In this document: positions 1 through 64,000 of the stretch, piece after piece
How the letters are laid out: the number at the start of each line of letters is the position of its first letter
Position numbering within the stretch: position 1 is the first letter of the stretch
Source: Escherichia phage phiWec181
Strand: one strand, 5' to 3'
Sequence record: LC739534.1
DNA: 64,000 nucleotides
The notes under the pieces: generated by a model
Database searches by the model: none
What the model was told of the DNA's origin: nothing
The model's input: only the letters and a program-made list of their open reading frames with translations
Translations under genes and position numbers: made by a program

Positions 1-1
1 A

Positions 2-844
2 CTAAGCATGACGGATTTGGCAAACGAAGCACAGGTCAAAAGTTTGGTGGTAGAATGCAACCCTGATTTCATTATTCACTTAGCGGCAGAGAGTCATGTG
101 GACAACTCTATCAAAAATCCACGAGCTTTCATCGACTCCAATATCATCGGTACATATAATTTACTGGAAGCTGCGAGACTACTCCCAAGGAATAAGCTGA
201 AGATGTTTGTACACGTCTCCACAGACGAAGTGTACGGCGATATGGCAGACTCTGGCGCTCCCTTTACCGAAGAGACAGCATATACTCCTTCAAGCCCGTA
301 CAGCGCGTCCAAGGCGGCTTCTGATCATCTTGTGAAAGCTTGGCACCGTACTTATGACTTGCCTGTAGTGATAACTAATTGCTCCAATAATTTTGGACCT
401 TACCAATACCCTGAAAAATTGATTCCAAAAGTAATCACAAGCATCTTGACGAACAAAGAAATCCCAGTGTATGGTAAAGGTGATCAGGTACGAGACTGGC
501 TTTTTGTTGAGGACCATGCACGAGCTATTCTTCAGGTAGCTTCTGGCGGCGAACCTGGACAAACTTACAACGTAGGTACACGTAATCCTAAAACCAATAT
601 GGAGATCATCTATATGATTTGTGATTACATGGATGCCGTACACCCGCAAAGTGGAACCTACCCCTCTTCAAGTTTAATAACTTTTGTTGAAGATCGTAAA
701 GGACATGACTTGCATTATGAAATCAACCCTGCTAAGATTGAATCTGAACTGGGTTGGAGTGCAAACTCCACATTTGAACAAGACCTTTACTCTACGATAG
801 AGTGGTATTTAAACAACCCTCAATGGTGGAGAGAAAAGATTTAA
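2..844 (+). CDS. rfbB: dTDP-glucose 4,6-dehydratase (RmlB/RfbB), 5'-truncated at window edge
   Basis: Translation has HLAAESHVD and [13 protein letters not shown] (YxxxK region) typical of RmlB; N-terminal Rossmann part lies upstream of window. Confidence 0.85.
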
Positions 845-852
845 GGAGGGTT

Positions 853-1731
853 ATGAAAGGTATTATTTTGGCTGGAGGAAGTGGAACCCGCCTACATCCA
901 GTAACACGCAGTGTGAGCAAGCAATTGCTCCCTGTGTATGACAAACCTATGATTTATTATCCTTTATCAGTCTTGATGTTGGCAGATATTAAGGATATCT
1001 TAATCATCACAACCCCAGGCGATCAGGAAGATTTTGAGTATCTTCTTGGAGATGGATCTATGTTTGGGATAAAGATCACTTACGCAATGCAGTCTGAACC
1101 ACGAGGTCTTGCAGATGCTTTCATCATTGGTAAAGATTTCATTGGGGAAGATTCTGTTGCCCTTATTTTAGGGGATAACTTGTTCTTCGGACAAAGTTTC
1201 GGAAAACTTCTTATCCAAGCCAGCGAAATGGTGGATGTTTGGGGTGGAGCTTGTATCTTCGGGTATCTGGTGAAAGATCCTGAACGATTCGGTGTTGTTG
1301 AGTTTGGAAGTAATCGCCAAGCTATCTCTATTGAAGAGAAACCGGAACATCCTAAATCAGACTATGCTGTCACGGGTTTGTATTTCTATGACAACTCTGT
1401 TGTTCAACGTGCATTGGAAGTAACCCCTTCCGAGCGTGGAGAACTGGAGATCACAGATATCAATCGCAGCTACCTCGAAGACAGGAAGTTACAAGTTGAA
1501 GTTCTTGGAAGAGGATTCACTTGGTTGGATACAGGGACACACGCCAGTCTAATGGAAGCAGGTCAATTCGTGCAGACTATTGAGAACTGCCAAGGATTGA
1601 AGATTGCGTGCCTGGAAGAGATCGCTTTCAAAAAAGGGTGGATTTCTTTAGAGACTTTGGTGTATCATGGCAACTCATTGAAGAAAACAGAGTACGGGCA
1701 ATATTTGTTAAAATTAGCGGAGGGTAAATGA
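853..1731 (+). CDS. rfbA: glucose-1-phosphate thymidylyltransferase (RmlA/RfbA)
   Basis: N-terminal [12 protein letters not shown] sugar-nucleotidyltransferase motif; SD AAGGAGG upstream of ATG 853. Confidence 0.9.
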
Positions 1732-2288
1732 AAATAAAAGAATTAAGTATTCCTGGTCTGGTTGTCTTTAAACCTCAAGTTTACAAAGATGATCGTGGTT
1801 ACTTCACGGAGACGTTTAACGAGAAGATTTACGAAGAGGTTATTGGCAAACAAACGTTTGTTCAGGATAACCATTCATTCTCTACTTTAGGTGTTCTTCG
1901 CGGAATGCACTTTCAAGTAAACAATCCGCAAGGTAAGCTTGTACGTTGCACACGAGGTGAAGTTTTTGACGTGGCTGTAGATCTTCGTGAAGGTAGTCCA
2001 ACCTTCGGACAATGGGAAGGTGTGATTCTTAGTGGGCGTAACAATAAACAGTTTTGGATTCCACCTGGCTTTGCACATGGTTTTGTTGTAACCTCTTATG
2101 AAGCCAACTTTGAATACAAGTGCACCAACTACTACGATCCGGCATCTGAACGTAGTTTGTTGTGGAACGATCCTACTGTGAATATTGATTGGGGTTTTGA
2201 TATGATTTTCAATGATGAGAATTTTGTACCTATCATTTCGGAAAAGGATGCACAAGCTAAAACACTGAAGGAGCTTATGGAATCATGA
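1728..2288 (+). CDS. rfbC: dTDP-4-dehydrorhamnose 3,5-epimerase (RmlC/RfbC)
   Basis: RmlC-like cupin sequence ([22 protein letters not shown]); start overlaps rfbA stop (ATGA). Confidence 0.85.
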
Positions 2289-3127
2289 AAACATATTTAG
2301 TATTGGGTGGTAATGGTCAATTAGGTCAGGCACTGCGTAAAGTGGTGCCGGAGAATGTGACTTTGGTGTATCCAGAAAAGCGTGTAGATATCACCAGTTT
2401 CGAAGCTGTAAGAAAAGCGATCATGGACACCCCAAATATTAACGGTGTTATCAACTGTGCGGCATACACTGCGGTGGACAAAGCAGAGACAGATGTTGAT
2501 GCAGCTATGGCTGTAAATTTACACGGGGCAGCTAATATTGCTGCCTTCTGTAAGGCTTGGGATATTGACATGGTGCATATTTCTACTGACTATGTGTTCA
2601 ACAGCGATAAACCGTTGTTCCATCAGGATGAACCCAACCCTATCAATGTTTACGGGTTATCTAAAAGTTTGGGTGAAGCTGCTGTTCGTGGTATCTACCA
2701 TAAAGCTTTTATTATCCGCACGGCTTCTGTGTATAGCGAGTTTGGTAACAACTTCCTGAAGACTATGGTGTCTCGTTACAACGATGGTCAAAGAGACTTC
2801 TCGGTAGTTGCAGATCAAACATCTCGACCAACTTATGCCCCAGATTTGGCTAAGATGATTTTCCAAGTGTTGGAAACAGGATATAACACCCGTACTTTGC
2901 ATTACGCTGGGAACATCACTGTTTCGTGGCACCAGTTCGCAAAAATGATATTGACACGTATGCCTGAATCTGTTATTATACACCCGACCTCTGCTGCAAC
3001 CTATAATTCGGCAGCGATGCGACCAGCAAAGTCTATACTAATTACGTCTGGTTGGAACGAACCTTCAAGCGTCGGACAAGGTATTGAAGAATCTTTAGCA
3101 GTATTACTTAATAAGGAGAGAGCATGA
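2285..3127 (+). CDS. rfbD: dTDP-4-dehydrorhamnose reductase (RmlD/RfbD)
   Basis: N-terminal LGGNGQLGQAL dinucleotide-binding motif, RmlD-like length; ATGA overlap with rfbC. Confidence 0.8.
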   Translation: MKTYLVLGGNGQLGQALRKVVPENVTLVYPEKRVDITSFEAVRKAIMDTPNINGVINCAAYTAVDKAETDVDAAMAVNLHGAANIAAFCKAWDIDMVHISTDYVFNSDKPLFHQDEPNPINVYGLSKSLGEAAVRGIYHKAFIIRTASVYSEFGNNFLKTMVSRYNDGQRDFSVVADQTSRPTYAPDLAKMIFQVLETGYNTRTLHYAGNITVSWHQFAKMILTRMPESVIIHPTSAATYNSAAMRPAKSILITSGWNEPSSVGQGIEESLAVLLNKERA

Positions 3128-3384
3128 ATTTTGTAATTTACGGCAAACCAAATTGCCAGTTCTGTGAAATGTCCAAACAACTCTTAACTATGCGTGAAAA
3201 AGAGTTTGAATATCTGACATTAGATCAGGACTATGATTTTGAAGTGATGACTCAAGCAGTGATCGCAGCAACAGGAATTGCACCTCGCACCTTCCCGCAG
3301 ATTTTTGTGGAAGAGCTTGGAGCAGTAACCCACGTAGGCGGTTTTACCGAACTGCGTGATTTCATGGCTCAAATTGCGGAGTAA
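3124..3384 (+). CDS. glutaredoxin/thioredoxin-like protein (NrdC/NrdH-like)
   Basis: 86 aa with CQFC redox motif near N-terminus, same layout as T4 NrdC thioredoxin; ATGA overlap with rfbD. Confidence 0.65.
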   Translation: MNFVIYGKPNCQFCEMSKQLLTMREKEFEYLTLDQDYDFEVMTQAVIAATGIAPRTFPQIFVEELGAVTHVGGFTELRDFMAQIAE

Positions 3385-3389
3385 TATAA

Positions 3390-3539
3390 ATGAAAAGTAA
3401 ACAGAAACGTAAGATCTTTTCTCGTGCTTTAGCAAACGAGCTTAAGTCCAACACAAAGAAGACGAAACCGAAACGTGAGACTTCTCCTGAACATTTACTG
3501 TTTGACGAACTGGATCACGGAGTAGAGGACGACGAATAA
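3390..3539 (+). CDS. small basic protein (49 aa), hypothetical
   Basis: ORF MKSKQKRKIFSRALANELKS... not in ORF track (<60 aa); no clear SD, so low confidence. Confidence 0.3.
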   Translation: MKSKQKRKIFSRALANELKSNTKKTKPKRETSPEHLLFDELDHGVEDDE

Positions 3540-3547
3540 AGGAAAAC

Positions 3548-4051
3548 ATGGCTAAAAAAGTAGTAGATGAGTTTGACATGTTGGCTGTTGATGAAGGACT
3601 GAAGCTGACTGTTTACCCAGACACCTTGGGATATTGGACAGTCGGCATTGGACACCTCTTAACTAAAAAGAAAGATAAGGCGGAAGCTATTCGTATTCTG
3701 GATGCTCTTGTTGGTCGCAAGACTAACGGAGTTATCACAGAGAAAGAAGCCCGTGCTATCTTTGCTGACGATGTTGAAAAGGCGAAAAAACAGATTAAAA
3801 ACAGTTCCATTCTTGCCCCAATTTATGATAAGGTGAGTGAAACCCGTAAACTGGCAATCATCAATATGGTGTTCCAGTTGGGGTTAACAGGAACGGAAGG
3901 CTTTAAAAATAGCTTGACTTTAATCAGTAATTCGTACTATACTCAAGCTGGTAAAAACATGAGAGCCAGTAAATGGTACTCTCAAACGCCAAACCGTGCA
4001 GAACGAGTAATCAAGGTTCTAACATCTGGGACTCTTGATTCTTACAACTAA
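3548..4051 (+). CDS. e: T4-type lysozyme (endolysin, GH24 muramidase)
   Basis: MLAVDEGLKLTVYPDTLGYWTVGIGHLLTK...ITEKEA...INMVFQLG...SKWYSQTPNRAERVI aligns along whole length with T4 lysozyme. Confidence 0.9.
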   Translation: MAKKVVDEFDMLAVDEGLKLTVYPDTLGYWTVGIGHLLTKKKDKAEAIRILDALVGRKTNGVITEKEARAIFADDVEKAKKQIKNSSILAPIYDKVSETRKLAIINMVFQLGLTGTEGFKNSLTLISNSYYTQAGKNMRASKWYSQTPNRAERVIKVLTSGTLDSYN

Positions 4052-4088
4052 CAAAGGGGCGCAAGCCCCTTCTATAAGGAGTGCTACT

Positions 4089-4844
4089 ATGGGAAAAACA
4101 GCTACCGCTAAATCACCGCGCCAGAAGTTAGCTTCTAATGCGAAAGTAGAAAGTCGTTATGCTGCAAAAGCAGTTGGAAATGATGACTATCGTTTAGATG
4201 GGTTTTCACCAGAAGGAGATCAGCAGCAAATCGTTCAAAGTATGATCTGGAATGATCTTACAGTCGTAAATGCTCCAGCAGGGACAGGCAAGACTTCCGT
4301 GACTTTATGGAAAGCTTTGCAGATGCTTCGAGCAGGAGATTTCCGTAAGCTTCTTTTTATTAAAAACCCGACTGAAGTTGGTGATGATCAGATTGGTTTC
4401 CTTTCAGGAGATAAAACTGATAAACTGGCGGCGCACTACGAATCAACCAAACGAATCTTCCAGCAGTTTATGACTGCAAACAAATTAGAGAATGATATTG
4501 GTTCCGGTAAGATTGAACTTAATATCCCGAACTACCTACTGGGTGCTACCCTGGACAACACTATTGTGATCATTGATGAAGCACAGCTTATGTCTCCAGA
4601 AACATTAAAACTTCTGGTAGAGCGTGCAGGGATCAACACTCATGTTGTTGTTCTTGGAGATGTTCGTCAAACCTACGCTATCAAGAAGCGTGCAAACGGT
4701 TTGAAAGATCTTCTTGACAAAGTTGCCCCTGAAGGTGAAGATGGTGTTCGTGTCCCTCTGGTAGACTTTATCGGTTATGTGCAGTTAACCACAGATGACA
4801 ACAAACGATCTCGTTTGTCTAAGTTCATCACGGAAATTTATTAA
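4089..4844 (+). CDS. phoH: PhoH-like ATPase
   Basis: Walker A NAPAGTGKT and Walker B-like VIIDEAQ; SD AAGGAG upstream of ATG 4089. Confidence 0.8.
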   Translation: MGKTATAKSPRQKLASNAKVESRYAAKAVGNDDYRLDGFSPEGDQQQIVQSMIWNDLTVVNAPAGTGKTSVTLWKALQMLRAGDFRKLLFIKNPTEVGDDQIGFLSGDKTDKLAAHYESTKRIFQQFMTANKLENDIGSGKIELNIPNYLLGATLDNTIVIIDEAQLMSPETLKLLVERAGINTHVVVLGDVRQTYAIKKRANGLKDLLDKVAPEGEDGVRVPLVDFIGYVQLTTDDNKRSRLSKFITEIY

Positions 4845-4883
4845 TAACAAAAAAGCAAGGATGCTTTATTAAAGGGAGGGTCG

Positions 4884-5381
4884 ATGGTACAGACAATTAT
4901 AGATCGGACTGGTATTGATGAATGTTACCAAACTGGGCTTGTGAAGCCTAACGAGTTCCGACAGATTTGCGTGAATCATATTGAGAAAGAAATTGCACTA
5001 ACTTTGGAGAACCTTACTCTCCGAGACAAGCTGTCAATGTTTGTGGCTTGGTGTAAAGGTGAAGATTGGTTATTGGCCCATTTTCAAGAACTTTCTGATA
5101 GTCAAGAAGGCTTATATGAATGTATAATAGGAATAGCTGGCTCCAATCCTGAACTTCTCCATTTGGAAGAAGAAGAGGCGAAGTTATTGTTCTTAAGCAA
5201 CATGTTCAATCGTAAAGCATTGCTTGTTCGTGAGTGTAGTGATCTTTTAAATCATCCACTGGCGATCACAAACGAAATACTGGTTGACAAAGAGACATTA
5301 CGTGCGATAGACTATCTGCGCAAGTATGTCAACGGCGGGAAAGCAGTTCTTAAAACATTAACAGAGGAGGAAGCAGAATGA
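4884..5381 (+). CDS. hypothetical protein (165 aa)
   Basis: ORF with SD GGGAGGG upstream; no recognisable motif. Confidence 0.5.
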   Translation: MVQTIIDRTGIDECYQTGLVKPNEFRQICVNHIEKEIALTLENLTLRDKLSMFVAWCKGEDWLLAHFQELSDSQEGLYECIIGIAGSNPELLHLEEEEAKLLFLSNMFNRKALLVRECSDLLNHPLAITNEILVDKETLRAIDYLRKYVNGGKAVLKTLTEEEAE

Positions 5382-6067
5382 CTACAATTATCGCAACCAA
5401 AAACAAGATCCTTAGCGACGGTAAAGTAACTTTCGGTGGTCGTGTAGATTCAACCAATTTCAAGAAAGTACGTAAGATTGGGGATTATCTCGTAGGTGGC
5501 GCAGGGCGTTTGACTTCGGTATTAGCTTTCTTCCAGTGGTTCGAACAGAACCTGCAATGTGAAGCGGCGCGTGAGGCAGTGCCTGGGTTGATGATCAGTT
5601 CTAACCCTGATCGTGAAGATGAAGAGTTTATTGCTCTCGTTGTTCACCCAGACGGACGTATTTTCCTGCATGAAGGTAATGATCCTACTCGTGCATACCC
5701 AATCGACGAAGAATACTACGCAGTAGGTAGTGGTTCCGATTTCGCGCTCGCAGCACTGGACGGCGGTGCTTCTCCAGAAGCTGCTATGGAGGTTGCCAAG
5801 AAGCGTGACGCATACTCCGGTGGCGAAACCTTCGTTGAAGAATTAGATGAGATCATTGAACTGACTGACGAAGATCTCGAAAACTTCACCAAACAAGAAC
5901 TGATCAACCTGCTCAAGTTTGGTGATCCTTCTGGTGAAGAAACTCCTCGTGACGTGGCAGGTGACGAGACGGTAGAAGAAGAGGTTGCTGTAGAAAAAGA
6001 CTTGACTTCTAAACCGGAAAATATTAATCTCGTAAACGTAGCGGATTTCGACAATCCCGCTGCTTAA
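5378..6067 (+). CDS. HslV-like N-terminal-nucleophile peptidase with acidic C-terminal extension
   Basis: Starts MTTII (Thr after Met), KVRKI and AVGSGSDFALAAL resemble HslV MTTIV/KVRRL/AIGSGG; ~50 extra acidic residues at C-terminus. Confidence 0.6.
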   Translation: MTTIIATKNKILSDGKVTFGGRVDSTNFKKVRKIGDYLVGGAGRLTSVLAFFQWFEQNLQCEAAREAVPGLMISSNPDREDEEFIALVVHPDGRIFLHEGNDPTRAYPIDEEYYAVGSGSDFALAALDGGASPEAAMEVAKKRDAYSGGETFVEELDEIIELTDEDLENFTKQELINLLKFGDPSGEETPRDVAGDETVEEEVAVEKDLTSKPENINLVNVADFDNPAA

Positions 6068-6073
6068 TAAAAC

Positions 6074-6096
6074 TGCCCCTTCGGGGGCATTTCTTA
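6074..6096 (+). terminator. rho-independent terminator
   Basis: GCCCC-TTCG-GGGGC hairpin followed by TTTCTT directly after CDS stop. Confidence 0.6.
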
Positions 6097-6112
6097 CACA
6101 GAGGAGATTATT

Positions 6113-6550
6113 ATGTTGAACGTTCCTGTTAAATTCGTCGATAGCTGTGTTAATGCTTACCAACAAACTTGTAAACGTGCCTCAAACTGTTTGCAGTCTT
6201 TGATTCAAACGCGGTACGTGATCCAAAAGAAAAGAAAGTGGTTTGGTAAGGATTCTTATAGTGTTAATGCGTTTGGGGAGTATCAACTCCAATATGACGA
6301 TAACATGCAGCACATCTTAGAGTTTTTACTGATAAAAGATAAAATCTCCCCTGCGGATTACCAGTTACTTAAATTCTACGATCAGAGTTTGTCTATTGAG
6401 GAAGTTATTGAAGATATCCTTTCTCGTAAGACAGATAAGAACACTATTGGTATTACAAACTTAGAGATGCAATTGCTTAATGAGATCTTTTTGTTTGTGG
6501 AAGATGAGTCTGTAACTAAGGAGGAGCTTTTAAATGGCTTTAAGCTATGA
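6113..6550 (+). CDS. hypothetical protein (145 aa)
   Basis: ORF with SD GAGGAG upstream. Confidence 0.5.
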   Translation: MLNVPVKFVDSCVNAYQQTCKRASNCLQSLIQTRYVIQKKRKWFGKDSYSVNAFGEYQLQYDDNMQHILEFLLIKDKISPADYQLLKFYDQSLSIEEVIEDILSRKTDKNTIGITNLEMQLLNEIFLFVEDESVTKEELLNGFKL

Positions 6551-7043
6551 TCGTCCAGAGTCCGATTACTATCCGACTCCGCAAAAAGCGATTAACTCGT
6601 TATTTAGCATTATTGATTTTAAAAATTTGAAAGAGGAAGGATTTACATTTGCAGAACCGTGTAAAGGACAAGCAGCGGCTATTTACCGTCACTTCCCTGA
6701 AGGTTCTCAGTATTGTGAGCTTGAAGAAGGTAAAGATTATTTTAGTCACGTATGGGAAAATCGTCCCGACATTATAATCACTAACCCCCCGTTCAAGCTG
6801 GCATTAGAGTTCTTGGAAAAGAGCTTGAAAGAAGCAGACGTATCAGTCTACCTGCTTCGCTTGGGATTCCTTGAGTCAAAGAAACGTCGAGCGTTTCATC
6901 AAGAAAACCCACCTACGAATTTGATTGTACTCTCCGAACGTCCTTCGTTCGTAGCGGGTGGAACAGATAAGACAGCGTATGCTTGGTACGTATACGATCC
7001 AAAACAAATTTTGGGTCTAACTCAACCATTTTATTTCGTTTAA
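6534..7043 (+). CDS. putative DNA N6-adenine methyltransferase (small, NPPF motif)
   Basis: IITNPPF (motif IV (D/N)PP(F/Y)) preceded by FAEPCKG AdoMet-binding-like motif and DYYPTP. Confidence 0.5.
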   Translation: MALSYDRPESDYYPTPQKAINSLFSIIDFKNLKEEGFTFAEPCKGQAAAIYRHFPEGSQYCELEEGKDYFSHVWENRPDIIITNPPFKLALEFLEKSLKEADVSVYLLRLGFLESKKRRAFHQENPPTNLIVLSERPSFVAGGTDKTAYAWYVYDPKQILGLTQPFYFV

Positions 7044-7053
7044 GGAGCACACT

Positions 7054-7290
7054 ATGGCTAAATTTATTATGACCGTTTCTATTGATTTTGATGATGAGGA
7101 CGGAGGCATTAACTTAGGTATTGCTCAGAACCTGGAAGGGGATTTGAACCCGACAGAAGCAGCTATGGCGGTATTCTTTAAAGATGCCATAACAGCCACA
7201 GCAACGCATTCTGCAAATCAAACTGTAGATTACGGTAGCATGGTTCAAGCCTTGGTTGATGCTCAAAACGGTGAAGATTGGGATGATTAA
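7054..7290 (+). CDS. hypothetical protein (78 aa)
   Basis: ORF with SD AAGGAG upstream. Confidence 0.45.
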   Translation: MAKFIMTVSIDFDDEDGGINLGIAQNLEGDLNPTEAAMAVFFKDAITATATHSANQTVDYGSMVQALVDAQNGEDWDD

Positions 7291-7493
7291 TGGCTTACAA
7301 TTATTATTGCGTTTACGCAAATGAAGCAAAGAAAGGCGACACTGGCACTAATGTCTATGCAGAATCAGAAATACATGCAAAAGAAATTGGTGCGATCCTT
7401 CTGTCACGTTGGACAGGTGGTAACTATTCTGCTGCGGATTTGTTCGCAGAAATGGATGACACCATCCAAGAAGATACCATCACCACAACCTGA
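7290..7493 (+). CDS. hypothetical protein (67 aa)
   Basis: ORF start overlaps previous stop (TAATG). Confidence 0.4.
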   Translation: MAYNYYCVYANEAKKGDTGTNVYAESEIHAKEIGAILLSRWTGGNYSAADLFAEMDDTIQEDTITTT

Positions 7494-7515
7494 TATTGCT
7501 TGAAGTAGTTGGTAC

Positions 7516-7545
7516 TCTCCTTGTTTCGGCAAGGAGGGTATTTTT
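7516..7545 (+). terminator. rho-independent terminator
   Basis: CTCCTTG-TTTCGG-CAAGGAG hairpin followed by GGTATTTTT. Confidence 0.5.
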
Positions 7546-7557
7546 AAGGAGGAAATT

Positions 7558-7749
7558 ATGCAGGAGAATGAAGAGATAGTTGTTAAAAAGTTCCCGACAC
7601 GTACACAGGCAGTCAACTTTGCCTCTGATTTGCTTTTGGATGTGGAAGGAGTTCTCATTAGACATGAAGGGGATTCCTGGAATGTCTCTTATAATGTAAA
7701 CAGATCAATTATATATTTAGGAGAAGAGAACTTCTCTCGTATAGAGTGA
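7558..7749 (+). CDS. hypothetical protein (63 aa)
   Basis: SD AAGGAGG 5 nt upstream of ATG. Confidence 0.45.
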   Translation: MQENEEIVVKKFPTRTQAVNFASDLLLDVEGVLIRHEGDSWNVSYNVNRSIIYLGEENFSRIE

Positions 7750-7763
7750 TCGAAGGAGCAATT

Positions 7764-8336
7764 ATGCGTTCTACTTACACAGGTAAGATTAATTCTGGTA
7801 TCATTTTAGCAGCAGCAGGAATCATCAGCAAAACTTTCAAAGTGGCAAACCTACCAGAGTGTGTAGATTTTGACCACGTATTCAATCCATTAAATCCTTC
7901 TCGTTGTGTTGTTCGTAGCAACGTTGAGAATCCAAATGAGAACTTGTTTTATGTAACATCACCTTCACAAAGTATTCTAAACCAAGTGGAGGCTAAAATT
8001 ATTACCGAAGGTAGTTATTTCTCATTGCTACCTTGTAAATCGGTGGAGATTGAAGATAGTATCACCTTCGCAAATAACTTGGTCTTGACCATGTTCATGG
8101 TTTCTGATAAAGACTGTGGAGACGATATGGTTTTAGCTGTAAGGAATGTTTATGACACATTGGGTATTGCTTATAGCTGTAAGTTGTGCGATGATTATAA
8201 ATCTTGTTCAGACTTTTACATAAATGGTGTTCGGGTATGCCGTGTTGAATCCTACTGGGTGCAAGACACATACATAACAGTAGCGAACGTGATCAATGAA
8301 CCTATGTTCAGCCACGCTTTAGCGTTAATCATTTGA
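7764..8336 (+). CDS. hypothetical protein (190 aa), Cys-rich C-terminal half
   Basis: SD GAAGGAG upstream of ATG 7764; ORF-track start 7746 lacks SD. Confidence 0.5.
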   Translation: MRSTYTGKINSGIILAAAGIISKTFKVANLPECVDFDHVFNPLNPSRCVVRSNVENPNENLFYVTSPSQSILNQVEAKIITEGSYFSLLPCKSVEIEDSITFANNLVLTMFMVSDKDCGDDMVLAVRNVYDTLGIAYSCKLCDDYKSCSDFYINGVRVCRVESYWVQDTYITVANVINEPMFSHALALII

Positions 8337-8346
8337 GGAGGAAGGA

Positions 8347-8676
8347 ATGGAAATTACTACAGAACAGGCTCTTATCGACGAAGGGCGTAAAATCTTAGAG
8401 AAGCATTTGGGAGATATACATCAAACCCCTGGCTACTTAGGGTGGCGCATGGTTGAAGCTGTAGATTTCCTTCCTCGTACAAAACAAGACGTTGAAATGC
8501 GTTCTCTGTTCTTGCTTGTCAAAGTAGACGGGGATACGCCTTTCAAACTCGCAGCTTCACACATTGAGAAGGTGGAGGAGAAAGCTTATTCAGAGTTTGC
8601 CGAACTCGTATTACAGGAGGATCTCGAAGGGAAGGTAAACATTTTTATTTTTCTGGATTTTGAGGAGGAGATATGA
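8347..8676 (+). CDS. hypothetical protein (109 aa)
   Basis: SD GGAGGAAGGA upstream. Confidence 0.5.
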   Translation: MEITTEQALIDEGRKILEKHLGDIHQTPGYLGWRMVEAVDFLPRTKQDVEMRSLFLLVKVDGDTPFKLAASHIEKVEEKAYSEFAELVLQEDLEGKVNIFIFLDFEEEI

Positions 8677-9410
8677 TTTTATATAAAGAGATTACCGTGG
8701 AGCAGGATCAAGACCTCTTCATCATCGGGGACTTACATGGTTGCTACGATCTTTACTTGAAAGGTAAGAATTATCTTGGTATCCGAGATACAGATGTGGT
8801 TGTGTCTCTCGGAGATTTGACAGATCGCGGTAAACAAAACTTCAAATGTGTTGTGGAATTTACACGCAAAGAGAATCGTTATGCGCTTTGTGGTAATCAC
8901 GAAGATATGATGATTAAAGGCTTACTGGAAGGGGATCGTCGTTACTACGAATGTTGGTATCAGAACGGTGGTCATACAGTGTTGGCAGAATGTGATGAAG
9001 AAGGCTCTACATTACTTGCTACGATGGTCGAGGACAACCCTGTGGTTTTGGTTGTGAATTACCGAGGTATGAAGTTAGGGTTTATTCATGGCGGATATCC
9101 TTCCTCTTTTGAATATATTCCGCTGACAGACATACCGCACCTACGTATGAACAAAGCAAGAGAGGCTACTTTTGCTGAAGCTTTGATGTGGGATCGTGAC
9201 ATGGTGGAGTGTGCTAAAGAAGGTATGAAACTTCCGGTTGTTATGGGTGTTGATTATGTGTTTCACGGGCACTCTTATGTGAAAGAACCTTTGATCAATG
9301 CTAATCGTGTTTATATGGACACTGGGTCTGTTTTCAATAACAACTTAACGTTTGCCTATTTTGATGCAGACGGTGGACTTCAGTTTTATTCAACTTTACA
9401 GGAGGATTAA
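8673..9410 (+). CDS. Ser/Thr protein phosphatase (calcineurin-like metallophosphoesterase)
   Basis: Ordered GDLHGC, GDLTDRG and GNHE metallophosphatase motifs. Confidence 0.75.
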   Translation: MILYKEITVEQDQDLFIIGDLHGCYDLYLKGKNYLGIRDTDVVVSLGDLTDRGKQNFKCVVEFTRKENRYALCGNHEDMMIKGLLEGDRRYYECWYQNGGHTVLAECDEEGSTLLATMVEDNPVVLVVNYRGMKLGFIHGGYPSSFEYIPLTDIPHLRMNKAREATFAEALMWDRDMVECAKEGMKLPVVMGVDYVFHGHSYVKEPLINANRVYMDTGSVFNNNLTFAYFDADGGLQFYSTLQED

Positions 9411-9703
9411 TGTATAAAATTACAATCGTAGAATCTGTGGGTGAGATTCGTAAAGAAATTATTCTGGAGACGGAAGATCTGGAACTGGTACGTGAAATCA
9501 TAATTGGTAAGAATGTAGACAAGGTGGAGTCGGACGCACCCAACCTGATGATCGATGACCAATATGCAGAATTTCGTCGTATTTTTGAGGAAGAAAGGAA
9601 GAAGTGGGGCAAAGAACCAAACGTTTTTCGTCCTTATAATCCGTATCCTTCTGGTGATCCGTGGATCATGACTAACAGAAACCCGTTTGAAATAACCTGT
9701 TGA
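9410..9703 (+). CDS. hypothetical protein (97 aa)
   Basis: ORF overlapping previous stop (TAATG). Confidence 0.45.
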   Translation: MYKITIVESVGEIRKEIILETEDLELVREIIIGKNVDKVESDAPNLMIDDQYAEFRRIFEEERKKWGKEPNVFRPYNPYPSGDPWIMTNRNPFEITC

Positions 9704-9711
9704 GGTGGCCT

Positions 9712-10290
9712 ATGAGCAACCTATTTTACACAGGCGTGGGAAGTCGAGAGATAACCCACGAAGAATGGGATTTAATGGTCGCTGTAGCAAAGTGGTTGGC
9801 TAACTGTGGTTTTACTTTACGTTCAGGTAATGCAAACGGTAGTGACTCTGCTTTCGAAACAGGTGTGGAAGAATCCAAAAACAAATCTCTCAAGGAGATT
9901 TATATCCCTTGGGAGAAGTTTGAAGGCAATGATATTCCAGGTGAGAAAATAGTTCTTGCTAAACCTGACAGTATGAACTATGCTATCAGTCTCCAGTGGA
10001 TAAAGGATATTCATCCGGCATTTGATAAATTGAAACAAGGTGCACGTAAATTGCATCAACGTAACGTTCATCAGGTGTTGGGACAAGATCTGGAGCATCC
10101 AATTCCTTCTTTGTTTTTACTGGCTTGTTCCAAAGAAGATAAGAAGGGAGACGTTATGGGTGGAACACGGACGGCGTGGCTCATCGCTAAAGCTAATAAC
10201 GTTCCATGTTTTAACTTACGTGGTAAAACAAAGGAAGAACTTTATGCTTTTCTTAAACCGTTGGTCAAGGGGGCAATCAGTGGCAATTAA
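9712..10290 (+). CDS. SLOG/DprA-like Rossmann-fold protein (putative nucleotide-binding)
   Basis: GVGSREIT...LRSGNANGSDSAFETG resembles the DprA/Smf GxR...SGxAxGxDxAAH core; assignment tentative. Confidence 0.4.
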   Translation: MSNLFYTGVGSREITHEEWDLMVAVAKWLANCGFTLRSGNANGSDSAFETGVEESKNKSLKEIYIPWEKFEGNDIPGEKIVLAKPDSMNYAISLQWIKDIHPAFDKLKQGARKLHQRNVHQVLGQDLEHPIPSLFLLACSKEDKKGDVMGGTRTAWLIAKANNVPCFNLRGKTKEELYAFLKPLVKGAISGN

Positions 10291-10804
10291 GTTAAATCGT
10301 GCAAACGTAGGTAATCGTTTTAACCTTAGCCGTATAAACGAGGACGTAGATGTTACAGCAGATATTGAAAAAATCATGCAGGGTATTGTCCATCACGGTT
10401 TGCGTTTTGCCAGGGATTTGGTAATCTTCCGTTATGACGGAGAAGATGATCGTTCAAAGAATGATGGGATTATCTTCGTAGATAAAGATTTAACCCAAGC
10501 AGATATTGAACAGATCAACCGTTATTTTATTGGTGTAGGGGATCTTCAAGACACGCAGCTTGCACGTATGGCAGAAATTCTGGCGAATAAATTGTTGCAA
10601 GATATCGGAAAAGTTCTTGACAAAAATCCAAAACATGTTATAGTGACTATCCACAAAATGAGTTTTATTAAGTATCTTAACAAACCTGGTAAACTGGGTT
10701 ATGGATGGATACGCACAAGTGGACCACAAACCACTCTCGAAACCGAGATGTGCTATACAATTGAAGAAGTAAAACGTGAGGAGGAAGAGAATGGCGGAAT
10801 TTAA
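10280..10804 (+). CDS. hypothetical protein (~174 aa), GTG start
   Basis: In frame with ORF-track 10040..10804; GTG at 10280 preceded by AAGGGGG and placed just before the upstream stop; longer version would overlap upstream gene. Confidence 0.4.
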   Translation: MAIKLNRANVGNRFNLSRINEDVDVTADIEKIMQGIVHHGLRFARDLVIFRYDGEDDRSKNDGIIFVDKDLTQADIEQINRYFIGVGDLQDTQLARMAEILANKLLQDIGKVLDKNPKHVIVTIHKMSFIKYLNKPGKLGYGWIRTSGPQTTLETEMCYTIEEVKREEEENGGI

Positions 10805-11081
10805 TGAAGTGAAAAGTTACGAAAGCAATTTCGTAAGCAATTGGGAAGCATGGGATGAGATGGGTGTTGGTGAACTCTATTTCTACAATGTAACCCTTCG
10901 TCCAGAATATCAACATCTCATTCCAGAAGGCACTGTGCAGATCGGTATGTTCATGTCTTCTCAAGACGGTGTTGTGCAGTTTGAGTTTTACTCTGACACA
11001 GAACAGAACGAATTCACTTATCGTGCATTCAATATCGTATTAGCTTTAGGAGAGGAGAAATTTTATGACGACGAAGTATAA
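10791..11081 (+). CDS. hypothetical protein (96 aa)
   Basis: SD GAGGAGGAAGAGA upstream of ATG 10791. Confidence 0.45.
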   Translation: MAEFNEVKSYESNFVSNWEAWDEMGVGELYFYNVTLRPEYQHLIPEGTVQIGMFMSSQDGVVQFEFYSDTEQNEFTYRAFNIVLALGEEKFYDDEV

Positions 11082-11262
11082 AACAGTAGCAGAAGCACTG
11101 AAAGCAGCACACGAAGCCATTGCAGAAGCTGAACAATTGGCTGATGAAACTGGCACAAGTTTTCACTTCTCTGTTGAATATGGGATGGGTGGTACTTATG
11201 ACCCAGAAGATGAGAACGAATACACTGGGACCAACTGGCACCCATCTTCCCTCGGTTGTTAA
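11065..11262 (+). CDS. small protein, paralog family G (N-terminal helix, C-terminal Cys)
   Basis: SD GGAGAGGAG upstream; shares architecture with the next two ORFs. Confidence 0.45.
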   Translation: MTTKYKTVAEALKAAHEAIAEAEQLADETGTSFHFSVEYGMGGTYDPEDENEYTGTNWHPSSLGC

Positions 11263-11276
11263 TAAGGAGAAATAAA

Positions 11277-11495
11277 ATGAGTGATCGTAATGCACAAGCA
11301 TTAGCAGACAAAGCAAAAGAAATCATGAAGCTTGTGGATGCACTGGCAGCAGAAGCAGAAAAGGAAGGTTTCGGTCTTAGCTTAGAAAACAATACAATCT
11401 GTTTTGAAGATTGGCAGTCTTCTGCTTGCTATGGCGAAGCTGATGATGGTTTCACCGTTGACTCTGACGGTGTTTGGTATAGCAGTAATTGTTAA
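11277..11495 (+). CDS. small protein, paralog family G
   Basis: SD AAGGAGA upstream of ATG 11277; Ala/Glu-rich N-terminus, ends ...WYSSNC. Confidence 0.45.
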   Translation: MSDRNAQALADKAKEIMKLVDALAAEAEKEGFGLSLENNTICFEDWQSSACYGEADDGFTVDSDGVWYSSNC

Positions 11496-11504
11496 GGAGG
11501 GATC

Positions 11505-11774
11505 ATGTCAGAAGGTAGTGCCTTAATCAAGGCAAAAGTTAAAGAGATGGAAGAATCACAACAGAAGTTCCGCAACGAGATTGAAGAGCTTTGTGAGCAG
11601 TTCCAAGAACAAGCGTGGATCGGTGATTACGGGAATGGGGAAACTTACTACCCAACAGGAACAAACGCAGAAGAACATTATCTCACCTATATCTGCGGAG
11701 ACTATGATATTGAGATTGACGAAAACGGTCTGATGACCGAAGGTCTTTGGGTGTCTTCCTCGGAAATGTGCTAA
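11505..11774 (+). CDS. small protein, paralog family G
   Basis: SD AAGGAGGG upstream; ends ...WVSSSEMC like its neighbours. Confidence 0.45.
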   Translation: MSEGSALIKAKVKEMEESQQKFRNEIEELCEQFQEQAWIGDYGNGETYYPTGTNAEEHYLTYICGDYDIEIDENGLMTEGLWVSSSEMC

Positions 11775-11782
11775 TAAATAAT

Positions 11783-11808
11783 AACCCGCTTCGGCGGGTT
11801 TTTTATTG
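11783..11808 (+). terminator. rho-independent terminator
   Basis: AACCCGC-TTCG-GCGGGTT hairpin followed by TTTTTATT. Confidence 0.65.
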
Positions 11809-11816
11809 TGTGAGTG

Positions 11817-11845
11817 TTGACAAGACACGAAGAACCTGGTAGACT
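11817..11845 (+). promoter_or_regulatory. sigma70-type promoter
   Basis: TTGACA, 17-nt spacer, TAGACT upstream of CDS 11874. Confidence 0.4.
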
Positions 11846-11873
11846 TGTCTCATCAACTAAGAGAGGAGGATAT

Positions 11874-12812
11874 ATGAAAGTATTAATCGGTAGTCGTGCG
11901 TTGGAAATGATTTGTCGTTCTCGTGGTGTAGAACTGTATCGTGCTTGCGTAGATCTGGATTACCTCTGCACTGAAGAAGAGTGGCAAGCAGAAGCCCAGA
12001 AATTCTCGAAAGATCGTTTCGTAGAAATTGTTGAACGTAAAGGTAACAAAGGGCATATCAAAATGATCGCGGGCGCTCATCTGGAATATGATATTGCACA
12101 ACCAGGCGACTCTACAGATGCTTTGATTCAATACATCAAAGAGAATGCAGATCATCTGCCGCGTATTGGTTATGATGTGGTCGCGCCTTTGGATGTTTTA
12201 TACCTTCTGAAGATGAGTCACCGTTTTAAGAAGGACAGTCCTCACTTCCTGAAAACAATGAAGGATATCCACTTCATGCGTAACCTTGGAGCGAAGATCC
12301 CTGAAGAGTTGGAAGATACATACAAACTGCGTCAGAAGGAGTCCTATAATTACGGGCACCCTAATCTGAACGTGAAAAGTAAAGATTTCTTCAAGGGTGA
12401 TGAAGTGCCTTATGTGTATGATCACGATAGCCTGCACAGAGTTTTAGCTGTAATGGAGGAACCAGCTTACACGAACTACCTAAAGGATGGTAACGAGGTA
12501 ATGACAAGTAAAGATAAGTTCTATGCTGTTGACGAAACTACCAGATTGCTTGGGGTGTTAGAGGAGAGTTTGGTTCTGGCTTCGGAAAGGTGTCTAATAC
12601 CTTTCAACTACAGTGTTACAGGGAAGAAGGCATTTCTTATGGCTTTGACTAAAGTTTGCACTTCTATCACATCGGGCTACTTTCGAGAATATGCTTATGA
12701 AAAGTTCTTCCTTGTGTGTAAGGTATACGATAATATGTATCCTAACGACGAGTGGGTGGATACGTTAAGACAAGCCATAGATAAGGGGGCTGTTGATGTA
12801 TATAAAGCATAA
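11874..12812 (+). CDS. hypothetical protein (312 aa), possible minimal nucleotidyltransferase fold
   Basis: SD GAGAGGAGG upstream; N-terminal LIGSRAL...VDLDYL loosely resembles the GS...DxD NTase motif (weak). Confidence 0.5.
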   Translation: MKVLIGSRALEMICRSRGVELYRACVDLDYLCTEEEWQAEAQKFSKDRFVEIVERKGNKGHIKMIAGAHLEYDIAQPGDSTDALIQYIKENADHLPRIGYDVVAPLDVLYLLKMSHRFKKDSPHFLKTMKDIHFMRNLGAKIPEELEDTYKLRQKESYNYGHPNLNVKSKDFFKGDEVPYVYDHDSLHRVLAVMEEPAYTNYLKDGNEVMTSKDKFYAVDETTRLLGVLEESLVLASERCLIPFNYSVTGKKAFLMALTKVCTSITSGYFREYAYEKFFLVCKVYDNMYPNDEWVDTLRQAIDKGAVDVYKA

Positions 12813-13407
12813 ATATTTAGGAATCACAGACGAAGACTCCAAAGATGGAGAATTCGTCTACACGATCACAGCAGCGAATGGATACTACCAGACCCGTATA
12901 GGGGGTTTATGGAGAGCTTTAAATGCGCGGGTAGGTAAGGGATCATACACAAACGTATGTGTAGATTTTAAAGATTTCAAAGAGTTTGCCGAGAGTGTAA
13001 CAATATTAGCCAATTATAAAACATTAGATAGTTATGGGAACCACTATCACTTAGATAAAGACTTAAAATGTTACAAGAAGGATAAATCTTACAACAAAGA
13101 TTCAGTGCTGTTTATCCCTGGGCACTTAAATACCGCCTTGAAAGGTGTGATCCCTTACTTGGAGTGTGGGGCTACTTGTGGAGTCAGTTTTAGTAAGATT
13201 CGGAATAAGTTTCGAGCCTACTGTAATGATGGCGGTAGTAGACAGATACATTTAGGGTACTTCGAAAGTAAAGAAGCTGCTCAAAAAGCTTGGGTATTGG
13301 AGAAGATAAATCAAATAAAACGTTCCTTAATCAAAGAGAACATCTCGGACGAAGATATTTTGTATTTTACGGGTGTTTTGATAAGCGATTTAGAAGGAGG
13401 TTATTGA
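12793..13407 (+). CDS. AP2-domain-like DNA-binding protein (possible homing-endonuclease relative)
   Basis: C-terminal GVSFSKIRNKFRAYCNDGGSRQIHLGYFESKEAAQKAW matches the AP2 pattern common in phage HNH/AP2 endonucleases; nuclease motif not evident. Confidence 0.4.
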   Translation: MMYIKHKYLGITDEDSKDGEFVYTITAANGYYQTRIGGLWRALNARVGKGSYTNVCVDFKDFKEFAESVTILANYKTLDSYGNHYHLDKDLKCYKKDKSYNKDSVLFIPGHLNTALKGVIPYLECGATCGVSFSKIRNKFRAYCNDGGSRQIHLGYFESKEAAQKAWVLEKINQIKRSLIKENISDEDILYFTGVLISDLEGGY

Positions 13408-13408
13408 T

Positions 13409-13807
13409 ATGGGTTGGTGTGATCAGTCACAAAGTTACTTCAAAGTGACACATGTGGATCTCAACAAGGCAAGAGTGAAGCTGTTGAGTATTGAAAAAGA
13501 AACAGCAGCTATTGACAAACGCCTCCGAGAGAGTAAAGTGGTAATCACTTCTTGGTTCGGACTGAAACGTAAAGTCCTCACGCAGCGAGAGCATGTAATT
13601 AAAAATATGCATGGTTGGGCTTGGTTCCACGACATGGCAAAACACCTGGGGTACATTTCTACTGAAGAACACGACCTCTTGGAGCTACGTTATCGCCTTC
13701 CAGATGTAGAAGATTTAGATTTGTGGATCAGTTCCGAACAAATCTTCTTAACCGAGAGCGATTGGAAGAAAGTCAATATTTGTCTTAAATGGAGGGAGAA
13801 TGAGTAA
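13409..13807 (+). CDS. hypothetical protein (132 aa)
   Basis: ORF with SD GAAGGAGG upstream. Confidence 0.45.
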   Translation: MGWCDQSQSYFKVTHVDLNKARVKLLSIEKETAAIDKRLRESKVVITSWFGLKRKVLTQREHVIKNMHGWAWFHDMAKHLGYISTEEHDLLELRYRLPDVEDLDLWISSEQIFLTESDWKKVNICLKWRENE

Positions 13808-14483
13808 AGTAGTTTTATCAACATTTGATGGATCTGGGATCATGGTACTTCGTTACGCAGAAGCGGGACATAAATGCTATTGTGTAAATGCTGACGAAGG
13901 TGATCACGGGGCTTATGAAGTTCGCATGGAACATCCTAACATCACTTACGTGAACGCATGGATTGATTCCAACTTCAACCCTGAAGATTACGGTATTCCT
14001 AAGCCAGATATTATCTTTGGCTTCCCTCCATGTACCATGCTTGCTGGTTGCGGTAGTAAGCACGAACGTAGCGCAGAAGAGTTGGAAGAAGCTTTGGCTA
14101 ACATTCGTATCGTGGAAGCTTTAGGAAATAAATACAACGTTCCGTGGATGATTGAGAATCCGGTGGGTAAACTGTCAACATTGTGGCGTAAACCGGATTT
14201 CTATTTCGATCCTTACGAATATGGCGGATATCTGTTTGATGAAGAAGGCAGCTTCCACCCTAAAATGCCTACCCGTGACGGTTACACAAAGAAAACCTGT
14301 ATTTGGCATGGCAATGGTTTTGTTAAGCCTGTGAAGAAGCCTGTGGAACATATTGGTTGCTTCTGGGGCTGGAAAAGTTTAGGCGGAGCAAGTGCGAAAA
14401 CAAAGCAACTCCGATCGTTAACTGCTCGCGGTTTTGCTCGTGCTGTGTTTTTATCTAACAACCTTTTAGATAAGGAGGAATGA
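13800..14483 (+). CDS. compact C5-methyltransferase-fold protein (motifs I, IV, VI only)
   Basis: FDGSG (motif I), GFPPC (motif IV PC) and ENPVG (motif VI ENV) in canonical order, but only 227 aa with no room for a TRD or motifs VIII-X. Confidence 0.5.
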   Translation: MSKVVLSTFDGSGIMVLRYAEAGHKCYCVNADEGDHGAYEVRMEHPNITYVNAWIDSNFNPEDYGIPKPDIIFGFPPCTMLAGCGSKHERSAEELEEALANIRIVEALGNKYNVPWMIENPVGKLSTLWRKPDFYFDPYEYGGYLFDEEGSFHPKMPTRDGYTKKTCIWHGNGFVKPVKKPVEHIGCFWGWKSLGGASAKTKQLRSLTARGFARAVFLSNNLLDKEE

Positions 14484-15148
14484 TGACCCATTTAAAACCT
14501 TTTGGTGGAAAACCTATTGTGGCGTATCAAGTAGATCGTGATGATTGGGAAGGCAGTGTAGTTGTCTTTGGTAATCATTTCTTTGCTGTGCGTCGTAAAG
14601 GCGCAAGCATGTTAGATTGTGAGGAGGAGTATTGTCATGTCTCCCGTGCCAAAGAATTCGACCAGTATGTAGAAAAAGGTTTTGTGCCTGTCAAAGCTTT
14701 ACTGGAGGCAGGATGGTGGATACACTCTGCTCATGATGGTGTTAGACTTGACGAGTCTGTAGATAGTCTTGAGGCAGATTTTGACGAATGTGAAGATGGC
14801 ATGTATATTGAGGGGGATCTTGTATTTTCCCTTGACGAGAAAAGTGTGTGGAAGAACTGGGAAGAAATGGAACGTCACGCGCATTTTATCAATGATGCTT
14901 TGATTCGTAAAGCTTGGTTCACGGAGGCGGTGAAGGTAGCGTATCCGCAATTCACCTTTACAGAGGTTTGGGGCGGTCCACACCACATCACCCATACAGC
15001 ATTTTTCGACTTCCCTGGTTCACGTTACAAAGGTAATGTAATGTGGGACTGGGATGAGAATGAAGTACCATCTGTTCAAGACTTTCGTTGTTATGTTTGC
15101 CAAGGCGATCAAGAAGCCCTTGACAAATACCTGCAAAGTCTGGTATAG
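14480..15148 (+). CDS. hypothetical protein (222 aa)
   Basis: SD AAGGAGG upstream; start overlaps previous stop. Confidence 0.5.
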   Translation: MMTHLKPFGGKPIVAYQVDRDDWEGSVVVFGNHFFAVRRKGASMLDCEEEYCHVSRAKEFDQYVEKGFVPVKALLEAGWWIHSAHDGVRLDESVDSLEADFDECEDGMYIEGDLVFSLDEKSVWKNWEEMERHAHFINDALIRKAWFTEAVKVAYPQFTFTEVWGGPHHITHTAFFDFPGSRYKGNVMWDWDENEVPSVQDFRCYVCQGDQEALDKYLQSLV

Positions 15149-15164
15149 TGCCAGCATCTGAACA

Positions 15165-15194
15165 AAGCCTCCTGCTTCAGGGGGCTTTTCTTTT
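15165..15194 (+). terminator. rho-independent terminator
   Basis: AGCCTCC...GGGGGCT hairpin followed by TTTCTTTT. Confidence 0.5.
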
Positions 15195-15206
15195 ATGGGA
15201 GGAAAT

Positions 15207-15701
15207 ATGTTTCAAGTAGAAATTCATGTGCACAACAGTTGTTCAAATTGCGAAACTTGTGGTTACAATAGTTCAACCATGATCACTGTTAGCGGAGACT
15301 TAGGACATGCCAAGTTTGGCGAAGTCGCAAGCTGCTTCAGCGGAGAGGATGCAGATTGGCATGATATTGCTTTGTGGCTATGCGGAAGACTGAATGTAAA
15401 TTGTAAAGACTTCCCTGAACTGTTGAGCCGAAATCTTATTGATAGTCGGGAACAAGCCTACAATATTTATGCCGCTTCTGTTTATGTTGATCATAAATGG
15501 GTAGAAGATGAAGAAGCTGAACGTTTGCTGCGCCTCTACTACGAAGCAGAGGAAGCTTATGATAACTATTATAGCATGTCCAACATTCTACGCTTGTTTG
15601 CAGAGTTTGATATTTACTTTGAAGTGAGTTATTCTGAAGAGGAAGTGTATGATTTTGATGACGATGATTACGAGGAGGATGAAGAATGCCAAGACGATTA
15701 A
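15207..15701 (+). CDS. hypothetical acidic protein (164 aa) with N-terminal Cys cluster
   Basis: SD GGGAGG upstream of ATG 15207; CSNCETCG motif; highly acidic C-terminus. Confidence 0.5.
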   Translation: MFQVEIHVHNSCSNCETCGYNSSTMITVSGDLGHAKFGEVASCFSGEDADWHDIALWLCGRLNVNCKDFPELLSRNLIDSREQAYNIYAASVYVDHKWVEDEEAERLLRLYYEAEEAYDNYYSMSNILRLFAEFDIYFEVSYSEEEVYDFDDDDYEEDEECQDD

Positions 15702-16486
15702 TAGTGATCAGCGGTGCTGGTCTAAGCGCCGATAGCGGTGTACGTACTTTCCGCACTGATACAGATAGCGGGAAAGCTTTGTGGGATGAATACGACCTTT
15801 CTGAAGTGTGCGATATTTTCAATTTCCGTGCTGGCTACCAGCAAGAACAATGTGTTCCTGGCGCTGCTGGTGGATTAGATGCAGAGGGATACAACCTCTA
15901 CCGTAAAACTCACGACTTCTACAATAAACGTCGCGTAGAGATGGATAGTGTGTCTCCTAACGCTGCGCATTACCAGATCGCAGAGTGGTTCCAAGAGTAC
16001 GGCTGCGATCGTGTTATCAACATCACAACAAACGTAGATGATCTTCTGGAACAAGCAGGGGTTGTTCATGAAGATGTTCTGCATGTTCACGGCTTCCTGC
16101 CTGAAGTGATTGTAGACAATAGAATCATCAAGGATGTTGGTTATGCTGCTATTGATGTAGATGATTACAAGTATGTGAAGCCCAATGTAGTGTTCTTTGG
16201 GGAGACTGCCCCACTGTATAACGATATGTACCACATCTTAGACGGCTTGACGGCTCAAGATATGGTGGTTGTAGTGGGCTGCTCTAATCAAGTGATCAAC
16301 TTCAACTGGGATTTGTTCCCAGCCCTCAACATAGGAACAAAGATGGTCGTAGTTAATCCTGGGGTTAATTACGAAGAAACACTTCTCTATGAAGATCGTG
16401 GAGTTTTTGTTTACCGAGAAAAAGCTGCAACAGCCTTCAGTAATGAAGGTTTCATTAAAATGATCGAAGACCACTTAAACAAATAA
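15686..16486 (+). CDS. SIR2-family (sirtuin-like) NAD-dependent protein
   Basis: N-terminal VISGAGLSADSGVRTFR matches sirtuin GAGISxxSGIPxFR; HVHGF resembles the catalytic His region. Confidence 0.7.
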   Translation: MPRRLIVISGAGLSADSGVRTFRTDTDSGKALWDEYDLSEVCDIFNFRAGYQQEQCVPGAAGGLDAEGYNLYRKTHDFYNKRRVEMDSVSPNAAHYQIAEWFQEYGCDRVINITTNVDDLLEQAGVVHEDVLHVHGFLPEVIVDNRIIKDVGYAAIDVDDYKYVKPNVVFFGETAPLYNDMYHILDGLTAQDMVVVVGCSNQVINFNWDLFPALNIGTKMVVVNPGVNYEETLLYEDRGVFVYREKAATAFSNEGFIKMIEDHLNK

Positions 16487-16493
16487 ACCAACC

Positions 16494-16518
16494 AAGGGGC
16501 TACGGCCCCTTTCTTATT
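16494..16518 (+). terminator. rho-independent terminator
   Basis: AGGGGC-TACG-GCCCCT hairpin followed by TTCTTATT. Confidence 0.6.
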
Positions 16519-16529
16519 AGGAGATTACT

Positions 16530-16802
16530 ATGCAACAAGAAACTTTCGATTTTTATCTCGCCAATTACGTCTACTACTTCTCTAATGGTACACAGAAAGG
16601 GGAAGGCAACCTTTACCTGGCTACCAACACTGGAGCAGGTGTTCGTAAAGCCAATATTGATTTAGCAAGAGAAACAGTTCGCTCTGGACTGGAAGAGACG
16701 CTTGAAACTCCCGTTGTTGTGGTTATACAAACTATCAGTTACCTTGCAACTTGTACTAAAGAAGATTTTGAGGCTCCTCAAACGCAATCTAACGAAGCAT
16801 AA
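16530..16802 (+). CDS. hypothetical protein (90 aa)
   Basis: SD AGGAG upstream. Confidence 0.45.
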   Translation: MQQETFDFYLANYVYYFSNGTQKGEGNLYLATNTGAGVRKANIDLARETVRSGLEETLETPVVVVIQTISYLATCTKEDFEAPQTQSNEA

Positions 16803-16836
16803 AAGAAAGGCACCCAAGTGGGTGCCTTTTCTATTT
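16801..16836. terminator. bidirectional rho-independent terminator at convergent gene junction
   Basis: GGCACCC-AAGT-GGGTGCC hairpin flanked by A-run on left and T-run on right, between last + gene and first minus gene. Confidence 0.6.
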
Positions 16837-16871
16837 GAGAGCGTCTCTGTGCGATTTAAGGGGGTTCTCGG

Positions 16872-17102
16872 CTATTTGTGAAGTGCTCTCTCGTACAACT
16901 CGATAATCAACTCGTCTTCGGCAGTAATACGGGCCATTTGATCTGTCTTCAGGATTGCTGGTTGGTAATGATGCATTTCACTGCTCAAGATACACTCCCA
17001 CTCATCTTCCCCTACTCTCTCACCTACGTGAATCTTCACAGGATACCAGAAAGGATTGTCCACCAGGAATGCCATACAACCTTCTTCGATTTTGCTCAAC
17101 AT
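16872..17102 (-). CDS. hypothetical protein (76 aa)
   Basis: SD AAGGAGA upstream of ATG. Confidence 0.5.
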   Translation of the reverse strand: MLSKIEEGCMAFLVDNPFWYPVKIHVGERVGEDEWECILSSEMHHYQPAILKTDQMARITAEDELIIELYERALHK

Positions 17103-17123
17103 AGTAATCTCCTTTGTTCAGAT

Positions 17124-17148
17124 ATGAAAAAACCCGCCGAAGCGGGTT
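17124..17148 (-). terminator. rho-independent terminator
   Basis: AACCCGC-TTCG-GCGGGTT hairpin followed by TTTTTT on minus strand. Confidence 0.6.
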
Positions 17149-17192
17149 CATGTGCTGCGGTAGGATCAGTATCCTACAACACGAATTGTTTG

Positions 17193-17477
17193 TCAACGTT
17201 TGGAGTAGAAAAACTCCTCATATTCTGATCGTGTGACTATTGCTGGGCGACCTTTAGTGCCGAAGAAGTTTGCGCTTGGGCCTTGTGCCATACCTTTATT
17301 GAACAAGCAGTAATCCCCACGCATATAAATCCCAGAGAATGTTTCAACAACATCGTATTTGCCAACGCTGGAGAACTTAATTTCTCCATCTGCATCTCGA
17401 ACTGCGATCACAGCTTGTTCAGGCCATTCTTCGTTGAGAGCTTTAAGACCGTTGTAAACTTCTTGTACGAGTTCCAT
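17193..17477 (-). CDS. hypothetical protein (94 aa)
   Basis: SD AAGGAGG upstream. Confidence 0.5.
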   Translation of the reverse strand: MELVQEVYNGLKALNEEWPEQAVIAVRDADGEIKFSSVGKYDVVETFSGIYMRGDYCLFNKGMAQGPSANFFGTKGRPAIVTRSEYEEFFYSKR

Positions 17478-17486
17478 ATTACCTCC

Positions 17487-17660
17487 TTAAAGTACGATTT
17501 TTTCTTCGTCTGGTTTGTCATAATTTGGAGAGTAGACATGTGAAGGGTTGAAACCCTTGAAGCTACCACGTCCTTTACGAGGACAGTTGAAAGTACGAGC
17601 CTGATGATCACCGAAAGACTTACCACAATGCACACATTTGAAGTTGGTAACTTTATTCAT
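17487..17660 (-). CDS. small zinc-ribbon-like protein (57 aa)
   Basis: SD AAAGGAGAAG upstream of ATG 17660; CVHCG...CPRKG Cys pairs; ORF-track start 17690 lacks SD. Confidence 0.45.
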   Translation of the reverse strand: MNKVTNFKCVHCGKSFGDHQARTFNCPRKGRGSFKGFNPSHVYSPNYDKPDEEKIVL

Positions 17661-17715
17661 GTTCTTCTCCTTTAGGTTAATAGGCTGCACCTATTAAGAT
17701 GCAGCTTTTGATAGA

Positions 17716-17817
17716 TTACTTAGATGAGTCCAGAATATCTTTTACTTTGGCGATGATAACATCTTGATACTTATGGATGTGATATCCTACTACTAAACCT
17801 ACGATAAATGCAATCAT
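17716..17817 (-). CDS. small hydrophobic peptide (33 aa)
   Basis: MIAFIVGLVVGYHIHKYQ...; SD GGAGAAA upstream; TAATG overlap with upstream gene; not in ORF track. Confidence 0.3.
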   Translation of the reverse strand: MIAFIVGLVVGYHIHKYQDVIIAKVKDILDSSK

Positions 17818-18416
17818 TATTTTCTCCTATTTTGCTCGAATGTAGCTTGTGTCGGTATGTCAAACCAGTGGAAGTAACCTTTTTGTTGGGGTGCGATGCT
17901 GGTGCCAGTTGCCACAGCCAACACATCCACACTGATACCTATCTGATCATCTTCTACCGTATAATCCGAGGACCATAATTTAACAGTCAACGGTGTCTTT
18001 CCGACGAGGAAGTGAAGTCCTGCGTTTCCCCAGAGATTCACTTCAATCGCCTCGTCTTGAGATACATCTTGCTCTACTTCCTGTAGTTTGTCAAACACTT
18101 TCTGCACATCTTTTGGGTTAAGACGGATACTGTGCAGATAGTCAAACATGTTCACAAAATCTTGTGCTCGTTTTGTGTTTTTGGATACAGGATGAAGACA
18201 GTGTGGCACTAACGGCGACACACGAATATACCCTCCATCATCGTACCAACGCACAATAAACACGTCTCGACTTGGCTGACGATCTTTTGCTAAGATCGTA
18301 ACTTCTTGACCCTCTTCAATAGATGGGTAGTCTGGATCATACGCTGATGCACCATAGACCAAAGCTACGTGTCCAACATCCAAAGGTGTTTTTCCGTCCC
18401 AATAATTTGTTTCCAT
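17817..18416 (-). CDS. hypothetical protein (199 aa)
   Basis: SD AGGAGGGG upstream. Confidence 0.55.
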   Translation of the reverse strand: METNYWDGKTPLDVGHVALVYGASAYDPDYPSIEEGQEVTILAKDRQPSRDVFIVRWYDDGGYIRVSPLVPHCLHPVSKNTKRAQDFVNMFDYLHSIRLNPKDVQKVFDKLQEVEQDVSQDEAIEVNLWGNAGLHFLVGKTPLTVKLWSSDYTVEDDQIGISVDVLAVATGTSIAPQQKGYFHWFDIPTQATFEQNRRK

Positions 18417-18425
18417 TTTCCCCTC

Positions 18426-18689
18426 CTAAATAAGATCTGTGAAGTAGTGAATAACTTCAATATTATGGAAAAGCGTTTTACGCTCTTTTGTGTATTCTGT
18501 TGTCGTGACAGTTACCTTCGCCACCCCAAAATCTTTCATAGGGAACGTGGGTGCCTCTTTCAGGATATTATGTACTGTTTGGATGGCTTCAAATTCTGTC
18601 TCCCAGTAACTGAAGTAACCTTCGTCATCCGTGACGAGATTCTTGCCTTCCAAGTTCACGAAACAATAAAACTCTCGCGGTGTTGTCAT
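18426..18689 (-). CDS. hypothetical protein (87 aa)
   Basis: SD GAAGGTGG upstream; ATGA overlap with upstream small ORF. Confidence 0.5.
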   Translation of the reverse strand: MTTPREFYCFVNLEGKNLVTDDEGYFSYWETEFEAIQTVHNILKEAPTFPMKDFGVAKVTVTTTEYTKERKTLFHNIEVIHYFTDLI

Positions 18690-18844
18690 TCCACCTTCTC
18701 CAAAGCTTTCTTGAAGAATGTAGCATGTAACAGATGGCCCTCTGTATCAAACCATGTCACTTTACAGGAGTCCCCGTAGTCCTCTGTGACGGTCATGATA
18801 ACAGCTTCCCCACGTAAGGTTACAACATCGCCTACTGTAATCAT
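18686..18844 (-). CDS. small protein (52 aa)
   Basis: SD CCGGAGGA upstream; ATGA overlaps at both ends; not in ORF track. Confidence 0.4.
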   Translation of the reverse strand: MITVGDVVTLRGEAVIMTVTEDYGDSCKVTWFDTEGHLLHATFFKKALEKVE

Positions 18845-19287
18845 AAATCCTCCGGTGTACCAGCACGTAAAGCAGCTAAAGGTTCGGCTACAGCTTCCAG
18901 GGCGGCTTCAATTTGATCTTCAATCACATCACGAACCATTGCAATACGCTCATCAATATGCACAACGAAAGCATCGCTATAAGCACCAACTAACGTATTG
19001 TAAAATGTTTCTTGTGCGCTTAACGCGCCGCTAAGAATGAAATTACGTTGATCTTCAGGTAGTTGTTGGTGCTCTTCATATTTGGCAAACGTTTCACGGT
19101 TGATTTCCAACAGAGTCCCCATCATAAGGTCAAACTGCAAATCTTTGTCCGAGGGATTTCCCATTACAATGGTATTGTAAATGTTCAGCAAGCTGGTGCT
19201 AACACGAGCATTGTTTTCTACACCTTCCATCTGACGGAAAATAGTTAACACATCAATAGTTTCTTCAATCTTTTCGTTTTGGTTCAT
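18841..19287 (-). CDS. hypothetical protein (148 aa)
   Basis: SD AGAGGAGAA upstream. Confidence 0.55.
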   Translation of the reverse strand: MNQNEKIEETIDVLTIFRQMEGVENNARVSTSLLNIYNTIVMGNPSDKDLQFDLMMGTLLEINRETFAKYEEHQQLPEDQRNFILSGALSAQETFYNTLVGAYSDAFVVHIDERIAMVRDVIEDQIEAALEAVAEPLAALRAGTPEDL

Positions 19288-19459
19288 ATACGTTCTCCTC
19301 TATTATTGGAAGATATCCTGTAGTTTTACAGGGATTGCACTCATAAAGCTGGCCTACATCAACCATAACGTAGCCTAAACCTCCACAATATGGACACTCC
19401 ATAGGGGTACAAGGTACAGGTGTTGTTACGGTTACATCCACAACACGGGCAATTCTCAT
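19265..19459 (-). CDS. small Cys-rich protein (64 aa), putative zinc-binding
   Basis: CPYCGG...CNPC Cys pairs; SD AGGAGA upstream of ATG 19459. Confidence 0.45.
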   Translation of the reverse strand: MRIARVVDVTVTTPVPCTPMECPYCGGLGYVMVDVGQLYECNPCKTTGYLPIIEENVYEPKRKD

Positions 19460-19683
19460 TCCCATTCTCCTATAAGCTGGGGATTCAAGGCGAATTGTGA
19501 CATACGTTCAGTGGGAGAGTATAAGTACGGAGGTGTAATTTGCTCCAGCACCTTAGCTGCACGTACTTCATCTTCCACATCAATATGGAAACCACGTTCC
19601 ATAGTTAATACGCCATGATCATTAAGAAGGAATAGAGATTCTACTCCATCTACCTTATCAATTGCAACATAAAGTTTAGTCAT
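19456..19683 (-). CDS. small protein, paralog family H
   Basis: SD GGAGAT upstream of ATG 19683; C-terminus FALNPQLIGEWE matches next gene. Confidence 0.45.
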   Translation of the reverse strand: MTKLYVAIDKVDGVESLFLLNDHGVLTMERGFHIDVEDEVRAAKVLEQITPPYLYSPTERMSQFALNPQLIGEWE

Positions 19684-19693
19684 ATTATCTCCA

Positions 19694-19909
19694 TTACCAT
19701 TCGGCAATCAGTTGAGGTTTGACAGCAAAAGCTTGAAAGGTTGTAATATCATAAAGAAAGACATTAGTCGCCTCTTTCAGCTTAGTTGTCATGCCAGCCT
19801 TAGTTTCTCCGTTCCACGGGAAGATAGCAACACCTTGCTCTCCAACTAACCACCAGTGGTAATTGCCGTCACGAAGATCTTTTGCTTTATAAAGATAATT
19901 AGTAATCAT
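19694..19909 (-). CDS. small protein, paralog family H
   Basis: C-terminus FAVKPQLIAEW; start set at ATG 19909 (SD GGGAGA) rather than ORF-track 19999. Confidence 0.4.
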   Translation of the reverse strand: MITNYLYKAKDLRDGNYHWWLVGEQGVAIFPWNGETKAGMTTKLKEATNVFLYDITTFQAFAVKPQLIAEW

Positions 19910-20072
19910 TGCCACGTTTCTCCCATCTTTGCATCGCCTGTAACCAGCCCTCGGCTCTTTCCCTGGTTTCGAAGTAGACAGGAATACCCGTCCCTGCAAA
20001 TGTGACCCACCAAGTGAAGATCCACCAACCTGTTTTTATGCGATATCCTGTTTCATATTCGACCACTTTCAT
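19899..20072 (-). CDS. small Trp-rich protein (57 aa)
   Basis: MKVVEYETGYRIKTGWWIFTWW...; SD AAAGGTGA upstream; explains the N-terminal part of track ORF 19694..19999 in another frame. Confidence 0.4.
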   Translation of the reverse strand: MKVVEYETGYRIKTGWWIFTWWVTFAGTGIPVYFETRERAEGWLQAMQRWEKRGNDY

Positions 20073-20094
20073 GAGTCACCTTTAAAATCGTCTC

Positions 20095-20124
20095 ACTATA
20101 TCATTTACTATGTGTGTCTGTCAA
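20095..20124 (-). promoter_or_regulatory. sigma70-type promoter
   Basis: Minus strand TTGACA, 18-nt spacer, TATAGT; A-tract upstream. Confidence 0.4.
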
Positions 20125-20262
20125 GTTTTTCTTAGGGAAGAAGAGATCACAATAATGAATGTAGAAAAGTTCCACCAAAACCTCATCCTTGTACGACAAA
20201 CACTGCTCATCCTATTATTTTACATTAAAGCTTGGATAACAACCATCAGACAAATCTTAGTA

Positions 20263-20427
20263 TCATCTTATGGCTACAAGATAGAAACATAGAACACATC
20301 CAACCACACTTACTAAGAAACTGACATAAACAACAAACCTGTTATCGTCCACAATAGCCACAGCTAATGCGGCAGATGTTATCAGGAAAAGAACCATCAA
20401 CAGAATATCCCTGTTTACTGCATCCAT
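20263..20427 (-). CDS. small membrane protein (54 aa)
   Basis: Hydrophobic MDAVNRDILLMVLFLITSAALAVAIV...; strong SD AGGAGGTG upstream; not in ORF track. Confidence 0.45.
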   Translation of the reverse strand: MDAVNRDILLMVLFLITSAALAVAIVDDNRFVVYVSFLVSVVGCVLCFYLVAIR

Positions 20428-20556
20428 AGACACCTCCTCTTGTTAGTTACAGAGAGTATAATACCGGAACGTTACGATTACAACTACGAAGAACGGGTGA
20501 TTTTTGATTGATAGGTAGGACTTATCTGAAAGGAATAATTGATAGGGAACGCTGTA

Positions 20557-20585
20557 TTGACTTTTGCGAAAAAACATGCTACCCT
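20557..20585 (+). promoter_or_regulatory. promoter-like element, extended -10 type (TTGACT N17 TGcTACCCT), copy 1
   Basis: Nearly identical element recurs at 61274..61303; on + strand inside a minus-gene block, followed by homologous structured sequence. Confidence 0.35.
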
Positions 20586-20714
20586 AAACATATGTTTACG
20601 AGCGATAGCGAGTAGTGATTTCTATAGTATTATTGCATGTTACTCACGATAGGGAGTAAGCAATGTTAGTGAGGTAGACAGACTATGATCAACCATCTAC
20701 CTACTAACTATCTA

Positions 20715-20915
20715 TTACTCAGAGAAGGTACATTCGAGTACAGTCCAGACTAATATTACAGTCCAAGATGCTAACAGTATCCTGAAGATAGTCCACCAAC
20801 TAAACACATCTACCGTAATCCAGTGTCCAGCTACCAGTGATCCTGCTAACCAACCTCCTACAACAGTGATAACCCAAAGAATAAAACCTATCAAAGAAAA
20901 CGTAGCAAGTTTCAT
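20715..20915 (-). CDS. small membrane protein (66 aa)
   Basis: Two hydrophobic segments rich in Trp; SD AGAGGAGAAG upstream. Confidence 0.55.
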   Translation of the reverse strand: MKLATFSLIGFILWVITVVGGWLAGSLVAGHWITVDVFSWWTIFRILLASWTVILVWTVLECTFSE

Positions 20916-21196
20916 TAGACTTCTCCTCTATAAAGTTTATCTTCTCTTCTAACTTCAATCTTACACTCTTTGTCTACCACAATCAAGACTGAACATGAGT
21001 AATATCCTTCTGCAACAGTCTCGATCTGTTCTTCCAGATCCTTCGTCAATTCCTCTCCCATGAGATAGAAGGCAAACTTCGTGCAATGTAATAACTCTTC
21101 CTTGAAGTTAACCATCTTGTAGATGTTCATCCCAGTCTTATGTTCATCTACTGTCCAACCACTTGATCGAAGTCTGACTGCTGCGTTATGTCTCAT
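20915..21196 (-). CDS. hypothetical protein (93 aa)
   Basis: ATG overlaps stop of upstream small ORF (ATGA coupling). Confidence 0.45.
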   Translation of the reverse strand: MRHNAAVRLRSSGWTVDEHKTGMNIYKMVNFKEELLHCTKFAFYLMGEELTKDLEEQIETVAEGYYSCSVLIVVDKECKIEVRREDKLYRGEV

Positions 21197-21336
21197 CGTC
21201 CGTTACCATTCAATTGATCACGTAGCTTTTCTGCATCTCGTTTCTGTGGGAACGTGGCAACAGAGACATTGAATTCATTAACAACAGAAAAGGACTTGTC
21301 CAGGTTTTCACGGATAGTAAAAGGTTTCTTGCTCAT
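21193..21336 (-). CDS. small protein (47 aa)
   Basis: MSKKPFTIRENLDKSF...; SD GGAGGGAGA upstream; ATGA overlaps at both ends; not in ORF track. Confidence 0.4.
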   Translation of the reverse strand: MSKKPFTIRENLDKSFSVVNEFNVSVATFPQKRDAEKLRDQLNGNGR

Positions 21337-21686
21337 AATCTCCCTCCATCTTTAAGACGATTTTTAACCCAGCGTAGACGATCTGGATCTGTGTGTTGTG
21401 AAGCGTTTTCCGAATCCAGTAAATAAGCCTTTCTTCCGAACGGATAGGTTTCACATAACCCTGCTTCAATAAACTGATTATACATCTCTTTCATAGTGTT
21501 TTCGATTAAATACCAGTTACCTTCTGGAAGGTCTAAATCATACAACCAATACTCAAGATTACCACACAACCCTACAGAAGAGCTAAACACGTCTTCCATA
21601 ACAAGGCCCGTCTCGTCTCCATTTTCAGCCCAAGATAACCAAGCCTGATAAAAATCTAAAAGTAATTTACTTGATGCAATCTTCAT
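21333..21686 (-). CDS. paralog family A member
   Basis: Family pattern L..FY..WL.W...GLC...PF(N/G)...RL.WVK.R; SD AGGAGAG upstream of ATG 21686. Confidence 0.6.
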   Translation of the reverse strand: MKIASSKLLLDFYQAWLSWAENGDETGLVMEDVFSSSVGLCGNLEYWLYDLDLPEGNWYLIENTMKEMYNQFIEAGLCETYPFGRKAYLLDSENASQHTDPDRLRWVKNRLKDGGRL

Positions 21687-21688
21687 GC

Positions 21689-21874
21689 TCACTCTCCTAC
21701 ACTTTCTGGTGTGCCATCCCAAGCACCTAAGACTTCTTTCAGGTGTGCACGGGGTTCTTTAAAATACTCCTCCATTTTATCCAGAAGATCGTCTGTGTTT
21801 GGGCTGTATCCCAACATCCCACGTAAAACTCTTTCTTCTTGCAAGACCAACCATCTATGATAGCTTCGAATCAT
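21689..21874 (-). CDS. small protein (61 aa)
   Basis: SD GGAGG upstream of ATG 21874; ORF-track start 22006 lacks SD. Confidence 0.4.
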   Translation of the reverse strand: MIRSYHRWLVLQEERVLRGMLGYSPNTDDLLDKMEEYFKEPRAHLKEVLGAWDGTPESVGE

Positions 21875-22289
21875 AATATTCCTCCAAGAGTTTCTCAATT
21901 CTCTGAACGGTCTTAGTATCCCAATAAACCTTATTAAAGTCAAGTGTTCCATGTGCATTTCTTTTTGTTTCGAAGTAATAACCACCTTCCCGCTCCAAGC
22001 GATCACGGATCACTTCTATAAGATGATCCTTACCTATCTGCGTCAAACAATAATCATACTCTCCTTTTAAGAGATCTATAGAAGGTTGACGGTTATCTCC
22101 AACCTGGGAAATCTTCCAATTTACCAATGATCCTTGTATACCAACGTCTGTCTGCTTCACAGCGAAGCCTTTGGCACCCCAGCTACCCAACGTTACCACT
22201 AACAGGGCTTCTCCCGTCAGAGAGCGATTAAGCGTGTCGCTTCGGGGTTCACTTAAAGTTGAAAACCATTTAAGAATCTTTTTAAACAT
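21855..22289 (-). CDS. hypothetical protein (144 aa)
   Basis: SD GAGAGGAG upstream of ATG 22289. Confidence 0.5.
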   Translation of the reverse strand: MFKKILKWFSTLSEPRSDTLNRSLTGEALLVVTLGSWGAKGFAVKQTDVGIQGSLVNWKISQVGDNRQPSIDLLKGEYDYCLTQIGKDHLIEVIRDRLEREGGYYFETKRNAHGTLDFNKVYWDTKTVQRIEKLLEEYYDSKLS

Positions 22290-22309
22290 TATATGCTCCT
22301 CTCGTTCAA

Positions 22310-22344
22310 CATGCACAAACAATAACACCCTCCAAAGAGGGTGT
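22310..22344 (-). terminator. putative rho-independent terminator
   Basis: ACACCCTC-TTTG-GAGGGTGT hairpin followed by T-rich run on minus strand. Confidence 0.45.
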
Positions 22345-22350
22345 CAATGA

Positions 22351-22560
22351 TTAATCGATCACAAAAAACGTAGCGTTCAAACGTCTGAATGTCGCAGGGC
22401 TATATCCATGATCACACTCTTCAATGAACTGATCTGTAGTCTGATCGTAACTATAATACTGATCATTTTGGAAATGGAAGGACGCACAGAACAAATCATT
22501 TCCTACAGTCCACACTGCCACAAAATTCTTACCGAACGGATAACCTTCAGCTACTTTCAT
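22351..22560 (-). CDS. hypothetical protein (69 aa)
   Basis: SD AGAGGAGGGAGA upstream of ATG 22560. Confidence 0.45.
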   Translation of the reverse strand: MKVAEGYPFGKNFVAVWTVGNDLFCASFHFQNDQYYSYDQTTDQFIEECDHGYSPATFRRLNATFFVID

Positions 22561-22571
22561 TCTCCCTCCTC

Positions 22572-22841
22572 TTACCAAGAAACATACATAGAATACACAA
22601 AATCATTGCAGTCTGTCGTAAACGTCGCACTGCAACCTTGAGATCTGAATTTATCACAAATCCCGCGTACAATCGAAGCTTGTAGTTCTTTACCTTTCGG
22701 TAGACCTAAAGCTTTTACTGGGTTCTGAATCGTCGTGCTGTAGTAACCCCCTTCTGCTGCCGTTGTAATGAGGATTTCTGCTCGTTTGATATATTCAAAG
22801 TTCACAGAGTCAGCCAAAGCGTGTAAAGAATATGCATCCAT
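22572..22841 (-). CDS. hypothetical protein (89 aa)
   Basis: SD GAGGAGG upstream. Confidence 0.5.
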   Translation of the reverse strand: MDAYSLHALADSVNFEYIKRAEILITTAAEGGYYSTTIQNPVKALGLPKGKELQASIVRGICDKFRSQGCSATFTTDCNDFVYSMYVSW

Positions 22842-22851
22842 TATAACCTCC

Positions 22852-23187
22852 TCAAGAACGATCGAGTTTCATTAAAAATACAATCATAGCTGCACGCAGT
22901 GGTTTATCGTCTTCACGGGACGGTACACCTTCTGTCTTCGCAAGCCAACCGCGAGGAAAACCATCTTCCCCTGTTACAGGGCTGATACAAATCCTATGTT
23001 TTACTATGATAGCCCAAGCATCTGCTGGATCATTGCAGTAATCATACCAAGTGTAATTGCCGTTGCAGTCATTCCCCACTGATCGTCCATCTGCATTGTG
23101 CGGATAACCTAAAGGCTTGACACCGTGGACTGCTGCAAACACACGCTTGTTGATTTCAAAATCACTCATTACTCCATATTCTGTCAT
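22852..23187 (-). CDS. hypothetical protein (111 aa)
   Basis: SD AAGGAGAAAG upstream. Confidence 0.5.
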   Translation of the reverse strand: MTEYGVMSDFEINKRVFAAVHGVKPLGYPHNADGRSVGNDCNGNYTWYDYCNDPADAWAIIVKHRICISPVTGEDGFPRGWLAKTEGVPSREDDKPLRAAMIVFLMKLDRS

Positions 23188-23513
23188 GCTTTCTCCTTAT
23201 CTTTGGATACTGGAAGGATATTGATCATAACAACCCCATCATATCCGTAGGTATCGTTGATTGTAGTTTCAACTTCACGTATGTCGGCTAAAGATGGAGG
23301 CCAATCTGTGAATTGCACATCAATATTACCTGTCCCGATAAAATTACCTTCTTCTGGTCTGTAGTTGTATACAAACACAGCATCGTAACGAAACTCCTTC
23401 TGTTTGTTACGCTTCTTAAAAGTGCGGTCTAAGGCATAGATGCTTCCTATGACACATACCGCTACAGCAACAACAACAATGTTAAAATAGAGTTCTTGTA
23501 AAATTGCGCTCAT
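23184..23513 (-). CDS. membrane-anchored protein (109 aa)
   Basis: N-terminal hydrophobic segment NIVVVAVAVCVIGSIYAL; SD AAAGGGGG upstream. Confidence 0.5.
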   Translation of the reverse strand: MSAILQELYFNIVVVAVAVCVIGSIYALDRTFKKRNKQKEFRYDAVFVYNYRPEEGNFIGTGNIDVQFTDWPPSLADIREVETTINDTYGYDGVVMINILPVSKDKEKA

Positions 23514-23515
23514 TG

Positions 23516-23845
23516 TTATTTACCCCCTTTCAGTTTTGATTTAACCCATGCCAACCGTTCTTTGTTCATATGTTGCGTGCCGTGCTCATAATCCTGCATA
23601 TAAGCTAAGTCACCAAATGGGTACAAGGTGTCTTGGAAATCTTTGAAAAGCATCTCTGCAAATGCTTCGTTAACTTCGTCAATTTCTTTTAATGAAAACC
23701 CTTGTTCCAGTAACCAGTAAGACAAAGAGTCGCAAAGCCTAACAAGTGTGCTGAAAGGTTTGACATTCTCTCTTTTCGGAGCCACTTTAGCCCAGGCTAA
23801 CCATGCCTTAAGAAATTGTTGGATAATCACTTCGTTCTTTGTCAT
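23516..23845 (-). CDS. paralog family A member
   Basis: Family A pattern (FLKAWLAW...YPFG...RLAWVKSKL); SD AGGAG upstream of ATG 23845. Confidence 0.6.
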   Translation of the reverse strand: MTKNEVIIQQFLKAWLAWAKVAPKRENVKPFSTLVRLCDSLSYWLLEQGFSLKEIDEVNEAFAEMLFKDFQDTLYPFGDLAYMQDYEHGTQHMNKERLAWVKSKLKGGK

Positions 23846-23853
23846 TTTAGCTC

Positions 23854-24528
23854 CTATTTGATGTTCAGTTTGTTGAGCAGACGTTGAACCGTATAAGGGT
23901 GCCATGTGGTACTGCCACGAACGGTTTCAATTTTCTCTTCAGTAAAGATCTCTGCAATTCGAGTCAGAGATGCTCCTGCTTTCCTCATTAACGTCACTTT
24001 ATCACGAAGCTTCTCTGCATACAAGACACTTTTATCATTTTTTCGAGGTTGTTTGTAGTCTTGACGTGATTCTTTATACTTAGGGGAAGCAGATCCTAAA
24101 AGAACTCCTTTGCTCTTAGCTACTGCCAAACCTTTTTTGATACGATCTGCCATACCGCGAACTTCCTGTTCGGCGAGAACAGATAAAAGCTGGATAACCA
24201 TCTTATCCGCATCTGGCATAATGGCGATCTTAACGTCGATCATTTCCAGCAAGATTGCTACCGAGGCGTTGTTACGACCTAAACGGTCCACTTTAGCTAC
24301 CAGGAGGGTTGCTCCGGTAGCTTTACACATCTCAACAGCCTTGACAAGTTCTTTACGTTGCTTCCAGTCACCTTTACCTGAATAGAATTCAGAAAACTCT
24401 CCGATCACTTCAGCCTCCGGCACAGACTCCAAGAAGTAACGGATATCGTTCTCCTGACTCTGCATACCATACTGGGCTTCGCCTTTCTTCTGTTTGGACA
24501 AACGGCTGTAAACAACAAACTTTTTCAT
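23854..24528 (-). CDS. serine recombinase (resolvase/invertase family)
   Basis: N-terminal VVYSRLS...Q with catalytic Ser, VDRLGR motif, C-terminal HTH-like SLTRIAEIF; SD GAGGAG 6 nt upstream of ATG 24528. Confidence 0.7.
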   Translation of the reverse strand: MKKFVVYSRLSKQKKGEAQYGMQSQENDIRYFLESVPEAEVIGEFSEFYSGKGDWKQRKELVKAVEMCKATGATLLVAKVDRLGRNNASVAILLEMIDVKIAIMPDADKMVIQLLSVLAEQEVRGMADRIKKGLAVAKSKGVLLGSASPKYKESRQDYKQPRKNDKSVLYAEKLRDKVTLMRKAGASLTRIAEIFTEEKIETVRGSTTWHPYTVQRLLNKLNIK

Positions 24529-24538
24529 GATCAACTCC

Positions 24539-24745
24539 TCAATCGTTATTAGGCTTCCATTTTACAAACTTGAAGCAGTTATTGTCAAGGAATTTATTGG
24601 CATCTTTTTCCTGTTTCCAAACGGTGCATTGTTCTTTAAGGGCTATCTGTTCATTCTGCACATCTGATACCACATCAGCAAGGAGGATCAGAAATCCCAA
24701 AAAGACCAACATCAATAACAGATTAAAGAAAGTTTGAAAACTCAT
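24539..24745 (-). CDS. small membrane protein (68 aa)
   Basis: Hydrophobic FNLLLMLVFLGFLILL; SD GGGAGG upstream of ATG 24745. Confidence 0.45.
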   Translation of the reverse strand: MSFQTFFNLLLMLVFLGFLILLADVVSDVQNEQIALKEQCTVWKQEKDANKFLDNNCFKFVKWKPNND

Positions 24746-24996
24746 GCGTCCTCCCATTTGATCCACAGAATCATTTCTTCAACGTAAACCTCTTTACCTT
24801 TGTTATTGATGAAAGTGTATTCTATGAACTCCGCTGTATACTTTTTGTTGTATTGCTCCGCTGCTGGGATCGGACACTTTGTCATACGTGTCTCAACCCA
24901 TTGACGATGAATCGTTGCCTTGTTTTTGGGGTCAAACGGGTGTAAATAGTGTGGTTCCCCACCCTGACTTTGCCCCATCTTATTTTTCTTTGCCAT
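24742..24996 (-). CDS. hypothetical protein (84 aa)
   Basis: SD GGAGGAGG upstream of ATG 24996. Confidence 0.4.
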   Translation of the reverse strand: MAKKNKMGQSQGGEPHYLHPFDPKNKATIHRQWVETRMTKCPIPAAEQYNKKYTAEFIEYTFINNKGKEVYVEEMILWIKWEDA

Positions 24997-25324
24997 GCTG
25001 CACCTCCTCCAGACGGTCATACACCCAAGCAAGACGATCGAAGTTTTTGTGTTGGGTGCCGGACTTCTTCTCAATCCAATAACAAGGAATCCAACCTGAC
25101 AGATCCCACTCGCCATCGAACGGATAGTTCCATTCTAAACCTTCCGCTTCAAACTGCTCTACCATTTCATCAGAAAGGGAAATATACAAATCTTGGTCTT
25201 CCCCGCAATACACTTCCACTGCATGACACAAACCGCAAGCTTTGATGTTTTCGTGCGGATCTTGGCCCATAGCCTGATCCAACCACCACTCATAAAACTC
25301 CAGTAAAGCTTCACTTGATCTCAT
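24980..25324 (-). CDS. paralog family A member
   Basis: Family A pattern (LLEFYEWWL...GLC...YPFDG...RLAWVYDRL); SD GGGGAGGGGAAG upstream. Confidence 0.6.
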   Translation of the reverse strand: MRSSEALLEFYEWWLDQAMGQDPHENIKACGLCHAVEVYCGEDQDLYISLSDEMVEQFEAEGLEWNYPFDGEWDLSGWIPCYWIEKKSGTQHKNFDRLAWVYDRLEEVQHGKEK

Positions 25325-25697
25325 TTTCTTCCCCTCCCCCTTTTCCAATAAGCGGCGAAGCCGCGATCATCGACTTATAGACAACTTCGGCTGTTCGGGT
25401 TAGCCCCGTCCAGTCCTTCGCTGCCTCCAACATTTCTGGGGTAGGCTCTTTCGGGACCAAGACATACCCTTCTGGGACACACATCCCACTCTCTTTCTTT
25501 TCGGCTTCTTCCGACATAACTTGCCACACTCCATAGCTGCAATTCTCGAACAAACAATAGAGTTCAGATCCTTCATCATCCACGACAATGAAACAGTTCT
25601 CATCTGCTACTTTGGCATTATAGATCCGACCTATGGTCAAATAGTCTCGGACATTAATAAACTTAGAGGCAAGAAACTTCACACGAATGTTTTTCAT
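25311..25697 (-). CDS. hypothetical protein (128 aa)
   Basis: SD CGGAG upstream. Confidence 0.5.
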   Translation of the reverse strand: MKNIRVKFLASKFINVRDYLTIGRIYNAKVADENCFIVVDDEGSELYCLFENCSYGVWQVMSEEAEKKESGMCVPEGYVLVPKEPTPEMLEAAKDWTGLTRTAEVVYKSMIAASPLIGKGGGEENEIK

Positions 25698-25933
25698 TTC
25701 TTAAACTCCGAAAAGCAACCCAAAGAGATGACCCCGCCATTATAGACGATAGCAAACTGGCACCCTGTCTTTGTGTCTGTGATGATGTAATCTAAAGCCC
25801 CAGTCATGCCAGTTTGAACAAAGCGATCCTTGGTTACAACTTTTGAGTCCGAGAAGCCGTTAACTTTCGGCACAGTGTCTGCCATAACAGTAGGAGTCAC
25901 CAGAAACAATGCGATCAGTAATGCCTTTTTCAT
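25694..25933 (-). CDS. small secreted protein (79 aa) with signal peptide
   Basis: MKKALLIALFLVTPTVMA signal-like N-terminus; SD TGGAGGG upstream. Confidence 0.5.
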   Translation of the reverse strand: MKKALLIALFLVTPTVMADTVPKVNGFSDSKVVTKDRFVQTGMTGALDYIITDTKTGCQFAIVYNGGVISLGCFSEFKK

Positions 25934-25944
25934 AAACCCTCCAG

Positions 25945-26259
25945 TTAGCCTTGAAATGAATTGCGACGACCAATACGGGCACAGCGATCACCTTCATAAG
26001 AGGTGAAATCCAGACTCACTCGGAAGCCAGGGTGGGTATCAGAGATCCCCACATTCTTCACCCACATCTCGAAACTGCCGATATGTAAGGTCATAATGTT
26101 TACATACCATTCCAGCGTCACTTCTGTGCCGTCTACGCCTGTGATGTAGAAATCACGAGCGAAATGGGTGTCGTGCTTCTGTTTCTGACGCTCATACTTA
26201 GCGATTGCACCTTTCTCAACAGCCGCTTTCAGGATCACTTCTAACTCTTCTATTTGCAT
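25945..26259 (-). CDS. hypothetical protein (104 aa)
   Basis: SD AAAGGAGAGAGA upstream. Confidence 0.5.
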   Translation of the reverse strand: MQIEELEVILKAAVEKGAIAKYERQKQKHDTHFARDFYITGVDGTEVTLEWYVNIMTLHIGSFEMWVKNVGISDTHPGFRVSLDFTSYEGDRCARIGRRNSFQG

Positions 26260-26288
26260 GTTCTCTCTCCTTTATTGTTGATGCAACC

Positions 26289-26317
26289 ACTATAATATGT
26301 CTGACACTCTCTGTCAA
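26289..26317 (-). promoter_or_regulatory. sigma70-type promoter
   Basis: Minus strand TTGACA, 17-nt spacer, TATAGT upstream of CDS 25945..26259. Confidence 0.4.
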
Positions 26318-26529
26318 ATGTTTTCTGCTTCCAGCACTACTCTTTGGATCTGCACGTCATCAATGTTTGCGAGACAATTCCCTAAAATAAGCCCTGCTCG
26401 GAAAGGGGCTTGGAACTTGGAGGAAGCCCCCACTCGAATAGAATACTCCACACCGCACATAACATAATCTACACGGTACATATTCAAGCCCATGAACATG
26501 AGTTCTTCTTCCGACTCTTCGATTTGCAT
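26314..26529 (-). CDS. hypothetical protein (71 aa)
   Basis: SD AGAGGAGA upstream. Confidence 0.45.
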   Translation of the reverse strand: MQIEESEEELMFMGLNMYRVDYVMCGVEYSIRVGASSKFQAPFRAGLILGNCLANIDDVQIQRVVLEAENI

Positions 26530-26541
26530 TTTTATCTCCTC

Positions 26542-27096
26542 TTAGTTCCAACTAATAATGATGTGTTTGATAACCCCAAAAACGCTATATTCCGCTGTTG
26601 TCAACGTTACATCTAAACCTTTTGCACGCAACATTGCGGCTACTACATTCACCCCTTCTTTCTGTTTATCCATCTCTTCGTAAGAAGAAGGGCTGTTACA
26701 CAAACCAAAACTCGAAGGTTCAAAATATTTTTGGAATTTTCCCTGTTCTGCATAATCTTCAATCTCCAGCAGAACACAGTCTACCATTTCAGTAAAATGG
26801 GAATTTGCTTGCAGTGCTTTACTACGTAGTTTATCACGTAAACTTCCCACAAACCCTTCCTGATCTTCTGTTTGCTCTACTTCACAGAAAGGATGAAGTT
26901 CAGCCCAGTCCCAAACGTCTCCCTCTAAAGCAAACGTTGTGTTGTAGTTGAAGAAGGTGCAACGTGGAAGTTCCCCGTTGAAAGAATCCTTCAGCAAAAT
27001 GTATTTCTTACCATTTGCGTGGAAGAGTTCCCCTTTGATAACCTTGCCTTTCTGGATATCGCTGTCGGTGGAACGGGTGCAGATAAACTGTTTCAT
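26542..27096 (-). CDS. hypothetical protein (184 aa), paralog family B (C-terminal domain)
   Basis: C-terminal FEPSSFGLCNSP...AMLRAKGLDV resembles CDS 33333..33635; SD GAGAGGAGAA upstream. Confidence 0.55.
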   Translation of the reverse strand: MKQFICTRSTDSDIQKGKVIKGELFHANGKKYILLKDSFNGELPRCTFFNYNTTFALEGDVWDWAELHPFCEVEQTEDQEGFVGSLRDKLRSKALQANSHFTEMVDCVLLEIEDYAEQGKFQKYFEPSSFGLCNSPSSYEEMDKQKEGVNVVAAMLRAKGLDVTLTTAEYSVFGVIKHIIISWN

Positions 27097-27150
27097 GATT
27101 TTCTCCTCTCTGTTTCGATGAGATGATTATGACAAAGACAGATCCTTCTG

Positions 27151-27477
27151 TCAACCAATTATTTCTTCTGCTATACGTTCTTTTACCCAGTTCACACGAT
27201 CCACATTCAAATGACAACGGCTTCTTTCCGCTTCTAAGGTGTACTTTCCAAAATTACTGTTGAAAGGCAACACCATAACCAAATCTTTGCGGTAGAACTG
27301 CTCATGCATTTCATCCAGTACAGGTTCGTATCGTTCGCTTTCCCCCATATCGTAAAAATCATAGAGGTTCGAGCACAAACCTGTGCAACGGGTGAACGGT
27401 TCACCTTCAGGAGCACCAGCTTCCAACCATGCCAAATACGTGCGGTAAAATGTTAATAGTTCTTCGCTCATTTCCAC
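27151..27477 (-). CDS. paralog family A member
   Basis: Family A pattern (LLTFYRTYLAWL...GLC...LPFNSN...HLNVDRVNWVKERI); SD AAGGAGAG upstream. Confidence 0.6.
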   Translation of the reverse strand: MEMSEELLTFYRTYLAWLEAGAPEGEPFTRCTGLCSNLYDFYDMGESERYEPVLDEMHEQFYRKDLVMVLPFNSNFGKYTLEAERSRCHLNVDRVNWVKERIAEEIIG

Positions 27478-27680
27478 TCTCCTTCATGATAGTAAACCTC
27501 AAAAGAATAGTAAGTGAACATGCTCATTGTAACACCTCCCATTTCTGGATCAACGGAAGTGTTGTTATACATGTCAACTACTGCCTGACCCGCTGCTTTG
27601 GCATGTGCTGCCGAATCACAGGCACAAACATCTTTCTCCCACGGAAACTTGCCATCATACTTAAGACGGACAATCCACAT
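27468..27680 (-). CDS. hypothetical protein (70 aa)
   Basis: SD TGGAGGAA upstream. Confidence 0.45.
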   Translation of the reverse strand: MWIVRLKYDGKFPWEKDVCACDSAAHAKAAGQAVVDMYNNTSVDPEMGGVTMSMFTYYSFEVYYHEGEWK

Positions 27681-27682
27681 GA

Positions 27683-27910
27683 TTATTCCTCCATCTTAAA
27701 CCATTGAGGGAATACTTTACGGAAGACACGAGTTGCTTCCAAAAGGAATTCCAATTCTTTTTCCCGATCTGCGTTCCAACCGTGTACTTTAACATTGATC
27801 GCCAGTGCATCAGCGCGCTGACTCAATGCTTGGCAAATCGGATCGCGCAACACTACCGCATCATAAAACTGACAAACAGCTTCAAGTTCATACCAATTAT
27901 AAGCAGCCAT
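27683..27910 (-). CDS. hypothetical protein (75 aa)
   Basis: SD AGAGGAGAA upstream. Confidence 0.45.
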   Translation of the reverse strand: MAAYNWYELEAVCQFYDAVVLRDPICQALSQRADALAINVKVHGWNADREKELEFLLEATRVFRKVFPQWFKMEE

Positions 27911-28236
27911 TATTCATTCTCCTCTGCAATACGATCTTTAACCCAATTAATCCTGTCCACGTTCAGGTGACAGGCATCTGCATCTGACTCTAAAACATAT
28001 GCATCGTAGTTCTCATTGAAAGGGAGTTCTTGACTCAACCCTTTATAGTGGAACTGTGCGTGCATCTCATCTGACAAGGTTATTATAATGAGATTGAAGC
28101 CATCCCTGTGCACATAATCGAACAAGTTGGCACACAAACCCACACTTGGCAGAAACGGTCTGCCATAAGGAGCACCATTTTCAATCCATGCCAGATACTT
28201 TTTGTAAAACTTCATCAACTCTTCACTTGTTTTCAT
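27910..28236 (-). CDS. paralog family A member
   Basis: Closest relative of 27151..27477 (…GLCANL…HLNVDRINWVKDRIAEE); SD GAGGTGG upstream. Confidence 0.6.
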   Translation of the reverse strand: MKTSEELMKFYKKYLAWIENGAPYGRPFLPSVGLCANLFDYVHRDGFNLIIITLSDEMHAQFHYKGLSQELPFNENYDAYVLESDADACHLNVDRINWVKDRIAEENE

Positions 28237-28474
28237 TTAGCCACCTCGTCAGTTTTTCTTGCTCTTTGTTTGCGCGTTCTAAGCTTCTAAACTTTAAACA
28301 AAGGGGAAGAGTATCCACACCCATGCACAAGCTTTTATCTAAGCTGTGCTCCCCAACCAACCAAAGAGAATATGTTTGAACATCTAACCCATAGTTTCTG
28401 TCTTTCCATAATCTCACCCCAAGAACATCAAAAGGCGCTTCCGCGACTAAAGAAAGAAACCGATCTTTATTCAT
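28223..28474 (-). CDS. hypothetical protein (83 aa)
   Basis: SD GAGGTGG upstream. Confidence 0.45.
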   Translation of the reverse strand: MNKDRFLSLVAEAPFDVLGVRLWKDRNYGLDVQTYSLWLVGEHSLDKSLCMGVDTLPLCLKFRSLERANKEQEKLTRWLNENK

Positions 28475-28475
28475 G

Positions 28476-28820
28476 TTACACCACCTCTACCACATGAATG
28501 GACACATCGTCACGGTAGTATTTATCATCCCCGTAAATCTGGCCCAAACGTACACATGCGTCGTAGATAGAAAGGGCTGGGATCTGATAAGTTTTAATAC
28601 TGCCGTTATCTTTTGTATACCGGATCTCAAAAAGACGCATCACATCTTCAGCTACCACCTCAAAAGTGGCGCAGCCCATTCTCAACTCAATAACACAATC
28701 TGTTCCGTCATCACTATTGATCCAGTAGTAGTCCACATCCTCGTCTGTATTTGTCACAGGGTATTGCTTACCAACAGTGAAATATGGAACGGAAGATGAT
28801 ACGCACAAAAGTTTAGTCAT
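28476..28820 (-). CDS. hypothetical protein (114 aa)
   Basis: SD AAGGAGAGAA upstream of ATG 28820; ORF-track start 28877 lacks SD. Confidence 0.5.
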   Translation of the reverse strand: MTKLLCVSSSVPYFTVGKQYPVTNTDEDVDYYWINSDDGTDCVIELRMGCATFEVVAEDVMRLFEIRYTKDNGSIKTYQIPALSIYDACVRLGQIYGDDKYYRDDVSIHVVEVV

Positions 28821-28848
28821 TTTTCTCTCCTTATTGTCTTGATGTGGT

Positions 28849-28877
28849 AAGCATACCATACAGAAATCAGGTGTCAA
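28849..28877 (-). promoter_or_regulatory. sigma70-type promoter
   Basis: Minus strand TTGACA, ~16-nt spacer, TATGCT upstream of CDS 28476..28820. Confidence 0.35.
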
Positions 28878-28880
28878 GCT

Positions 28881-29081
28881 TTATCGACACAGATAGTTGT
28901 AACGATCTGCTTTATCCTCTGCTTCAGCAAAGTCAGCAATCAAGGAAGTTTTGAGTTCTTCCAACTCTTTCACCCAAGAGTCGTAATCGCTCTGTGTTTC
29001 CCCGATGGTTTGGAGAAAACAATCGTCGTAGCCAATAGACATGGCTAACTCGATAATACGTTCCAGTTTTTCTTCCATCAT
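28881..29081 (-). CDS. hypothetical acidic protein (66 aa)
   Basis: SD GAAGGAGAGA upstream. Confidence 0.45.
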   Translation of the reverse strand: MMEEKLERIIELAMSIGYDDCFLQTIGETQSDYDSWVKELEELKTSLIADFAEAEDKADRYNYLCR

Positions 29082-29602
29082 TTCTCTCCTTCTACAGATT
29101 CTTGTTTAATATGATAATAGGCACCCCGTGCCAGATACACTTCGTGTTCTACATCGCTGATCGGGAACCCATCAGGATTGGAAAGTCCTTGCTCAATAGT
29201 GAGAATAAGGCTTCGCAAACTAAGAGCCAGCAATTCTATACGTGCTTCAAGCACACGGTTGTGTTTACGAGAAATATCGTAGTTGCACTGTGCTTCCTTC
29301 CATTGTTCGGTGGCATGTTCCGCTACACGCAGAAGAACAGCTTTCTCCTGTTCAGCTTTAGATACTTCCCAGTTCACAGAAGTGTCAGCAGGAACAAGAA
29401 TGAAAGGTTCTTCTTTCTCTCCCACAACAGACCAACGCCCCAGCTTACTATCTTTCAATGTATCCCACGCATAGTCCCCATCGTCACAAGTAAATCGGAA
29501 TACCTCTCCTTCCTTGGCCTCCCATTCAGCCTCGTAAGTTTTACCAGTGGTAACAAAGGAATGTTTAGAGAGACTACAGTAAACAGCGAATACCTTGCTC
29601 AT
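29078..29602 (-). CDS. hypothetical protein (174 aa)
   Basis: SD GAGGAGG upstream. Confidence 0.55.
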   Translation of the reverse strand: MSKVFAVYCSLSKHSFVTTGKTYEAEWEAKEGEVFRFTCDDGDYAWDTLKDSKLGRWSVVGEKEEPFILVPADTSVNWEVSKAEQEKAVLLRVAEHATEQWKEAQCNYDISRKHNRVLEARIELLALSLRSLILTIEQGLSNPDGFPISDVEHEVYLARGAYYHIKQESVEGEK

Positions 29603-29844
29603 TCTACCTCCTCATTAGAAATTACAGACAAAGAGAGCGTAGCAAAACCTACAGAGATTGCTCGCCCCTCATCAATAGCTTCGTTAATCATATAACTTAC
29701 CAAACTGGTAGTAGCAAAATCACCATCTTCAGTAAGGCGAAACACTTCTTGATCCGGTTCGGTGATGAAAGGCAGAAGGTATTCTTTCTTTGTATCCAGG
29801 AAACGTACTACATGGAATAAACGGGTTTTATTTCCGTAAGACAT
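29599..29844 (-). CDS. hypothetical protein (81 aa)
   Basis: SD AAAGGAGAGA upstream of ATG 29844. Confidence 0.4.
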   Translation of the reverse strand: MSYGNKTRLFHVVRFLDTKKEYLLPFITEPDQEVFRLTEDGDFATTSLVSYMINEAIDEGRAISVGFATLSLSVISNEEVE

Positions 29845-30109
29845 TCTTTCTCTCCTTTGCTTTTGGATACTCCCAACCCTCTGGGAGATCTTCGTTAAGC
29901 ATCCACTCAAAAGGCCAGCGACAATAGCTATGCCACTTTCCATCCAAGTAGAGGCAATCTTCATCTACTGGTCCACAAGGATTGATAACTACAACACACC
30001 CTTTTGCTCGCCAATACTGAACTATTTCGGGGTAAAAACAAGAAACATCAGTCCACTCCCAAATACGTTCATCATTCAAACGATACGCTGCTGGTAATGT
30101 TTCTTTCAT
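29828..30109 (-). CDS. hypothetical Cys/Trp-rich protein (93 aa)
   Basis: ORF; weak SD AGAGG. Confidence 0.45.
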   Translation of the reverse strand: MKETLPAAYRLNDERIWEWTDVSCFYPEIVQYWRAKGCVVVINPCGPVDEDCLYLDGKWHSYCRWPFEWMLNEDLPEGWEYPKAKERKNVLRK

Positions 30110-30113
30110 CCGA

Positions 30114-30560
30114 TCAAACCTCTGTCAAAGAGAAACGCCAATCTTTACTACTACCCACACCAAGGAAGTAATAGTCTCCGGTACTAACGGAAATACGCCA
30201 AGCGGAAATCCAGTCAGGAATCTCTGGCTTATGGCTGTAGCCATAGCGATCACCACTTGAATCTGTTGCAATATAATTAACAAATTCAGGCACATCTAAA
30301 GTTTCACCTTGATACTCTACACGCTTGAAGCCATCTTCCACTTGTTCCTCCCCTTCTACCAGAAGGGCAAGAAGCTGAATGTGCGGACAAGTGAAATCTT
30401 GCCCTGGATAACGTGAACGGATATCTGTAAGCAGAGCGATCACCGCGTCTGCCAGATTTTGGTAATCTTCATACTTCACGAACGTCCCTTTTGTAGGATC
30501 ATCCGAACACAAAAGCCAAGCGTCGTTCGGATTCACTCCATAATGTTTAACTTTAGACAT
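30114..30560 (-). CDS. hypothetical protein (148 aa), paralog family D
   Basis: YEDYQNLADAVIALLTD resembles YDDYQKLAEATSWLVSML of CDS 33121..33333; SD AGGAGGG upstream. Confidence 0.5.
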   Translation of the reverse strand: MSKVKHYGVNPNDAWLLCSDDPTKGTFVKYEDYQNLADAVIALLTDIRSRYPGQDFTCPHIQLLALLVEGEEQVEDGFKRVEYQGETLDVPEFVNYIATDSSGDRYGYSHKPEIPDWISAWRISVSTGDYYFLGVGSSKDWRFSLTEV

Positions 30561-30640
30561 ACACCCTCCTATTCGTACATTAAGAAGCCCAAAATAATAA
30601 TCAGGGCAGCGAAAATAATAATCTCTATCATATCACATTC

Positions 30641-30853
30641 TCACTTATTCATAGAAGCAGGAAGAATCGAATGACACTTCCTGCACACTTTCACTTTAAC
30701 AAGATTATCACTCCCTTCTGCGTAAATCAAAGCTTCTTTCAACTTATTCCCACACGAACAATACTCTGTTAGGTCCAGGGGAACATCAAAAAGCCCGTAA
30801 TCGCTCTCATATTGTTTCTTACACAACGAAACCACTCTTGTAAAGTAAGACAT
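30641..30853 (-). CDS. small zinc-finger-like protein (70 aa)
   Basis: CSCGNK...CRKCH four-Cys arrangement; SD GAGGAA upstream. Confidence 0.45.
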   Translation of the reverse strand: MSYFTRVVSLCKKQYESDYGLFDVPLDLTEYCSCGNKLKEALIYAEGSDNLVKVKVCRKCHSILPASMNK

Positions 30854-30856
30854 TTC

Positions 30857-31078
30857 TTATTCCTCGATCACTTCTACATCCCAAGAGAAGAATACATAGT
30901 CACAACCTTCCCAAACATCATCCTCCAGGATCTCACAACCTTCCACTTTAGCCATCTCTTCTTGGGAAACGAAGAATGTTTGCAGATCATCGCTGAAAAG
31001 GTGTGCTTCAACAACAAAAGGAAGCTGAACGTTCTCGAAACCTACATAGCCTGTAACATCAATAATCTTAATTTTCAT
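30857..31078 (-). CDS. small acidic protein (73 aa), paralog family C
   Basis: MKIKIIDVTGYVGFENVQLPFVV... resembles CDS 35471..35701; SD AAAGGAGAA upstream. Confidence 0.5.
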   Translation of the reverse strand: MKIKIIDVTGYVGFENVQLPFVVEAHLFSDDLQTFFVSQEEMAKVEGCEILEDDVWEGCDYVFFSWDVEVIEE

Positions 31079-31269
31079 GATGGTTCTCCTTTATAAAGTA
31101 AACCTCTTAGTTCGCATTCTGCCACCAATAGACGGTTGGCTTGATTGTCCATAGACACGTCTATCTCCACACTCCAAGCATTAATATACACTTCGTTGAT
31201 CTTTGCGTCAAGCATTTGTGCAACTAAAGCTACGGCTCCAGCATATTCAAGTTTGATCTCTATAATCAT
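31075..31269 (-). CDS. hypothetical protein (64 aa)
   Basis: ORF with start overlapping upstream stop; no clear SD. Confidence 0.4.
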   Translation of the reverse strand: MIIEIKLEYAGAVALVAQMLDAKINEVYINAWSVEIDVSMDNQANRLLVAECELRGLLYKGEPS

Positions 31270-31553
31270 TTAAGATGATCCCTTACCCATTGGATACGGA
31301 CAGCATTGAGATGAGAACCATCTTCCTTGTATTCTTTCGCGTAATCATCCCAATCCTTATTGAACGGGAGTTCTGGGTCCAACCCCGCAGCTTCAAACTG
31401 TTTTGACATTTCATACAGCAAATCATCATCACAATAACCGAAGAAATAGAGATTAGTACATAAACCCCATTCACGGCGGAAAGGATTACCGTCTGGCGCT
31501 CCCGCGTCCACCCAATCTGCGTAAGCTTGATAGAACTCTCGTAATGTTTTCAT
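31266..31553 (-). CDS. paralog family A member
   Basis: Family A pattern (LREFYQAYADWV...GLC...LPFNKD...RIQWVRDHL); ATG 31553 overlaps stop of upstream small ORF. Confidence 0.6.
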   Translation of the reverse strand: MKTLREFYQAYADWVDAGAPDGNPFRREWGLCTNLYFFGYCDDDLLYEMSKQFEAAGLDPELPFNKDWDDYAKEYKEDGSHLNAVRIQWVRDHLK

Positions 31554-31708
31554 AACCACCCCTTATCTTGATAACCTTTAGAAAACCCTTCTTCCCACTC
31601 TTGAAACTGTTCAGGATGTTTATTGGGATCGTAAGGATTGTGGCGGCAAAACATGCCGAATTTATAACCCTGTGCGTAGCCTTTATCGAATGCGTTCTTA
31701 CTCTCCAT
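31550..31708 (-). CDS. small protein (52 aa) with KGY repeats
   Basis: MESKNAFDKGYAQGYKFG...SKGYQDKGWL; strong SD AGAGGAGAGAA upstream; not in ORF track. Confidence 0.4.
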   Translation of the reverse strand: MESKNAFDKGYAQGYKFGMFCRHNPYDPNKHPEQFQEWEEGFSKGYQDKGWL

Positions 31709-31720
31709 TGTTCTCTCCTC

Positions 31721-31993
31721 TTATTCAACGTTCCAGAAAACACCCCGTTTATCTGTAATGTCTATACGATACTCCTCCCACATCTTAGTTACAAGAGGTC
31801 TTTTCACATAACCGTGAAAATAAACTTCAGAATGCACCCCGTAAGCTGTGTAATTGTCAACAGTCCCTTCTACCTTGAAGATCACCATGTCTCCACCTAA
31901 AAATCTTTCAAAAACCAAGGTGAAACAGTCGAACTTAACAACGTCTCCCTCGAAGAGGGAGATATCTTTCACCTTACAGAAATGTCCGATCAT
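31721..31993 (-). CDS. hypothetical protein (90 aa)
   Basis: SD AAGGAGAGAA upstream. Confidence 0.5.
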   Translation of the reverse strand: MIGHFCKVKDISLFEGDVVKFDCFTLVFERFLGGDMVIFKVEGTVDNYTAYGVHSEVYFHGYVKRPLVTKMWEEYRIDITDKRGVFWNVE

Positions 31994-32002
31994 TTTCTCT
32001 CC

Positions 32003-32194
32003 TTAATACACATCACCTACAAACCAGATTTCTGGATCGCCATACTGATCCTTCTCGTAAGATTTGTAGACACTACAGCAATATTTCAAAACACCGTCCA
32101 CAAGGATTGTTGATCTTTCTTCTGGAATCTCTGTGATCTCCCCTTTGCGGGTTTCGAAGATGGTATCACCCTTTTCAATTAGTCGGATTTTCAT
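32003..32194 (-). CDS. hypothetical protein (63 aa)
   Basis: SD GGGAGG upstream. Confidence 0.5.
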   Translation of the reverse strand: MKIRLIEKGDTIFETRKGEITEIPEERSTILVDGVLKYCCSVYKSYEKDQYGDPEIWFVGDVY

Positions 32195-32195
32195 A

Positions 32196-32393
32196 TCATA
32201 CCTCCCTCAATGCGATTAGTGCGTTCACCAGATTATCAACACCTTGAGCATCCAGGGCAATAACATCAAAGTTAAACCCTGTATCAGTTGGGACTTTACG
32301 TGTTATGGTGTAATAATCCTCTGCATGACGTTCAACATATGCGTATGGGTAACTGGTGTTCGGATCATGTTTTACGCGAATAGATGTTTTCAT
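32196..32393 (-). CDS. hypothetical protein (65 aa)
   Basis: SD AAGAGGAGAA upstream. Confidence 0.5.
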   Translation of the reverse strand: MKTSIRVKHDPNTSYPYAYVERHAEDYYTITRKVPTDTGFNFDVIALDAQGVDNLVNALIALREV

Positions 32394-32863
32394 GTTTTGT
32401 TCTCCTCTTTAGTTGCAACACGGAACTTATTAGCTTCTCTCACCTGGAACATGAAGTCTTTCTTCTTCATAATCCCGATGGACATTTCATCCAGTTCTTC
32501 TGGATGGATCTGGAGATTACGGCGATCGGACAGGAACCAAGATTTCTCCCACCAGAAGCGTTGATCCTCCTCCTTGTGGTGCTTGTATTCCTCTTTTTCT
32601 TTTTCTGTGAGGATCTTGAAGCGATTCTTTCCTTCCCAACGCATTGCTGTGTTAAAAGGAATACCGTTATCCCCATTATACACTGCGGAAGTAGGAAGGC
32701 AATAGCCAGTTTCTGCGTCGATCATTTGGTAGTGAAATTCACATTCCAGTTCAACGTACTCTAAATCCCCATAAAAATCACTGATCAAGAAAGCAATGTA
32801 AGTTTCACCATGTTCGGGAACAAATTCTTGCTTTGTCAACATCTCCAGTTTCAAACCTGCCAT
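32390..32863 (-). CDS. hypothetical protein (157 aa)
   Basis: SD AAAGGAGAAAG upstream. Confidence 0.55.
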   Translation of the reverse strand: MAGLKLEMLTKQEFVPEHGETYIAFLISDFYGDLEYVELECEFHYQMIDAETGYCLPTSAVYNGDNGIPFNTAMRWEGKNRFKILTEKEKEEYKHHKEEDQRFWWEKSWFLSDRRNLQIHPEELDEMSIGIMKKKDFMFQVREANKFRVATKEENKT

Positions 32864-32875
32864 TGCTTTCTCCTT

Positions 32876-33109
32876 TTAGTCGAACCAGTTATATTCAGAA
32901 GGGTAACGCGCATAGTTTGGCTTATACCCCAGCCTTTTCATCTTAACAGACATACGAGTGAAGCCAAAGGTTTTTTTGCCCTTAGACATAAACTTCTTCC
33001 CACTCTTCATTGGCTTCTTAGGGTCTTTGATCGCCTGGTTTAACGCTCGCGCAAGCCACAAAGTGTATGCGCTCGGTGCTTGGTTAACTTTCATCTTGTT
33101 ACCCTTCAT
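32876..33109 (-). CDS. small basic protein (77 aa)
   Basis: Lys-rich (KDPKKPMKSGKKFMSKGKK); SD AAGAGGAGA upstream. Confidence 0.5.
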   Translation of the reverse strand: MKGNKMKVNQAPSAYTLWLARALNQAIKDPKKPMKSGKKFMSKGKKTFGFTRMSVKMKRLGYKPNYARYPSEYNWFD

Positions 33110-33120
33110 ACGATCTCCTC

Positions 33121-33333
33121 TTATAAAATTTCAAGTTCTTCGAGTGTTTCTTTCAGGGAAACTGGCAAATCACACTCCACATCCAGCATCGAAACCAACC
33201 AAGAGGTGGCTTCGGCTAACTTCTGGTAATCATCATACAACACATAACCCCCTTCGTCAACCTCTACGATGCAACGATAAGATGCAAAAGGGTTTTTGCT
33301 CATTTCTTCAATGTCATAACGTTCAACAACCAT
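33121..33333 (-). CDS. small acidic protein (70 aa), paralog family D
   Basis: SD AGAGGTGA upstream of ATG 33333; related to CDS 30114..30560. Confidence 0.45.
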   Translation of the reverse strand: MVVERYDIEEMSKNPFASYRCIVEVDEGGYVLYDDYQKLAEATSWLVSMLDVECDLPVSLKETLEELEIL

Positions 33334-33635
33334 TATTTCACCTCTGACCAATCAACAGTAATACATTGATAAGCTTGATGATTTATGTCCAATTCAATAT
33401 AAACCACAAGCCCACGCTCGCGGAGTGCTGTTACCACCATATACATTAACTCGCGCTGTCTGGCGATCCCATCTTGGGAAAGAGGACGATTACAGAAGCC
33501 AAAATCAGAGGGCGTGAAATCCCGTTGGTAATTTCCCGCCCGTGCTTCTGAAAAACACGTCTCAATAACCTCTTCAATAGGAAAACCGATGGAAGCTTCT
33601 TTGGCAATACTGCGTAACTGTTCGGTCAAATTCAT
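33333..33635 (-). CDS. hypothetical protein (100 aa), paralog family B
   Basis: FTPSDFGFCNRP...TALRERGLVV resembles C-terminus of CDS 26542..27096; SD GAGAGGAGAA upstream. Confidence 0.5.
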   Translation of the reverse strand: MNLTEQLRSIAKEASIGFPIEEVIETCFSEARAGNYQRDFTPSDFGFCNRPLSQDGIARQRELMYMVVTALRERGLVVYIELDINHQAYQCITVDWSEVK

Positions 33636-33700
33636 TTCATTTCTCCTCTCGTCTGTGTATGCAAAGATTATCTACCAACGTGATCCTTATGTCAAGCTAT

Positions 33701-34213
33701 TTATTCAAAATAAACTTTAACTTGTGCCGTGCTGTAGCGATTGTAAATCTCGACCACGGCTTTAGCATTATCTTCTTTATAGGATTCTGCCAGATCTTCC
33801 GCATCTCGGATATTTCCGGCAACACCTACGAGAACAAGATCCACCATTACAAGATATTTTTTATCTTCTGGACTCTCTTGAGAAGGCTCTTGCACTGGTT
33901 CTTCCTTTGGTTCTGGTGGCAAACCAACCTCTGCCTCAACATAAGAGTCAAACCAAGTGATATCGTTAAAATGCTTTAACTCGTGTTTGGACAGCAGCAT
34001 ACCACAATCAACGAAAGCACCTGCATCAGCTTCAAAGACATGCCCTTCAAATGTTTGGAACTTAACCACATCCCCTTTTTCTGTTGTCTCCAACACCAGG
34101 AAGTGTTTTGGCCCCAGCAGATCTGAAATCTTTCGGTTCAGATTGACAGCTTCACGGAACGCATTGTACTCTTTTGTATTTTTGAATTTATAAGAATGCC
34201 CTTGAATAAACAT
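33701..34213 (-). CDS. hypothetical protein (170 aa), paralog family E
   Basis: SD AAGAGGAGA upstream; tandem duplicate of next gene. Confidence 0.55.
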   Translation of the reverse strand: MFIQGHSYKFKNTKEYNAFREAVNLNRKISDLLGPKHFLVLETTEKGDVVKFQTFEGHVFEADAGAFVDCGMLLSKHELKHFNDITWFDSYVEAEVGLPPEPKEEPVQEPSQESPEDKKYLVMVDLVLVGVAGNIRDAEDLAESYKEDNAKAVVEIYNRYSTAQVKVYFE

Positions 34214-34225
34214 AGTAGTCTCCTC

Positions 34226-34744
34226 TTAGTCAAATATCACATTACTTACGAGTTTCGCTGTGCTACGCAGAGTATAAATCTCCACAAGCTTCCCTGGACT
34301 CTCTTTCTTCGCTTTCGTGGCTCTTTCTTGTGCCTCTGAAAAAGATGATACAGTATGCACTACTACGTAGTCAACAATAACTGCAAACTTTTTAGGCACA
34401 ATATCGGCATCAGGACGATCGTCGTGCGCAGAAACATCCTTACCTGGCTGTGGTGCCAGCGGCGGCAAGCCTGTCATTAACAGTGCACCTCCATCAAAGA
34501 AATATCCGATTTCATCGTGTGCAATAAGGAAGCGATCCATTTGAGCATCACCTACTCCCTGATCCCAGAACACTTTCCTATCTTCTACGAAGATGATAAG
34601 GGACAGGACATTCCCATGAACATCCGTGTTAACTGGTTGGAACCAGTGATCCCCAATCGCTTCAGCCAATTGTTTAGAGATTGATTGAAACAACTCTTGG
34701 TACGTGCCTTGTCTGAAACGATATACATTATTTGTTTTAAACAT
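34226..34744 (-). CDS. hypothetical protein (172 aa), paralog family E
   Basis: SD AAGAGGAGA upstream; C-terminal KKFAVIVDYVVVHT...VEIY resembles previous gene. Confidence 0.55.
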   Translation of the reverse strand: MFKTNNVYRFRQGTYQELFQSISKQLAEAIGDHWFQPVNTDVHGNVLSLIIFVEDRKVFWDQGVGDAQMDRFLIAHDEIGYFFDGGALLMTGLPPLAPQPGKDVSAHDDRPDADIVPKKFAVIVDYVVVHTVSSFSEAQERATKAKKESPGKLVEIYTLRSTAKLVSNVIFD

Positions 34745-34766
34745 TAGTGTCTCCTCTTGTATTAAA

Positions 34767-35225
34767 TTATTGTTCTACTTCACGCAGCCACGCTAAAGCC
34801 TCTTCTGGGGATTTATCGAAGTCGTTGAGCAGTTCCTGCTCCAACTCCTCTTTCATTTCATTCAGCACTTGTAGTTGACGTGCCTTTTTCCACAAGGCTA
34901 CACGATAATCAACACCTTGTGGTGCTTCTTCTGCCACTTTTACATTACCTGTCGGGCAGCGAGGAAGATAGTCTTCAATATCTTCCAAGGCACGGCGATA
35001 ATTGGGGTCCATGTAGTTCACACGAACACGATTACATTCTAACAAAGTGGCACGGAACACTTCATAACGTGTTTCGGATAGAATGTGTTTCACACAGACA
35101 GCACCAGTATCTTCTGAAATTACGCTATACACTTCCAGTAGGCTGGAGTTTCTCTTGACATAATCTGTAACGCATTGCACATATGCTCCCAATATTGTGG
35201 AAGCTCTCGCTGGTTTTTCGCTCAT
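34767..35225 (-). CDS. hypothetical protein (152 aa)
   Basis: SD GGGGAGG upstream. Confidence 0.55.
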   Translation of the reverse strand: MSEKPARASTILGAYVQCVTDYVKRNSSLLEVYSVISEDTGAVCVKHILSETRYEVFRATLLECNRVRVNYMDPNYRRALEDIEDYLPRCPTGNVKVAEEAPQGVDYRVALWKKARQLQVLNEMKEELEQELLNDFDKSPEEALAWLREVEQ

Positions 35226-35461
35226 TTTCTACCTCCCCATAATGCCACCATTTTATTAAAGATGGAAGCGCGTCGTGCACGAGATGCTAACATACGATTG
35301 GCTTCTTCGTAGCCATAGAACAAACGATCTGTCAATACCAACGCCAGTGTCTTCTCTTGCAGAGACTGGCAATTATGTTCAGGACGACAGTCGTGCCCTG
35401 CATCGAAGTACAGATTGTTCAGATAGTTGTTTGCTCTCTCATTCTGCTTTGCAGTGATCAC
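35222..35461 (-). CDS. hypothetical protein (79 aa), GTG start
   Basis: ORF-track start is GTG preceded by AAGGAGGG; start uncertain. Confidence 0.4.
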   Translation of the reverse strand: MITAKQNERANNYLNNLYFDAGHDCRPEHNCQSLQEKTLALVLTDRLFYGYEEANRMLASRARRASIFNKMVALWGGRK

Positions 35462-35470
35462 GATCCCTCC

Positions 35471-35701
35471 TTAATGAACAATTTCATATTCGTGAGGAAG
35501 GAAAACATAATCTTCCCCTTCACCTGCATCTTCTTCATCCCAGAAGAAACCTGGTATCTCAATCATCTTCGAAAAGCGCACATGCGCCAACCCACTATAC
35601 CCTATCTGTGCATTCAGCACAACGGGTAACTCTGCACCAATCAGACCTACATACCCGCAAGCGGTTTCAATACGAATTTTCATACGTTTTATGTTATGCA
35701 T
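35471..35701 (-). CDS. small protein (76 aa), paralog family C
   Basis: Related to CDS 30857..31078; weak SD. Confidence 0.45.
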   Translation of the reverse strand: MHNIKRMKIRIETACGYVGLIGAELPVVLNAQIGYSGLAHVRFSKMIEIPGFFWDEEDAGEGEDYVFLPHEYEIVH

Positions 35702-35903
35702 CTTTCATATTCTCCACGAAGTGACGAGCAACAGGATTCCCGTAGAAATATTCATTGATGAAATCGATCACACAGGTTTCACTGCCTGTCACAACGGACG
35801 GTGCGAAGTTTCGGAACTGCACGAGTACACGACTTGCGTTAGCAAGGGCGTTCACACGATCAGTATTAGCTAAATACAAGGATACAGTTTTCATATTCGA
35901 CAT
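35694..35903 (-). CDS. hypothetical protein (69 aa)
   Basis: SD TGAGGAGA upstream. Confidence 0.5.
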   Translation of the reverse strand: MSNMKTVSLYLANTDRVNALANASRVLVQFRNFAPSVVTGSETCVIDFINEYFYGNPVARHFVENMKDA

Positions 35904-35974
35904 TTCAATCTCCTCATTGGCTATCTGTTATGCGCGGTATTGCGCCTCTCATGCAAACAAGTATACAGACATTT

Positions 35975-36343
35975 TTATTCAATGCAAGCATTATTTGCAT
36001 CTTCGATGCGATCTTTCACCCATTGAAGACGTAACGTGTTGGTATGACACGCCAAGTCTATACACTCTGAAAGGTAATCCATGCAATCTGCATTGAACGG
36101 AAGATTGTAGTCCAGTTTTGCACATGTAAATTGTTTCCTCATTTCGTATTTCAAACTATCCAACAAACGATCACGCCATCTTTTATCTTCTTCTCTAATT
36201 ACCTCACCAACAAAATCATCTACATAATCTACCAGACAACCACACAAGCCACTCGTTGTGCGATTCATTGCCGGATGGTTGGCAATCCATGCTTTATAGA
36301 ATCGTATTAATGTTGCACTGCTCAACGGAATGTTACTTTTCAT
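35975..36343 (-). CDS. paralog family A member
   Basis: Family A pattern (LIRFYKAWIANH...GLCGCL...LPFNAD...RLQWVKDRI); SD GAAGGAGG upstream of ATG 36343. Confidence 0.6.
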   Translation of the reverse strand: MKSNIPLSSATLIRFYKAWIANHPAMNRTTSGLCGCLVDYVDDFVGEVIREEDKRWRDRLLDSLKYEMRKQFTCAKLDYNLPFNADCMDYLSECIDLACHTNTLRLQWVKDRIEDANNACIE

Positions 36344-36698
36344 TATTGCCTCCTTCACAATCCTGGATACGATCTTCTACCCATTGCACACGCAGTCGGT
36401 TGAGATGACATTTTCTGTTTTCACATTCTTCCTCGTAGTCGAAGAAGTTGGTATTGAAAGGTGTGGTTTTAGACAACCCTGCATACATAAACTGTACCAG
36501 CATTTCATCAGCTAAAGCTTCACGCATCTCCCAAAACTGATCCACATCGGCACCATGTATCGGACACAATACGTCCCATGCAAAATTGCCTAAACATACG
36601 CACAAGCCATTCGCTGTGTTCACCAACTCACTACGGTGAGCCATCCAATTCTTATAGAACATCAGAAGAGTATCACTACTCAAGGGAATATTTTTCAT
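36333..36698 (-). CDS. paralog family A member
   Basis: Family A pattern; N-terminus MKNIPLSSDTLLMFYKNWM; SD AAAGGAG upstream. Confidence 0.6.
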   Translation of the reverse strand: MKNIPLSSDTLLMFYKNWMAHRSELVNTANGLCVCLGNFAWDVLCPIHGADVDQFWEMREALADEMLVQFMYAGLSKTTPFNTNFFDYEEECENRKCHLNRLRVQWVEDRIQDCEGGNNEK

Positions 36699-36699
36699 A

Positions 36700-37080
36700 T
36701 CAGGCTCCTTTACGATTATGGAAACAATCTTTCACTCGCTCTTGCACCCACTCTACACGAAGCTTGTTTTCATGCGCTCTGTTGTGGTTATGCTCTTGCA
36801 CATAGTCTTCGTAGTTCACATTAAAGGGAACACTGACAGACAATCCTGCACAACGAAATTGTTTCTTCATTTCTTTTAATGTCGCATCACTTAGGGCACA
36901 AAGCTGATTTGCCTGTTCCTCACTGAAGTTACTGTCCCACATCTCATCCCAGATAAAACTATCCAAGCATACACATAACCCATGCCTTGTGCGCTCTTTA
37001 GTATGATGATCAGCAAGCCAACTTTCATAGAAAGCTAACAACACCGGACTACTCAACGGAACATTTTTACTCTCTTGCAT
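36700..37080 (-). CDS. paralog family A member
   Basis: Family A pattern; SD AGAGAGGAGA upstream of ATG 37080; ORF-track start 37167 lacks SD. Confidence 0.6.
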   Translation of the reverse strand: MQESKNVPLSSPVLLAFYESWLADHHTKERTRHGLCVCLDSFIWDEMWDSNFSEEQANQLCALSDATLKEMKKQFRCAGLSVSVPFNVNYEDYVQEHNHNRAHENKLRVEWVQERVKDCFHNRKGA

Positions 37081-37133
37081 GATAATCTCCTCTCTTGGTT
37101 TCATGACAAACATCCTAATTCTCAACGAGGAAC

Positions 37134-37162
37134 ATCTTACGATCAATCCTCGGCAATTACAA
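37134..37162 (-). promoter_or_regulatory. putative sigma70-type promoter for the three tandem family-A genes
   Basis: Minus strand TTGTAA, 17-nt spacer, TAAGAT (same -10 as array promoters). Confidence 0.35.
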
Positions 37163-37437
37163 TTCATTTATCATCGCTTTTCCCTATCAATTATTCTATA
37201 TATACCTGTTATTTTTGACACCCCCTTTGGTCAAATATTAATCGGCAAAATATCTGGGGGTACTCTATAAAATGATGCCCCCTGTTCCTGCAATTTATCG
37301 AGGAGAATATCATTCGACTATCATCGGCAAAGAGACAGAAAAGCCTTTGGTAGCAAGGATTTATGGCGAGTACGTCAGGACTGCTTAACGCGAATTTTTC
37401 GGCCCCTCCACTTCTGCGAGCCGGAATCCTCAAATAT

Positions 37438-37470
37438 CAATGAGAATAATTATCATTATCATTCGTATTC
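37438..37470. promoter_or_regulatory. Fur-box-like palindromic operator motif
   Basis: AATGAGAATAATTATCATTATCATT: 16/19 identity to Fur consensus GATAATGATAATCATTATC; related copies at 52026..52140. Confidence 0.35.
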
Positions 37471-37859
37471 AATAACTTAGGCGATCTTTTCCCCTGCTAT
37501 AAGGTCGGGCCTAACTTAACCATCACTTTTCAAACAATCCTTTATCAATCAACTACTTAACAACCTAAACATATGATTACTACGGTGTAAAGGTGCCGCC
37601 CATAACAGACTACCTATAAAATAGATGAGAATGATTATTATTCAGACAATTCTTACAACAAATCGACCAACAAATCAAGAATTTTCTTATTTTTATTCAC
37701 GTTTAAGAGAACGTGCTCAACATTCCGCTACGCGTAACGGTTCGCCCCCAAAAGATTAGCCTTTGCTTTCCTGTATATTTATACACTATGTGCAAGGTGT
37801 CGCTACACGCTCGCCTTGCCCCGCATAATCCTTCACTGTGCTAATGATTTCATAGTGCA

Positions 37860-38060
37860 ACAATAACACTTATTATTATATTACGCTTAATTATTCTTAC
37901 ATACAATGCTAATAATAAGCCAGCGTAATTAGTGTAAGCGTAATACGCTTGCAATAATTGCAAGCTACATAATCACAAGAAATAACTATCACCGATAGTT
38001 ATGATTGTGGGGGTGTAGTTGGCTTATTATTAGCTCGCTACGTGTCCGGCGTAGCGTGCT
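37860..38060. repeat. cluster of four distinct perfect palindromes in non-coding DNA
   Basis: AAGCGTA-a-TACGCTT, GCTTGCAAT-a-ATTGCAAGC, ATAACTATC-acc-GATAGTTAT, CGCTACG-N7-CGTAGCG within ~120 bp. Confidence 0.45.
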
Positions 38061-38099
38061 AATGATGAGGCTTGGAATGATTCATTTTGCAATTATTAC

Positions 38100-38480
38100 A
38101 GTCTTCACTATTTTGATAATAGTTGTTCTTTTAATGGTTTCATTTGTTATCGTTAGTTAGTTGGTTGTTTTGTAGTGTTATCGTTATCTTGCTTAGTATT
38201 CATCACGGTTTGATTGTTTGTCGTTATCAATCATCTTTCTATTATTCCTTTGATTATGATTAGTTTGCTTATTGTTTTAGGTTGTTGGTTGGTTAGTTGT
38301 TGCGAACTATTATCAACATTATAGTTATGCACTTATATTGCATAGATACGCAAGGGTAGATGATAATGGTTATCATTGCACTGGAAAGGAAGAAAACAGC
38401 CTTTTTCGGTTGTTTGTTGTTGGTTGTTGATCTATTTTAACCGCTCTAAATAGCTCTCTAACAGCCTGTTTACCTGGGGT
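38100..38480. repeat. G+T-rich low-complexity tract with reiterated GTTATC / GGTTGG motifs (iteron-like)
   Basis: Multiple GTTATC(G/A) and GTTGTTGG repeats; no ORF with SD on either strand. Confidence 0.4.
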
Positions 38481-38583
38481 GTATGGTTATTCGTTTGCTG
38501 GTTGATTAGCTCGATACCGCGATTTATTCAGTTTTGTTCTGTGTCGGTTTTTCATAGGCGGAATCTATCAACATTGTTCGGGC

Positions 38584-38612
38584 AAAAAGAAAGGGCGCTT
38601 GGTGCGCCCCTT
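38584..38612 (-). terminator. rho-independent terminator
   Basis: AAGGGGCGC-ACCAA-GCGCCCTT hairpin followed by TTTCTTTTT on minus strand, just after CDS 38626..39045. Confidence 0.55.
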
Positions 38613-38625
38613 GTTTTGTTGTCGA

Positions 38626-39045
38626 TTATAACGCTTCATAGATTGAGTAGATCCGGTTCGCCAGGTCATTACGAAAGCGGAATTTTTCATCACGTTTAAT
38701 CATCAGATCCTTAAAACCGCATTCTTTCAAGGCTTCATTAACTTTACTGCGGCATACTTTCATATTGTCCTGCGCGTCACCAATAAACTTATTGCTATGA
38801 TGCATTGCTTTGATCTCTTCCTCCAGGACCAGGGCAACTACACGGATCGGATCAAGCTGATACGCGGTAACATCCATGCGGCATTGTAAACGGCTTTTAA
38901 CATCGTTTACCGGATACACTGCAACCTCTTCCCCGTCAACGTTCACGATAACCAGTTTGCCATCAATTTCGAAGCCTTTAGCGGCGCTACCGTGACAAAA
39001 AGCGTTATCGAAGGAGTAAGCCGGATTATTTGATTTAATGTTCAT
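38626..39045 (-). CDS. hypothetical protein (139 aa)
   Basis: SD AAAGGAC upstream; promoter TTGACA inside palindrome CCCCTGTCAATAGGGG upstream. Confidence 0.55.
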   Translation of the reverse strand: MNIKSNNPAYSFDNAFCHGSAAKGFEIDGKLVIVNVDGEEVAVYPVNDVKSRLQCRMDVTAYQLDPIRVVALVLEEEIKAMHHSNKFIGDAQDNMKVCRSKVNEALKECGFKDLMIKRDEKFRFRNDLANRIYSIYEAL

Positions 39046-39156
39046 GTTGTTGTCCTTTGTTTGGTTGCGTTGTTTGCTGCCAGTGAGTTAAATATAATAT
39101 AACGCCGATCCCCTGTCAATAGGGGATAGCGTATTATTTACATTTCTTTACGTTAA

Positions 39157-39175
39157 AGGGCGCTTAGTGCGCCCT
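39157..39175 (-). promoter_or_regulatory. intergenic GC hairpin (weak terminator or mRNA-stabilising element)
   Basis: AGGGCGC-ACTAA-GCGCCCT 10 nt after stop of CDS 39185..39553; only a short T-run follows. Confidence 0.35.
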
Positions 39176-39184
39176 TGTATAATC

Positions 39185-39553
39185 TTACTTTGTGCGGTTG
39201 TGAACGTTATCGCGTTCAACCATCAAGGCAAGGCGGATCAGTTGATCAGTTGTATCGCGTAAGCTGTCAGGCCATGTCTTATAGTTCCAGCTATCCAGGT
39301 TTGATTGTATATAGGTTTCAATCGCTTGATCCATATTATCAAACAAGTTTTCCTCCAAGCTCTCGGCTGTTTCACACTGGAAAGCATCAGCGACACTATT
39401 AATCAATAAGCAAGCCAGTAAATCAGCGTTGCGCCAATTTTTACGGATAGTTTCATCTGTCAGATAACCAACGAGATTAACCTTTGCGCCAGTGGTGGAC
39501 GTTGCGATCACTTCTTGCGCTTTTTCAACTGCTTTAATTGCTGATTTGCTCAT
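39185..39553 (-). CDS. hypothetical protein (122 aa)
   Basis: SD AAAGAGGAAAAG upstream. Confidence 0.55.
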   Translation of the reverse strand: MSKSAIKAVEKAQEVIATSTTGAKVNLVGYLTDETIRKNWRNADLLACLLINSVADAFQCETAESLEENLFDNMDQAIETYIQSNLDSWNYKTWPDSLRDTTDQLIRLALMVERDNVHNRTK

Positions 39554-39631
39554 CTTCTTTTCCTCTTTGTGGGCTTGCTGTATTGCTTGCCCTACGCAAT
39601 AACTATAAGTTAACAGGGTGTATAAAGCAAG

Positions 39632-39865
39632 CTATTTTTTATAAAATTTTTCTGCTGTGATATTCTTCCCTGTAGGCTTAACCGCTTGCAAAATCTTATC
39701 ATGTGCCGAACGTCCAAAGGAATAAGATCCGTAAACGGTAAACCAATAATCGCCATTGGGTTGCACGGTTACGGCGGCGTATGGTGTACCTCTCTCATTA
39801 TCACCGATAAAGTGTGAAACATTGCCGTTAACGTTCGATTTAGTGCTTTTAATTTGTCCGATCAT
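39632..39865 (-). CDS. hypothetical protein (77 aa)
   Basis: SD TAGGAAT upstream. Confidence 0.5.
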   Translation of the reverse strand: MIGQIKSTKSNVNGNVSHFIGDNERGTPYAAVTVQPNGDYWFTVYGSYSFGRSAHDKILQAVKPTGKNITAEKFYKK

Positions 39866-39885
39866 GGTGTTATTCCTATATTAGA

Positions 39886-39942
39886 CGGGAAACATTCCCG
39901 CCCTACGTGATAAATAATAATATAAGCGTGATCCGGTGTCAA
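39886..39942 (-). promoter_or_regulatory. promoter + 5'-proximal GC stem-loop cassette (PeSL-like), hairpin class IV
   Basis: Minus strand TTGACA, 17 nt, TATTAT, 10 nt, GGGAATGTTTCCC hairpin, then CDS 39632..39865. Confidence 0.5.
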
Positions 39943-40077
39943 TAGGTAGAATTGTAAAGATTTGATAGTTTGTCTCTTTGTTGTTTTGTTGTTTGATAGA
40001 TGTTAGCTATCAATATATAGCGGGGTCGTCCGGTGATTACCTCCCCCGTTGCCAGTGCCGCCCGTTCAATAAGCATA

Positions 40078-40107
40078 ACAAAAAACAGGACAAAAGCAAG
40101 CCCTGTT
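40078..40107 (-). terminator. rho-independent terminator
   Basis: ACAGGGCTTGCTTTTGTCCTGT hairpin followed by TTTTTTGTT on minus strand after CDS 40117..40320. Confidence 0.55.
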
Positions 40108-40116
40108 TTGTAAAGA

Positions 40117-40320
40117 TTAGATGATCTGCATATCCTCCACGATAATTTCTAATTTCCAAACAAGATGATCTAAGCTCCCTGATAAAAATGATTCCGATAC
40201 ATAACCGCCATCGGACACCGTAGCAAGGATCTCGCCATTTGCTTGCTCTTTGATTTGAACATCCAGGCGGTTAGCCTTTGCTTTGTTCAGGACGGCGATC
40301 AGGCGGTTAGCTGTAGTCAT
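40117..40320 (-). CDS. hypothetical protein (67 aa)
   Basis: SD GAAAGGAAAA upstream; loosely similar to CDS 41063..41299. Confidence 0.5.
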   Translation of the reverse strand: MTTANRLIAVLNKAKANRLDVQIKEQANGEILATVSDGGYVSESFLSGSLDHLVWKLEIIVEDMQII

Positions 40321-40340
40321 GGTGTTTTCCTTTCAGTTGT

Positions 40341-40398
40341 GAGCGGCACCATTGCCGCCCTACGTGATACATCTTACACTATCAGATACATTGTGCAA
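40341..40398 (-). promoter_or_regulatory. PeSL-like cassette, hairpin class I
   Basis: TTGCAC, ~16 nt, TAAGAT, 10 nt, GGCGGCA-ATGG-TGCCGCT hairpin ~20 nt before ATG of CDS 40117..40320. Confidence 0.5.
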
Positions 40399-40404
40399 GC
40401 TATT

Positions 40405-40596
40405 TTAGATCTCGTCACCTATATAATCAGATCTGTTCTTCTCTGTCATACGTTTTAATAATTCTTGCATATCGCTTATAGCTTGCAATGTGTCTTCTTC
40501 CAGGCTTGAATCCACATAGTCAGGATCATTCTTTACCTTGCTATGGTTATGATAGCGCAACGCTGCTAATACCTTTCTAACTTGTTCCACGTTCAT
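40405..40596 (-). CDS. hypothetical protein (63 aa)
   Basis: ORF; weak SD AAGGG. Confidence 0.45.
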   Translation of the reverse strand: MNVEQVRKVLAALRYHNHSKVKNDPDYVDSSLEEDTLQAISDMQELLKRMTEKNRSDYIGDEI

Positions 40597-40605
40597 GATG
40601 TACCC

Positions 40606-40725
40606 TTAAAATAGTGTGCCGATGGAAGATAGCAGGTCACTAATAACCAGGACCAGATCTACTATCACATATCTAATCAGGAAGGGGATTAGCGCCAGCG
40701 TCGCTACTATGATCCCCATTGTCAT
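40606..40725 (-). CDS. small hydrophobic peptide (39 aa)
   Basis: MTMGIIVATLALIPFLIRYVIVDLVLV...; SD GAGAAAGG upstream; not in ORF track. Confidence 0.4.
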   Translation of the reverse strand: MTMGIIVATLALIPFLIRYVIVDLVLVISDLLSSIGTLF

Positions 40726-40736
40726 GATTACCTTTC

Positions 40737-41027
40737 TCATTGTTGGCGGTTTACATAAGCTTTACCGTTTACGGTCATCGGTATGGCCTCAAGGTCTGGA
40801 TCTTCCTTAAGGTCGCGTGCAAGCTCACCGCACCGGACACCCTCGAATCCGTGGTATTCTGTTTCCCCGTTCTTAAAAGTTTTAGCGGCAAGGCATAGGC
40901 GATAATTAACACCGATCCGGTTTACTGCGTTGATATCGGTTAACGTGATCGATTCCGGCAAATCGTTAGCCATTACAGGCGCGTTAATACCAACAACCAG
41001 GGCAACTACTGCGATCATCTTTTTCAT
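40737..41027 (-). CDS. small secreted protein (96 aa) with signal peptide
   Basis: MKKMIAVVALVVGINAPVMA signal-like N-terminus; SD GGAAGAGGA upstream. Confidence 0.5.
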   Translation of the reverse strand: MKKMIAVVALVVGINAPVMANDLPESITLTDINAVNRIGVNYRLCLAAKTFKNGETEYHGFEGVRCGELARDLKEDPDLEAIPMTVNGKAYVNRQQ

Positions 41028-41062
41028 GTGTCTATCCTCTTCCTATTGCGTTTAATGGGGCG

Positions 41063-41299
41063 TTATTGATTGATGTTATGATGAAAGTTATTTTCTTCAA
41101 CGGCTTTTAAAATAAAGGCTGTTACCGCTTTCGTGTCTACTTGTTCGAACGTATCAGAATAAGCCCAATAATAATCATCCCCTACTTTAGGCGGGTAAAC
41201 CTGGACAAGGAGATCGCCACCTGGTTGATCTATAAGCTCAACATGTAAGCCGGATGATTCAGCGGTTTTAACGGCGTTTAATACTGTTGCAATACTCAT
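41063..41299 (-). CDS. hypothetical protein (78 aa)
   Basis: SD GAAAGGAAAAG upstream. Confidence 0.5.
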   Translation of the reverse strand: MSIATVLNAVKTAESSGLHVELIDQPGGDLLVQVYPPKVGDDYYWAYSDTFEQVDTKAVTAFILKAVEENNFHHNINQ

Positions 41300-41318
41300 A
41301 ATCTTTTCCTTTCTAATG

Positions 41319-41334
41319 TGGGGCGTTGCCGCCC
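41319..41334 (-). promoter_or_regulatory. intergenic GC hairpin without adjacent promoter
   Basis: GGGGCG-GCAA-CGCCCC between CDS 41344..41643 and 41063..41299; no -35/-10 next to it. Confidence 0.3.
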
Positions 41335-41343
41335 CTTTGTTGA

Positions 41344-41643
41344 TTAGATCGCTGTTTCCAGTAGTTCGGCTAACGTCTTACCGCCTGATAGTTGGTCTAA
41401 CGTTTGCTCTTCTGACAAGAAATTAGCGGATATTAAACCGACCTGGTTCCCTTTGTGCCAGTTAGCCTGGCGGGTGATTCCATCCTTTAAGGATTTTACC
41501 GCCATTGTGCAACCATCACCAAATGATTCATTTTTATGGTCCATCACTTCATAAGCGCCCAGCTTGCTGCTGTTAGGCACCATTAACGCGAATACATCAC
41601 CAACAACCAGTTTTTCTACGGTAACAATAGCGATAGTTTCCAT
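41344..41643 (-). CDS. hypothetical protein (99 aa)
   Basis: SD TGAGGAAAAC upstream. Confidence 0.5.
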   Translation of the reverse strand: METIAIVTVEKLVVGDVFALMVPNSSKLGAYEVMDHKNESFGDGCTMAVKSLKDGITRQANWHKGNQVGLISANFLSEEQTLDQLSGGKTLAELLETAI

Positions 41644-41660
41644 TTTGTTTTCCTCATTAT

Positions 41661-41718
41661 CGGCGGCACCATTGCCGCCCTACGTGGTAAATATTATCAC
41701 ACTGGCGATCTGTGTCAA
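41661..41718 (-). promoter_or_regulatory. PeSL-like cassette, hairpin class I
   Basis: TTGACA, 16 nt, TAATAT, 10 nt, GGCGGCA-ATGG-TGCCGCC hairpin, then CDS 41344..41643. Confidence 0.5.
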
Positions 41719-41724
41719 TACTTT

Positions 41725-42111
41725 TTATTCAATATAAATCAAATTATCTTCACCAATGTAAGCCGACACGTCCGGCATGAATTTAGCGGCATTTGTTAGG
41801 CGGTTGGCTGTGTTAGTAGTGTATATTTCAGGGCGATCCCAAAATCCTACGCCGTGACCGTTACGGGTAAAATGTAAATCATTCCCGATCTGGTTGGCTG
41901 TAGCGCCGTCGCTCATTGCTTCCGCAATAGCGGCAACGTTAGCATTACAAAATGATGTAACATCGTCCGCGATACGGTCCAGGGCTTGAGAAGAAAAATC
42001 ATAATCGTCTAAGTTATCAATAAAATCACCTTCGTGATCCCTGGCTGATTCAGCAAAAATAAAAACGTCTTTATAACCGTTGATGATTTCGTTAATGATT
42101 TCTGTTTTCAT
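41725..42111 (-). CDS. hypothetical acidic protein (128 aa)
   Basis: SD AAAGAGAGA upstream. Confidence 0.55.
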   Translation of the reverse strand: MKTEIINEIINGYKDVFIFAESARDHEGDFIDNLDDYDFSSQALDRIADDVTSFCNANVAAIAEAMSDGATANQIGNDLHFTRNGHGVGFWDRPEIYTTNTANRLTNAAKFMPDVSAYIGEDNLIYIE

Positions 42112-42125
42112 GTTGTGTCTCTCTT

Positions 42126-42230
42126 TTAACCGATACCGTGGGAAGATAGGATCATATTAGCCATAGTTGCAACCACTCCAACCGATAACGCCAGGCCAAC
42201 TACTGCAACCGTGAAAATTTTCTCTAACAT
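42126..42230 (-). CDS. small hydrophobic peptide (34 aa)
   Basis: MLEKIFTVAVVGLALSVGVVATMANMILSSHGIG; SD GAGGGTAG upstream; C-terminus resembles 40606..40725 peptide; not in ORF track. Confidence 0.4.
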   Translation of the reverse strand: MLEKIFTVAVVGLALSVGVVATMANMILSSHGIG

Positions 42231-42248
42231 GATGCTACCCTCATTAAT

Positions 42249-42310
42249 GGGCGTTGCCTTATTGCCCCGCCCTACGTAATACAGTTTACCCGATTTATAA
42301 TTGTTGTCAA
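42249..42310 (-). promoter_or_regulatory. PeSL-like cassette, hairpin class V
   Basis: TTGACA, 16 nt, TAAACT, 10 nt, GC hairpin GGGCG...CGCCC, then small ORF 42126..42230. Confidence 0.45.
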
Positions 42311-42311
42311 A

Positions 42312-42593
42312 TTATTTTTTCAAGCTTGACCACTCAAAACACGGCGGGATCTCGTTAAAACTTGCACCCTGTAAAGCACATAATTTTTTAGCAATAGCCG
42401 CCGTAACCTGGCGTTGTACGCGCGGATCTGCTACTGATTGGAGAAAGTAGGCGGCTTTATATGTGATCATGCTTTCGCCTGTTTCCTTGTTAACGTGGTG
42501 CACTATTTTAGCCTTATCATCTTTAACCAGGGTGTAACCGGATTCGATGGCCTTGATTGCAACGTCCAATGATATTTTCATGATTTGTCTCAT
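42312..42593 (-). CDS. hypothetical protein (93 aa)
   Basis: ATG only 7 nt after hairpin and without SD; possible short-leader translation. Confidence 0.45.
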   Translation of the reverse strand: MRQIMKISLDVAIKAIESGYTLVKDDKAKIVHHVNKETGESMITYKAAYFLQSVADPRVQRQVTAAIAKKLCALQGASFNEIPPCFEWSSLKK

Positions 42594-42599
42594 CTGATA

Positions 42600-42658
42600 A
42601 GCGGGGCGGTTGTCGCCCCTGTAAAATGAATACTACGCGCTTATTTTGCTGTTGTCAA
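42600..42658 (-). promoter_or_regulatory. PeSL-like cassette, hairpin class III
   Basis: TTGACA, 17 nt, TAGTAT, ~10 nt, GGGGCG-ACAAC-CGCCCC hairpin, then CDS 42312..42593. Confidence 0.5.
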
Positions 42659-42823
42659 CAACGGGCGAAAAAACTTTTTGATCTGGTTTGCTGTTAGGCG
42701 CATATCTGCTTTGAGCGTTGCCAGGCGATAAGCTTTACCCTTGATCAGTTTATGGTGTCCGGTGCCGTTGCCGATGATAACATCGATTTCACACAATACG
42801 CGGGAAGCATCAATCTTTTTCAT
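42641..42823 (-). CDS. hypothetical basic protein (60 aa)
   Basis: SD GAAAGGTAA upstream. Confidence 0.45.
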   Translation of the reverse strand: MKKIDASRVLCEIDVIIGNGTGHHKLIKGKAYRLATLKADMRLTANQIKKFFRPLLTTAK

Positions 42824-42843
42824 GTTGTTACCTTTCGTGTTAT

Positions 42844-42899
42844 GGGGCGCTTGTCGCCCCCTGTCTGATAAAGATAATCCCTTTCGGGATATCTGTCAA
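42844..42899 (-). promoter_or_regulatory. PeSL-like cassette, hairpin class III, with second hairpin in promoter spacer
   Basis: TTGACA, 17 nt (contains ATCCC-GAAA-GGGAT), TATCTT, 10 nt, GGGGCG-ACAAG-CGCCCC. Confidence 0.5.
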
Positions 42900-42905
42900 C
42901 TATTT

Positions 42906-43091
42906 TTATTGTACGGTGTGGCGATCGCTGTATTCAGCGTAAAACTCACATCCATCGTCACGGCTATCAAGTTTAACGATGTACCCGCTATTCCAACGTT
43001 CAACTGATACTACCGGATAATACTTCCCGTTAAGGATATTTTTCACCAGGTCGCCTTTTACCAGTTCTTTCGTTTTCTTGTAAGTAGTCAT
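42906..43091 (-). CDS. hypothetical protein (61 aa)
   Basis: ATG 43091 preceded by AGAAGAGAAAAC; ORF-track start 43172 would lie inside the promoter cassette. Confidence 0.45.
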   Translation of the reverse strand: MTTYKKTKELVKGDLVKNILNGKYYPVVSVERWNSGYIVKLDSRDDGCEFYAEYSDRHTVQ

Positions 43092-43110
43092 GATGTTTTC
43101 TCTTCTGTTT

Positions 43111-43172
43111 TGCGGTGGACCGTTCCGCCGCCCTATGTAATAAACTATACGCGCCAACGTTCCAGGCGTCAA
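43111..43172 (-). promoter_or_regulatory. PeSL-like cassette, hairpin class II
   Basis: TTGACG, 17 nt, TATAGT, 10 nt, GGCGGCGGA-ACGG-TCCACCGC hairpin. Confidence 0.5.
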
Positions 43173-43289
43173 GTATATTTTTAAAATTATTTTCTACAAC
43201 GTAAAACGCCCCAGCATAAGCCAGGGCGCACTAATTAAATCAGGTAGGGGATTGCATTGCCTTACACCTTTTAGGCTGTTAGCTGGCGA

Positions 43290-43517
43290 TTAGTAGCGTA
43301 GGATGTTTACACGCTCATCCCGCCCCAAGATATCTTCATATCTGTTTCCCCTTCCTTCGTACCAGATGATCACGGTGTCAGGATCAAACGGATTGTTTTC
43401 GATAGCCGTTACCTTACAAAAATCATAAAACGGGAACGGATAAACGCCAACCTGTAAACGCGCCCGATCTCCTGGGCGAATGGTAGCGGCACGATCTGCA
43501 ATGACATTGTTATACAT
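43290..43517 (-). CDS. hypothetical protein (75 aa)
   Basis: SD TAAGGGG upstream of ATG 43517. Confidence 0.45.
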   Translation of the reverse strand: MYNNVIADRAATIRPGDRARLQVGVYPFPFYDFCKVTAIENNPFDPDTVIIWYEGRGNRYEDILGRDERVNILRY

Positions 43518-43527
43518 AGTAAGCCCC

Positions 43528-43806
43528 TTAACGATTATAAACATTGTGGATGGCATCGAAAGCAAGCCGACCATAAGCCGCCAAATCGGGATTGATCCAG
43601 GCGTTATCTAACATCGTTTCAAGGACTGTGGAATCATCGTATAAAGCATCATAAAAATCTGCACGGATGATCGTTTCAATATCGTCCGGTGTTAGTTCCC
43701 TGTTAAGGTTGCAAACCGCTAAAACGTCCACCAATAATTTCCAATCTTGCAAATTAGTGGTTAATACTGTTTTCATTTCTTCGGTTGTGAGTTTAACGAT
43801 GGTCAT
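43528..43806 (-). CDS. hypothetical acidic protein (92 aa)
   Basis: SD AGAGAGATAA upstream. Confidence 0.5.
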   Translation of the reverse strand: MTIVKLTTEEMKTVLTTNLQDWKLLVDVLAVCNLNRELTPDDIETIIRADFYDALYDDSTVLETMLDNAWINPDLAAYGRLAFDAIHNVYNR

Positions 43807-43823
43807 GATTTTATCTCTCTGTT

Positions 43824-43882
43824 AGGCGGGGCGCTTGTCGCCCCTATGTGATACACTTTATCAGATTGGTTGGGCTTGTCAA
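43824..43882 (-). promoter_or_regulatory. PeSL-like cassette, hairpin class III
   Basis: TTGACA, 17 nt, TAnnnT -10, GGGGCG-ACAAG-CGCCCC hairpin, then CDS 43528..43806. Confidence 0.5.
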
Positions 43883-43883
43883 A

Positions 43884-43994
43884 CTATTTTTTCTTTTTCT
43901 TTGCTTCCAACCGTCTAAGGTTACGGCTTGACTTATTGCGCAAGGCGCTTAGATCGTCGTACCCTTTCCATGCTTGCATATCTTTCGGATTCAT
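43884..43994 (-). CDS. small basic protein (36 aa)
   Basis: MNPKDMQAWKGYDDL...KKKKK; SD TAAGGGGGG upstream of ATG 43994. Confidence 0.4.
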   Translation of the reverse strand: MNPKDMQAWKGYDDLSALRNKSSRNLRRLEAKKKKK

Positions 43995-44004
43995 GTTAGC
44001 CCCC

Positions 44005-44211
44005 TTAACGCGTTGCGTAAATAATATGACTTGCCGGACTACTGCAAACCAGGTTAAGCGGCTTGCTGTTATATTGCATCTTGTCGGCTTGTTTGCTTGC
44101 TGCGATGATTCCATCTATTACACGTTGCAAACTAACCTTTACCGCCTTTTTTGCCAACCGTTGACGCTTTACCAGTGCCTGGATCTTTTTCTTGTCTGCG
44201 TTGCTTAACAT
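44005..44211 (-). CDS. hypothetical basic protein (68 aa)
   Basis: SD TAAGGGCG upstream. Confidence 0.45.
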   Translation of the reverse strand: MLSNADKKKIQALVKRQRLAKKAVKVSLQRVIDGIIAASKQADKMQYNSKPLNLVCSSPASHIIYATR

Positions 44212-44220
44212 GGTGCGCCC

Positions 44221-44400
44221 TTACTTGTTAGCCGGATTGTATGCCAGGATCGCGCCGCTTGCTTTCACGCTTTCATCTTCATAGTTGCGCAGATCGTTTT
44301 CTGTAAGATTGAGCGCGATCACTTCCTCGATCTCAATGCCAGTGGCAAGGGCGATCTCTTTAATGATGTTTGATGATCTGATAACGTTTACTGTTTTCAT
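44221..44400 (-). CDS. hypothetical protein (59 aa)
   Basis: SD AAGGTG upstream of ATG 44400. Confidence 0.45.
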   Translation of the reverse strand: MKTVNVIRSSNIIKEIALATGIEIEEVIALNLTENDLRNYEDESVKASGAILAYNPANK

Positions 44401-44410
44401 GGTGTGCACC

Positions 44411-44530
44411 TTATAAGATGATTGATAAGATAGTGATAACGAAAGCGATAACACCAACGGCGATCGTAGTCTTACGCCCTTCGGATACTGCCGGATTCTC
44501 TACCGTGTATTCTACTGTGTATTTGTTCAT
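44411..44530 (-). CDS. small hydrophobic peptide (39 aa)
   Basis: MNKYTVEYTVENPAVSEGRKTTIAVGVIAFVITILSIIL; SD AGAGGATAA upstream; not in ORF track. Confidence 0.4.
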   Translation of the reverse strand: MNKYTVEYTVENPAVSEGRKTTIAVGVIAFVITILSIIL

Positions 44531-44552
44531 TGTGTTATCCTCTCGCTTGCTT

Positions 44553-44610
44553 TGAGAACTATTCCCGCCGCCCTATGAATTAAATATACACTATCCCAAA
44601 ATGATTGCAA
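44553..44610 (-). promoter_or_regulatory. PeSL-like cassette, hairpin class IV (degenerate stem)
   Basis: TTGCAA -35, TAnnnT -10, GGCGGCGGGAATAGTTCTC region with weaker pairing. Confidence 0.4.
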
Positions 44611-44629
44611 GCCTTTTTCTAAATTATTT

Positions 44630-44914
44630 TTATGCAGTAAACAGACCATCATTTACAACGGCGGCGATGATCTCCCGTGCCATTGATTCAGGGAACGGGG
44701 CGCTATAGTCCTGGCTTGTCTCGTCGCTGTCTGTTACCCAATGATAAGCCAACGAGTAAAAGCCTTTACTCCCTGTTTTCAGTGAAACGATGATCACTCG
44801 GTTAAGTCCATCGGTAAACGTTGCCGTTAATGTGTTATCATCTTGCGTCATGTTGGACAAGTAAGCGGCATCATTAACCAGGGAAAACAGTAGCACCGTG
44901 TTAGCTTTAACCAT
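44630..44914 (-). CDS. hypothetical protein (94 aa)
   Basis: SD GAGGAT upstream of ATG 44914, immediately after hairpin. Confidence 0.5.
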   Translation of the reverse strand: MVKANTVLLFSLVNDAAYLSNMTQDDNTLTATFTDGLNRVIIVSLKTGSKGFYSLAYHWVTDSDETSQDYSAPFPESMAREIIAAVVNDGLFTA

Positions 44915-44932
44915 GATTTGATCCTCAAACGG

Positions 44933-44990
44933 GCGCGGCACCATTGCCGCCCTACGTAATACACTTTACCTTATTTCTTCCAAAAAGCAA
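44933..44990 (-). promoter_or_regulatory. PeSL-like cassette, hairpin class I
   Basis: TTGCTT, ~17 nt, TAAAGT, 10 nt, GGCGGCA-ATGG-TGCCGCGC hairpin; -35 overlaps 3' end of upstream CDS. Confidence 0.45.
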
Positions 44991-45171
44991 GTTTATTTGC
45001 AATTGGTGACAAATAACGTTTACCCGCGTAAAACAGTACAGCGACACTAACCACGGCGGCGATCTCATGCATAGCCGACGGGAAACGAGTATCATAATAA
45101 GATCCAATAATAGCAATAGCGGCAACGGCTGCAACGTCGATAATGATTTTTTCTTGTTTTGCGGTGATCAT
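44971..45171 (-). CDS. small membrane protein (66 aa)
   Basis: Two hydrophobic segments; SD AAAAGGTAAAT upstream. Confidence 0.5.
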   Translation of the reverse strand: MITAKQEKIIIDVAAVAAIAIIGSYYDTRFPSAMHEIAAVVSVAVLFYAGKRYLSPIANKLAFWKK

Positions 45172-45192
45172 AATATTTACCTTTTTGTATGG

Positions 45193-45253
45193 TGGGGGGA
45201 ACTATTCCCCGCCCTGATGTAATACAGTTTAACAGATCCGGTTATAGTGTCAA
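45193..45253 (-). promoter_or_regulatory. PeSL-like cassette, hairpin class IV
   Basis: TTGACA, TAnnnT -10, GGGGAA-TAG-TTCCCC hairpin, then CDS 44971..45171. Confidence 0.5.
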
Positions 45254-45259
45254 CCACTT

Positions 45260-45445
45260 TTAAAGATATTTTATACTGATAACATTTTCCGGTTTAACCT
45301 GGTTGTGATAAGCATCAATGTAAATCAAACCATCGTTAGAAACGCCCAGGATCACGCCTTGCGCAATAAAACCGTATCGGTCGCGGTAACGTGCCGCCAC
45401 TTTGTTCGCTGCGTTGTAGGCTGTTTTAATCTCGTTTAAGGTCAT
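45260..45445 (-). CDS. hypothetical protein (61 aa)
   Basis: SD GAGAGGATAA upstream. Confidence 0.5.
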   Translation of the reverse strand: MTLNEIKTAYNAANKVAARYRDRYGFIAQGVILGVSNDGLIYIDAYHNQVKPENVISIKYL

Positions 45446-45469
45446 GTGCTGTTATCCTCTCGTTAGATA

Positions 45470-45493
45470 TAAGAAAGGGCGCTATTTGCGCCC
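45470..45493 (-). terminator. rho-independent terminator
   Basis: GGGCGC-AAATA-GCGCCC hairpin followed by TTTCTTAT on minus strand. Confidence 0.5.
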
Positions 45494-45503
45494 TTGATTT
45501 GTT

Positions 45504-45650
45504 TTAGTCTTCCAGGTCCATCCATGCACGTTTCTCGGTGCGGTCGCGCTTAGTTTTGTTGCGCTTGTCGCCCTTGCGGATCACTTCTTCATTCCACGCT
45601 GCGCGTGTTTTAGAAGATTGGATTTTTTCGGCGCGATTAGATGTATTCAT
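45504..45650 (-). CDS. small basic protein (48 aa)
   Basis: MNTSNRAEKIQSSKTRAAWNEEVIRKGDKRNKTKRDR...; SD AAAGAGGAAA upstream; not in ORF track. Confidence 0.4.
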   Translation of the reverse strand: MNTSNRAEKIQSSKTRAAWNEEVIRKGDKRNKTKRDRTEKRAWMDLED

Positions 45651-45672
45651 GATGTTTCCTCTTTTTAGTTGT

Positions 45673-45731
45673 GAGCGGCACCATTGCCGCCCTACGTGTT
45701 TTAATTTACTTTATTGTTTGATGCCTGTCAA
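45673..45731 (-). promoter_or_regulatory. PeSL-like cassette, hairpin class I
   Basis: TTGACA, TAnnnT -10, GGCGGCA-ATGG-TGCCGCT hairpin, then small ORF 45504..45650. Confidence 0.5.
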
Positions 45732-45748
45732 CTACTTTTAAAAACTTT

Positions 45749-46102
45749 TTATTCGTGGGAAAGTGTAAGGATCACACCTGCAATATATAACCAATAGTTT
45801 TCCCTTTCTTTCTGGATCTTGTTTTCGCTACTACGCTCGTTAATGTACCCCCAGGATGTTAACAACCGATCTACTTCCCAATACTCGAAAGCTATATTAA
45901 TATTTGACGGTAAACCTTGTAACCATGATGCTATTGCTCTGATAATGTTATGATCGTAACGTTTTTGATTATCGGTGTACCAATATTCAGATTTAAAACA
46001 GCGCATCAATTCCGCGATCTTCTCTTTCTCTTCTGTGATGCCATACTCGCTATAATCAATTGAGGCCAGAATATAAAGTTTAATTGCATTTTGTGCTTTC
46101 AT
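45749..46102 (-). CDS. hypothetical protein (117 aa)
   Basis: SD AGAAGAGAGA upstream. Confidence 0.5.
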   Translation of the reverse strand: MKAQNAIKLYILASIDYSEYGITEEKEKIAELMRCFKSEYWYTDNQKRYDHNIIRAIASWLQGLPSNINIAFEYWEVDRLLTSWGYINERSSENKIQKERENYWLYIAGVILTLSHE

Positions 46103-46121
46103 GGTGTCTCTCTTCTGTTGT

Positions 46122-46179
46122 GAGCGGCACCATTGCCGCCCTATGTGTTACATCTTACCGGATTTTTAAAACTTGTCAA
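46122..46179 (-). promoter_or_regulatory. PeSL-like cassette, hairpin class I
   Basis: TTGACA, TAAGAT -10, GGCGGCA-ATGG-TGCCGCT hairpin, then CDS 45749..46102. Confidence 0.5.
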
Positions 46180-46401
46180 TCATTTTTCTACTATCATTTG
46201 ATAACCTGTTTCAAGGTTAGTAAACACCGTGATCCCGTCCTGGCGTTCACTCATAAGCAAGCAAGGCGCTAACATCCTTCCTACTTCCTTGCACTCGTTA
46301 TAAGCGGCGGTAATGTCTCCCGCTGCTTTGTCTTCTGTGGTGAATGTATCGTTTACGTAAACTTTACCAGCGACAACGGCGACAATAGCAAAAGTGATCA
46401 T
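46180..46401 (-). CDS. hypothetical protein (73 aa) with hydrophobic N-terminus
   Basis: SD AAAGAGGAAAAC upstream of ATG 46401; ORF-track start 46473 lacks SD. Confidence 0.45.
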   Translation of the reverse strand: MITFAIVAVVAGKVYVNDTFTTEDKAAGDITAAYNECKEVGRMLAPCLLMSERQDGITVFTNLETGYQMIVEK

Positions 46402-46479
46402 GATGTTTTCCTCTTTGTGTTTTTCGTTTTGATTAGTTGATAATACAGCAATTCGCAGATTAGTCTTTAGCAATTCATG

Positions 46480-46698
46480 CTATTTACTCACAACAGTATC
46501 GAAAACAAATTTTTCTTTGTTGTCGAAGCTAACATATCCGATTCGACCACGCAAGCCGCCAGTAGTGCCGTATTCGTAACCATCAAGGCCTTTAACCTTC
46601 CAATCCGTACCCATTAAAACCGCATTATATTTCTGACCAACTACAAACGCGCCACCAGTTGATTCAATGCAAACAACTTTAATTTTACGGATTGCCAT
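46480..46698 (-). CDS. hypothetical protein (72 aa)
   Basis: SD AAAGAGAGAAAG upstream. Confidence 0.5.
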   Translation of the reverse strand: MAIRKIKVVCIESTGGAFVVGQKYNAVLMGTDWKVKGLDGYEYGTTGGLRGRIGYVSFDNKEKFVFDTVVSK

Positions 46699-46766
46699 TT
46701 TCTTTCTCTCTTTGTGGTGATTGGTTTCTCTTCTCTATAGCGCCCATTATAAGGCGCTATAACGAA

Positions 46767-46934
46767 AAGTCAACGATTATTTTTTACGGCTTAAGGTGCC
46801 CAAGTTATCAGCGTGACGCAGACCAGGGAAGATCCAAGCGCCGGATTCATCTTTTACAGGTGCCTTAACACTTGCGCCCAGGTTGGCGGCGTTAACTTTA
46901 CGTGCTACGTTGCGAGCGGCTTCACGGGTAGTAA
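46767..46934 (-). CDS. small protein (~55 aa)
   Basis: MITFTTREAARNVARKVNAANLGA...; SD AGAGGAAAAC upstream; not in ORF track. Confidence 0.4.
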
Positions 46935-46957
46935 AAGTAATCATGATGTTTTCCTCT

Positions 46958-47020
46958 TCTCTTTGTTAGGCGGTGGACCATTCCGCCGCCTTGATGTAAT
47001 ACAGTTTACTCTATTTTTAT
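46958..47020 (-). promoter_or_regulatory. PeSL-like cassette, hairpin class II
   Basis: TTGCAA, 16 nt, TAAACT, ~11 nt, GGCGGCGGA-ATGG-TCCACCGCC hairpin. Confidence 0.5.
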
Positions 47021-47165
47021 TTCTTTGCAACTACTTTTATATTTTCTTTCTTTGCCTCTTCCACCTGGTCCGCCCACTGCTTACCCCACGTTTGAGCGTT
47101 ATAGTGATATTGACAAAGAGCAACACCACGTTTTAAACCAGCGATAGACTTTTTACCACATTGAC
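47007..47165 (-). CDS. small Cys-containing protein (52 aa)
   Basis: MKTCQCGKKSIAGLKRGVALCQYHY...; SD TAAGGGA upstream; overlaps -35 of downstream cassette; not in ORF track. Confidence 0.4.
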
Positions 47166-47186
47166 AAGTTTTCATTTTGTGATCCC

Positions 47187-47399
47187 TTAGTTGATGATAG
47201 TCAGTGTAAAATTATAATCACCATTCTTATATAACACCATATTACCGAAGGTGCCGACTCGACGCATATCCATACGGATACCTATAACATCTTTAACGTC
47301 TTTAATGTTTTTAACGCCCGTGATATCTTTATTAAAATATTCCTCGTCTGAAAATAAAACTTGACTTGCATTTTTTAACAGTGTGCGGATATTAGCCAT
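47187..47399 (-). CDS. hypothetical protein (70 aa)
   Basis: Purine-rich AGAAGAGAGA upstream. Confidence 0.5.
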   Translation of the reverse strand: MANIRTLLKNASQVLFSDEEYFNKDITGVKNIKDVKDVIGIRMDMRRVGTFGNMVLYKNGDYNFTLTIIN

Positions 47400-47422
47400 C
47401 GTGATAATCTCTCTTCTGTTGT

Positions 47423-47480
47423 GAGCGGCACCATTGCCGCCCTACGTAATACAGTTTACTCTTTTTCTTTCCGGTGTCAA
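47423..47480 (-). promoter_or_regulatory. PeSL-like cassette, hairpin class I
   Basis: TTGACA, 16 nt, TAAACT, 10 nt, GGCGGCA-ATGG-TGCCGCT hairpin, then CDS 47187..47399. Confidence 0.5.
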
Positions 47481-47488
47481 CAATCTTT

Positions 47489-47716
47489 TTAGATTAATTC
47501 GTCCAGGCATAACAGGCGATCAACGTTGAGATCGGTCAGGCTGATGGTTGGCACCTGATAAGATTCGATGTACTCGACGCTTGCATATTCCCCAAAGTTA
47601 GCAATAGCCCACTTATTCAAGATCTCACATACATCATTAATCTTTTTGTTTGTTACAACTGCAATAACCTGGGAAGTGCCAACGGTGCCGGATACGCGAA
47701 CAATATTGATAGCCAT
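47489..47716 (-). CDS. hypothetical protein (75 aa)
   Basis: SD AGAAGAGAGAAAA upstream. Confidence 0.5.
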   Translation of the reverse strand: MAINIVRVSGTVGTSQVIAVVTNKKINDVCEILNKWAIANFGEYASVEYIESYQVPTISLTDLNVDRLLCLDELI

Positions 47717-47735
47717 GATTTTTCTCTCTTCTGTT

Positions 47736-47794
47736 AGGCGGGGCGCTTGTCGCCCCTATGTGATACATCTTACACTAATTTAAAACTTTGTCAA
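47736..47794 (-). promoter_or_regulatory. PeSL-like cassette, hairpin class III
   Basis: TTGACA, TAAGAT -10, GGGGCG-ACAAG-CGCCCC hairpin, then CDS 47489..47716. Confidence 0.5.
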
Positions 47795-47795
47795 A

Positions 47796-47876
47796 TTATT
47801 TTCTATTTCTTCCGTAATAGCCCAATTTATGATCTAAGCTAAAACGTTTTGTGAGATAGGTCGAACGATGTTTCAT
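47796..47876 (-). CDS. tiny basic peptide (26 aa), speculative
   Basis: MKHRSTYLTKRFSLDHKLGYYGRNRK; SD AAAGGAGAC upstream; may be spurious. Confidence 0.25.
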   Translation of the reverse strand: MKHRSTYLTKRFSLDHKLGYYGRNRK

Positions 47877-47889
47877 TTTTATGTCTCCT

Positions 47890-48129
47890 TTACATTCCAA
47901 CCATAGCGGCGCGGATCGCGGTAGTGCTATACTTGAAACCGTCTGGAGTTTTATCTTGTCCAGTCTGTTCCAGAAAGAGCATCATATCACGCGCCGCATC
48001 GTTACGGTTAGAATTATAACTAATAAATTCTTTCGCGGTGCGGTATAATGATTCATCGTTATTAATCCAAAGGCTTACATTCCAATGAGTTTTGTTTTTG
48101 TGACCTAAGAACATTTTTGATTTAGCCAT
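47890..48129 (-). CDS. hypothetical protein (79 aa)
   Basis: SD AAAAAGAGA upstream. Confidence 0.5.
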   Translation of the reverse strand: MAKSKMFLGHKNKTHWNVSLWINNDESLYRTAKEFISYNSNRNDAARDMMLFLEQTGQDKTPDGFKYSTTAIRAAMVGM

Positions 48130-48150
48130 GATGTTAATCTCTTTTTCAGT

Positions 48151-48212
48151 GAGGCGGGAACTATTCCCGCGCCCTATGTAATACAGTTTACTCTTTTTAT
48201 TCGTGCTGTCAA
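48151..48212 (-). promoter_or_regulatory. PeSL-like cassette, hairpin class IV
   Basis: TTGACA, TAAACT -10, GCGGGAA-TAG-TTCCCGC hairpin, then CDS 47890..48129. Confidence 0.5.
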
Positions 48213-48218
48213 TGCTTT

Positions 48219-48572
48219 TTATAAATCTTTTTTACGTTTTACATCGCTTGCATGACTGTATACAGCGATCCCATTATCACGACAAAAACGGGTAAGGTAT
48301 GATCCGCGTGAAAACTCTTTCCCTTCCAGGTCAACAACCTTGCTAAATTCTTCCAGGGCAACGGTATCAAAATGATCACCATAACCATATTGAAACGGCA
48401 CGTTAACAACTTCAATCAATTTACCGCCGATCTCAACGTCCACGCTTAAAGAAAAATATGTGTTACCGTAGGACTGTTGAAACCAGCGACGGGCGCTAAT
48501 GTGAACGGCTTCAATCTCACCAATTTTAAATTGAGTGTTACCCAGGATCGCAACGTTGATATTTTTAGCCAT
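48219..48572 (-). CDS. hypothetical protein (117 aa)
   Basis: SD AAAGAGAGAAAA upstream. Confidence 0.5.
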   Translation of the reverse strand: MAKNINVAILGNTQFKIGEIEAVHISARRWFQQSYGNTYFSLSVDVEIGGKLIEVVNVPFQYGYGDHFDTVALEEFSKVVDLEGKEFSRGSYLTRFCRDNGIAVYSHASDVKRKKDL

Positions 48573-48597
48573 GATTTTTTCTCTCTTTTTGGTTAGT

Positions 48598-48649
48598 GGG
48601 AAGTGTTCCCGATAAAAGTTATTATGCTTATACTATCGTTTTTTGTCAA
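48598..48649 (-). promoter_or_regulatory. PeSL-like cassette, hairpin class IV
   Basis: TTGACA, 17 nt, CATAAT, 10 nt, GGGAAC-ACT-TCCC hairpin, then CDS 48219..48572. Confidence 0.45.
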
Positions 48650-48668
48650 TAGTATAAGACTAAAACTT

Positions 48669-48848
48669 TTAACGATAATCATCGTAGGCTTTATTAACCT
48701 GGCGAATATAACATTCGAAAGCGAGATCAATAGAATCATATTCCCGCACATAATCCCCGTAAGAAACTACATACACACCTTTTTGATCCTCAAACGTCAT
48801 GATGATAGAATCCAGGCCGATGATTTCAGTTTTAGCGATGATAGTCAT
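48669..48848 (-). CDS. hypothetical protein (59 aa)
   Basis: MTIIAKTEIIGLDSIIMTFEDQKGVYVVSYGDYV...; SD AAAAAGGT upstream; not in ORF track. Confidence 0.45.
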   Translation of the reverse strand: MTIIAKTEIIGLDSIIMTFEDQKGVYVVSYGDYVREYDSIDLAFECYIRQVNKAYDDYR

Positions 48849-48867
48849 AATAATAACCTTTTTATTG

Positions 48868-48926
48868 TTGGCGGCACCATTGCCGCCCTACGTGATAAAC
48901 TATACCAGAATTTTAAACAGTGTCAA
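48868..48926 (-). promoter_or_regulatory. PeSL-like cassette, hairpin class I
   Basis: TTGACA, TAnnnT -10, GGCGGCA-ATGG-TGCCGCC hairpin, then CDS 48669..48848. Confidence 0.5.
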
Positions 48927-48936
48927 ACGTTTTTTC

Positions 48937-49182
48937 TTAGTTTGCGAAATATGGCGCGGCGGCTGATGCCGTTAATCTCCAAGTGATTTGGCTATCGATC
49001 AAGTATTCTTCATTCTTGATCCGCACGGTATCAATCGAGAAGTTACTGAAAGGCTTGCTCTTGATTTTACGAACAACCGTTACACGACGGTTATTTTTCA
49101 TCTCTTTTAACTGAATCCAGGCGTAACCTTTTTCATTGACAAATATTTCATTGTGATTGGTGATAGATGATAAGTGTTTCAT
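48937..49182 (-). CDS. hypothetical protein (81 aa)
   Basis: SD AGAAGAGAGAAAA upstream. Confidence 0.5.
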   Translation of the reverse strand: MKHLSSITNHNEIFVNEKGYAWIQLKEMKNNRRVTVVRKIKSKPFSNFSIDTVRIKNEEYLIDSQITWRLTASAAAPYFAN

Positions 49183-49203
49183 GATTTTTCTCTCTTCTGT
49201 TTT

Positions 49204-49265
49204 GAGCGGTGGACCATTCCGCCGCCCTATGTGTTACATCTTACTACTTTTTTAAACATTGTCAA
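49204..49265 (-). promoter_or_regulatory. PeSL-like cassette, hairpin class II
   Basis: TTGACA, TAAGAT -10, GGCGGCGGA-ATGG-TCCACCGC hairpin, then CDS 48937..49182. Confidence 0.5.
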
Positions 49266-49273
49266 GGATATTT

Positions 49274-49555
49274 TTAACTATATGATCCACATCGTTCGCA
49301 GTAGTGATCATCGTCGTCATCTGCTACCTGGCTGATAAAATGATCTACCTTTGCTTTCAAATTATTATAATTGCTTTCTACTTCCTGTAGTCGTCGTTGG
49401 TAGTATTCCAGGGCTTGCACATAGGCCATTTGTTCGGTTTTAGCTTGCATAGCTAAATTCATGCCACGCGTTTCATCGTATAACCAATAACCATCATTAC
49501 ATTCACTAATAGATAGTGTAGGGCTTAGTTTTTCGTGACGGATAACCTTGCTCAT
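49274..49555 (-). CDS. hypothetical protein (93 aa), coiled-coil-like with C-terminal CxxC
   Basis: SD TAAGGGG upstream; ends ...HYCERCGSYS. Confidence 0.5.
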   Translation of the reverse strand: MSKVIRHEKLSPTLSISECNDGYWLYDETRGMNLAMQAKTEQMAYVQALEYYQRRLQEVESNYNNLKAKVDHFISQVADDDDDHYCERCGSYS

Positions 49556-49565
49556 AGTGTGCCCC

Positions 49566-49676
49566 TTACTTCAAAATGATTGTTGTGATAACTGCTACGG
49601 TGATCCAGAATGGAACAACTAAGATAATAGCGTTAATCGTTCCAACTGTCAAACTATTTTCTTTCTTGATCATCAT
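49566..49676 (-). CDS. small hydrophobic peptide (36 aa)
   Basis: MMIKKENSLTVGTINAIILVVPFWITVAVITTIILK; SD AAGGAAAAC upstream; in frame with track ORF 49566..49799, whose N-terminal extension is rejected. Confidence 0.4.
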   Translation of the reverse strand: MMIKKENSLTVGTINAIILVVPFWITVAVITTIILK

Positions 49677-49683
49677 GTTTTCC

Positions 49684-49767
49684 TTACAGTGTCCAAAGAA
49701 TGATTTCAAGTGCAGCACGGAAACCAGGAATAAAATTGATTGCAAAAAACAGGGAAGTAGTAAACAT
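49684..49767 (-). CDS. small hydrophobic peptide (27 aa)
   Basis: MFTTSLFFAINFIPGFRAALEIILWTL; SD GAAAGGATAG upstream; not in ORF track. Confidence 0.35.
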   Translation of the reverse strand: MFTTSLFFAINFIPGFRAALEIILWTL

Positions 49768-49786
49768 TTTTCTATCCTTTCAGTTG

Positions 49787-49845
49787 TGAGCGGCACCATT
49801 GCCGCCTGATGAGTTAACTATAAGGGATCACGTTTTACCTGTCAA
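49787..49845 (-). promoter_or_regulatory. PeSL-like cassette, hairpin class I
   Basis: TTGACA, TAnnnT -10, GGCGGCA-ATGG-TGCCGCT hairpin, then the two small hydrophobic peptide ORFs. Confidence 0.5.
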
Positions 49846-50399
49846 CCTAAATCATCAAAATAAAGATAATTTTTTTCGGCTTCTTTCTTCTCTTCCTGTG
49901 ATGCCTCAAAGACTGGGAGAAAGTGATCAAAGGCGACGCACTCAACCGCTTGATCGTCTTCCTCTTCCTGGTCTTCCTCCTGGGCTATGGCTGCAATTTT
50001 GGCTAATTTCCTTTCAGCCTGGATCAGCTTACCATCTAAAACGCTTTTAGCGGTGCTGTACGCCGTCCAAGTGATGCGCTTACTTTCCAGCGCGGCATCA
50101 AGCGCCGCTATCTTGCTGGGGTATTCATCCAGGACACGAAAAGCCGGATCTACCTTGTACAGCGGATTATCTTTCGCGCCGTCGCTATCATCTGCGGCGC
50201 TTGCAATGTCAGCGTTACCATTCGCCAGCCAACCAGGGCGATCGCTGCGTGTTTTGGTATTCCCATGACTACGCGCCGATCTGTTGCCTACTTGCTCGCC
50301 ACTATAGCCAGGAGCATGATCGATCATGTCGTCCGGTATAATGCGCGGATCATTAACGTCATGTTTTACCCAGGACTGGATCACATATTCGCGCCCCAT
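49842..50399 (-). CDS. hypothetical protein (185 aa), acidic C-terminus
   Basis: SD AAAAGGGGTG upstream. Confidence 0.55.
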   Translation of the reverse strand: MGREYVIQSWVKHDVNDPRIIPDDMIDHAPGYSGEQVGNRSARSHGNTKTRSDRPGWLANGNADIASAADDSDGAKDNPLYKVDPAFRVLDEYPSKIAALDAALESKRITWTAYSTAKSVLDGKLIQAERKLAKIAAIAQEEDQEEEDDQAVECVAFDHFLPVFEASQEEKKEAEKNYLYFDDLG

Positions 50400-50659
50400 T
50401 ATACACCCCTTTTAACAATCATTTCACACACAAGAAATAAGCTGGCGGAATCACGGCAAGGATAGAAAGATGTACGATAATCTCTCACCCCTGCTTTTAT
50501 GATCTCCGTGGTTTTACCTGATAGCACATTGTAAATAGTGTAACTTGTCGGACTGTTTTTATATACCTTGCCAGGGTAGATCATAACATAACGAGCAAGG
50601 TTATAAAATTCCTCGTTACGAAAGGCTATGATCTTCCCGCATACCTTAAGAAAGTGCAC
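50399..50659 (-). CDS. hypothetical protein (86 aa), GTG start
   Basis: GTG preceded by TAAGGGGGG at 6 nt; start overlaps downstream gene stop. Confidence 0.45.
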   Translation of the reverse strand: MHFLKVCGKIIAFRNEEFYNLARYVMIYPGKVYKNSPTSYTIYNVLSGKTTEIIKAGVRDYRTSFYPCRDSASLFLVCEMIVKRGV

Positions 50660-50669
50660 GTTAGCCCCC

Positions 50670-50942
50670 TTACAGCAAAAAGTTTACTTGTCTTGCTGTT
50701 AATGTAGTATCAACCATTTTCGGGCTTTTATAATTGACAAAACGCGCGGTTTTTTCAATAGCGAAGCCGAGATAATCTTGTTTGTTGAAATTACATTCTT
50801 TCTTAAATGTTTCCCGTGCAATGGCGATCGCTGCGTCCAGGGATAAACGCCCGTCAATATTGATATTTGCGAAAGATCCGCCACCGCTCATAGGTTTACC
50901 AGTGGTGCCCGTTACGATCATTGTTGCGCTATATGATGCCAT
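50670..50942 (-). CDS. hypothetical protein (90 aa)
   Basis: ATG 50942 preceded by AAGAGAGATTATC; ORF-track start 50978 would lie inside the hairpin cassette. Confidence 0.5.
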   Translation of the reverse strand: MASYSATMIVTGTTGKPMSGGGSFANINIDGRLSLDAAIAIARETFKKECNFNKQDYLGFAIEKTARFVNYKSPKMVDTTLTARQVNFLL

Positions 50943-50964
50943 GATGATAATCTCTCTTAGTTGT

Positions 50965-51026
50965 GAGCGGTGGACCATTCCGCCGCTCTACGTGATACAT
51001 CTTATCAGGTTGTTGCCTGTTGTCAA
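50965..51026 (-). promoter_or_regulatory. PeSL-like cassette, hairpin class II
   Basis: TTGACA, TAAGAT -10, AGCGGCGGA-ATGG-TCCACCGCT hairpin, then CDS 50670..50942. Confidence 0.5.
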
Positions 51027-51032
51027 TACTTT

Positions 51033-51230
51033 TTATTCAAGCCCTACGATATGTAAGACACGGCGATTAGCAATAGCGTGCTGGTCTTCTGTTATAACGC
51101 CCATTTCTACCAGTGAATCAAGAAAGGAAAGCACCGTGATATATTCGTCATCGGGTACACTCATTTCATTAGTACCGTTTACCACTACGTTGATTTGTCC
51201 TGCTTTCGCTACAATGTGCAATGTTGCCAT
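51033..51230 (-). CDS. hypothetical protein (65 aa)
   Basis: SD CTGGAG upstream; long GC-rich leader. Confidence 0.5.
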   Translation of the reverse strand: MATLHIVAKAGQINVVVNGTNEMSVPDDEYITVLSFLDSLVEMGVITEDQHAIANRRVLHIVGLE

Positions 51231-51365
51231 GATCTTAACTCCAGGTGATGAATGATGTTTTTTGTTGGTTGACGGTGGATTATGGAGATCCTCACCTTTG
51301 CCCGTCCTGCATTGCGCCCTCCTGTTGTTTATTGTCGTTGTGCCTCGCCCCCCTCGACAAGATTA

Positions 51366-51394
51366 ATACTACGCTACCAGGTGCGGAACGTCAA
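51366..51394 (-). promoter_or_regulatory. sigma70-type promoter with long GC-rich leader
   Basis: Minus strand TTGACG, 17-nt spacer, TAGTAT; ~130-nt leader before CDS 51033..51230. Confidence 0.45.
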
Positions 51395-51504
51395 CGACTT
51401 TTTCAATCTTTTTTATTTTCTTTTTGCTTGCTATATATAAAGGAAAGGGCTATCATCTTTCTACCGCGCCAACCAGGGCGCACAACAGAAGAAAGGGCGA
51501 CACC

Positions 51505-51771
51505 ATGACAACTACTACATTACACCTTATGCACTCGTTAGGCTGGCAAGGCGGCACGGTCCACCAGGTAGCAAGCGCAACGGGCTTAAAGGTTGAAACA
51601 GTTCTCAACCTGGGCGATCATAAAGTGGAAGAGATAGACCATTTTGATCCGTTCGCTGATGGTTATCTCTGGGCTTGCAGTGGCGGCGGGGAAAGCAAGA
51701 TACCGCCAGCCGCGCGGGGCGATATGCATTTTTGGTTAGGTGTTCTCTCCTGGCAAGAAAACAAAAAATAA
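51505..51771 (+). CDS. hypothetical protein (88 aa) in GC-rich island, opposite strand to neighbours
   Basis: ATG 51505 preceded by GAAGAAAGGG; codon composition visibly more GC-rich than surrounding genes. Confidence 0.35.
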   Translation: MTTTTLHLMHSLGWQGGTVHQVASATGLKVETVLNLGDHKVEEIDHFDPFADGYLWACSGGGESKIPPAARGDMHFWLGVLSWQENKK

Positions 51772-51773
51772 TC

Positions 51774-51802
51774 TTGACAAGCCCAGGGATCGGGCTTATA
51801 CT
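51774..51802 (+). promoter_or_regulatory. near-consensus sigma70 promoter on + strand with no downstream SD-led ORF
   Basis: TTGACA, exactly 17-nt spacer, TATACT; downstream ~150 nt GC-rich with no convincing ORF. Confidence 0.5.
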
Positions 51803-52025
51803 GTTTTACATACAGAAGAGGAAGCGCCACCCCACGGCGTAAAGGCGGGGCTAACATACCAGGGGCACTGGTTGGAAGGTCGATCGCCGGGAGGCTGGGC
51901 GCTATATATTTGTAAAGAAATGTAAAGATAAAATAATCGCTTGCTTTCCTGGCTGGATCTGTTATTCTTATTACATGGCGAGGGGACACGGGAGCGCGAG
52001 ACAATCACCGGACCTGCCCGTCATT

Positions 52026-52140
52026 CTGCAAATGAGAAAAATTCTCATTTGCAAATAAGACTCATTCGCATTTAATAATTGAATGAGAATCATTCTCATT
52101 CTCATTCGTATTTCGATTTTAAGTGAGAATAATTCTCATT
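52026..52140. promoter_or_regulatory. three palindromic operator-like sites (AATGAGAAT-n-ATTCTCATT), Fur-box-like
   Basis: 27-bp perfect palindrome TGCAAATGAGAA-AAA-TTCTCATTTGCA at 52026..52052; further copies at 52082..52100 and 52121..52140. Confidence 0.45.
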
Positions 52141-52152
52141 TCGGTAATTTTC

Positions 52153-52338
52153 ACGTAAACTTTAGAATTTGCTTTTCAACTTTCACTTTTGTAAAAGCAA
52201 AAAAACTTTAAATACCTGGTGCGCGCGACTTTTTAAAAAATTTTTCTCGGTTTTTTGCTTTGAAATCTGGCCCACCAATTTGAGATAGTGTACGTAAACT
52301 TTAGAATTTGGTTTTGGATTCTCACTTTTGTAAACTCG
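52153..52338. repeat. pair of ~46-bp direct repeats in non-coding DNA
   Basis: ACGTAAACTTTAGAATTTG(C/G)TTTT...TTCTCACTTTTGTAAA at 52153..52198 and 52292..52338; TTGAGATAGT also repeated. Confidence 0.45.
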
Positions 52339-52483
52339 TAAAAAGTTTAAATAATTGTAGGGATTTTGAGATAGTTTGCTTGTAAGGTTTGAGATAATCC
52401 TTCCCGAAGATGTTACGCAGCCTACAGCCTACCTGAATGCTCGTCTAACGAGATTAACTCTAAAAGATGAGTGTTGGTGTAGC

Positions 52484-52521
52484 TAAAGAGAAAAGGCTCT
52501 CTACGGTGTTGTAGGAGCCTT
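52484..52521 (-). terminator. rho-independent terminator after NADAR gene
   Basis: AAGGCTC-N15-GAGCCTT hairpin followed by TTTTCTCTTT on minus strand. Confidence 0.45.
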
Positions 52522-52591
52522 ATTTCTGTGGCACAAAGTTGACGTATTCTTTTTAAAAACGAATTTTTTCAAAATATCACGAATATCGCCT

Positions 52592-53119
52592 TTATGGTAT
52601 TTTGGCTGGGAACAGGATTTTAATCAGATTGTTGTGGTATTGTCCTAAAAGATTCTGCCCTTTCCAGTTGGCAGGATTAAGCACCCCTGGTTCGTACATA
52701 CCCATTCCAATTCCGTAAACCTTATCATAAGGACTCGCCTCAACGAACGTTTTGAATTGGTACAGTCGCAAGTCAGAATAAAGATCAGGGTTCTGTGTAT
52801 ACTTCAAGCATAAGCCTCGCATTACGATACGCTCTCGGTACTCTTCCCACATGTCATTATTAAAACCAGACACCGCTCGACCCATGCGCTTGTAGTATGC
52901 CTGTCCCTTCTCGTCGTCACGCTTCATTGAGTGATCAAGGATAGCTGCTGCGATTACCTGATCCTTGAACAGCAAAGCCTTACGCCACATCATGTATTGC
53001 TCTACACAACAGAAAGTTTCATTGTACCCTGGTTCCGTCTCTGTGAATGGTGCAATGTACCAATTGCTAAACACATCTTTATGTGAAAAGAAGAATACAT
53101 ATTCATTAGTTATTCGCAT
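52592..53119 (-). CDS. NADAR-domain protein (YbiA-like, NAD/ADP-ribose processing family)
   Basis: N-terminal FFFSHKDVFSNWY and overall ~175 aa layout resemble NADAR/DUF1768 (YbiA). Confidence 0.65.
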   Translation of the reverse strand: MRITNEYVFFFSHKDVFSNWYIAPFTETEPGYNETFCCVEQYMMWRKALLFKDQVIAAAILDHSMKRDDEKGQAYYKRMGRAVSGFNNDMWEEYRERIVMRGLCLKYTQNPDLYSDLRLYQFKTFVEASPYDKVYGIGMGMYEPGVLNPANWKGQNLLGQYHNNLIKILFPAKIP

Positions 53120-53294
53120 TTTTCATGCCTCTTAAGACTTCAGCTTGCCCGTCTTGAAAAGCTTTCATCAGAACTATCTTAAGATTGACTTCCAAGCGTT
53201 CTTCATCCTCTTTATAACAATCCAACACTGCCTTAAGTTCATCATAGTGGTTCAGAATAGGTTTAAAGATTTCATGATCTGCTAAACGTGCCAT
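53106..53294 (-). CDS. hypothetical protein (62 aa)
   Basis: SD AAAGGAGAAAC upstream of ATG 53294. Confidence 0.45.
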   Translation of the reverse strand: MARLADHEIFKPILNHYDELKAVLDCYKEDEERLEVNLKIVLMKAFQDGQAEVLRGMKNANN

Positions 53295-53307
53295 AGTTTC
53301 TCCTTTG

Positions 53308-53673
53308 TTAGTCCATCCACCAGTAGCCATAAACTGCGTCTGCGTCGATGAGTTTGTGTTTGTTGTTCCGCATGTAGTCTAAGATAAGTAGACGTTTATT
53401 GTATCTGGAGAGATTATGACCCTCTTTTCCGCCATAGTCAAAATATTTTGCAAGACTTTTACACTCAAACAAAATCAGTTCGGGAGTTTCTTCACATTGG
53501 TCTGTCTGGTACACTTGACGGATGATCATGTATACGTCATCGTCTTCCGCTAAGTGCTCTACTGGTCCACACCCAGCAGGAATAAATTCATAGTCCCATC
53601 GAATCAGATGTTTCTCTACTGCTTCAAAGAAATCCATTTTTTCGCTACGCATGATCTGAACATCAATTAACAT
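53308..53673 (-). CDS. hypothetical protein (121 aa)
   Basis: SD CAGGAGGAAAA upstream. Confidence 0.5.
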   Translation of the reverse strand: MLIDVQIMRSEKMDFFEAVEKHLIRWDYEFIPAGCGPVEHLAEDDDVYMIIRQVYQTDQCEETPELILFECKSLAKYFDYGGKEGHNLSRYNKRLLILDYMRNNKHKLIDADAVYGYWWMD

Positions 53674-54679
53674 AATTTTCCTCCTGTCTCATTATTCCAC
53701 CTGCTTGGTTGATAGCACTTAAGACAACAGCCAAATCCTCACGCAGGAAGGTTTCACTATGACCGTCTTTCATGTGCAACGCTTCCACACAGCCGATAGA
53801 CGGTAGGATCTGATCAGTCTTAGATTTTAGCTTACTCTCTAACGCCCTGCAAGCCTGGTAGGACGGCAGATCAAACAATGCTACACGTTGCATAAAGTAG
53901 TTATTATTTGCATTCTGAATCTTCAAACGTATATCACTATCCTTTGCAATCCCCAGCTTGAAAGCTCCCGTATCTTCTCCATACTCATCAAGGATAACGT
54001 TGATGTAAAATTCTTGCTGTGATCTGCCTTTACATTCAGAACAACCATTCCCACTTAGATACTTATTAGGTGTTATCGTTTGTTCTCCGTGCTCACTACA
54101 TAAATATTTAAACTTAGACATGGTTCCCACCTTACCAACGAACCCTATAAACTGGTCCCCTCGTTCCTGGCAAGCTTCAGTCATACGGAAAATCCATTGC
54201 GCAGGAGTGTAACGATGGTTTTTAGAACAACGGCAAGCAAGCAGCCCATCTCTAAGACTGCTCCTCGTTACTTCAAACCTACCGTTACACACGCCAGCCT
54301 TTACATATTCGTCATGAGAACATACGGAACACTTAACTATCCAATAAGCCGCCCATCCTTTACTATCTAATCTATCACTACGATAATACTCACGCGGAAC
54401 GTTATCAGGACACGCTTTGTTAAAGGTTGTGATATGGATTGAATCATCAATTAAACATGTTTGCCTTATTGCTTCCACCCTACAACCTTTACAACCACTT
54501 CCTATTTTAGCATTATCTATAGAAGTTGTTCTCCATTCCCCATGTATAGAACATTCACAGGTTAGTTTAGTGCGTGCCCCCTTCCATTCACCATGCCACC
54601 CCGTAATGGTCCACGGTTTATCCTGGTAAGCTTGTTCTATTTCTTCCTGATATTCCTCCCAACTTTTAGCCCTCATCAT
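53663..54679 (-). CDS. T5orf172-like (GIY-YIG-related) domain protein with N-terminal CxxC zinc-ribbon repeats
   Basis: Repeated CxxC pairs, then C-terminal KLGIAKD...R...KDGHSETF resembling T5orf172; paralog of CDS 58247..59200. Confidence 0.5.
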   Translation of the reverse strand: MMRAKSWEEYQEEIEQAYQDKPWTITGWHGEWKGARTKLTCECSIHGEWRTTSIDNAKIGSGCKGCRVEAIRQTCLIDDSIHITTFNKACPDNVPREYYRSDRLDSKGWAAYWIVKCSVCSHDEYVKAGVCNGRFEVTRSSLRDGLLACRCSKNHRYTPAQWIFRMTEACQERGDQFIGFVGKVGTMSKFKYLCSEHGEQTITPNKYLSGNGCSECKGRSQQEFYINVILDEYGEDTGAFKLGIAKDSDIRLKIQNANNNYFMQRVALFDLPSYQACRALESKLKSKTDQILPSIGCVEALHMKDGHSETFLREDLAVVLSAINQAGGIMRQEENYVN

Positions 54680-54716
54680 CCCCCCTACAACAAATGCCCC
54701 TTGCGGGGCATCTTTA

Positions 54717-55856
54717 TTAGAACACGCTACTTAAGGTTGCAGATCGTGTAGTGGTTGGTTCCAGAACCACACGGAACGTATCCCCAGGTTTATCGCTCAC
54801 TACTACAATCTTACCACCTTCGATCAGGTCACACTTCAAACCTTCGGCAGTAGCTTTCAGGTCGATGCGTGGATCGCCATCATCATCCAGGATAACGTAG
54901 CTGCTATCTTCGAGAGGCTCCAGTTCTTCGTCTTTCACGGCTTCCAGGTAGATGTTCAGTTCACATGCACCAGACAAGAACTTGGTAGGAGTGAACTCAT
55001 GCCAGTTGTTGACCCAGTTAGGCTTGATAGCTTTACCGTTGACAACAATAGAGCTAATCGTCCAGCGTGCATCGTTACCCAGAGAGATACCCATCATCTC
55101 CAGACAGGTCTTGAACGTCATTTTCGGATAGAAGTTTAACTCTTCTACGATCCCTTGAATAACATCGAAAGACAGTTCAGTGCTAACATCCCACAAACGT
55201 TGGAAGCTTTCAACATGTTTGCGATTCTTCAGATTCTTGTCCAGGTAGTCCAGCATAGTTTCAATAGACAGTTTGTCGTAGTTGAAGCTATAGAAGATAC
55301 GGCTCGGACGGTTGACGAAGTATTCCGAGATGTATCCGCTGTTCTTTGTCAGCATGAACAGTTTGTTACCGCTACCTGTGCCATCCAGCAGAGTCAGCAG
55401 TGCTTCCTGATCTTCCTTCTTGGAATACACTTTGTCGAACTCATCGAACAGTACTACTGCGCGTTCAGAGATCTTACTCATGAACTCCAGGAAATTGGCA
55501 TCAGAATATGGCTGCGTTACCAGAATAGTTGGGATTCCCAGGTCTTCCGCTTCCAACAGAGTGTTACTGATCAGTTTTGCCAGCATTGTCTTGCCACTGC
55601 CTTTTGTACCCGACAACAGGACACCTGTGTTCTTACCTTCTTTACTACGACGAGCGAAGGTACGGATAACGTGGGCTGCACGTTCTTTGGTTTCCCCGTA
55701 CAGGCGATCAGGAATCGTGAACTTATCAGCGCGACTAAGAGAATAGTTACCATGTGGATCACAATTGACAGTCCAAACGCCAGCGGGGAGTTTATCAACC
55801 TCTACACCAAAATCTTTATTAACAATTGCAACATCCCCATAAACTGTGTATTTCAT
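54717..55856 (-). CDS. AAA+ family ATPase
   Basis: Walker A GTKGSGKT and Walker B VVLFDEFD; SD AGAGGAGAAAG upstream. Confidence 0.7.
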   Translation of the reverse strand: MKYTVYGDVAIVNKDFGVEVDKLPAGVWTVNCDPHGNYSLSRADKFTIPDRLYGETKERAAHVIRTFARRSKEGKNTGVLLSGTKGSGKTMLAKLISNTLLEAEDLGIPTILVTQPYSDANFLEFMSKISERAVVLFDEFDKVYSKKEDQEALLTLLDGTGSGNKLFMLTKNSGYISEYFVNRPSRIFYSFNYDKLSIETMLDYLDKNLKNRKHVESFQRLWDVSTELSFDVIQGIVEELNFYPKMTFKTCLEMMGISLGNDARWTISSIVVNGKAIKPNWVNNWHEFTPTKFLSGACELNIYLEAVKDEELEPLEDSSYVILDDDGDPRIDLKATAEGLKCDLIEGGKIVVVSDKPGDTFRVVLEPTTTRSATLSSVF

Positions 55857-55879
55857 TTACTTTCTCCTCTTCTGTTGGA

Positions 55880-55916
55880 ATAGACGTATTATCTCTTGTC
55901 TAATACGTCTTGTCAA
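55880..55916 (-). promoter_or_regulatory. sigma70-type promoter overlapped by 10-bp inverted repeat (operator-like)
   Basis: TTGACA, 17 nt, GATAAT; inverted repeat AGACGTATTA / TAATACGTCT spans the spacer and -10. Confidence 0.45.
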
Positions 55917-55924
55917 TACTTGTT

Positions 55925-56284
55925 TTAGATCCCTTCGCCTTTAGTGATGATAGCTTCCATCACCACAGCTTTCTTCTTACGTTGAACATCTTGACGGATC
56001 AGGAGGCTACCACCTTGATCATCCTTATACTGCTTCATGATGATGAAGTTGTTGCCACACACAGCGCCGATAGCCACGTATGGGCGATTAGAATTATCCA
56101 CATCCGCAGATGGGGTTACATCCGTGCAAGTAAAGAACTTGCCATCAGGATCAGTATAAGCAAAGTGGCCTTTAGCAGTTACTGCAACTTCTCCGGTGCT
56201 TGTGGACTGTGCAGCCACAAACGGTGCAGCAGATGCTACGAAACTTGCAGACAGCAGGGCTACAGCTAAAATAATCTTTTTCAT
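55925..56284 (-). CDS. secreted protein (119 aa) with signal peptide
   Basis: MKKIILAVALLSASFVASAAPFVAA signal-like N-terminus; SD AAGAGGAGA upstream. Confidence 0.55.
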   Translation of the reverse strand: MKKIILAVALLSASFVASAAPFVAAQSTSTGEVAVTAKGHFAYTDPDGKFFTCTDVTPSADVDNSNRPYVAIGAVCGNNFIIMKQYKDDQGGSLLIRQDVQRKKKAVVMEAIITKGEGI

Positions 56285-56296
56285 GGTGATCTCCTC

Positions 56297-56458
56297 TTAT
56301 TCCAACAACATACACAATGCAGCTACAACCAAGAACAGAGTAGCCACGCTTAAAGCGATAAACATTCCTAATTGAGAATGAAATTCGCCTATGATAGGTG
56401 CAGACAACGCACTTAGCAAACAACCTGTCAAACTTGCTTTGATAATAAGATCTAACAT
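56297..56458 (-). CDS. small membrane protein (53 aa)
   Basis: Two hydrophobic segments; strong SD TAGGAGGTAAT upstream; not in ORF track. Confidence 0.45.
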   Translation of the reverse strand: MLDLIIKASLTGCLLSALSAPIIGEFHSQLGMFIALSVATLFLVVAALCMLLE

Positions 56459-56466
56459 ATTACCTC

Positions 56467-56718
56467 CTACAATTCCACAATAGTTTTATCTAAGTGGTGT
56501 GCCTCAACTTGAGATAAGGTTAGCACTTCAACCAAACCTCTGTCAATACCTAATTTGATCACTTGCAAATAATCACCGAAAAGATCAGAGATTTCAATCT
56601 GGTGTTCAGTAACCACCACGACCTCGTTACCCTTGGTATACTCTCTCCAGATTCGTCCACACTTATAAATGAAATCTTTCTGGTCTTCACTGATCATCTT
56701 AGGCTTAACGCTTAACAT
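56467..56718 (-). CDS. hypothetical protein (83 aa)
   Basis: SD CGGGAG upstream. Confidence 0.5.
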   Translation of the reverse strand: MLSVKPKMISEDQKDFIYKCGRIWREYTKGNEVVVVTEHQIEISDLFGDYLQVIKLGIDRGLVEVLTLSQVEAHHLDKTIVEL

Positions 56719-57056
56719 TACATACTCCCGTAGTCTGGTTCAATATGGTGTTTACGACAAATAGCATCCCAACGTTCACTACCGAAACCCCGTCCGTGTA
56801 GTGCATCGTATGCGAAATGTTCTGCCAACCACAATACTACACCATCTGGTTCAGTGTCAAGCGGAATTCGAAATTCTCGATCATAACGCATACGGAGAAC
56901 AAACTCATTACCGTCTTCCAGGAGATGCATGTGACTTTTCGCTCGTGATGCCAAGTCAAAGAAAGGTGCCTCGTCTTTCCAAACCTGGCGCTCAACCTCA
57001 ATACCGTGATCAACTACCAGGGTAGCAATCACATCTTTCATTTCTTTACTAAACAT
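56718..57056 (-). CDS. hypothetical protein (112 aa)
   Basis: SD TAGGAGGGAAT upstream of ATG 57056. Confidence 0.5.
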   Translation of the reverse strand: MFSKEMKDVIATLVVDHGIEVERQVWKDEAPFFDLASRAKSHMHLLEDGNEFVLRMRYDREFRIPLDTEPDGVVLWLAEHFAYDALHGRGFGSERWDAICRKHHIEPDYGSM

Positions 57057-57064
57057 ATTCCCTC

Positions 57065-57310
57065 CTAATAATGTTTTAAAGTCCACTCAATACCTGACGG
57101 GTAACTGCCTCGACAAATCTTACCATCGGAATGCCAGTTAATGCTATCAGGGAAAGTATGATTTAGTGTTTTTTCATGAGGAAGCCATTCTGTAGGCTTC
57201 TCTCCACCATTGATCCATACAAAACCTTCGTCTTCCAGTAAACCTAAAGCAAACTCCATCTCTTCTGCATCGTGAACCGTTACTTTCTGACCTTTCTGTA
57301 ATTTAATCAT
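57065..57310 (-). CDS. hypothetical protein (81 aa)
   Basis: SD TAAGGGGG upstream. Confidence 0.5.
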   Translation of the reverse strand: MIKLQKGQKVTVHDAEEMEFALGLLEDEGFVWINGGEKPTEWLPHEKTLNHTFPDSINWHSDGKICRGSYPSGIEWTLKHY

Positions 57311-57319
57311 ATTACCCCC

Positions 57320-57493
57320 TTAACCAATTAGTTGGACTGCCTTGCAGATGTAAATCCAAACAGGACTAAGCATAAGTGCTACAATACTGGGGTAAATCCC
57401 TTTTGGCTCTATCTCAATTATTGATAAGATTAAGGTGACAGCACTGATAAACATATAAGCTCCCAAGAAAGCCAGCGTCAAGAATTCAGACAT
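57320..57493 (-). CDS. small membrane protein (57 aa)
   Basis: Two hydrophobic helices; SD GTGGAG upstream of ATG 57493. Confidence 0.45.
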   Translation of the reverse strand: MSEFLTLAFLGAYMFISAVTLILSIIEIEPKGIYPSIVALMLSPVWIYICKAVQLIG

Positions 57494-57495
57494 AA

Positions 57496-57828
57496 TTAGC
57501 TCCACAAGTTATGAAAATATTCAGCAAACAGGCAACGACCTTCGATTTTATCCGTTTTGGTCATAACGGATTCAGGTTTAAAACCTTCAATCATTTGATC
57601 AATAATGGATAACCACTCCACTGTAGCTTCCCGCTCCTGCTCTTCTGTTAGTTTACGGTAATCTGACACATATTTAGCCCAAATCTTAGATGGGATAAGG
57701 ATATCCCCTCGTTCCACAATACGTGCCTTGAACGCGTACAGTCCAGCACAGATAATCGCGGAGAACGTATCATCCAGGTCTTGCAGATCTTCTACGCCAA
57801 ATTGTAATTCATCATGGATAATTTTCAT
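57496..57828 (-). CDS. hypothetical protein (110 aa)
   Basis: SD CGGGGAGAAAC upstream. Confidence 0.5.
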   Translation of the reverse strand: MKIIHDELQFGVEDLQDLDDTFSAIICAGLYAFKARIVERGDILIPSKIWAKYVSDYRKLTEEQEREATVEWLSIIDQMIEGFKPESVMTKTDKIEGRCLFAEYFHNLWS

Positions 57829-58112
57829 TTTGTTTCTCCCCGCTCTGCGTCTAATTTCAATAAGAAGGCTGCATACTCTTCCGAACCTTTGTGTAAGAAC
57901 ATACGATAAGAACTCACCAGTTTCTTCGTTGTTGTATAACGCTCCATTCCGCCGACAACCCCTGTACCGAGAGTGTAGAGAACAACACCTTCAACCCCAA
58001 CATGGGTTACGACTTCAACCATGTCCGTGTTATCCCAGTGATATTTAGGGGATACAATAAGATCGCCAACTGCTAATTTGATGTTTGCCGCTTCGTCTTG
58101 TGAATAGTACAT
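57825..58112 (-). CDS. hypothetical protein (95 aa)
   Basis: SD GAGAGGAGAA upstream. Confidence 0.5.
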   Translation of the reverse strand: MYYSQDEAANIKLAVGDLIVSPKYHWDNTDMVEVVTHVGVEGVVLYTLGTGVVGGMERYTTTKKLVSSYRMFLHKGSEEYAAFLLKLDAERGETK

Positions 58113-58157
58113 TTTGTTCTCCTCTCACATTAGGACACGTTTTGTGTCGATGGGTGT

Positions 58158-58186
58158 AGATTACGTGAGCACAAAGGGGTTGTCAA
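58158..58186 (-). promoter_or_regulatory. sigma70-type promoter
   Basis: Minus strand TTGACA, 17 nt, TAATCT upstream of CDS 57825..58112. Confidence 0.45.
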
Positions 58187-58194
58187 CTACTTAT

Positions 58195-58222
58195 TGACAA
58201 AAATTTCTAAACGTTGTAAATT
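58195..58222 (+). promoter_or_regulatory. sigma70-type promoter, divergent from 58158..58186
   Basis: TTGACA, 16 nt, TAAATT upstream of + strand CDS 58247. Confidence 0.45.
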
Positions 58223-58246
58223 AAAAACATCTACAAAGGAGGAAAC

Positions 58247-59200
58247 ATGAAATACGAAGATTTTAAACAAATAGTTAAAGACGATGTGGTATTTGAGAAC
58301 TTACAGGAAGGTTGTGAAGTCTTAGGTTGGACAGAAAGAGATAGAAACTTTGCAAAAATATACGTAATACGTTGTAGTGTTTGTGCCAAAGACCCCGAAA
58401 TGTATGGAGATGGTCTTTTTACAGCTACAAAAGGGCGTTTAGTGAAAGGTCAGAAATGTTGCGCGTGCGCTGTATCCTTTAAATACAGTCAAAACCAACA
58501 CCTAATTCTGCTAAACAGGCATTTAAGTGTCGCAGGGTACAGCATAGTTTCTATTGGTGCTTGGGAGTGTTCTAAGACGAGAATAGAGTTTAGTTGTGAG
58601 AATGGACACACGAAGAACAGAACCCTGGCTCAAGCAAAGGTAGTAGAACCTTGTAAACAGTGTCTTGAAGAAGGCTGTACAAAACACAAACAAGATGAGG
58701 CAGAGGCAAAAATTATGAAGATAATAGAAGATAAATGTTTACCTTATGTATTTGTAGGGTGGGATACTTCTTACAAGAATGTAACTTCAAAATTCAACCT
58801 CATCTGTTCGGATCACGGTTTAAAAACAATAAGATACGCTTGTTTCCTAAATGGTCATTTTTGTAACGAGTGTTCTGGTAGAAATTGCCTAAGTCTTTAT
58901 TTATTAGGAGTTTATGATAGAGACTTGTTGGTAGGTTTAAAATTTGGCATCTCTCAGAGTCCAGTAAGAAGGGTTCAACAGTTAAATAAAAGGAACTTAT
59001 TTAAATGTAAAATACTACAGATTTGGACTTTTACATCACATGATCAAGCTGTACGGATGGAAACATTATTAAAGAACACATTGCGAACTGGAATATTTAC
59101 TAAAAGAGAGATGAAAGATGGTCATACAGAAACCACAGAAGTTACTAATTTAGAAACCATAATGGACCTTATGACCTCATCTCATGGATTGGTTAGTTAA
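58247..59200 (+). CDS. T5orf172-like (GIY-YIG-related) domain protein with CxxC repeats; + strand gene inside minus-strand block
   Basis: Repeated CxxC pairs, then C-terminal KFGISQS...R...KDGHTETT; own divergent promoter; SD AAAGGAGGAAAC upstream. Confidence 0.5.
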   Translation: MKYEDFKQIVKDDVVFENLQEGCEVLGWTERDRNFAKIYVIRCSVCAKDPEMYGDGLFTATKGRLVKGQKCCACAVSFKYSQNQHLILLNRHLSVAGYSIVSIGAWECSKTRIEFSCENGHTKNRTLAQAKVVEPCKQCLEEGCTKHKQDEAEAKIMKIIEDKCLPYVFVGWDTSYKNVTSKFNLICSDHGLKTIRYACFLNGHFCNECSGRNCLSLYLLGVYDRDLLVGLKFGISQSPVRRVQQLNKRNLFKCKILQIWTFTSHDQAVRMETLLKNTLRTGIFTKREMKDGHTETTEVTNLETIMDLMTSSHGLVS

Positions 59201-59495
59201 CAAAAACCTTAACATTTCCGATGTTCTTGCTGACTTCTTGTGAGAACATTGAAAGTACCTTGTCAAGCAGTTTTACTAATTCATTTGTAATTTGTTCCTC
59301 TGAACGAGAAGAAGTAAGTACCTTACTCTCACCAACGATGTGCATCACCTTGATAGGAGCATTCAGGATAACATTGTGCTTTTCATCTTCTTCGAAAGAT
59401 GCTAACCACTTCTCATTATTCCCGTGCAAAGCCACGATAACACCAAAACCGTTAATAGTTTGTGAAATGTTCTTAGTTGCTAATGTAATGTTCAT
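59193..59495 (-). CDS. hypothetical protein (100 aa)
   Basis: SD AAGAGAGGTGA upstream; 3' end overlaps 3' end of + strand gene by 8 nt. Confidence 0.5.
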   Translation of the reverse strand: MNITLATKNISQTINGFGVIVALHGNNEKWLASFEEDEKHNVILNAPIKVMHIVGESKVLTSSRSEEQITNELVKLLDKVLSMFSQEVSKNIGNVKVFVN

Positions 59496-59523
59496 TGTTC
59501 ACCTCTCTTAATAATGTAGGGCT

Positions 59524-59582
59524 ATTGTACACTAAAAATATTTCAGGTCAAGTGTTGACAAGCTTTTTGGTTCTGTTATGAT
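59524..59582. promoter_or_regulatory. back-to-back divergent sigma70-type promoters at strand-switch point
   Basis: Minus: TTGACC, 16 nt, TACAAT (59524..59551); plus: TTGACA, 16 nt, TATGAT (59555..59582); -35 boxes 4 bp apart. Confidence 0.45.
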
Positions 59583-59612
59583 TAGCTCATACTAAATGAG
59601 AGGAGAAAACAA

Positions 59613-60050
59613 ATGCAAAACATCAAACTGACTTGGACCGAAGCTAAAGAAGCAATGAAGGAAGGTAGACGTGTTAAACACGAGTATTTCTGTGGTGGGG
59701 AATGGTTTGAGATGCAATATGGTGTTATTCTGGACGAACATGGTTATAATATGACTGATTGGTATCGTGACGAAGCTTGGCAGGATGATGGTTGGTCTGT
59801 GGTTGAGAAAGAAGGTAATGAGGAAGAAGGACTGTTGTCTAATGTAGAGCGCGAAATGCGGGAAACAAAGGTGCCCGAACTGGACTACCATCACCTGGAA
59901 CTTCTTGTGGCAGCATCTTTCGCTACTGGAGATACAATGTGGCAAACTCCGGTGTCCCGTGTCGATAACCAAAATAAACCGTCTGCCCGTAATCACAAGC
60001 TTTACAAAGGTAAAGGTCATAACAAACTGAAGAAAGGAAAGAAGAAATGA
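59613..60050 (+). CDS. hypothetical protein (145 aa), Lys-rich C-terminal tail
   Basis: SD GAGAGGAGAAAAC upstream. Confidence 0.55.
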   Translation: MQNIKLTWTEAKEAMKEGRRVKHEYFCGGEWFEMQYGVILDEHGYNMTDWYRDEAWQDDGWSVVEKEGNEEEGLLSNVEREMRETKVPELDYHHLELLVAASFATGDTMWQTPVSRVDNQNKPSARNHKLYKGKGHNKLKKGKKK

Positions 60051-60193
60051 TCTACAAAAACAAGTTCACTGGTTGTCTACGTAAGTTTGTCGATAAAAAA
60101 GGTTATGTTTCGCTTGACAACGGGACTACATGGGTGCAGAATGGGACTTCAGAACAATTGATCAAGGCTCTGCCTTACTACGAGGAGGTTTAA
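60047..60193 (+). CDS. small protein (48 aa)
   Basis: ATGA overlap with upstream stop; next gene starts directly after its TAA with SD GAGGAGG inside it; not in ORF track. Confidence 0.4.
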   Translation: MIYKNKFTGCLRKFVDKKGYVSLDNGTTWVQNGTSEQLIKALPYYEEV

Positions 60194-60517
60194 ATGTCCA
60201 ACAATCTGTTTAGCGTGTCAATCGCACCGCGTGTTAATATTCGCTGTCAGTTTGTTACCTTGCCAGGCGTGACACACATTACTTTAGAGTATGATCCTCG
60301 TTCACGAGAGAACCCAATTACAGGCAAGATTGATTCAGCCTACGGCGACTTCCTAATGGATCACCAAGCGATCTTATGTTGTGTGCAACGCTTACAGGCA
60401 GGGTCTTTATACATCTTTAAGAAGTCTGTGTTCCAAGAGATTGCTCAAGCAGTTGAAAGCGGTATGGAGACTCTTAACGCTATGATTGAAGCAGCCAACA
60501 AGAAGGAGGTTTTATGA
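60194..60517 (+). CDS. hypothetical protein (107 aa)
   Basis: SD GAGGAGG upstream. Confidence 0.55.
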   Translation: MSNNLFSVSIAPRVNIRCQFVTLPGVTHITLEYDPRSRENPITGKIDSAYGDFLMDHQAILCCVQRLQAGSLYIFKKSVFQEIAQAVESGMETLNAMIEAANKKEVL

Positions 60518-60771
60518 CACTCTATCACGTAACCACTGAAGGCGATACCGAAGGTCGTACTACAAAAGACTTAGGGTATGTTGAAGCAGATTCGCCTGAA
60601 CATGCAATCAAGTATCTGCACTCTATAGGGAAGTATGCAGGGTATAAATATGACATTCAAGAAGTTGAAGTCAACCCTGTACAAGTGGCAACACCTATGG
60701 TAGAGTTGCAGTATCTTAAAGCCAAGGTTACACCTGGGCCTTTGGGCGGTTATAAGGGAGAGGTAAAATGA
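60514..60771 (+). CDS. hypothetical protein (85 aa)
   Basis: ATGA overlap with previous gene; SD AAGGAGG upstream. Confidence 0.5.
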   Translation: MTLYHVTTEGDTEGRTTKDLGYVEADSPEHAIKYLHSIGKYAGYKYDIQEVEVNPVQVATPMVELQYLKAKVTPGPLGGYKGEVK

Positions 60772-60977
60772 GCGGTTGGATTAAGGTATCTGGCACCGAA
60801 GATGTTCCTGTAGGAGAGTGGCTTGTCATCATGGCAGACGGCAAGAAGGGCTTCTGTGAGGTGCACAAAGCCGCAAAAGGGACAATAGCAGTCATTAACC
60901 GTTTATTTTACTTTGACTGTGAACCTGTAATAGCGTATCATGCATTACCAACTTATGAAGAGGAGACTAACAAATGA
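60768..60977 (+). CDS. hypothetical protein (69 aa)
   Basis: ATGA overlap; SD GGGAGAGG upstream. Confidence 0.5.
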   Translation: MSGWIKVSGTEDVPVGEWLVIMADGKKGFCEVHKAAKGTIAVINRLFYFDCEPVIAYHALPTYEEETNK

Positions 60978-61270
60978 GCCTTACCACTATGCACAAAACA
61001 CTGCTCAAACTATTTAACAATCAACGTAATCTTTTGATCGAAGATTTCCGTAGCTTTAAACGTAACAAGGTCAATCGTGCCTACATGCCTCATTCAGCCT
61101 TTGATGCCACGTTAAAAGAGTTTCGTAACCGTATCTCTGAAATGGATGCTTACATCCGTGGCACAAAGCTTGCACGCACAGTAACTATCCAAACAGGATT
61201 GTTGCACTTTTATGATGGAACTACCGGATCGATCTACAATCCAGACAGCATAGAGAATTATTTAAAATAG
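60974..61270 (+). CDS. hypothetical protein (98 aa)
   Basis: ATGA overlap; SD GAGGAGA upstream. Confidence 0.5.
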   Translation: MSLTTMHKTLLKLFNNQRNLLIEDFRSFKRNKVNRAYMPHSAFDATLKEFRNRISEMDAYIRGTKLARTVTIQTGLLHFYDGTTGSIYNPDSIENYLK

Positions 61271-61273
61271 TTG

Positions 61274-61303
61274 TTGACTTTGATATACGAAGTATGCTAC
61301 CCT
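61274..61303 (+). promoter_or_regulatory. promoter-like element, extended -10 type (TTGACT N18 TGcTACCCT), copy 2
   Basis: Shares TTGACTTT and ATGCTACCCTA with element at 20557..20585. Confidence 0.4.
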
Positions 61304-61470
61304 ACCCACGAAGTGCCGAGCGGGAGCGAGGTATAAGTGTTACCCTCCCGTTAGGGTAGAGGGTAGTAATTATAGTTTCTATCGTTAGATTGTTCGAAGA
61401 ACAGAAACTTAGATCTTGTTCTTATCGTTAGATGATCGTAAGATCAAGAACATAATATAGAGGAGATAAA
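61304..61470 (+). promoter_or_regulatory. structured 5' leader with inverted and direct repeats
   Basis: CGAGCGGGAGCGAGG block and TTACCCTC...GAGGGTAG hairpin homologous to 20600..20665; GTTC-gaa-GAAC palindrome; two CGTTAGAT repeats. Confidence 0.35.
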
Positions 61471-61472
61471 GA

Positions 61473-62009
61473 ATGAAATTGTTAGACTATGCGATGGTTA
61501 TGGATCTTAGTGTGCTTCGTGACGATGCTCAATACATGACACAGAACCAGGATGGCACCTTAAACCTGTATTCTGCCTATCCACGTAATCATGGTCCAGT
61601 TACAACTTACGGTTGGGGTGATAGCAACTTCCTGGATTACTACCCAGCACCACGTAGCCTGGAAACTGCTGAAGATTGGTTCCACTCTATTATCAACTTG
61701 CAAGCAATCCGTGACTACCAAGAGAGTGGGTCAGATAGCAACCTGGCAAATACATTGGGAACGTTGAATACCATCTCTTACAAAGAGAAGCCGCCTAAGC
61801 TTTACTTCCTGCGGGATATTCCAGAAGGCACTTTCTTTGTCTATGGCGGTGCTGACGCTTCTGGTGAGCCTCCTATCTGGCAGAAAGTAGATGGCGGTTT
61901 AGCAGTTATGTTTGATACAGGGATCACTTCTCCGCAAGATACTTTCTCTCAAGATCGTGTGTGGAAAATCTTGAAAGCGCATCTGACTGTTAGCCCAATC
62001 CGAGAATAA
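61473..62009 (+). CDS. hypothetical protein (178 aa)
   Basis: SD AGAGGAGATAAAG upstream. Confidence 0.55.
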   Translation: MKLLDYAMVMDLSVLRDDAQYMTQNQDGTLNLYSAYPRNHGPVTTYGWGDSNFLDYYPAPRSLETAEDWFHSIINLQAIRDYQESGSDSNLANTLGTLNTISYKEKPPKLYFLRDIPEGTFFVYGGADASGEPPIWQKVDGGLAVMFDTGITSPQDTFSQDRVWKILKAHLTVSPIRE

Positions 62010-62087
62010 TCTTAATCTGCAAATAAGTCTTGATCACAAGGTTGTATTCTGATAGAATGCAATCTCACTAAACAAAAGGAGATTTAA

Positions 62088-62285
62088 ATGGCTACGAAGA
62101 AACAAAAAATGAAATGTCTGTCACTAACTCAACTGGGACACAGTGCAGGTTGTGTGACGATCGGTAAAACCTACTCCACCACTTTGAATAAAGAGAACAA
62201 CAGCTTTACATTCAAAGATGACAATGGTAACATGCAGGTGGGGATTTACCCTGAGTGTGCATTCGGTACTTGGGAAAAAGTTTAA
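62088..62285 (+). CDS. hypothetical protein (65 aa)
   Basis: SD AAAAGGAGA upstream. Confidence 0.5.
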   Translation: MATKKQKMKCLSLTQLGHSAGCVTIGKTYSTTLNKENNSFTFKDDNGNMQVGIYPECAFGTWEKV

Positions 62286-62304
62286 TTAACTGATCGGAGG
62301 GAGT

Positions 62305-62478
62305 ATGCAAGACAAGAAAAACAATGTTCGTTATGCTTTGTACGGACGTATGGGCGTAGACTGCGAATGGAGACTTCTGTTACAGCGTATTCCCTCTTAT
62401 CAAGAAGCTATGACGAAGCGAGAACATTATAAGAAGACGTGGAGACACGTTGTTTGCAAACATTACGAGGAGGCATAA
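62305..62478 (+). CDS. small basic protein (57 aa)
   Basis: MQDKKNNVRYALYGRMGVDCEWRLL...; SD GGAGGGAG upstream; TAATG overlap with next gene; not in ORF track. Confidence 0.4.
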   Translation: MQDKKNNVRYALYGRMGVDCEWRLLLQRIPSYQEAMTKREHYKKTWRHVVCKHYEEA

Positions 62479-62786
62479 TGAGCACATTATCAACAGCAGT
62501 CAAGTTCCACCAGGATTATGAAGAAGCTGTCAAAGATGCTGACAATCCTTCCTCGTTAGTGTTTGAGGATCGTACAGGTTTGAAGTGGGTTAAATCTTTC
62601 GATGAGATCTATTTCTGGTATCCGCAGGGAGCCACAAGCAATAGTTCTCTGTATAGCTACGAACTGGAATACCGTGGCCCTGTAGATGAAGATGAAAACT
62701 TTATCATGTATTTCGTAAATAATGGTTGCGGTGAAACGTTTAATGTTGTATTCTCTAAAGCAGATGAGTCTGACGAGGAGGTGTAA
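62478..62786 (+). CDS. hypothetical protein (102 aa), paralog family F
   Basis: SD GAGGAGG upstream of ATG 62478; ...DENFIMYFVNNGCGETFNVVF resembles next gene. Confidence 0.5.
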   Translation: MSTLSTAVKFHQDYEEAVKDADNPSSLVFEDRTGLKWVKSFDEIYFWYPQGATSNSSLYSYELEYRGPVDEDENFIMYFVNNGCGETFNVVFSKADESDEEV

Positions 62787-63091
62787 TGCAGTACAATACG
62801 ACTTTAAGTTTGGCAGTTGCAGCCCACATGCTGTACAATGATTCTGTGAAGGATGAGTTGTCGCCTGTGAGTTTAGCTTTCTATCTGATAGAAAGGGATT
62901 GGATGTTCTCTGGTGAGGACGAAATCTACTACGTAAATTCGCGCGGTTTTATTGAAAGTTTTGAACTTGAACATCGCGCACCAACAGCAGAAGATGATCG
63001 TTTTATTATGTTCTGTGTAAGTGATGGTTACGGAGAGGTATATGATGTAGTATTCTTCAAAAACCGACAGAAGATTGAAGAGGAATTCTAA
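62786..63091 (+). CDS. hypothetical protein (101 aa), paralog family F
   Basis: ...DDRFIMFCVSDGYGEVYDVVFF parallel to previous gene; SD GACGAGGAGG upstream. Confidence 0.5.
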   Translation: MQYNTTLSLAVAAHMLYNDSVKDELSPVSLAFYLIERDWMFSGEDEIYYVNSRGFIESFELEHRAPTAEDDRFIMFCVSDGYGEVYDVVFFKNRQKIEEEF

Positions 63092-63454
63092 ATGAAAAAG
63101 CTACTTTGTGTCCTGATGTTGATGATTGCCACCAATGCTACAGCCGCCCGTGACGGTTTCAAGATTGGGGTGGAAGGTAGCCAATTCTTCACTTGGTACG
63201 GTGGTGAAGCTGTCTACCAGGTGGATGATAAAAAGTATAACTGTAAGTTTGATCGTATAGATCGTGGAGTAGATAATTGGGGCGACGCTTATAAAGCAAC
63301 AGGTTTTTATTGCACCAAAGAAATCTACATTACGGTCAAAGAACCACAAGACAACAGAAAGGTGTTGTTTATTGTGATAAACCCTGCTAAATTTGAAGAA
63401 CGTAAAGCTTACTATGCAGATATGTTCATTGAATACAAAAAGGAGGAAAAATGA
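63092..63454 (+). CDS. secreted protein (120 aa) with signal peptide
   Basis: MKKLLCVLMLMIATNATAA signal-like N-terminus; SD GAGGAA upstream. Confidence 0.5.
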   Translation: MKKLLCVLMLMIATNATAARDGFKIGVEGSQFFTWYGGEAVYQVDDKKYNCKFDRIDRGVDNWGDAYKATGFYCTKEIYITVKEPQDNRKVLFIVINPAKFEERKAYYADMFIEYKKEEK

Positions 63455-63813
63455 GAGAAACAATCGTAGATGTTGTTATTAATGGACAACGTTATGTACC
63501 TGTTATAGAGAAAGCTGAACCAGACGCTTTAGATGTTGTCTTTGAAGATGATGATCTTGGCACTGTTACTGTACGTGAATATTTCAGACGACTACTCTCT
63601 ACACTTTGGGAAGAAGAAGACAGTTTTAGTGGAAAACGACCTTTTGGTAACTCTTGCTGGCAGTTCGATTTGATTATCGGTTTGATCGATGCTGGCTACC
63701 TGGAGGGTAAAGTTTATCGTGACGAAGATGGAGGTATAGAAGATACCGACTATGATCGTGAAGAAGCAGATAAACTCATTCAAGGTCTAATTTCACGTAT
63801 GTGTTTGGGGTAA
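63451..63813 (+). CDS. hypothetical acidic protein (120 aa)
   Basis: SD AAAAAGGAGGAAAA upstream; ATGA overlap. Confidence 0.55.
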   Translation: MRETIVDVVINGQRYVPVIEKAEPDALDVVFEDDDLGTVTVREYFRRLLSTLWEEEDSFSGKRPFGNSCWQFDLIIGLIDAGYLEGKVYRDEDGGIEDTDYDREEADKLIQGLISRMCLG

Positions 63814-63814
63814 T

Positions 63815-64000
63815 ATGAAAGTCTTGAACTTCTACCATTTAGGTAAAGTTGTTCCCGACACTGCAATATACATTGGACGCGCGATGCCCCACTTCGGGTT
63901 GAAAGCGTCAAAGTTTGCCAACCCGTTCAAACTGAAAGAGGATGAACCAAGAGGTGCTACCATTCAAAGATACAAAGAGTGGTTGTGGGATCAGATCCGT
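63815..64000 (+). CDS. hypothetical protein, 3'-truncated at window edge
   Basis: ORF MKVLNFYHLGKVVPDTAIYIGRAMPHFGLKASKFANPFKL... continues past window end; weak SD. Confidence 0.4.
   Translation, partial: MKVLNFYHLGKVVPDTAIYIGRAMPHFGLKASKFANPFKLKEDEPRGATIQRYKEWLWDQIR

Follow-up and report, generated by a model that had tools for sequence, protein, structure and literature searches.

A compact Dcm-like protein of Escherichia phage phiWec181, a probable stand-alone DNA cytosine-C5 methyltransferase

A small gene of Escherichia phage phiWec181 (LC739534.1, of which a window of 64,000 nucleotides was analysed) raises the question of what a protein of only 227 amino acids does when FDGSG, GFPPC and ENPVG follow one another along it in the canonical order of a cytosine-C5 methyltransferase. 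An initial annotation had described a minimal C5-methyltransferase fold with a catalytic cysteine, judged too short for a target-recognition domain and for motifs VIII-X, and had likened the protein to enzymes that work on free nucleotides or in base hypermodification instead of methylating DNA at specific sequences. From its family, its modelled fold, its genomic surroundings and a characterised homolog, we conclude with considerable confidence that the protein is a stand-alone AdoMet-dependent DNA cytosine-C5 methyltransferase of the compact phage 'Dcm-like' family, probably used for anti-restriction methylation of CCWGG. An active DNA C5-methyltransferase is predicted as highly likely, and specificity for CCWGG is a prediction towards which we lean.

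Gene, family and modelled fold

The ATG of the gene lies inside the end of the preceding open reading frame (13409..13807), overlapping with its stop by 8 nt, and the three motifs are encoded in the order that the initial annotation had given. The region is 100% identical to phiWec179 and phiWec186 (megablast), in whose records the gene is labelled 'hypothetical protein'. These two phages are ~154-kb Phapecoctavirus myoviruses and relatives of phAPEC8. In PsgM04F, where the protein is 100% identical, and in the RefSeq ortholog of phAPEC8 the label is 'DNA methyltransferase', and the nepoznato ortholog is labelled 'Dcm'. Compared with the phAPEC8 ortholog, which is 94% identical in amino acids and 81% in nucleotides, non-synonymous change is rare (pN=0.038) relative to synonymous change, which is saturated (pS=0.76), and the gene is therefore under strong purifying selection.

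The protein is a member of phrog_757, 'DNA methyltransferase' in the PHROGs collection (E=1.1e-82), with residues 1-223 aligned to profile positions 13-221 of 247, a match over the full length. Homologs were detected by tblastn in 1,489 phage records, in 1,452 of them at near full length, ranging over Drexlerviridae including Webervirus, Vequintavirinae and many others, and many of them are already annotated as DNA or C5-cytosine methyltransferase or as Dcm. Bacterial homologs with 62-64% identity bear the NCBI name 'DNA cytosine methyltransferase'. An exhaustive search with a family profile gave 1,847 clusters at 50% identity, in which full-length members are nearly all 200-260 aa long. The family is thus already catalogued, its members are widely annotated, and one of them has been studied functionally; the phiWec181 protein is its uncharacterised ortholog from a different phage family.

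Conservation was counted in an alignment of 61 diverse homologs with 30-59% identity to the query. Their lengths run from 202 to 257 aa with a median of 228, which makes the short length a stable trait of the family and not a truncation. Eight residues are invariant (C78, G85, E119, P121, P138, Y162, W169 and P177), and a further twelve (F75, P76, T79, N120, R130, K164, T166, R205, S206, P209, G211 and A215) are kept in at least 90% of the homologs. The invariant residues include the catalytic cysteine and the ENV-type glutamate, Glu119, of a C5-methyltransferase; the fold assignment of the initial annotation, which had named absence of the cysteine from an alignment as grounds for giving it up, is borne out by these counts together with the structural matches described below.

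The motifs can be followed along the protein (Table 1). Motif I lines up with FxGxG in both M.HaeIII and E. coli Dcm, with G13 present in 48 of the homologs. The acidic position of motif II, which is D in 56/61, is N30 here, and an N is also found in the Dcm of phage KarlJaspers. Motif IV has the family form F-P-x-C-T, in which F75 (58/61) and P76 (57/61) precede a residue that is P in 47 homologs and otherwise E, V, D or T; GFPPC aligns with the PC motif of M.HaeIII and E. coli Dcm. In motif VI the invariant Glu119 and Pro121 flank N120 (58/61). Between motifs VI and VIII lies a conserved segment peculiar to the family, aa 137-161, which is a candidate for an additional DNA-contact element.

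The position of the canonical Q-x-R-x-R of motif VIII reads Y-T-K-K-T, an equivalence drawn from the order of the strands and from the structure-based assignment in the K42 study discussed below. Within it Y162 and W169 are found in all 61 homologs and K164 and T166 in 60, and position 165 is K in 30 and R in 14. Canonical C5-methyltransferases have a recognition domain of 80-100 aa. No canonical target-recognition domain was found in the interval between motifs VIII and IX, either in the 227-aa protein or across the 61 homologs; the strand of motif VIII is separated from the C-terminal block by 27 aa here and by 20-40 aa (median 28) in the homologs. That block (…TKQLRSLTARGFARAVF…) is well conserved, with R205 in 60/61, S206 in 56/61, T208 in 53/61, P209 and G211 each in 59/61 and A215 in 57/61. 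Its best local match is motif IX of E. coli Dcm (RRLTPRECAR), at a non-significant E=0.37, and a sub-profile of the block gave no significant or relevant match among PDB sequences. It may represent motif IX or motif X, or combine the two, and a distinct motif X was not pinpointed. The initial annotation was therefore right about the recognition domain, which is reduced to 27 aa, and probably wrong about motifs VIII-X, since a candidate equivalent of motif VIII and a conserved block resembling IX/X are present.

Table 1. Features of the methyltransferase gene and its immediate flanks (positions in the window)
Feature	Position	Strand	Basis or remark
Shine-Dalgarno-like GGAGGGAG	13791..13798	+	read from sequence; precedes ATG at 13800
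Gene for the 227-aa predicted compact (mini) DNA cytosine-C5 methyltransferase, phrog_757 / phage 'Dcm-like' family	13800..14483	+	ORF listing, ATG start
Motif I, FDGSG, aa 9-13, predicted AdoMet-binding loop following strand 1	13824..13838	+	family consensus L-[FYC]-D-x-[TS]-G
Motif IV, GFPPC, aa 74-78, predicted catalytic nucleophile Cys78	14019..14033	+	C78 61/61; aligns with C82 of K42/KarlJaspers Dcm
Motif VI, ENPVG, aa 119-123, Glu119 as ENV-type glutamate	14154..14168	+	aligns with E128 of K42 Dcm and ENV of E. coli Dcm
Family-specific conserved segment, aa 137-161, interval between strands 6 and 7	14208..14282	+	P138 invariant, Y141/G143/Y144, D160
Candidate motif VIII equivalent on strand 7, YTKKTCIW, aa 162-169	14283..14306	+	K164/K165 replace canonical R-x-R
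Vestigial target-recognition segment, aa 172-198, 27 aa	14313..14393	+	most variable part of the protein; P177 invariant
C-terminal conserved block AKTKQLRSLTARGFARAVFLSN, aa 199-220, helices 199-206 and 210-219	14394..14459	+	candidate equivalent of motif IX and/or X
Downstream 222-aa ORF, phrog_8514, function unknown	14480..15148	+	ATG overlaps methyltransferase stop (ATGA)

An AlphaFold2 (AF2) model calculated with 36 homologs (mean pLDDT 88.6, pTM 0.88) has its seven strands in the order of a class I methyltransferase and ends in three short helices, and as modelled the protein has a class I methyltransferase fold with elements specific to C5-methyltransferases. In a Foldseek search of the PDB the best 50 matches were all catalytic domains of DNMT3A or DNMT3B (E down to 2.7e-8, probability 1.00), and in a viral structure library family members named cytosine methylases came first and other viral C5-methyltransferases next. 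Structural scores were 14.1 for DNMT3B, 12.2 for a prophage methyltransferase and 11.8 for M.HhaI. Neither thymidylate synthase nor dCMP hydroxymethylase was among the best structural matches listed.

At the level of sequence, similarity to the canonical enzymes is faint and below significance. Scans of the 227-aa protein against Pfam, including PF00145, and against NCBIfam gave no match even at E<=10, and only one of the 61 relatives touched PF00145 (E=0.0067). A close relative, P0064, has a precomputed PF00145 match. A phmmer search of the PDB returned a weak match to M.HaeIII (E=0.45) that aligned motifs I-IV, the family profile found nothing among PDB sequences at E<=1, and hhalign of the family against the single sequence of E. 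coli Dcm, non-significant at E=0.01 and a probability of 4%, placed motifs I, IV and VI in register.

A characterised homolog and the genomic setting of the gene

The functionally studied member of the family comes from work on the retron Ec86/Eco1 (Wang et al., bioRxiv 10.1101/2023.08.16.553469; peer-reviewed form Cell Rep 2024;43:114857). In that study all mutants of phage K42 that escaped the retron carried changes in a 711-bp gene named 'dcm', and expression of K42 Dcm was toxic only if the retron was present (bioRxiv 10.1101/2023.08.16.553469). LC-MS detected high 5mC in the msDNA of cells expressing Dcm, a C82A/E128A/K175A/K176A quadruple mutant was inactive, K175 and K176 were named as substrate-binding residues, and defence was lost when CCTGG in the msDNA was changed to AATGG, ACTGG or CATGG (bioRxiv 10.1101/2023.08.16.553469). 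That K42 Dcm is specific for CCWGG was an assumption drawn from the analogy to host Dcm, backed by the msDNA mutants and bulk 5mC only (bioRxiv 10.1101/2023.08.16.553469).

Phage K42 is 95.4% identical to the BASEL phage KarlJaspers (Bas06) (bioRxiv 10.1101/2023.08.16.553469), whose gene bas06_0055 (MZ501090), exactly 711 bp long and annotated as 'Dcm-like C5 cytosine methyltransferase', encodes 236 aa. In BLASTP the phiWec181 protein is 50% identical to bas06_0055 end to end (E=3e-70), and C82, E128, K175 and K176 of the K42/KarlJaspers enzyme correspond to C78, E119, K164 and K165, all four of which are retained. The end-to-end identity and the four aligned residues make the phiWec181 protein a member of a family with one demonstrated DNA C5-methylating enzyme. 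For the phiWec181 protein itself we infer activity, specificity for CCWGG and an anti-restriction role, 5mC on DNA being taken from the literature on the homolog.

The surroundings of the gene, scanned with PHROGs and Pfam, comprise DUF7275/DUF7277, an HNH-endonuclease-like ORF, phrog_16551, phrog_8514, phrog_9509 and a Sir2 homolog. Neither a dioxygenase nor a DNA glycosyltransferase gene adjoins the methyltransferase, whether in these scans or in the annotation of +/-20 kb around a 100%-identical ortholog, and the sole thymidylate synthase gene is ~19 kb off in a separate nucleotide-metabolism block. The 'thymidylate synthase' protein of this lineage has no sequence match in the PDB. Members of the family in KarlJaspers, HeinrichReichert (Vequintavirus) and Kp109 (Webervirus) lie amid unrelated small genes, helicases or a homing endonuclease, and the neighbours differ across the four phage lineages. 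Since there are no adjacent modification genes and the neighbours are not conserved, the gene is a stand-alone orphan methyltransferase outside any pathway. The 222-aa ORF that follows it is translationally coupled to it and belongs to the same operon, yet it is no conserved partner: as a conserved specificity partner it was rejected, because no homolog of it stands beside the methyltransferase in KarlJaspers, HeinrichReichert or Kp109.

Word avoidance was computed over 112 palindromic 4-6-mers. In the window only one of these words is less avoided than CCWGG, for which 134 sites were observed against 111 expected, whereas CCSGG is purged, with 1 observed against 20 expected. GATC is unavoided in the window, and GGCC, CCGG, GTAC and several 6-mers are purged. 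The KarlJaspers genome has the same contrast, CCWGG being kept and CCSGG purged. This contrast is consistent with methylation that protects CCWGG while unprotected relatives are selected against; it is circumstantial, because host Dcm alone could yield the same picture.

Predicted reaction, alternative readings and implications

Taking the conserved catalytic set together with standard C5-methyltransferase chemistry, the target cytosine would flip out of the DNA, Cys78 of motif IV would attack C6, Glu119 of motif VI would protonate or hydrogen-bond N3/N4, Lys164 and Lys165 of the motif VIII equivalent would grip the flipped base and the backbone, and AdoMet held by the motif I loop would give its methyl group to C5. 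Because the recognition domain is reduced to a 27-aa remnant, the sequence would have to be read by this loop and the aa 137-161 segment, possibly with the help of oligomerisation. Replicating phage DNA would then be methylated, most probably at the inner C of CCWGG, the position reported for the homolog, and whether or not the host has Dcm it would be shielded from restriction of the EcoRII and CCNGG types. The same activity may carry the cost known for the homolog, in which methylation of the retron Ec86/Eco1 msDNA leads to abortive infection.

An alternative that we consider unlikely, while giving it real weight, is a DNA C5-methyltransferase whose specificity or substrate is not that of host Dcm, such as a shorter or degenerate motif, or hairpin or single-stranded-like DNA. 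The 27-aa recognition segment, the most variable in the family and interrupted by an indel relative to KarlJaspers Dcm, is compatible with a divergent target, and the motif of the homolog rests on msDNA mutants and bulk 5mC without genome-wide mapping; but ACTGG and CATGG msDNA both stop triggering, as expected if both Cs of CCWGG are needed, and the purging of CCSGG alongside the retention of CCWGG in both phage genomes speaks against a protection that covers CCNGG in general. MG1655, the host strain of the K42 study, which has dcm (b1961), shows low msDNA 5mC when the phage enzyme is absent. The preprint is silent on this difference, which suggests a substrate beyond the reach of the host enzyme, although high expression alone could account for this difference between host and phage.

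The remaining alternatives depart further from DNA methylation. Chemistry on free nucleotides, or 5mC as the first step of a hypermodification (5mC to 5hmC to glycosylated C), was the proposal of the initial annotation, and we now regard it as very improbable. Phage C5-methyltransferases that feed TET/5mYOX and glycosyltransferase pathways do exist, dTDP-rhamnose pathway genes and a thymidylate-synthase-annotated gene lie 10-20 kb upstream, and the literature contains speculation that Phapecoctavirus rhamnosylates hydroxymethylated bases. In the known phage C5-MT/5mYOX (TET) hypermodification clusters, however, the dioxygenase and glycosyltransferase genes stand beside the methyltransferase, and here none is found among the neighbours; in Drexlerviridae, Vequintavirinae and Webervirus too the family appears as an isolated gene with unrelated neighbours. 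The structural neighbours include no C5-methyltransferase-fold enzyme acting on free nucleotides, and the homolog, 50% identical, makes plain 5mC on polymeric DNA in a manner that depends on CC(T)GG. The literature on Phapecoctavirus and Stephanstirmvirinae yielded annotation only, and no methylome or nucleoside data were found in it. A Dnmt2-type RNA methyltransferase that modifies cytosine C5 in host or phage tRNAs has hardly any credibility, given the higher structural scores of DNA methyltransferases, the DNA methylation by the homolog and the frequency of the family in small siphoviruses, of which KarlJaspers has no annotated tRNA gene in 50,000 of its 51,474 bp. Equally implausible is a catalytically dead, methyltransferase-like DNA-binding protein such as a regulator or a decoy. 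Canonical profile HMMs miss the protein, its motif II acidic position is Asn and no motif X is identifiable, but the Asn and the C-terminal block are also those of the active KarlJaspers/K42 enzyme, homologs of 30-59% identity retain the Cys/Glu/Lys catalytic set, and purifying selection on the gene is strong.

If the phiWec181 protein is the DNA methyltransferase that we predict, the 'hypothetical protein' of phiWec179 and phiWec186 can become a Dcm-like DNA cytosine-C5 methyltransferase. Self-methylation of the phage independent of host Dcm would be expected, which is relevant to host range on restriction-proficient or dcm- strains, and so would possible sensing of the phage by retron Eco1/Ec86, which bears on the choice of phage and host in therapy. 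At some 225 aa and without a solved structure, the family is a natural minimal scaffold of a C5-methyltransferase, and the question of how sequence is read belongs to this recognised family as a whole. We suggest tentatively, as an idea less likely than not to hold, that the family reads its target without a canonical recognition domain, by means of the aa 137-161 segment and the loop of ~28 aa, perhaps as a dimer, and that it accepts hairpin msDNA, unlike host Dcm. This would explain why retron Eco1 is triggered by the phage enzyme and not by host Dcm, and would place these proteins among the smallest sequence-specific DNA C5-methyltransferases known.

Comparison with known enzymes

The resemblance to thymidylate synthase and dCMP hydroxymethylase, raised in the initial annotation, is confined to general chemistry: in those enzymes a Cys adds at C6 of the pyrimidine and activates C5, but their fold is a different one, their cofactor is a folate and their substrates are mononucleotides. 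The catalytic domains of DNMT3A and DNMT3B are 13-18% identical to the 227-aa protein; these eukaryotic enzymes are CpG-specific and are controlled by extra domains and partners. The bacterial type II enzymes M.HhaI and M.HaeIII, of about 327-330 aa, are longer than the phage protein by ~100 aa, the loss falling in the recognition domain, and their motif VIII is R-x-R where the phage protein has K-K. E. coli Dcm (M.EcoKDcm, 472 aa, PF00145, CCWGG) performs the same chemistry and by report has the same target as the phage homolog, but it is twice as long and, unlike the 227-aa protein, possesses a complete recognition domain together with well-defined motifs IX and X, and the phage gene is without a vsr partner.

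The K42/KarlJaspers enzyme belongs to a siphovirus of the Drexlerviridae, whereas the gene described here comes from a myovirus, a Phapecoctavirus of 154 kb. The pair diverges most in the recognition segment, which differs by an indel and is ~44% identical as counted from the alignment. The two proteins share family, architecture, catalytic residues, compact size and a vestigial recognition segment, and each is encoded by an isolated gene in a lytic coliphage.

Absence of CTAG and depletion of other words

The tetranucleotide CTAG does not occur in the 64-kb window, as compared with 176 +/- 11 copies expected from dinucleotide shuffles and a Markov expectation of 118. It is likewise absent from a further 47.9 kb of the Phapecoctavirus phage phiWec179 (106500-154443) and from 40.7 kb of phage PsgM04F (OR584014); the homologous 20 kb of phAPEC8, a phage of the same genus, contains 23 copies. 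The loss of CTAG looks like a total purge specific to the phiWec/PsgM04F lineage, and suggests strong selection by a CTAG-targeting nuclease. Our literature search on CTAG absence found no paper.

Several other words are strongly under-represented in the window: CTSAG (5 observed vs 49 expected), GGCC (29 vs 106), GTAC (117 vs 220), CCGG (53 vs 97) and CCSGG (1 vs 20), and GGATCC, TCCGGA, CTGCAG and CACGTG each have 0 occurrences across its whole length. All of these depleted words are of the restriction type. GATC and CCWGG show no avoidance in the window.

Genomic surroundings of the compact methyltransferase

The gene for the compact Dcm-like cytosine-C5 methyltransferase (MTase) lies two genes downstream of an HNH-endonuclease-like ORF and three genes upstream of a Sir2/CobB-like gene that is transcribed in the same direction. 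The DNA matches of most relatives, including phAPEC8 and PsgM04F, begin only downstream of the HNH-like ORF, a position at which no gene is annotated in PsgM04F; the ORF is probably a homing-endonuclease insertion. PsgM04F encodes an MTase that is 100% identical to the protein of the window, and its DNA is 97.8% identical to that of the E. coli phiWec phages over the MTase region. Its record (OR584014) gives the host as Pseudomonas coronafaciens, and this host label or the isolation history of the record looks questionable.

Features of the window and of the related phage PsgM04F (window coordinates unless stated)
Feature	Position	Strand	Remarks
dTDP-rhamnose pathway genes and thioredoxin-domain gene	about 1-3400		predicted from synteny with PsgM04F 6642-10174
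Second small 'DNA methyltransferase' ORF, 169 aa	6534-7043	+	ortholog of phAPEC8 gp177
HNH-endonuclease-like ORF, 204 aa	12793-13407	+	phrog_953, E=1.8e-25; weak AP2 domain match
Sir2/CobB-like NAD-dependent deacylase homolog	15686-16486	+	phrog_2162, E=5.7e-101; Pfam SIR2, E=1e-19
'Thymidylate synthase', 331 aa	PsgM04F 300-1295 (outside window)		about 19 kb upstream of MTase in PsgM04F

The 169-aa ORF matches phrog_799 (E=3e-54), the match being confined to profile positions 206-367 of 458, and Pfam gave sub-threshold hints only, to adenine-methyltransferase families. The ORF may represent a fragment, a split enzyme or a domain of minimal size. The nucleotide-metabolism region of the lineage houses a thioredoxin-domain gene and dTDP-rhamnose genes, annotated in PsgM04F as nucleotide-sugar epimerases and dTDP-4-dehydrorhamnose 3,5-epimerase; rhamnosylation of modified bases has been speculated for Phapecoctavirus by other authors. 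A PDB sequence search with the 331-aa 'thymidylate synthase' of PsgM04F returned no match at E<=1e-5. A classical ThyA would rarely lack one, and the result points to a divergent or different pyrimidine-modifying enzyme.

The compact enzyme in other contexts

Foldseek comparison against BFVD revealed that the compact MTase fold also occurs as a domain within very large proteins of uncultured phages, with matches to A0A6J5SE15_1 (1397 aa) and A0A6J5NPY6_2 (1126 aa) at E values of about 1e-11 to 1e-10 and 25-26% identity; one of the two is annotated with a helicase/UvrB N-terminal domain. In the study of a homologous compact Dcm from phage K42 that triggers retron Ec86/Eco1, msDNA 5mC was low and the retron silent in MG1655 until the phage Dcm was expressed (bioRxiv 10.1101/2023.08.16.553469). 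This host has its own CCWGG methylase, Dcm (b1961), and the study does not discuss why msDNA 5mC is low despite its presence. These observations hint at a difference between the compact phage enzyme and host Dcm, either in the range of substrates or in activity.

Follow-up and report, generated by a model that had tools for sequence, protein, structure and literature searches.

What does a coliphage do with a sirtuin of its own? The question arises from a 64,000-nucleotide stretch of DNA (the window) that matches Escherichia phage phiWec179 (Phapecoctavirus, LC739533) at 100% identity, which confirms that the gene is phage-encoded. The first-pass annotation of this locus described a sirtuin-type NAD-binding enzyme of 266 residues with no fused effector or sensor domain, and both parts of this description hold. 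The reading frame runs on the plus strand from an ATG at 15686 to a stop codon at 16484-16486. Its product matches Pfam SIR2 (PF02146) with 71.7 bits (gathering cutoff 24, E = 1e-19) and PHROG 2162 ("Sir2") over its full length (residues 2-266, E = 5.7e-101), and the sirtuin assignment is far beyond chance. In the AF2 model (pLDDT 94.8, pTM 0.91) the entire chain forms one sirtuin domain, and a Pfam scan found no second domain in the protein. The ATG is a sound start since the Shine-Dalgarno sequence GAGGAGGA precedes it by 6 nt and the N-terminus aligns with those of homologues. The protein is acidic (pI 4.6, net charge -19); the median pI of the zinc-less clade described below is 5.3. This open reading frame is a real, intact and stand-alone sirtuin gene of a coliphage. 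It is not the fresh find for which it had been taken but the re-identification of an annotated gene: the deposited phiWec179 genome already labels it cobB (BDU12099.1), and phage sirtuins have been known as a family from KVP40 and T5 since 2003-2005; two hypotheses on their function are in print.

Table 1. Sequence features in and around the phiWec sirtuin gene, with the NADAR gene of the same window
Feature	Position	Strand	Basis
Promoter-like site	15120-15149	+	consensus match only
Terminator-like hairpin, 11-bp stem and T run	15164..15188	+	consensus match only
Upstream gene, 168 aa from first ATG	15195..15701	+	ORF call, homologue alignment
Shine-Dalgarno GAGGAGGA, 6 nt 5' of sirtuin ATG	15672..15679	+	sequence
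Sirtuin ORF, 266 aa, annotated cobB	15686..16486	+	ORF call, Pfam, PHROG, AF2
NAD-binding motif GAGLSADSGVRTFR, aa 10-23	15713..15754	+	alignment
Recombinant patch inside sirtuin gene, ~550 bp	15740..16290	+	sequence comparison
Lineage-specific insert, aa ~51-71, small domain	15836..15898	+	alignment
FYNKRR, aa 78-83, with class III YxxR pair Y79/R82	15917..15934	+	alignment
TTNVD, aa 114-118	16025..16039	+	alignment
HVHG, aa 133-136, catalytic H135	16082..16093	+	alignment
Zn-ribbon replacement segment, aa 137-165, modelled beta-hairpin	16094..16180	+	alignment, AF2
PNVVFFGE, aa 166-173, substrate loop/acyl tunnel	16181..16204	+	alignment
GC-rich hairpin, terminator-like on both strands, 8 nt past sirtuin stop	16494..16511		sequence
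Downstream gene, 90 aa, PHROG 15991	16530..16802	+	ORF call, PHROG
NADAR-domain gene, 175 aa	52592..53119	-	Pfam

The sirtuin gene stands at the end of a rightward operon with nucleotide-metabolism genes (Table 1). The upstream hairpin separates the preceding genes of this operon from a pair formed by the sirtuin gene and a gene for a 168-residue protein with an acidic C-terminal tail. Five of eight aligned homologues of the latter start at M5 (nt 15207), in agreement with the deposited coding sequence. The sirtuin ATG lies inside the final codons of this upstream frame (stop 15699-15701), and this overlap suggests translational coupling. The gene that follows the sirtuin is the final one before a convergent leftward operon, and both flanking genes are restricted to Stephanstirmvirinae. 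No RNA-end-processing neighbourhood (RNA ligase, PNK, cREC, HAD, 2H) was found within 10 kb of the sirtuin. A NinI-type calcineurin-like phosphoesterase is encoded 6.3 kb upstream, the only one that near. The window contains no tRNA genes and the tRNA cluster of the phage lies about 37 kb from the sirtuin, and we rejected a linkage between the two on these grounds.

Sirtuin homologues occur in about 980 of 50,697 phage records, among them T5-like, rV5-like, phAPEC8-like and KVP40-like phages, and include those of T5-like model phages and of phages in the BASEL collection. Judged by its sequence, the phiWec protein belongs to PHROG 2162, a phage-specific zinc-less branch of the class III (CobB/SIRT5-type) sirtuins: it contains no zinc cysteines, carries the TTN and DVGY motifs, and matches the profile over its full length. 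Iyer, Burroughs, Anantharaman and Aravind (2022) called this zinc-less phage clade a "distinct clade". Its distant relatives grade into canonical CobB-type proteins with TQN and four cysteines. In the literature searched, clade members figure in annotation-level or in silico statements only, and no biochemical assay of one was found. Among proteins of known structure, CobB, Sir2Af2 and SIRT5 are nearest in sequence. A Foldseek comparison of the AF2 model, which has the Rossmann and small domains of the fold, with the PDB gave deacylases for all of the best 50 matches (CobB, Sir2Af1/2, SIRT5, Sir2Tm), with E values down to 7e-16 and TM scores up to 0.85 on the target.

Alignment with CobB and with homologues from 36 viral lineages reveals which parts of the enzyme have been preserved. 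Positions G10, G12, S17 and R23 of GAGLSADSGVRTFR are invariant across the 36 lineages, and so is H135 (36/36); these residues, together with N116 and D118, match CobB and as a set are invariant or nearly so. The NAD+ site is conserved (GAGxS..G..FR, TxN.D, S200, N224). A hydrophobic substrate tunnel lined by C42, V117, V168, F171, V203 is also conserved and ends at Tyr79/Arg82; V168 and F171 correspond to V187 and F190 of CobB. Y79 (kept in 35/36 lineages) and R82 (30/36) are the counterparts of CobB Y92 and R95, the YxxR pair of class III. The TTNVD motif retains the catalytic N116 and D118 but replaces the canonical Gln of TQN by Thr. No cysteine is present between H135 and P166, where CobB has four, and the zinc cysteines are likewise missing in 24 of the 36 lineages. 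The segment that replaces the Zn ribbon, in which DVGY (150-153) is conserved, has modelled strands at 136-143 and 147-150. Several of the aligned clade members, phAPEC8-type proteins among them, share the insert in the small domain, which is absent from rV5-type and T5-type (HdH2) proteins, KVP40 and CobB.

The gene also bears a detail that is new. The ~550-bp patch is 94-98% identical to phage UP17 and only 49-81% identical to phiWec188, whereas the phiWec188 flanks of the patch are 93-100% identical to the window. From this mosaic of identities we conclude that the patch was recently exchanged between phage lineages. Comparison of two divergent alleles gives a dN/dS of 0.15, which indicates purifying selection on the sirtuin.

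Our best guess, with a probability of roughly 0.4, is that this sirtuin is an NAD-dependent protein-lysine deacylase that acts during infection and not an NADase of the immune type. Like its closest characterised relatives, the enzyme would use NAD+ to take an acyl group off lysine side chains, with nicotinamide and O-acyl-ADP-ribose as products. The acyl group may be acetyl or, in view of the Y79/R82 pair, an acidic group, for instance succinyl or malonyl. If host proteins, phage proteins or both are deacylated during infection, the phage would bring its own CobB-like deacylase and reset host enzymes that are inhibited by acylation. CobB is a deacetylase, desuccinylase and lipoamidase, and its Zn site is structural, not catalytic (PMC8556138). 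An earlier proposal (PMC5107563) saw in the KVP40-type homologue, whose gene is transcribed in infection, a deacetylase that activates host enzymes. The suggestion of the first-pass annotation that the protein modulates host metabolism is plausible, and it is the oldest published idea about these proteins. Profile HMMs detected no RNA ligase, PNK, RlaP, HAD, NAMPT or ARH among all open reading frames of the 154-kb phiWec179 genome, and the sirtuin is thus independent of RNA ligase, PNK, RlaP, NAMPT and ARH partners in this phage.

Several observations speak against a deacylase. The Zn tetrad lies along the edge of the peptide cleft; all characterised deacylase sirtuins compared here keep it, and it has been lost from the phage clade. 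In TQN the Gln has been replaced, and the positions of CobB Y220/P221 are occupied by I204/N205. We found no precedent for an active zinc-less deacylase sirtuin in the literature that we consulted. Moreover, the host already has CobB. Overexpression of CobB lowered the yield of T4 (PMC4271551), which also counts against this reading. Finally, RNA ligase, PNK or RlaP genes lie near the sirtuin in 7 of the 24 zinc-less lineages and NADAR or ARH genes in 4, a distribution that points to ADP-ribosyl transfer and to a target other than acyl-lysine. These counts stem from seeded HMM searches, which replaced a BLAST-only clustering that was too insensitive across deep lineages.

Iyer et al. (2022) predicted that exactly this zinc-less clade (rV5, Mydo, SP15, Serratia BF) repairs RNA in the manner of Tpt1/KptA, which we consider unlikely for the phiWec protein. 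According to this proposal, the 2'-phosphate of a cleaved, partly processed tRNA would attack NAD+, His135 would promote the release of ADP-ribose-1'',2''-cyclic phosphate, and the RNA end would be cleaned for ligation after attack by a host anticodon nuclease. The sirtuin mechanism, in which a nucleophile attacks C1'' and the 2''-OH then attacks with assistance of His, formally resembles the Tpt1 reaction, and a phosphate might be bound by Y79/R82. Gene order in other phages is consistent with this idea. In an rV5-type phage the genes for RNA ligase, a cREC-like protein, the sirtuin and a MazG-like protein are consecutive, with a divergent PNK and phosphoesterase; a divergent clade member has a cREC and Metallophos neighbourhood; RlaP adjoins the sirtuin in a T4-like contig, and a HAD phosphatase adjoins the T5-type gene. 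An RNA ligase is encoded within 2 kb in 4 of the 24 zinc-less lineages, and the 7 with a core gene (RNA ligase, PNK, RlaP) have it within 10 kb. However, phiWec and KVP40 are among 8 of the 24 lineages without any partner family within 10 kb, and generic neighbours are equally frequent (PhoH in 11 lineages, NrdD in 9). The genomes of phiWec179 and phAPEC8 both lack RNA ligase, PNK, RlaP and the T5-type HAD by tblastn and profile HMMs; rV5-type RNA ligase and PNK and the T5 HAD gave no tblastn match in phiWec179. The cREC, phosphoesterase and MazG-like genes that these two phages do encode are about 30 kb away from the sirtuin. The narrow hydrophobic tunnel of the lysine type is conserved, and the strong acidity of the protein would be unusual in an RNA-binding enzyme. 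To our knowledge, the T4-type PNK/Rnl pathway generates no 2'-phosphate. We found no experimental support for the repair of RNA by these proteins.

Still, a phosphate nucleophile would fit the conserved chemistry (His, tunnel, anion-binding Tyr/Arg) as well. The tunnel and the Tyr/Arg anion site might present the phosphate, be it an RNA 2'-phosphate or a similar group, to NAD+, and the exchanged patch on the substrate side might reflect adaptation to varying attack by the host. That the zinc-less phage sirtuins as a group are sirtuin-fold analogues of Tpt1, or ADP-ribosyltransferases for nucleic acids or proteins, and not lysine deacylases, strikes us as improbable.

Less probable still is a mono-ADP-ribosyltransferase for host take-over of the SirTM or SIRT4/6 type, functionally comparable to T4 Alt, ModA and ModB. 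Such an enzyme would attach ADP-ribose to host proteins or nucleic acid, and NADAR, ARH or the like would serve as erasers in trans. ADP-ribosylating SirTM systems are marked by the pairing of a sirtuin with an eraser, and phiWec179 does encode a NADAR protein: the gene reported by the first-pass annotation stands confirmed by Pfam (117 bits, cutoff 35.1, E = 1.2e-33). In one divergent T4-like contig, a NADAR gene lies immediately downstream of the sirtuin gene. This directly 3' position, an ADP-ribosylglycohydrolase gene two genes from the sirtuin in another contig, and the location of NADAR or ARH within 10 kb in the 4 lineages counted above would agree with a transferase. In the window, however, the NADAR gene is 36 kb distant, on the opposite strand and unlinked to the sirtuin, and phage NADARs have a demonstrated independent role: AdfN strips the ADP-ribose added by DarT1 from phage DNA (PMC11257639). 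The NADAR gene of phiWec is most simply seen as an independent, AdfN-like anti-DarT gene; its distance, strand and documented role led us not to adopt it as a partner of the sirtuin. Furthermore, Pfam found neither a Macro domain or other eraser nor a sensor or partner domain in the seven genes around the sirtuin, and the closest relatives of the protein are efficient deacylases, not transferases.

The first-pass annotation had drawn an analogy with immune SIR2 NADases and considered the protein as a counter-defence enzyme or a superinfection-exclusion factor. An NADase engaged in immune conflict, which would drain or remodel NAD+ pools or NAD+ signalling and so counter Thoeris- or DSR-type defences, or act as a superinfection-exclusion toxin, is very unlikely. 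The protein does have the SIR2 catalytic core with its NAD-cleaving residues, and NAMPT, an enzyme of NAD salvage, is encoded within 10 kb in 7 of the 24 zinc-less lineages, which places the sirtuin gene often in a context of NAD economy. Nevertheless, the acyl tunnel and Tyr/Arg pair conserved here would be needless for plain NAD hydrolysis. A PADLOC scan produced no meaningful match to a defence SIR2, the sole hit being a local alignment of 38 residues to PDC-S65 (E = 5e-4), and defence SIR2 structures are absent from the best 50 fold matches, which are deacylases; we rejected a defence-type SIR2 identity for these reasons. No sensor, partner or immunity gene accompanies the sirtuin, whose neighbours on both sides encode lineage-specific small proteins. 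A lytic phage relies on the metabolism of its host and would be starved by an unregulated NADase, and the reviews that we consulted describe no anti-Thoeris or anti-DSR mechanism that uses a sirtuin. We found no specific evidence for counter-defence or for superinfection exclusion. Overall, the earlier interpretation is partly supported. An inactive relic or purely structural protein, as the loss of the Zn tetrad and the TQN glutamine might suggest, is hardly credible given catalytic residues that are all invariant in 36 lineages, the low dN/dS, retention in the ~980 phage genomes from several families, and a fold modelled with high confidence.

Phage sirtuins touch NAD+, a metabolite central to many recently discovered conflicts between phage and host. 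The two published hypotheses, deacetylation of host enzymes and repair of RNA, make different and testable predictions, and the present analysis sharpens them: the CobB/SIRT5-type pocket is kept, the gene persists without RNA ligase or kinase, and its alleles, under purifying selection, have recently been exchanged. A deacylase would provide a clean case of a virus equipped with an eraser of protein acylation of its own. Action on RNA would be a new activity of the sirtuin fold, and about 2% of sequenced phages would be undoing host RNA damage.

Compared with known systems, the phage protein shares the SIR2 Rossmann core and the catalytic His/Asn with the defence NADases (ThsA, DSR1/DSR2, SIR2-HerA, SPARSA). 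Nor are these enzymes known to have the canonical Zn ribbon. In contrast to them, the phage sirtuin has only 266 residues and no fused or adjacent SLOG, TIR, HerA, pAgo or large C-terminal domain. SirTM is likewise a stand-alone sirtuin, and in a few phage lineages an ADP-ribose eraser (NADAR, ARH) adjoins the gene; unlike SirTM, the phiWec sirtuin has no adjacent macrodomain gene or other operon partner of this kind. The likeness to Tpt1/KptA, the proposed NAD+-dependent ADP-ribosyl capture of a 2'-phosphate, is a functional analogy only; Tpt1 has the unrelated fold of the ART superfamily, and the phage sirtuin is therefore not a member of the Tpt1 family. Human SIRT5, a desuccinylase and demalonylase, has the Zn module and is ~22% identical, yet it shares the YxxR pair for recognition of acidic acyl groups and matches the fold at about E = 4e-13. 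The best match in both sequence and fold is E. coli CobB (PDB 1S5P, 6RXJ; E = 2e-15; TM 0.73 on the query, 0.85 on the target), which has the NAD motifs, the catalytic His, the FGE loop and the Y92/R95 pair in common with the phage protein. The latter is, however, only ~26% identical, lacks the four Zn cysteines, has TTN for TQN and I204/N205 for Y220/P221, and contains the extra insert. It falls far below the cutoffs of the NCBIfam CobB equivalogs (97.3 vs 243 bits for the best, 79 vs 320, 71 vs 318; NF040867, NF001755 and others) and is therefore not a CobB orthologue; these differences make the GenBank label "cobB" over-specific. The closest kin are the other members of PHROG 2162 (KVP40.0043, the T5-type "Sir2-like protein", rV5-type proteins, phAPEC8 gp197), which are equally zinc-less, TTN-type and single-domain and from which it differs in no essential respect. 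From the rV5-type, the phiWec sirtuin differs in having no RNA-repair neighbours and in the ~20-residue insert that it shares with other clade members, while the phAPEC8 gene is ~80-85% identical to it at the nucleotide level.

The open reading frame of the sirtuin lies exactly where the first-pass annotation had placed it, and the SIR2 domain assigned there was called rightly: the protein scores 71.7 bits against Pfam SIR2, where the threshold is 24 bits (E=1e-19), and its hit to PHROG 2162, "Sir2 (NAD-dependent deacetylase)", is full-length (E=5.7e-101). The start codon overlaps the final codons of the preceding 168-aa ORF, and GAGLSADSGVRTFR represents residues 10–23. This region matches Escherichia phage phiWec179 (LC739533) at 100% identity. 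That phage, a myovirus of 154 kb (Phapecoctavirus, Stephanstirmvirinae), came from the sewage of a pig farm, and its record already labels the gene "cobB, NAD-dependent protein deacylase". By translated search, homologues were detected in 978 of 50,697 phage records, including phAPEC8-like, phi92-like, T5-like (Demerecviridae), rV5-like (Vequintavirinae), PVP-SE1/SSE121-like, KVP40-like and some jumbo phages. The gene is an already known member of a long-annotated phage family.

Coordinates of the sirtuin gene and related features (window numbering unless another record is named)
Feature	Coordinates	Strand	Remarks
Calcineurin-like phosphoesterase	8673-9410	+	Pfam Metallophos E=2e-11; "NinI-like Ser/Thr phosphatase" in phAPEC8
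DprA-like (Rossmannoid) weak match	9712-10290	+	sub-threshold, E=0.004; adjoins the phosphoesterase
DUF7277 + DUF7275 protein, 312 aa	11874-12812	+	E=1e-67; sirtuin operon
HNH/AP2-type homing-endonuclease-like ORF, 204 aa	12793-13407	+	PHROG 953 E=2e-25; weak Pfam AP2
Terminator-like hairpin	15164-15188		one side of 168-aa/sirtuin pair; consensus match only
168-aa protein gene	15195-15701	+	probably translationally coupled to sirtuin
Ribosome-binding site GAGGAGGA	6 nt upstream of sirtuin ATG		
Sirtuin ORF	15686 (ATG) to 16484-16486 (stop)	+	266 aa
Intragenic recombination patch	15740-16290		inside sirtuin ORF; loci L100, L101
Terminator-like hairpin	16494-16511		other side of 168-aa/sirtuin pair; consensus match only
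NADAR-domain gene	52592..53119	-	E=1.2e-33
Cys-rich protein, 338 aa, three CapR homology domains	53663-54679	-	Pfam PF21817, E=1e-26
cREC-like, metallophosphoesterase, ATP-dependent DNA ligase, MazG-like cluster	phiWec179 (L008) 25081-30245		outside window

We compared the sirtuin by alignment with members of its clade and with CobB of E. coli; 36 viral lineages (65% identity, from 87 loci), 24 of them zinc-less, served as a check. The NAD-binding motif (G10, G12, S17, R23), the catalytic N116, D118 and H135, the FGE-loop F171 and E173, and S200 and N224 are invariant or nearly so; the alignment thus shows an intact core for NAD+ binding and nicotinamide cleavage. Conservation extends to the narrow hydrophobic acyl-lysine tunnel of CobB (C42, V117, V168, F171 and V203, corresponding to CobB A76, I131, V187, F190 and V219) and to the anion-binding class III "YxxR" pair (Y79 in 35/36 lineages, R82 in 30/36). 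In SIRT5 and CobB, this pair binds the carboxylate of succinyl- or malonyl-lysine. An AlphaFold2 model (76 sequences) is very confident (pLDDT 94.8, pTM 0.91), and the 50 solved structures that it matches best all belong to protein deacylases (CobB, Sir2Af1/Af2, SIRT5 and Sir2Tm). With a pI of 4.6 and a net charge of -19, the sirtuin is strongly acidic, a trait shared across its clade (median pI 5.3). Since it scores far below every NCBIfam CobB cutoff, we can rule out a CobB orthologue. This zinc-less, single-domain protein has a CobB-like fold, is under purifying selection and is encoded among early/middle metabolic genes. The most economical reading is that it would strip acetyl and/or acidic acyl groups from lysines of host or phage proteins; to such an NAD+-dependent lysine deacylase we assign a probability of roughly 0.4.

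The sirtuin gene is second-to-last in a long rightward operon, which in phAPEC8 and phiWec179 also encodes thymidylate synthase, NrdAB, dTDP-sugar enzymes, glutaredoxin, PhoH, methyltransferases and, 6.3 kb upstream of the sirtuin, the calcineurin-like phosphoesterase. Immediately downstream, this operon converges with a set of small genes transcribed leftward, and the sign of the GC skew flips at this point, near 16.5 kb. At the left end of the window, dTDP-sugar biosynthesis genes (rffG and others) are annotated; the whole window contains no tRNA genes. The homing-endonuclease-like ORF separates homologues of phAPEC8 gp192 and gp193 and, because these two adjoin in phAPEC8, looks like a mobile insertion in phiWec179. 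Both immediate neighbours of the sirtuin (168 aa and 90 aa) are restricted to Stephanstirmvirinae and provide no functional clue. The 168-aa protein begins with a beta region that bears a conserved C..CxxC motif, also has a helical bundle and ends in a disordered, extremely acidic tail (DFDDDDYEEDEECQDD); it gave no informative fold match.

A comparative-genomics survey from 2022 recognised "a distinct clade" among the sirtuins of proteobacterial phages, for which gene neighbourhoods led its authors to predict a Tpt1/KptA-like role in RNA repair (PMC9503650). We could confirm the published arrangement in an rV5-type phage, where RNA ligase, a cREC-like gene, sirtuin and a MazG-like gene form a row with polynucleotide kinase (PNK) and a phosphoesterase divergent beside it; in a T5-type phage, the sirtuin is followed by a HAD-like phosphatase. 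Tblastn and profile HMM searches of every genome ORF in phiWec179 and phAPEC8 found no RNA ligase, PNK, RlaP, T5-type HAD, NAMPT or ADP-ribosylglycohydrolase (ARH). Both phages do have cREC, metallophosphoesterase, DNA ligase and MazG-like genes, but as a cluster ~30 kb away from the sirtuin. The phiWec179 cluster equals the rV5-type "sirtuin neighbourhood" minus sirtuin, RNA ligase and PNK, which suggests that this neighbourhood has come apart in the phAPEC8 lineage.

Partner genes up to 10 kb from the sirtuin were counted in the 24 zinc-less lineages, which are not phylogenetically independent, with no matched background and with seeds that may miss distant partner types. Of these lineages, 7 contain a core RNA-repair gene (RNA ligase in 4, always within 2 kb; PNK in 4; RlaP in 3), 7 NAMPT, 3 NADAR and 1 ARH, as compared to 11 and 9 for the generic nucleotide-metabolism neighbours PhoH and NrdD; 8, including the phiWec179 lineage and KVP40, contain none of the tested partner families. 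NADAR directly adjoins the sirtuin in one lineage only, a T4-like contig (Logan SRR14300940; L016, 4917-7181) on which the genes for RlaP nucleotidyltransferase, the zinc-less sirtuin and NADAR are consecutive and share a strand. On another contig (JGI 3300045300; L019, 4491-6729), an ARH gene (PF03747) and a zinc-less sirtuin gene stand on opposite strands, two genes apart. Based on these counts, the association with RNA repair is real yet limited to a minority of lineages, and the sirtuin gene is kept where ligase and kinase are absent. Action on an RNA 2'-phosphate, which these neighbourhoods and the loss of the zinc module keep alive but the phiWec179 genome does not support, is in our estimate unlikely; ADP-ribosyl transfer, with the same evidence on either side, is more doubtful still.

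The second gene mentioned in the first-pass annotation indeed encodes a genuine NADAR-domain protein. It lies 36 kb from the sirtuin on the opposite strand; the CapR-domain protein is encoded two genes upstream of it, on its own strand. Phage NADARs have been shown to act as orphan antitoxins (AdfN) that strip DarT1-made ADP-ribose from phage DNA (PMC11257639; also PMC11125620), and this gene is best regarded as a counter-defence candidate in its own right that should not count as evidence on the sirtuin. The immune-conflict role proposed for the sirtuin itself gained no specific support: the protein matches none of the PADLOC defence-system SIR2 profiles, its 50 best structural matches are deacylases throughout, and a plain NADase, counter-defence or exclusion factor is improbable.

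Compared with phiWec188, the flanking genes are 97–100% identical in protein (dS 0.06–0.12), whereas the sirtuin is only 79% identical (dS 0.98, dN 0.148, whole-gene dN/dS 0.15). This divergence is confined to residues ~19–200 (window ~15,740-16,290), which take in the cofactor loop, small domain and FGE loop as well as the hairpin standing in for the zinc ribbon. Within the patch, identity is 94–98% to UP17 and 49–81% to phiWec188; the flanks reverse this pattern (93–100% to phiWec188, 50–87% to UP17) in a comparison of three genomes, too few to decide on adaptive exchange. Because of this reversal, we conclude that ~550 bp within the gene were recently exchanged between Phapecoctavirus lineages. 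Such an exchange, with every catalytic residue kept in both alleles, shows what is in all probability a functional gene with co-circulating divergent alleles. An inactive relic, contradicted by conservation and dN/dS, is highly implausible. This mosaicism and selection pattern are new in this analysis.

The sirtuin represents a widespread NAD+-using phage enzyme for which competing hypotheses are now sharply testable. Members of the family have been on record for KVP40 and T5 ever since those genomes were published. A 2016 study modelled the KVP40-type sirtuin, found the zinc site absent, measured transcription during infection and proposed deacetylation of host acetyl-CoA synthetase (PMC5107563); in the literature searched, we found no biochemical or genetic test of any clade member. 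Unlike every canonical relative, the phiWec181 protein lacks the four zinc-ribbon cysteines (zero Cys between H135 and P166) and contains Thr instead of the Gln of TQN. In place of the zinc ribbon comes a short segment in which DVGY is conserved; the AlphaFold2 model has a beta-hairpin there. In 150 representatives taken from an exhaustive search of 1.8 billion proteins, both traits recur in the closest clusters, and with growing distance there is a gradual transition to canonical "TQN + 4 Cys" CobB-type sequences; the clade thus seems to be a branch of class III sirtuins that became zinc-less. Since 12 of the 36 viral lineages (L080, L085, L087-L093, L095, L097 and L098; IMG/VR contigs, several >170 kb) are canonical four-Cys, TQN proteins of the CobB type, phages carry zinc-containing as well as zinc-less class III sirtuins.
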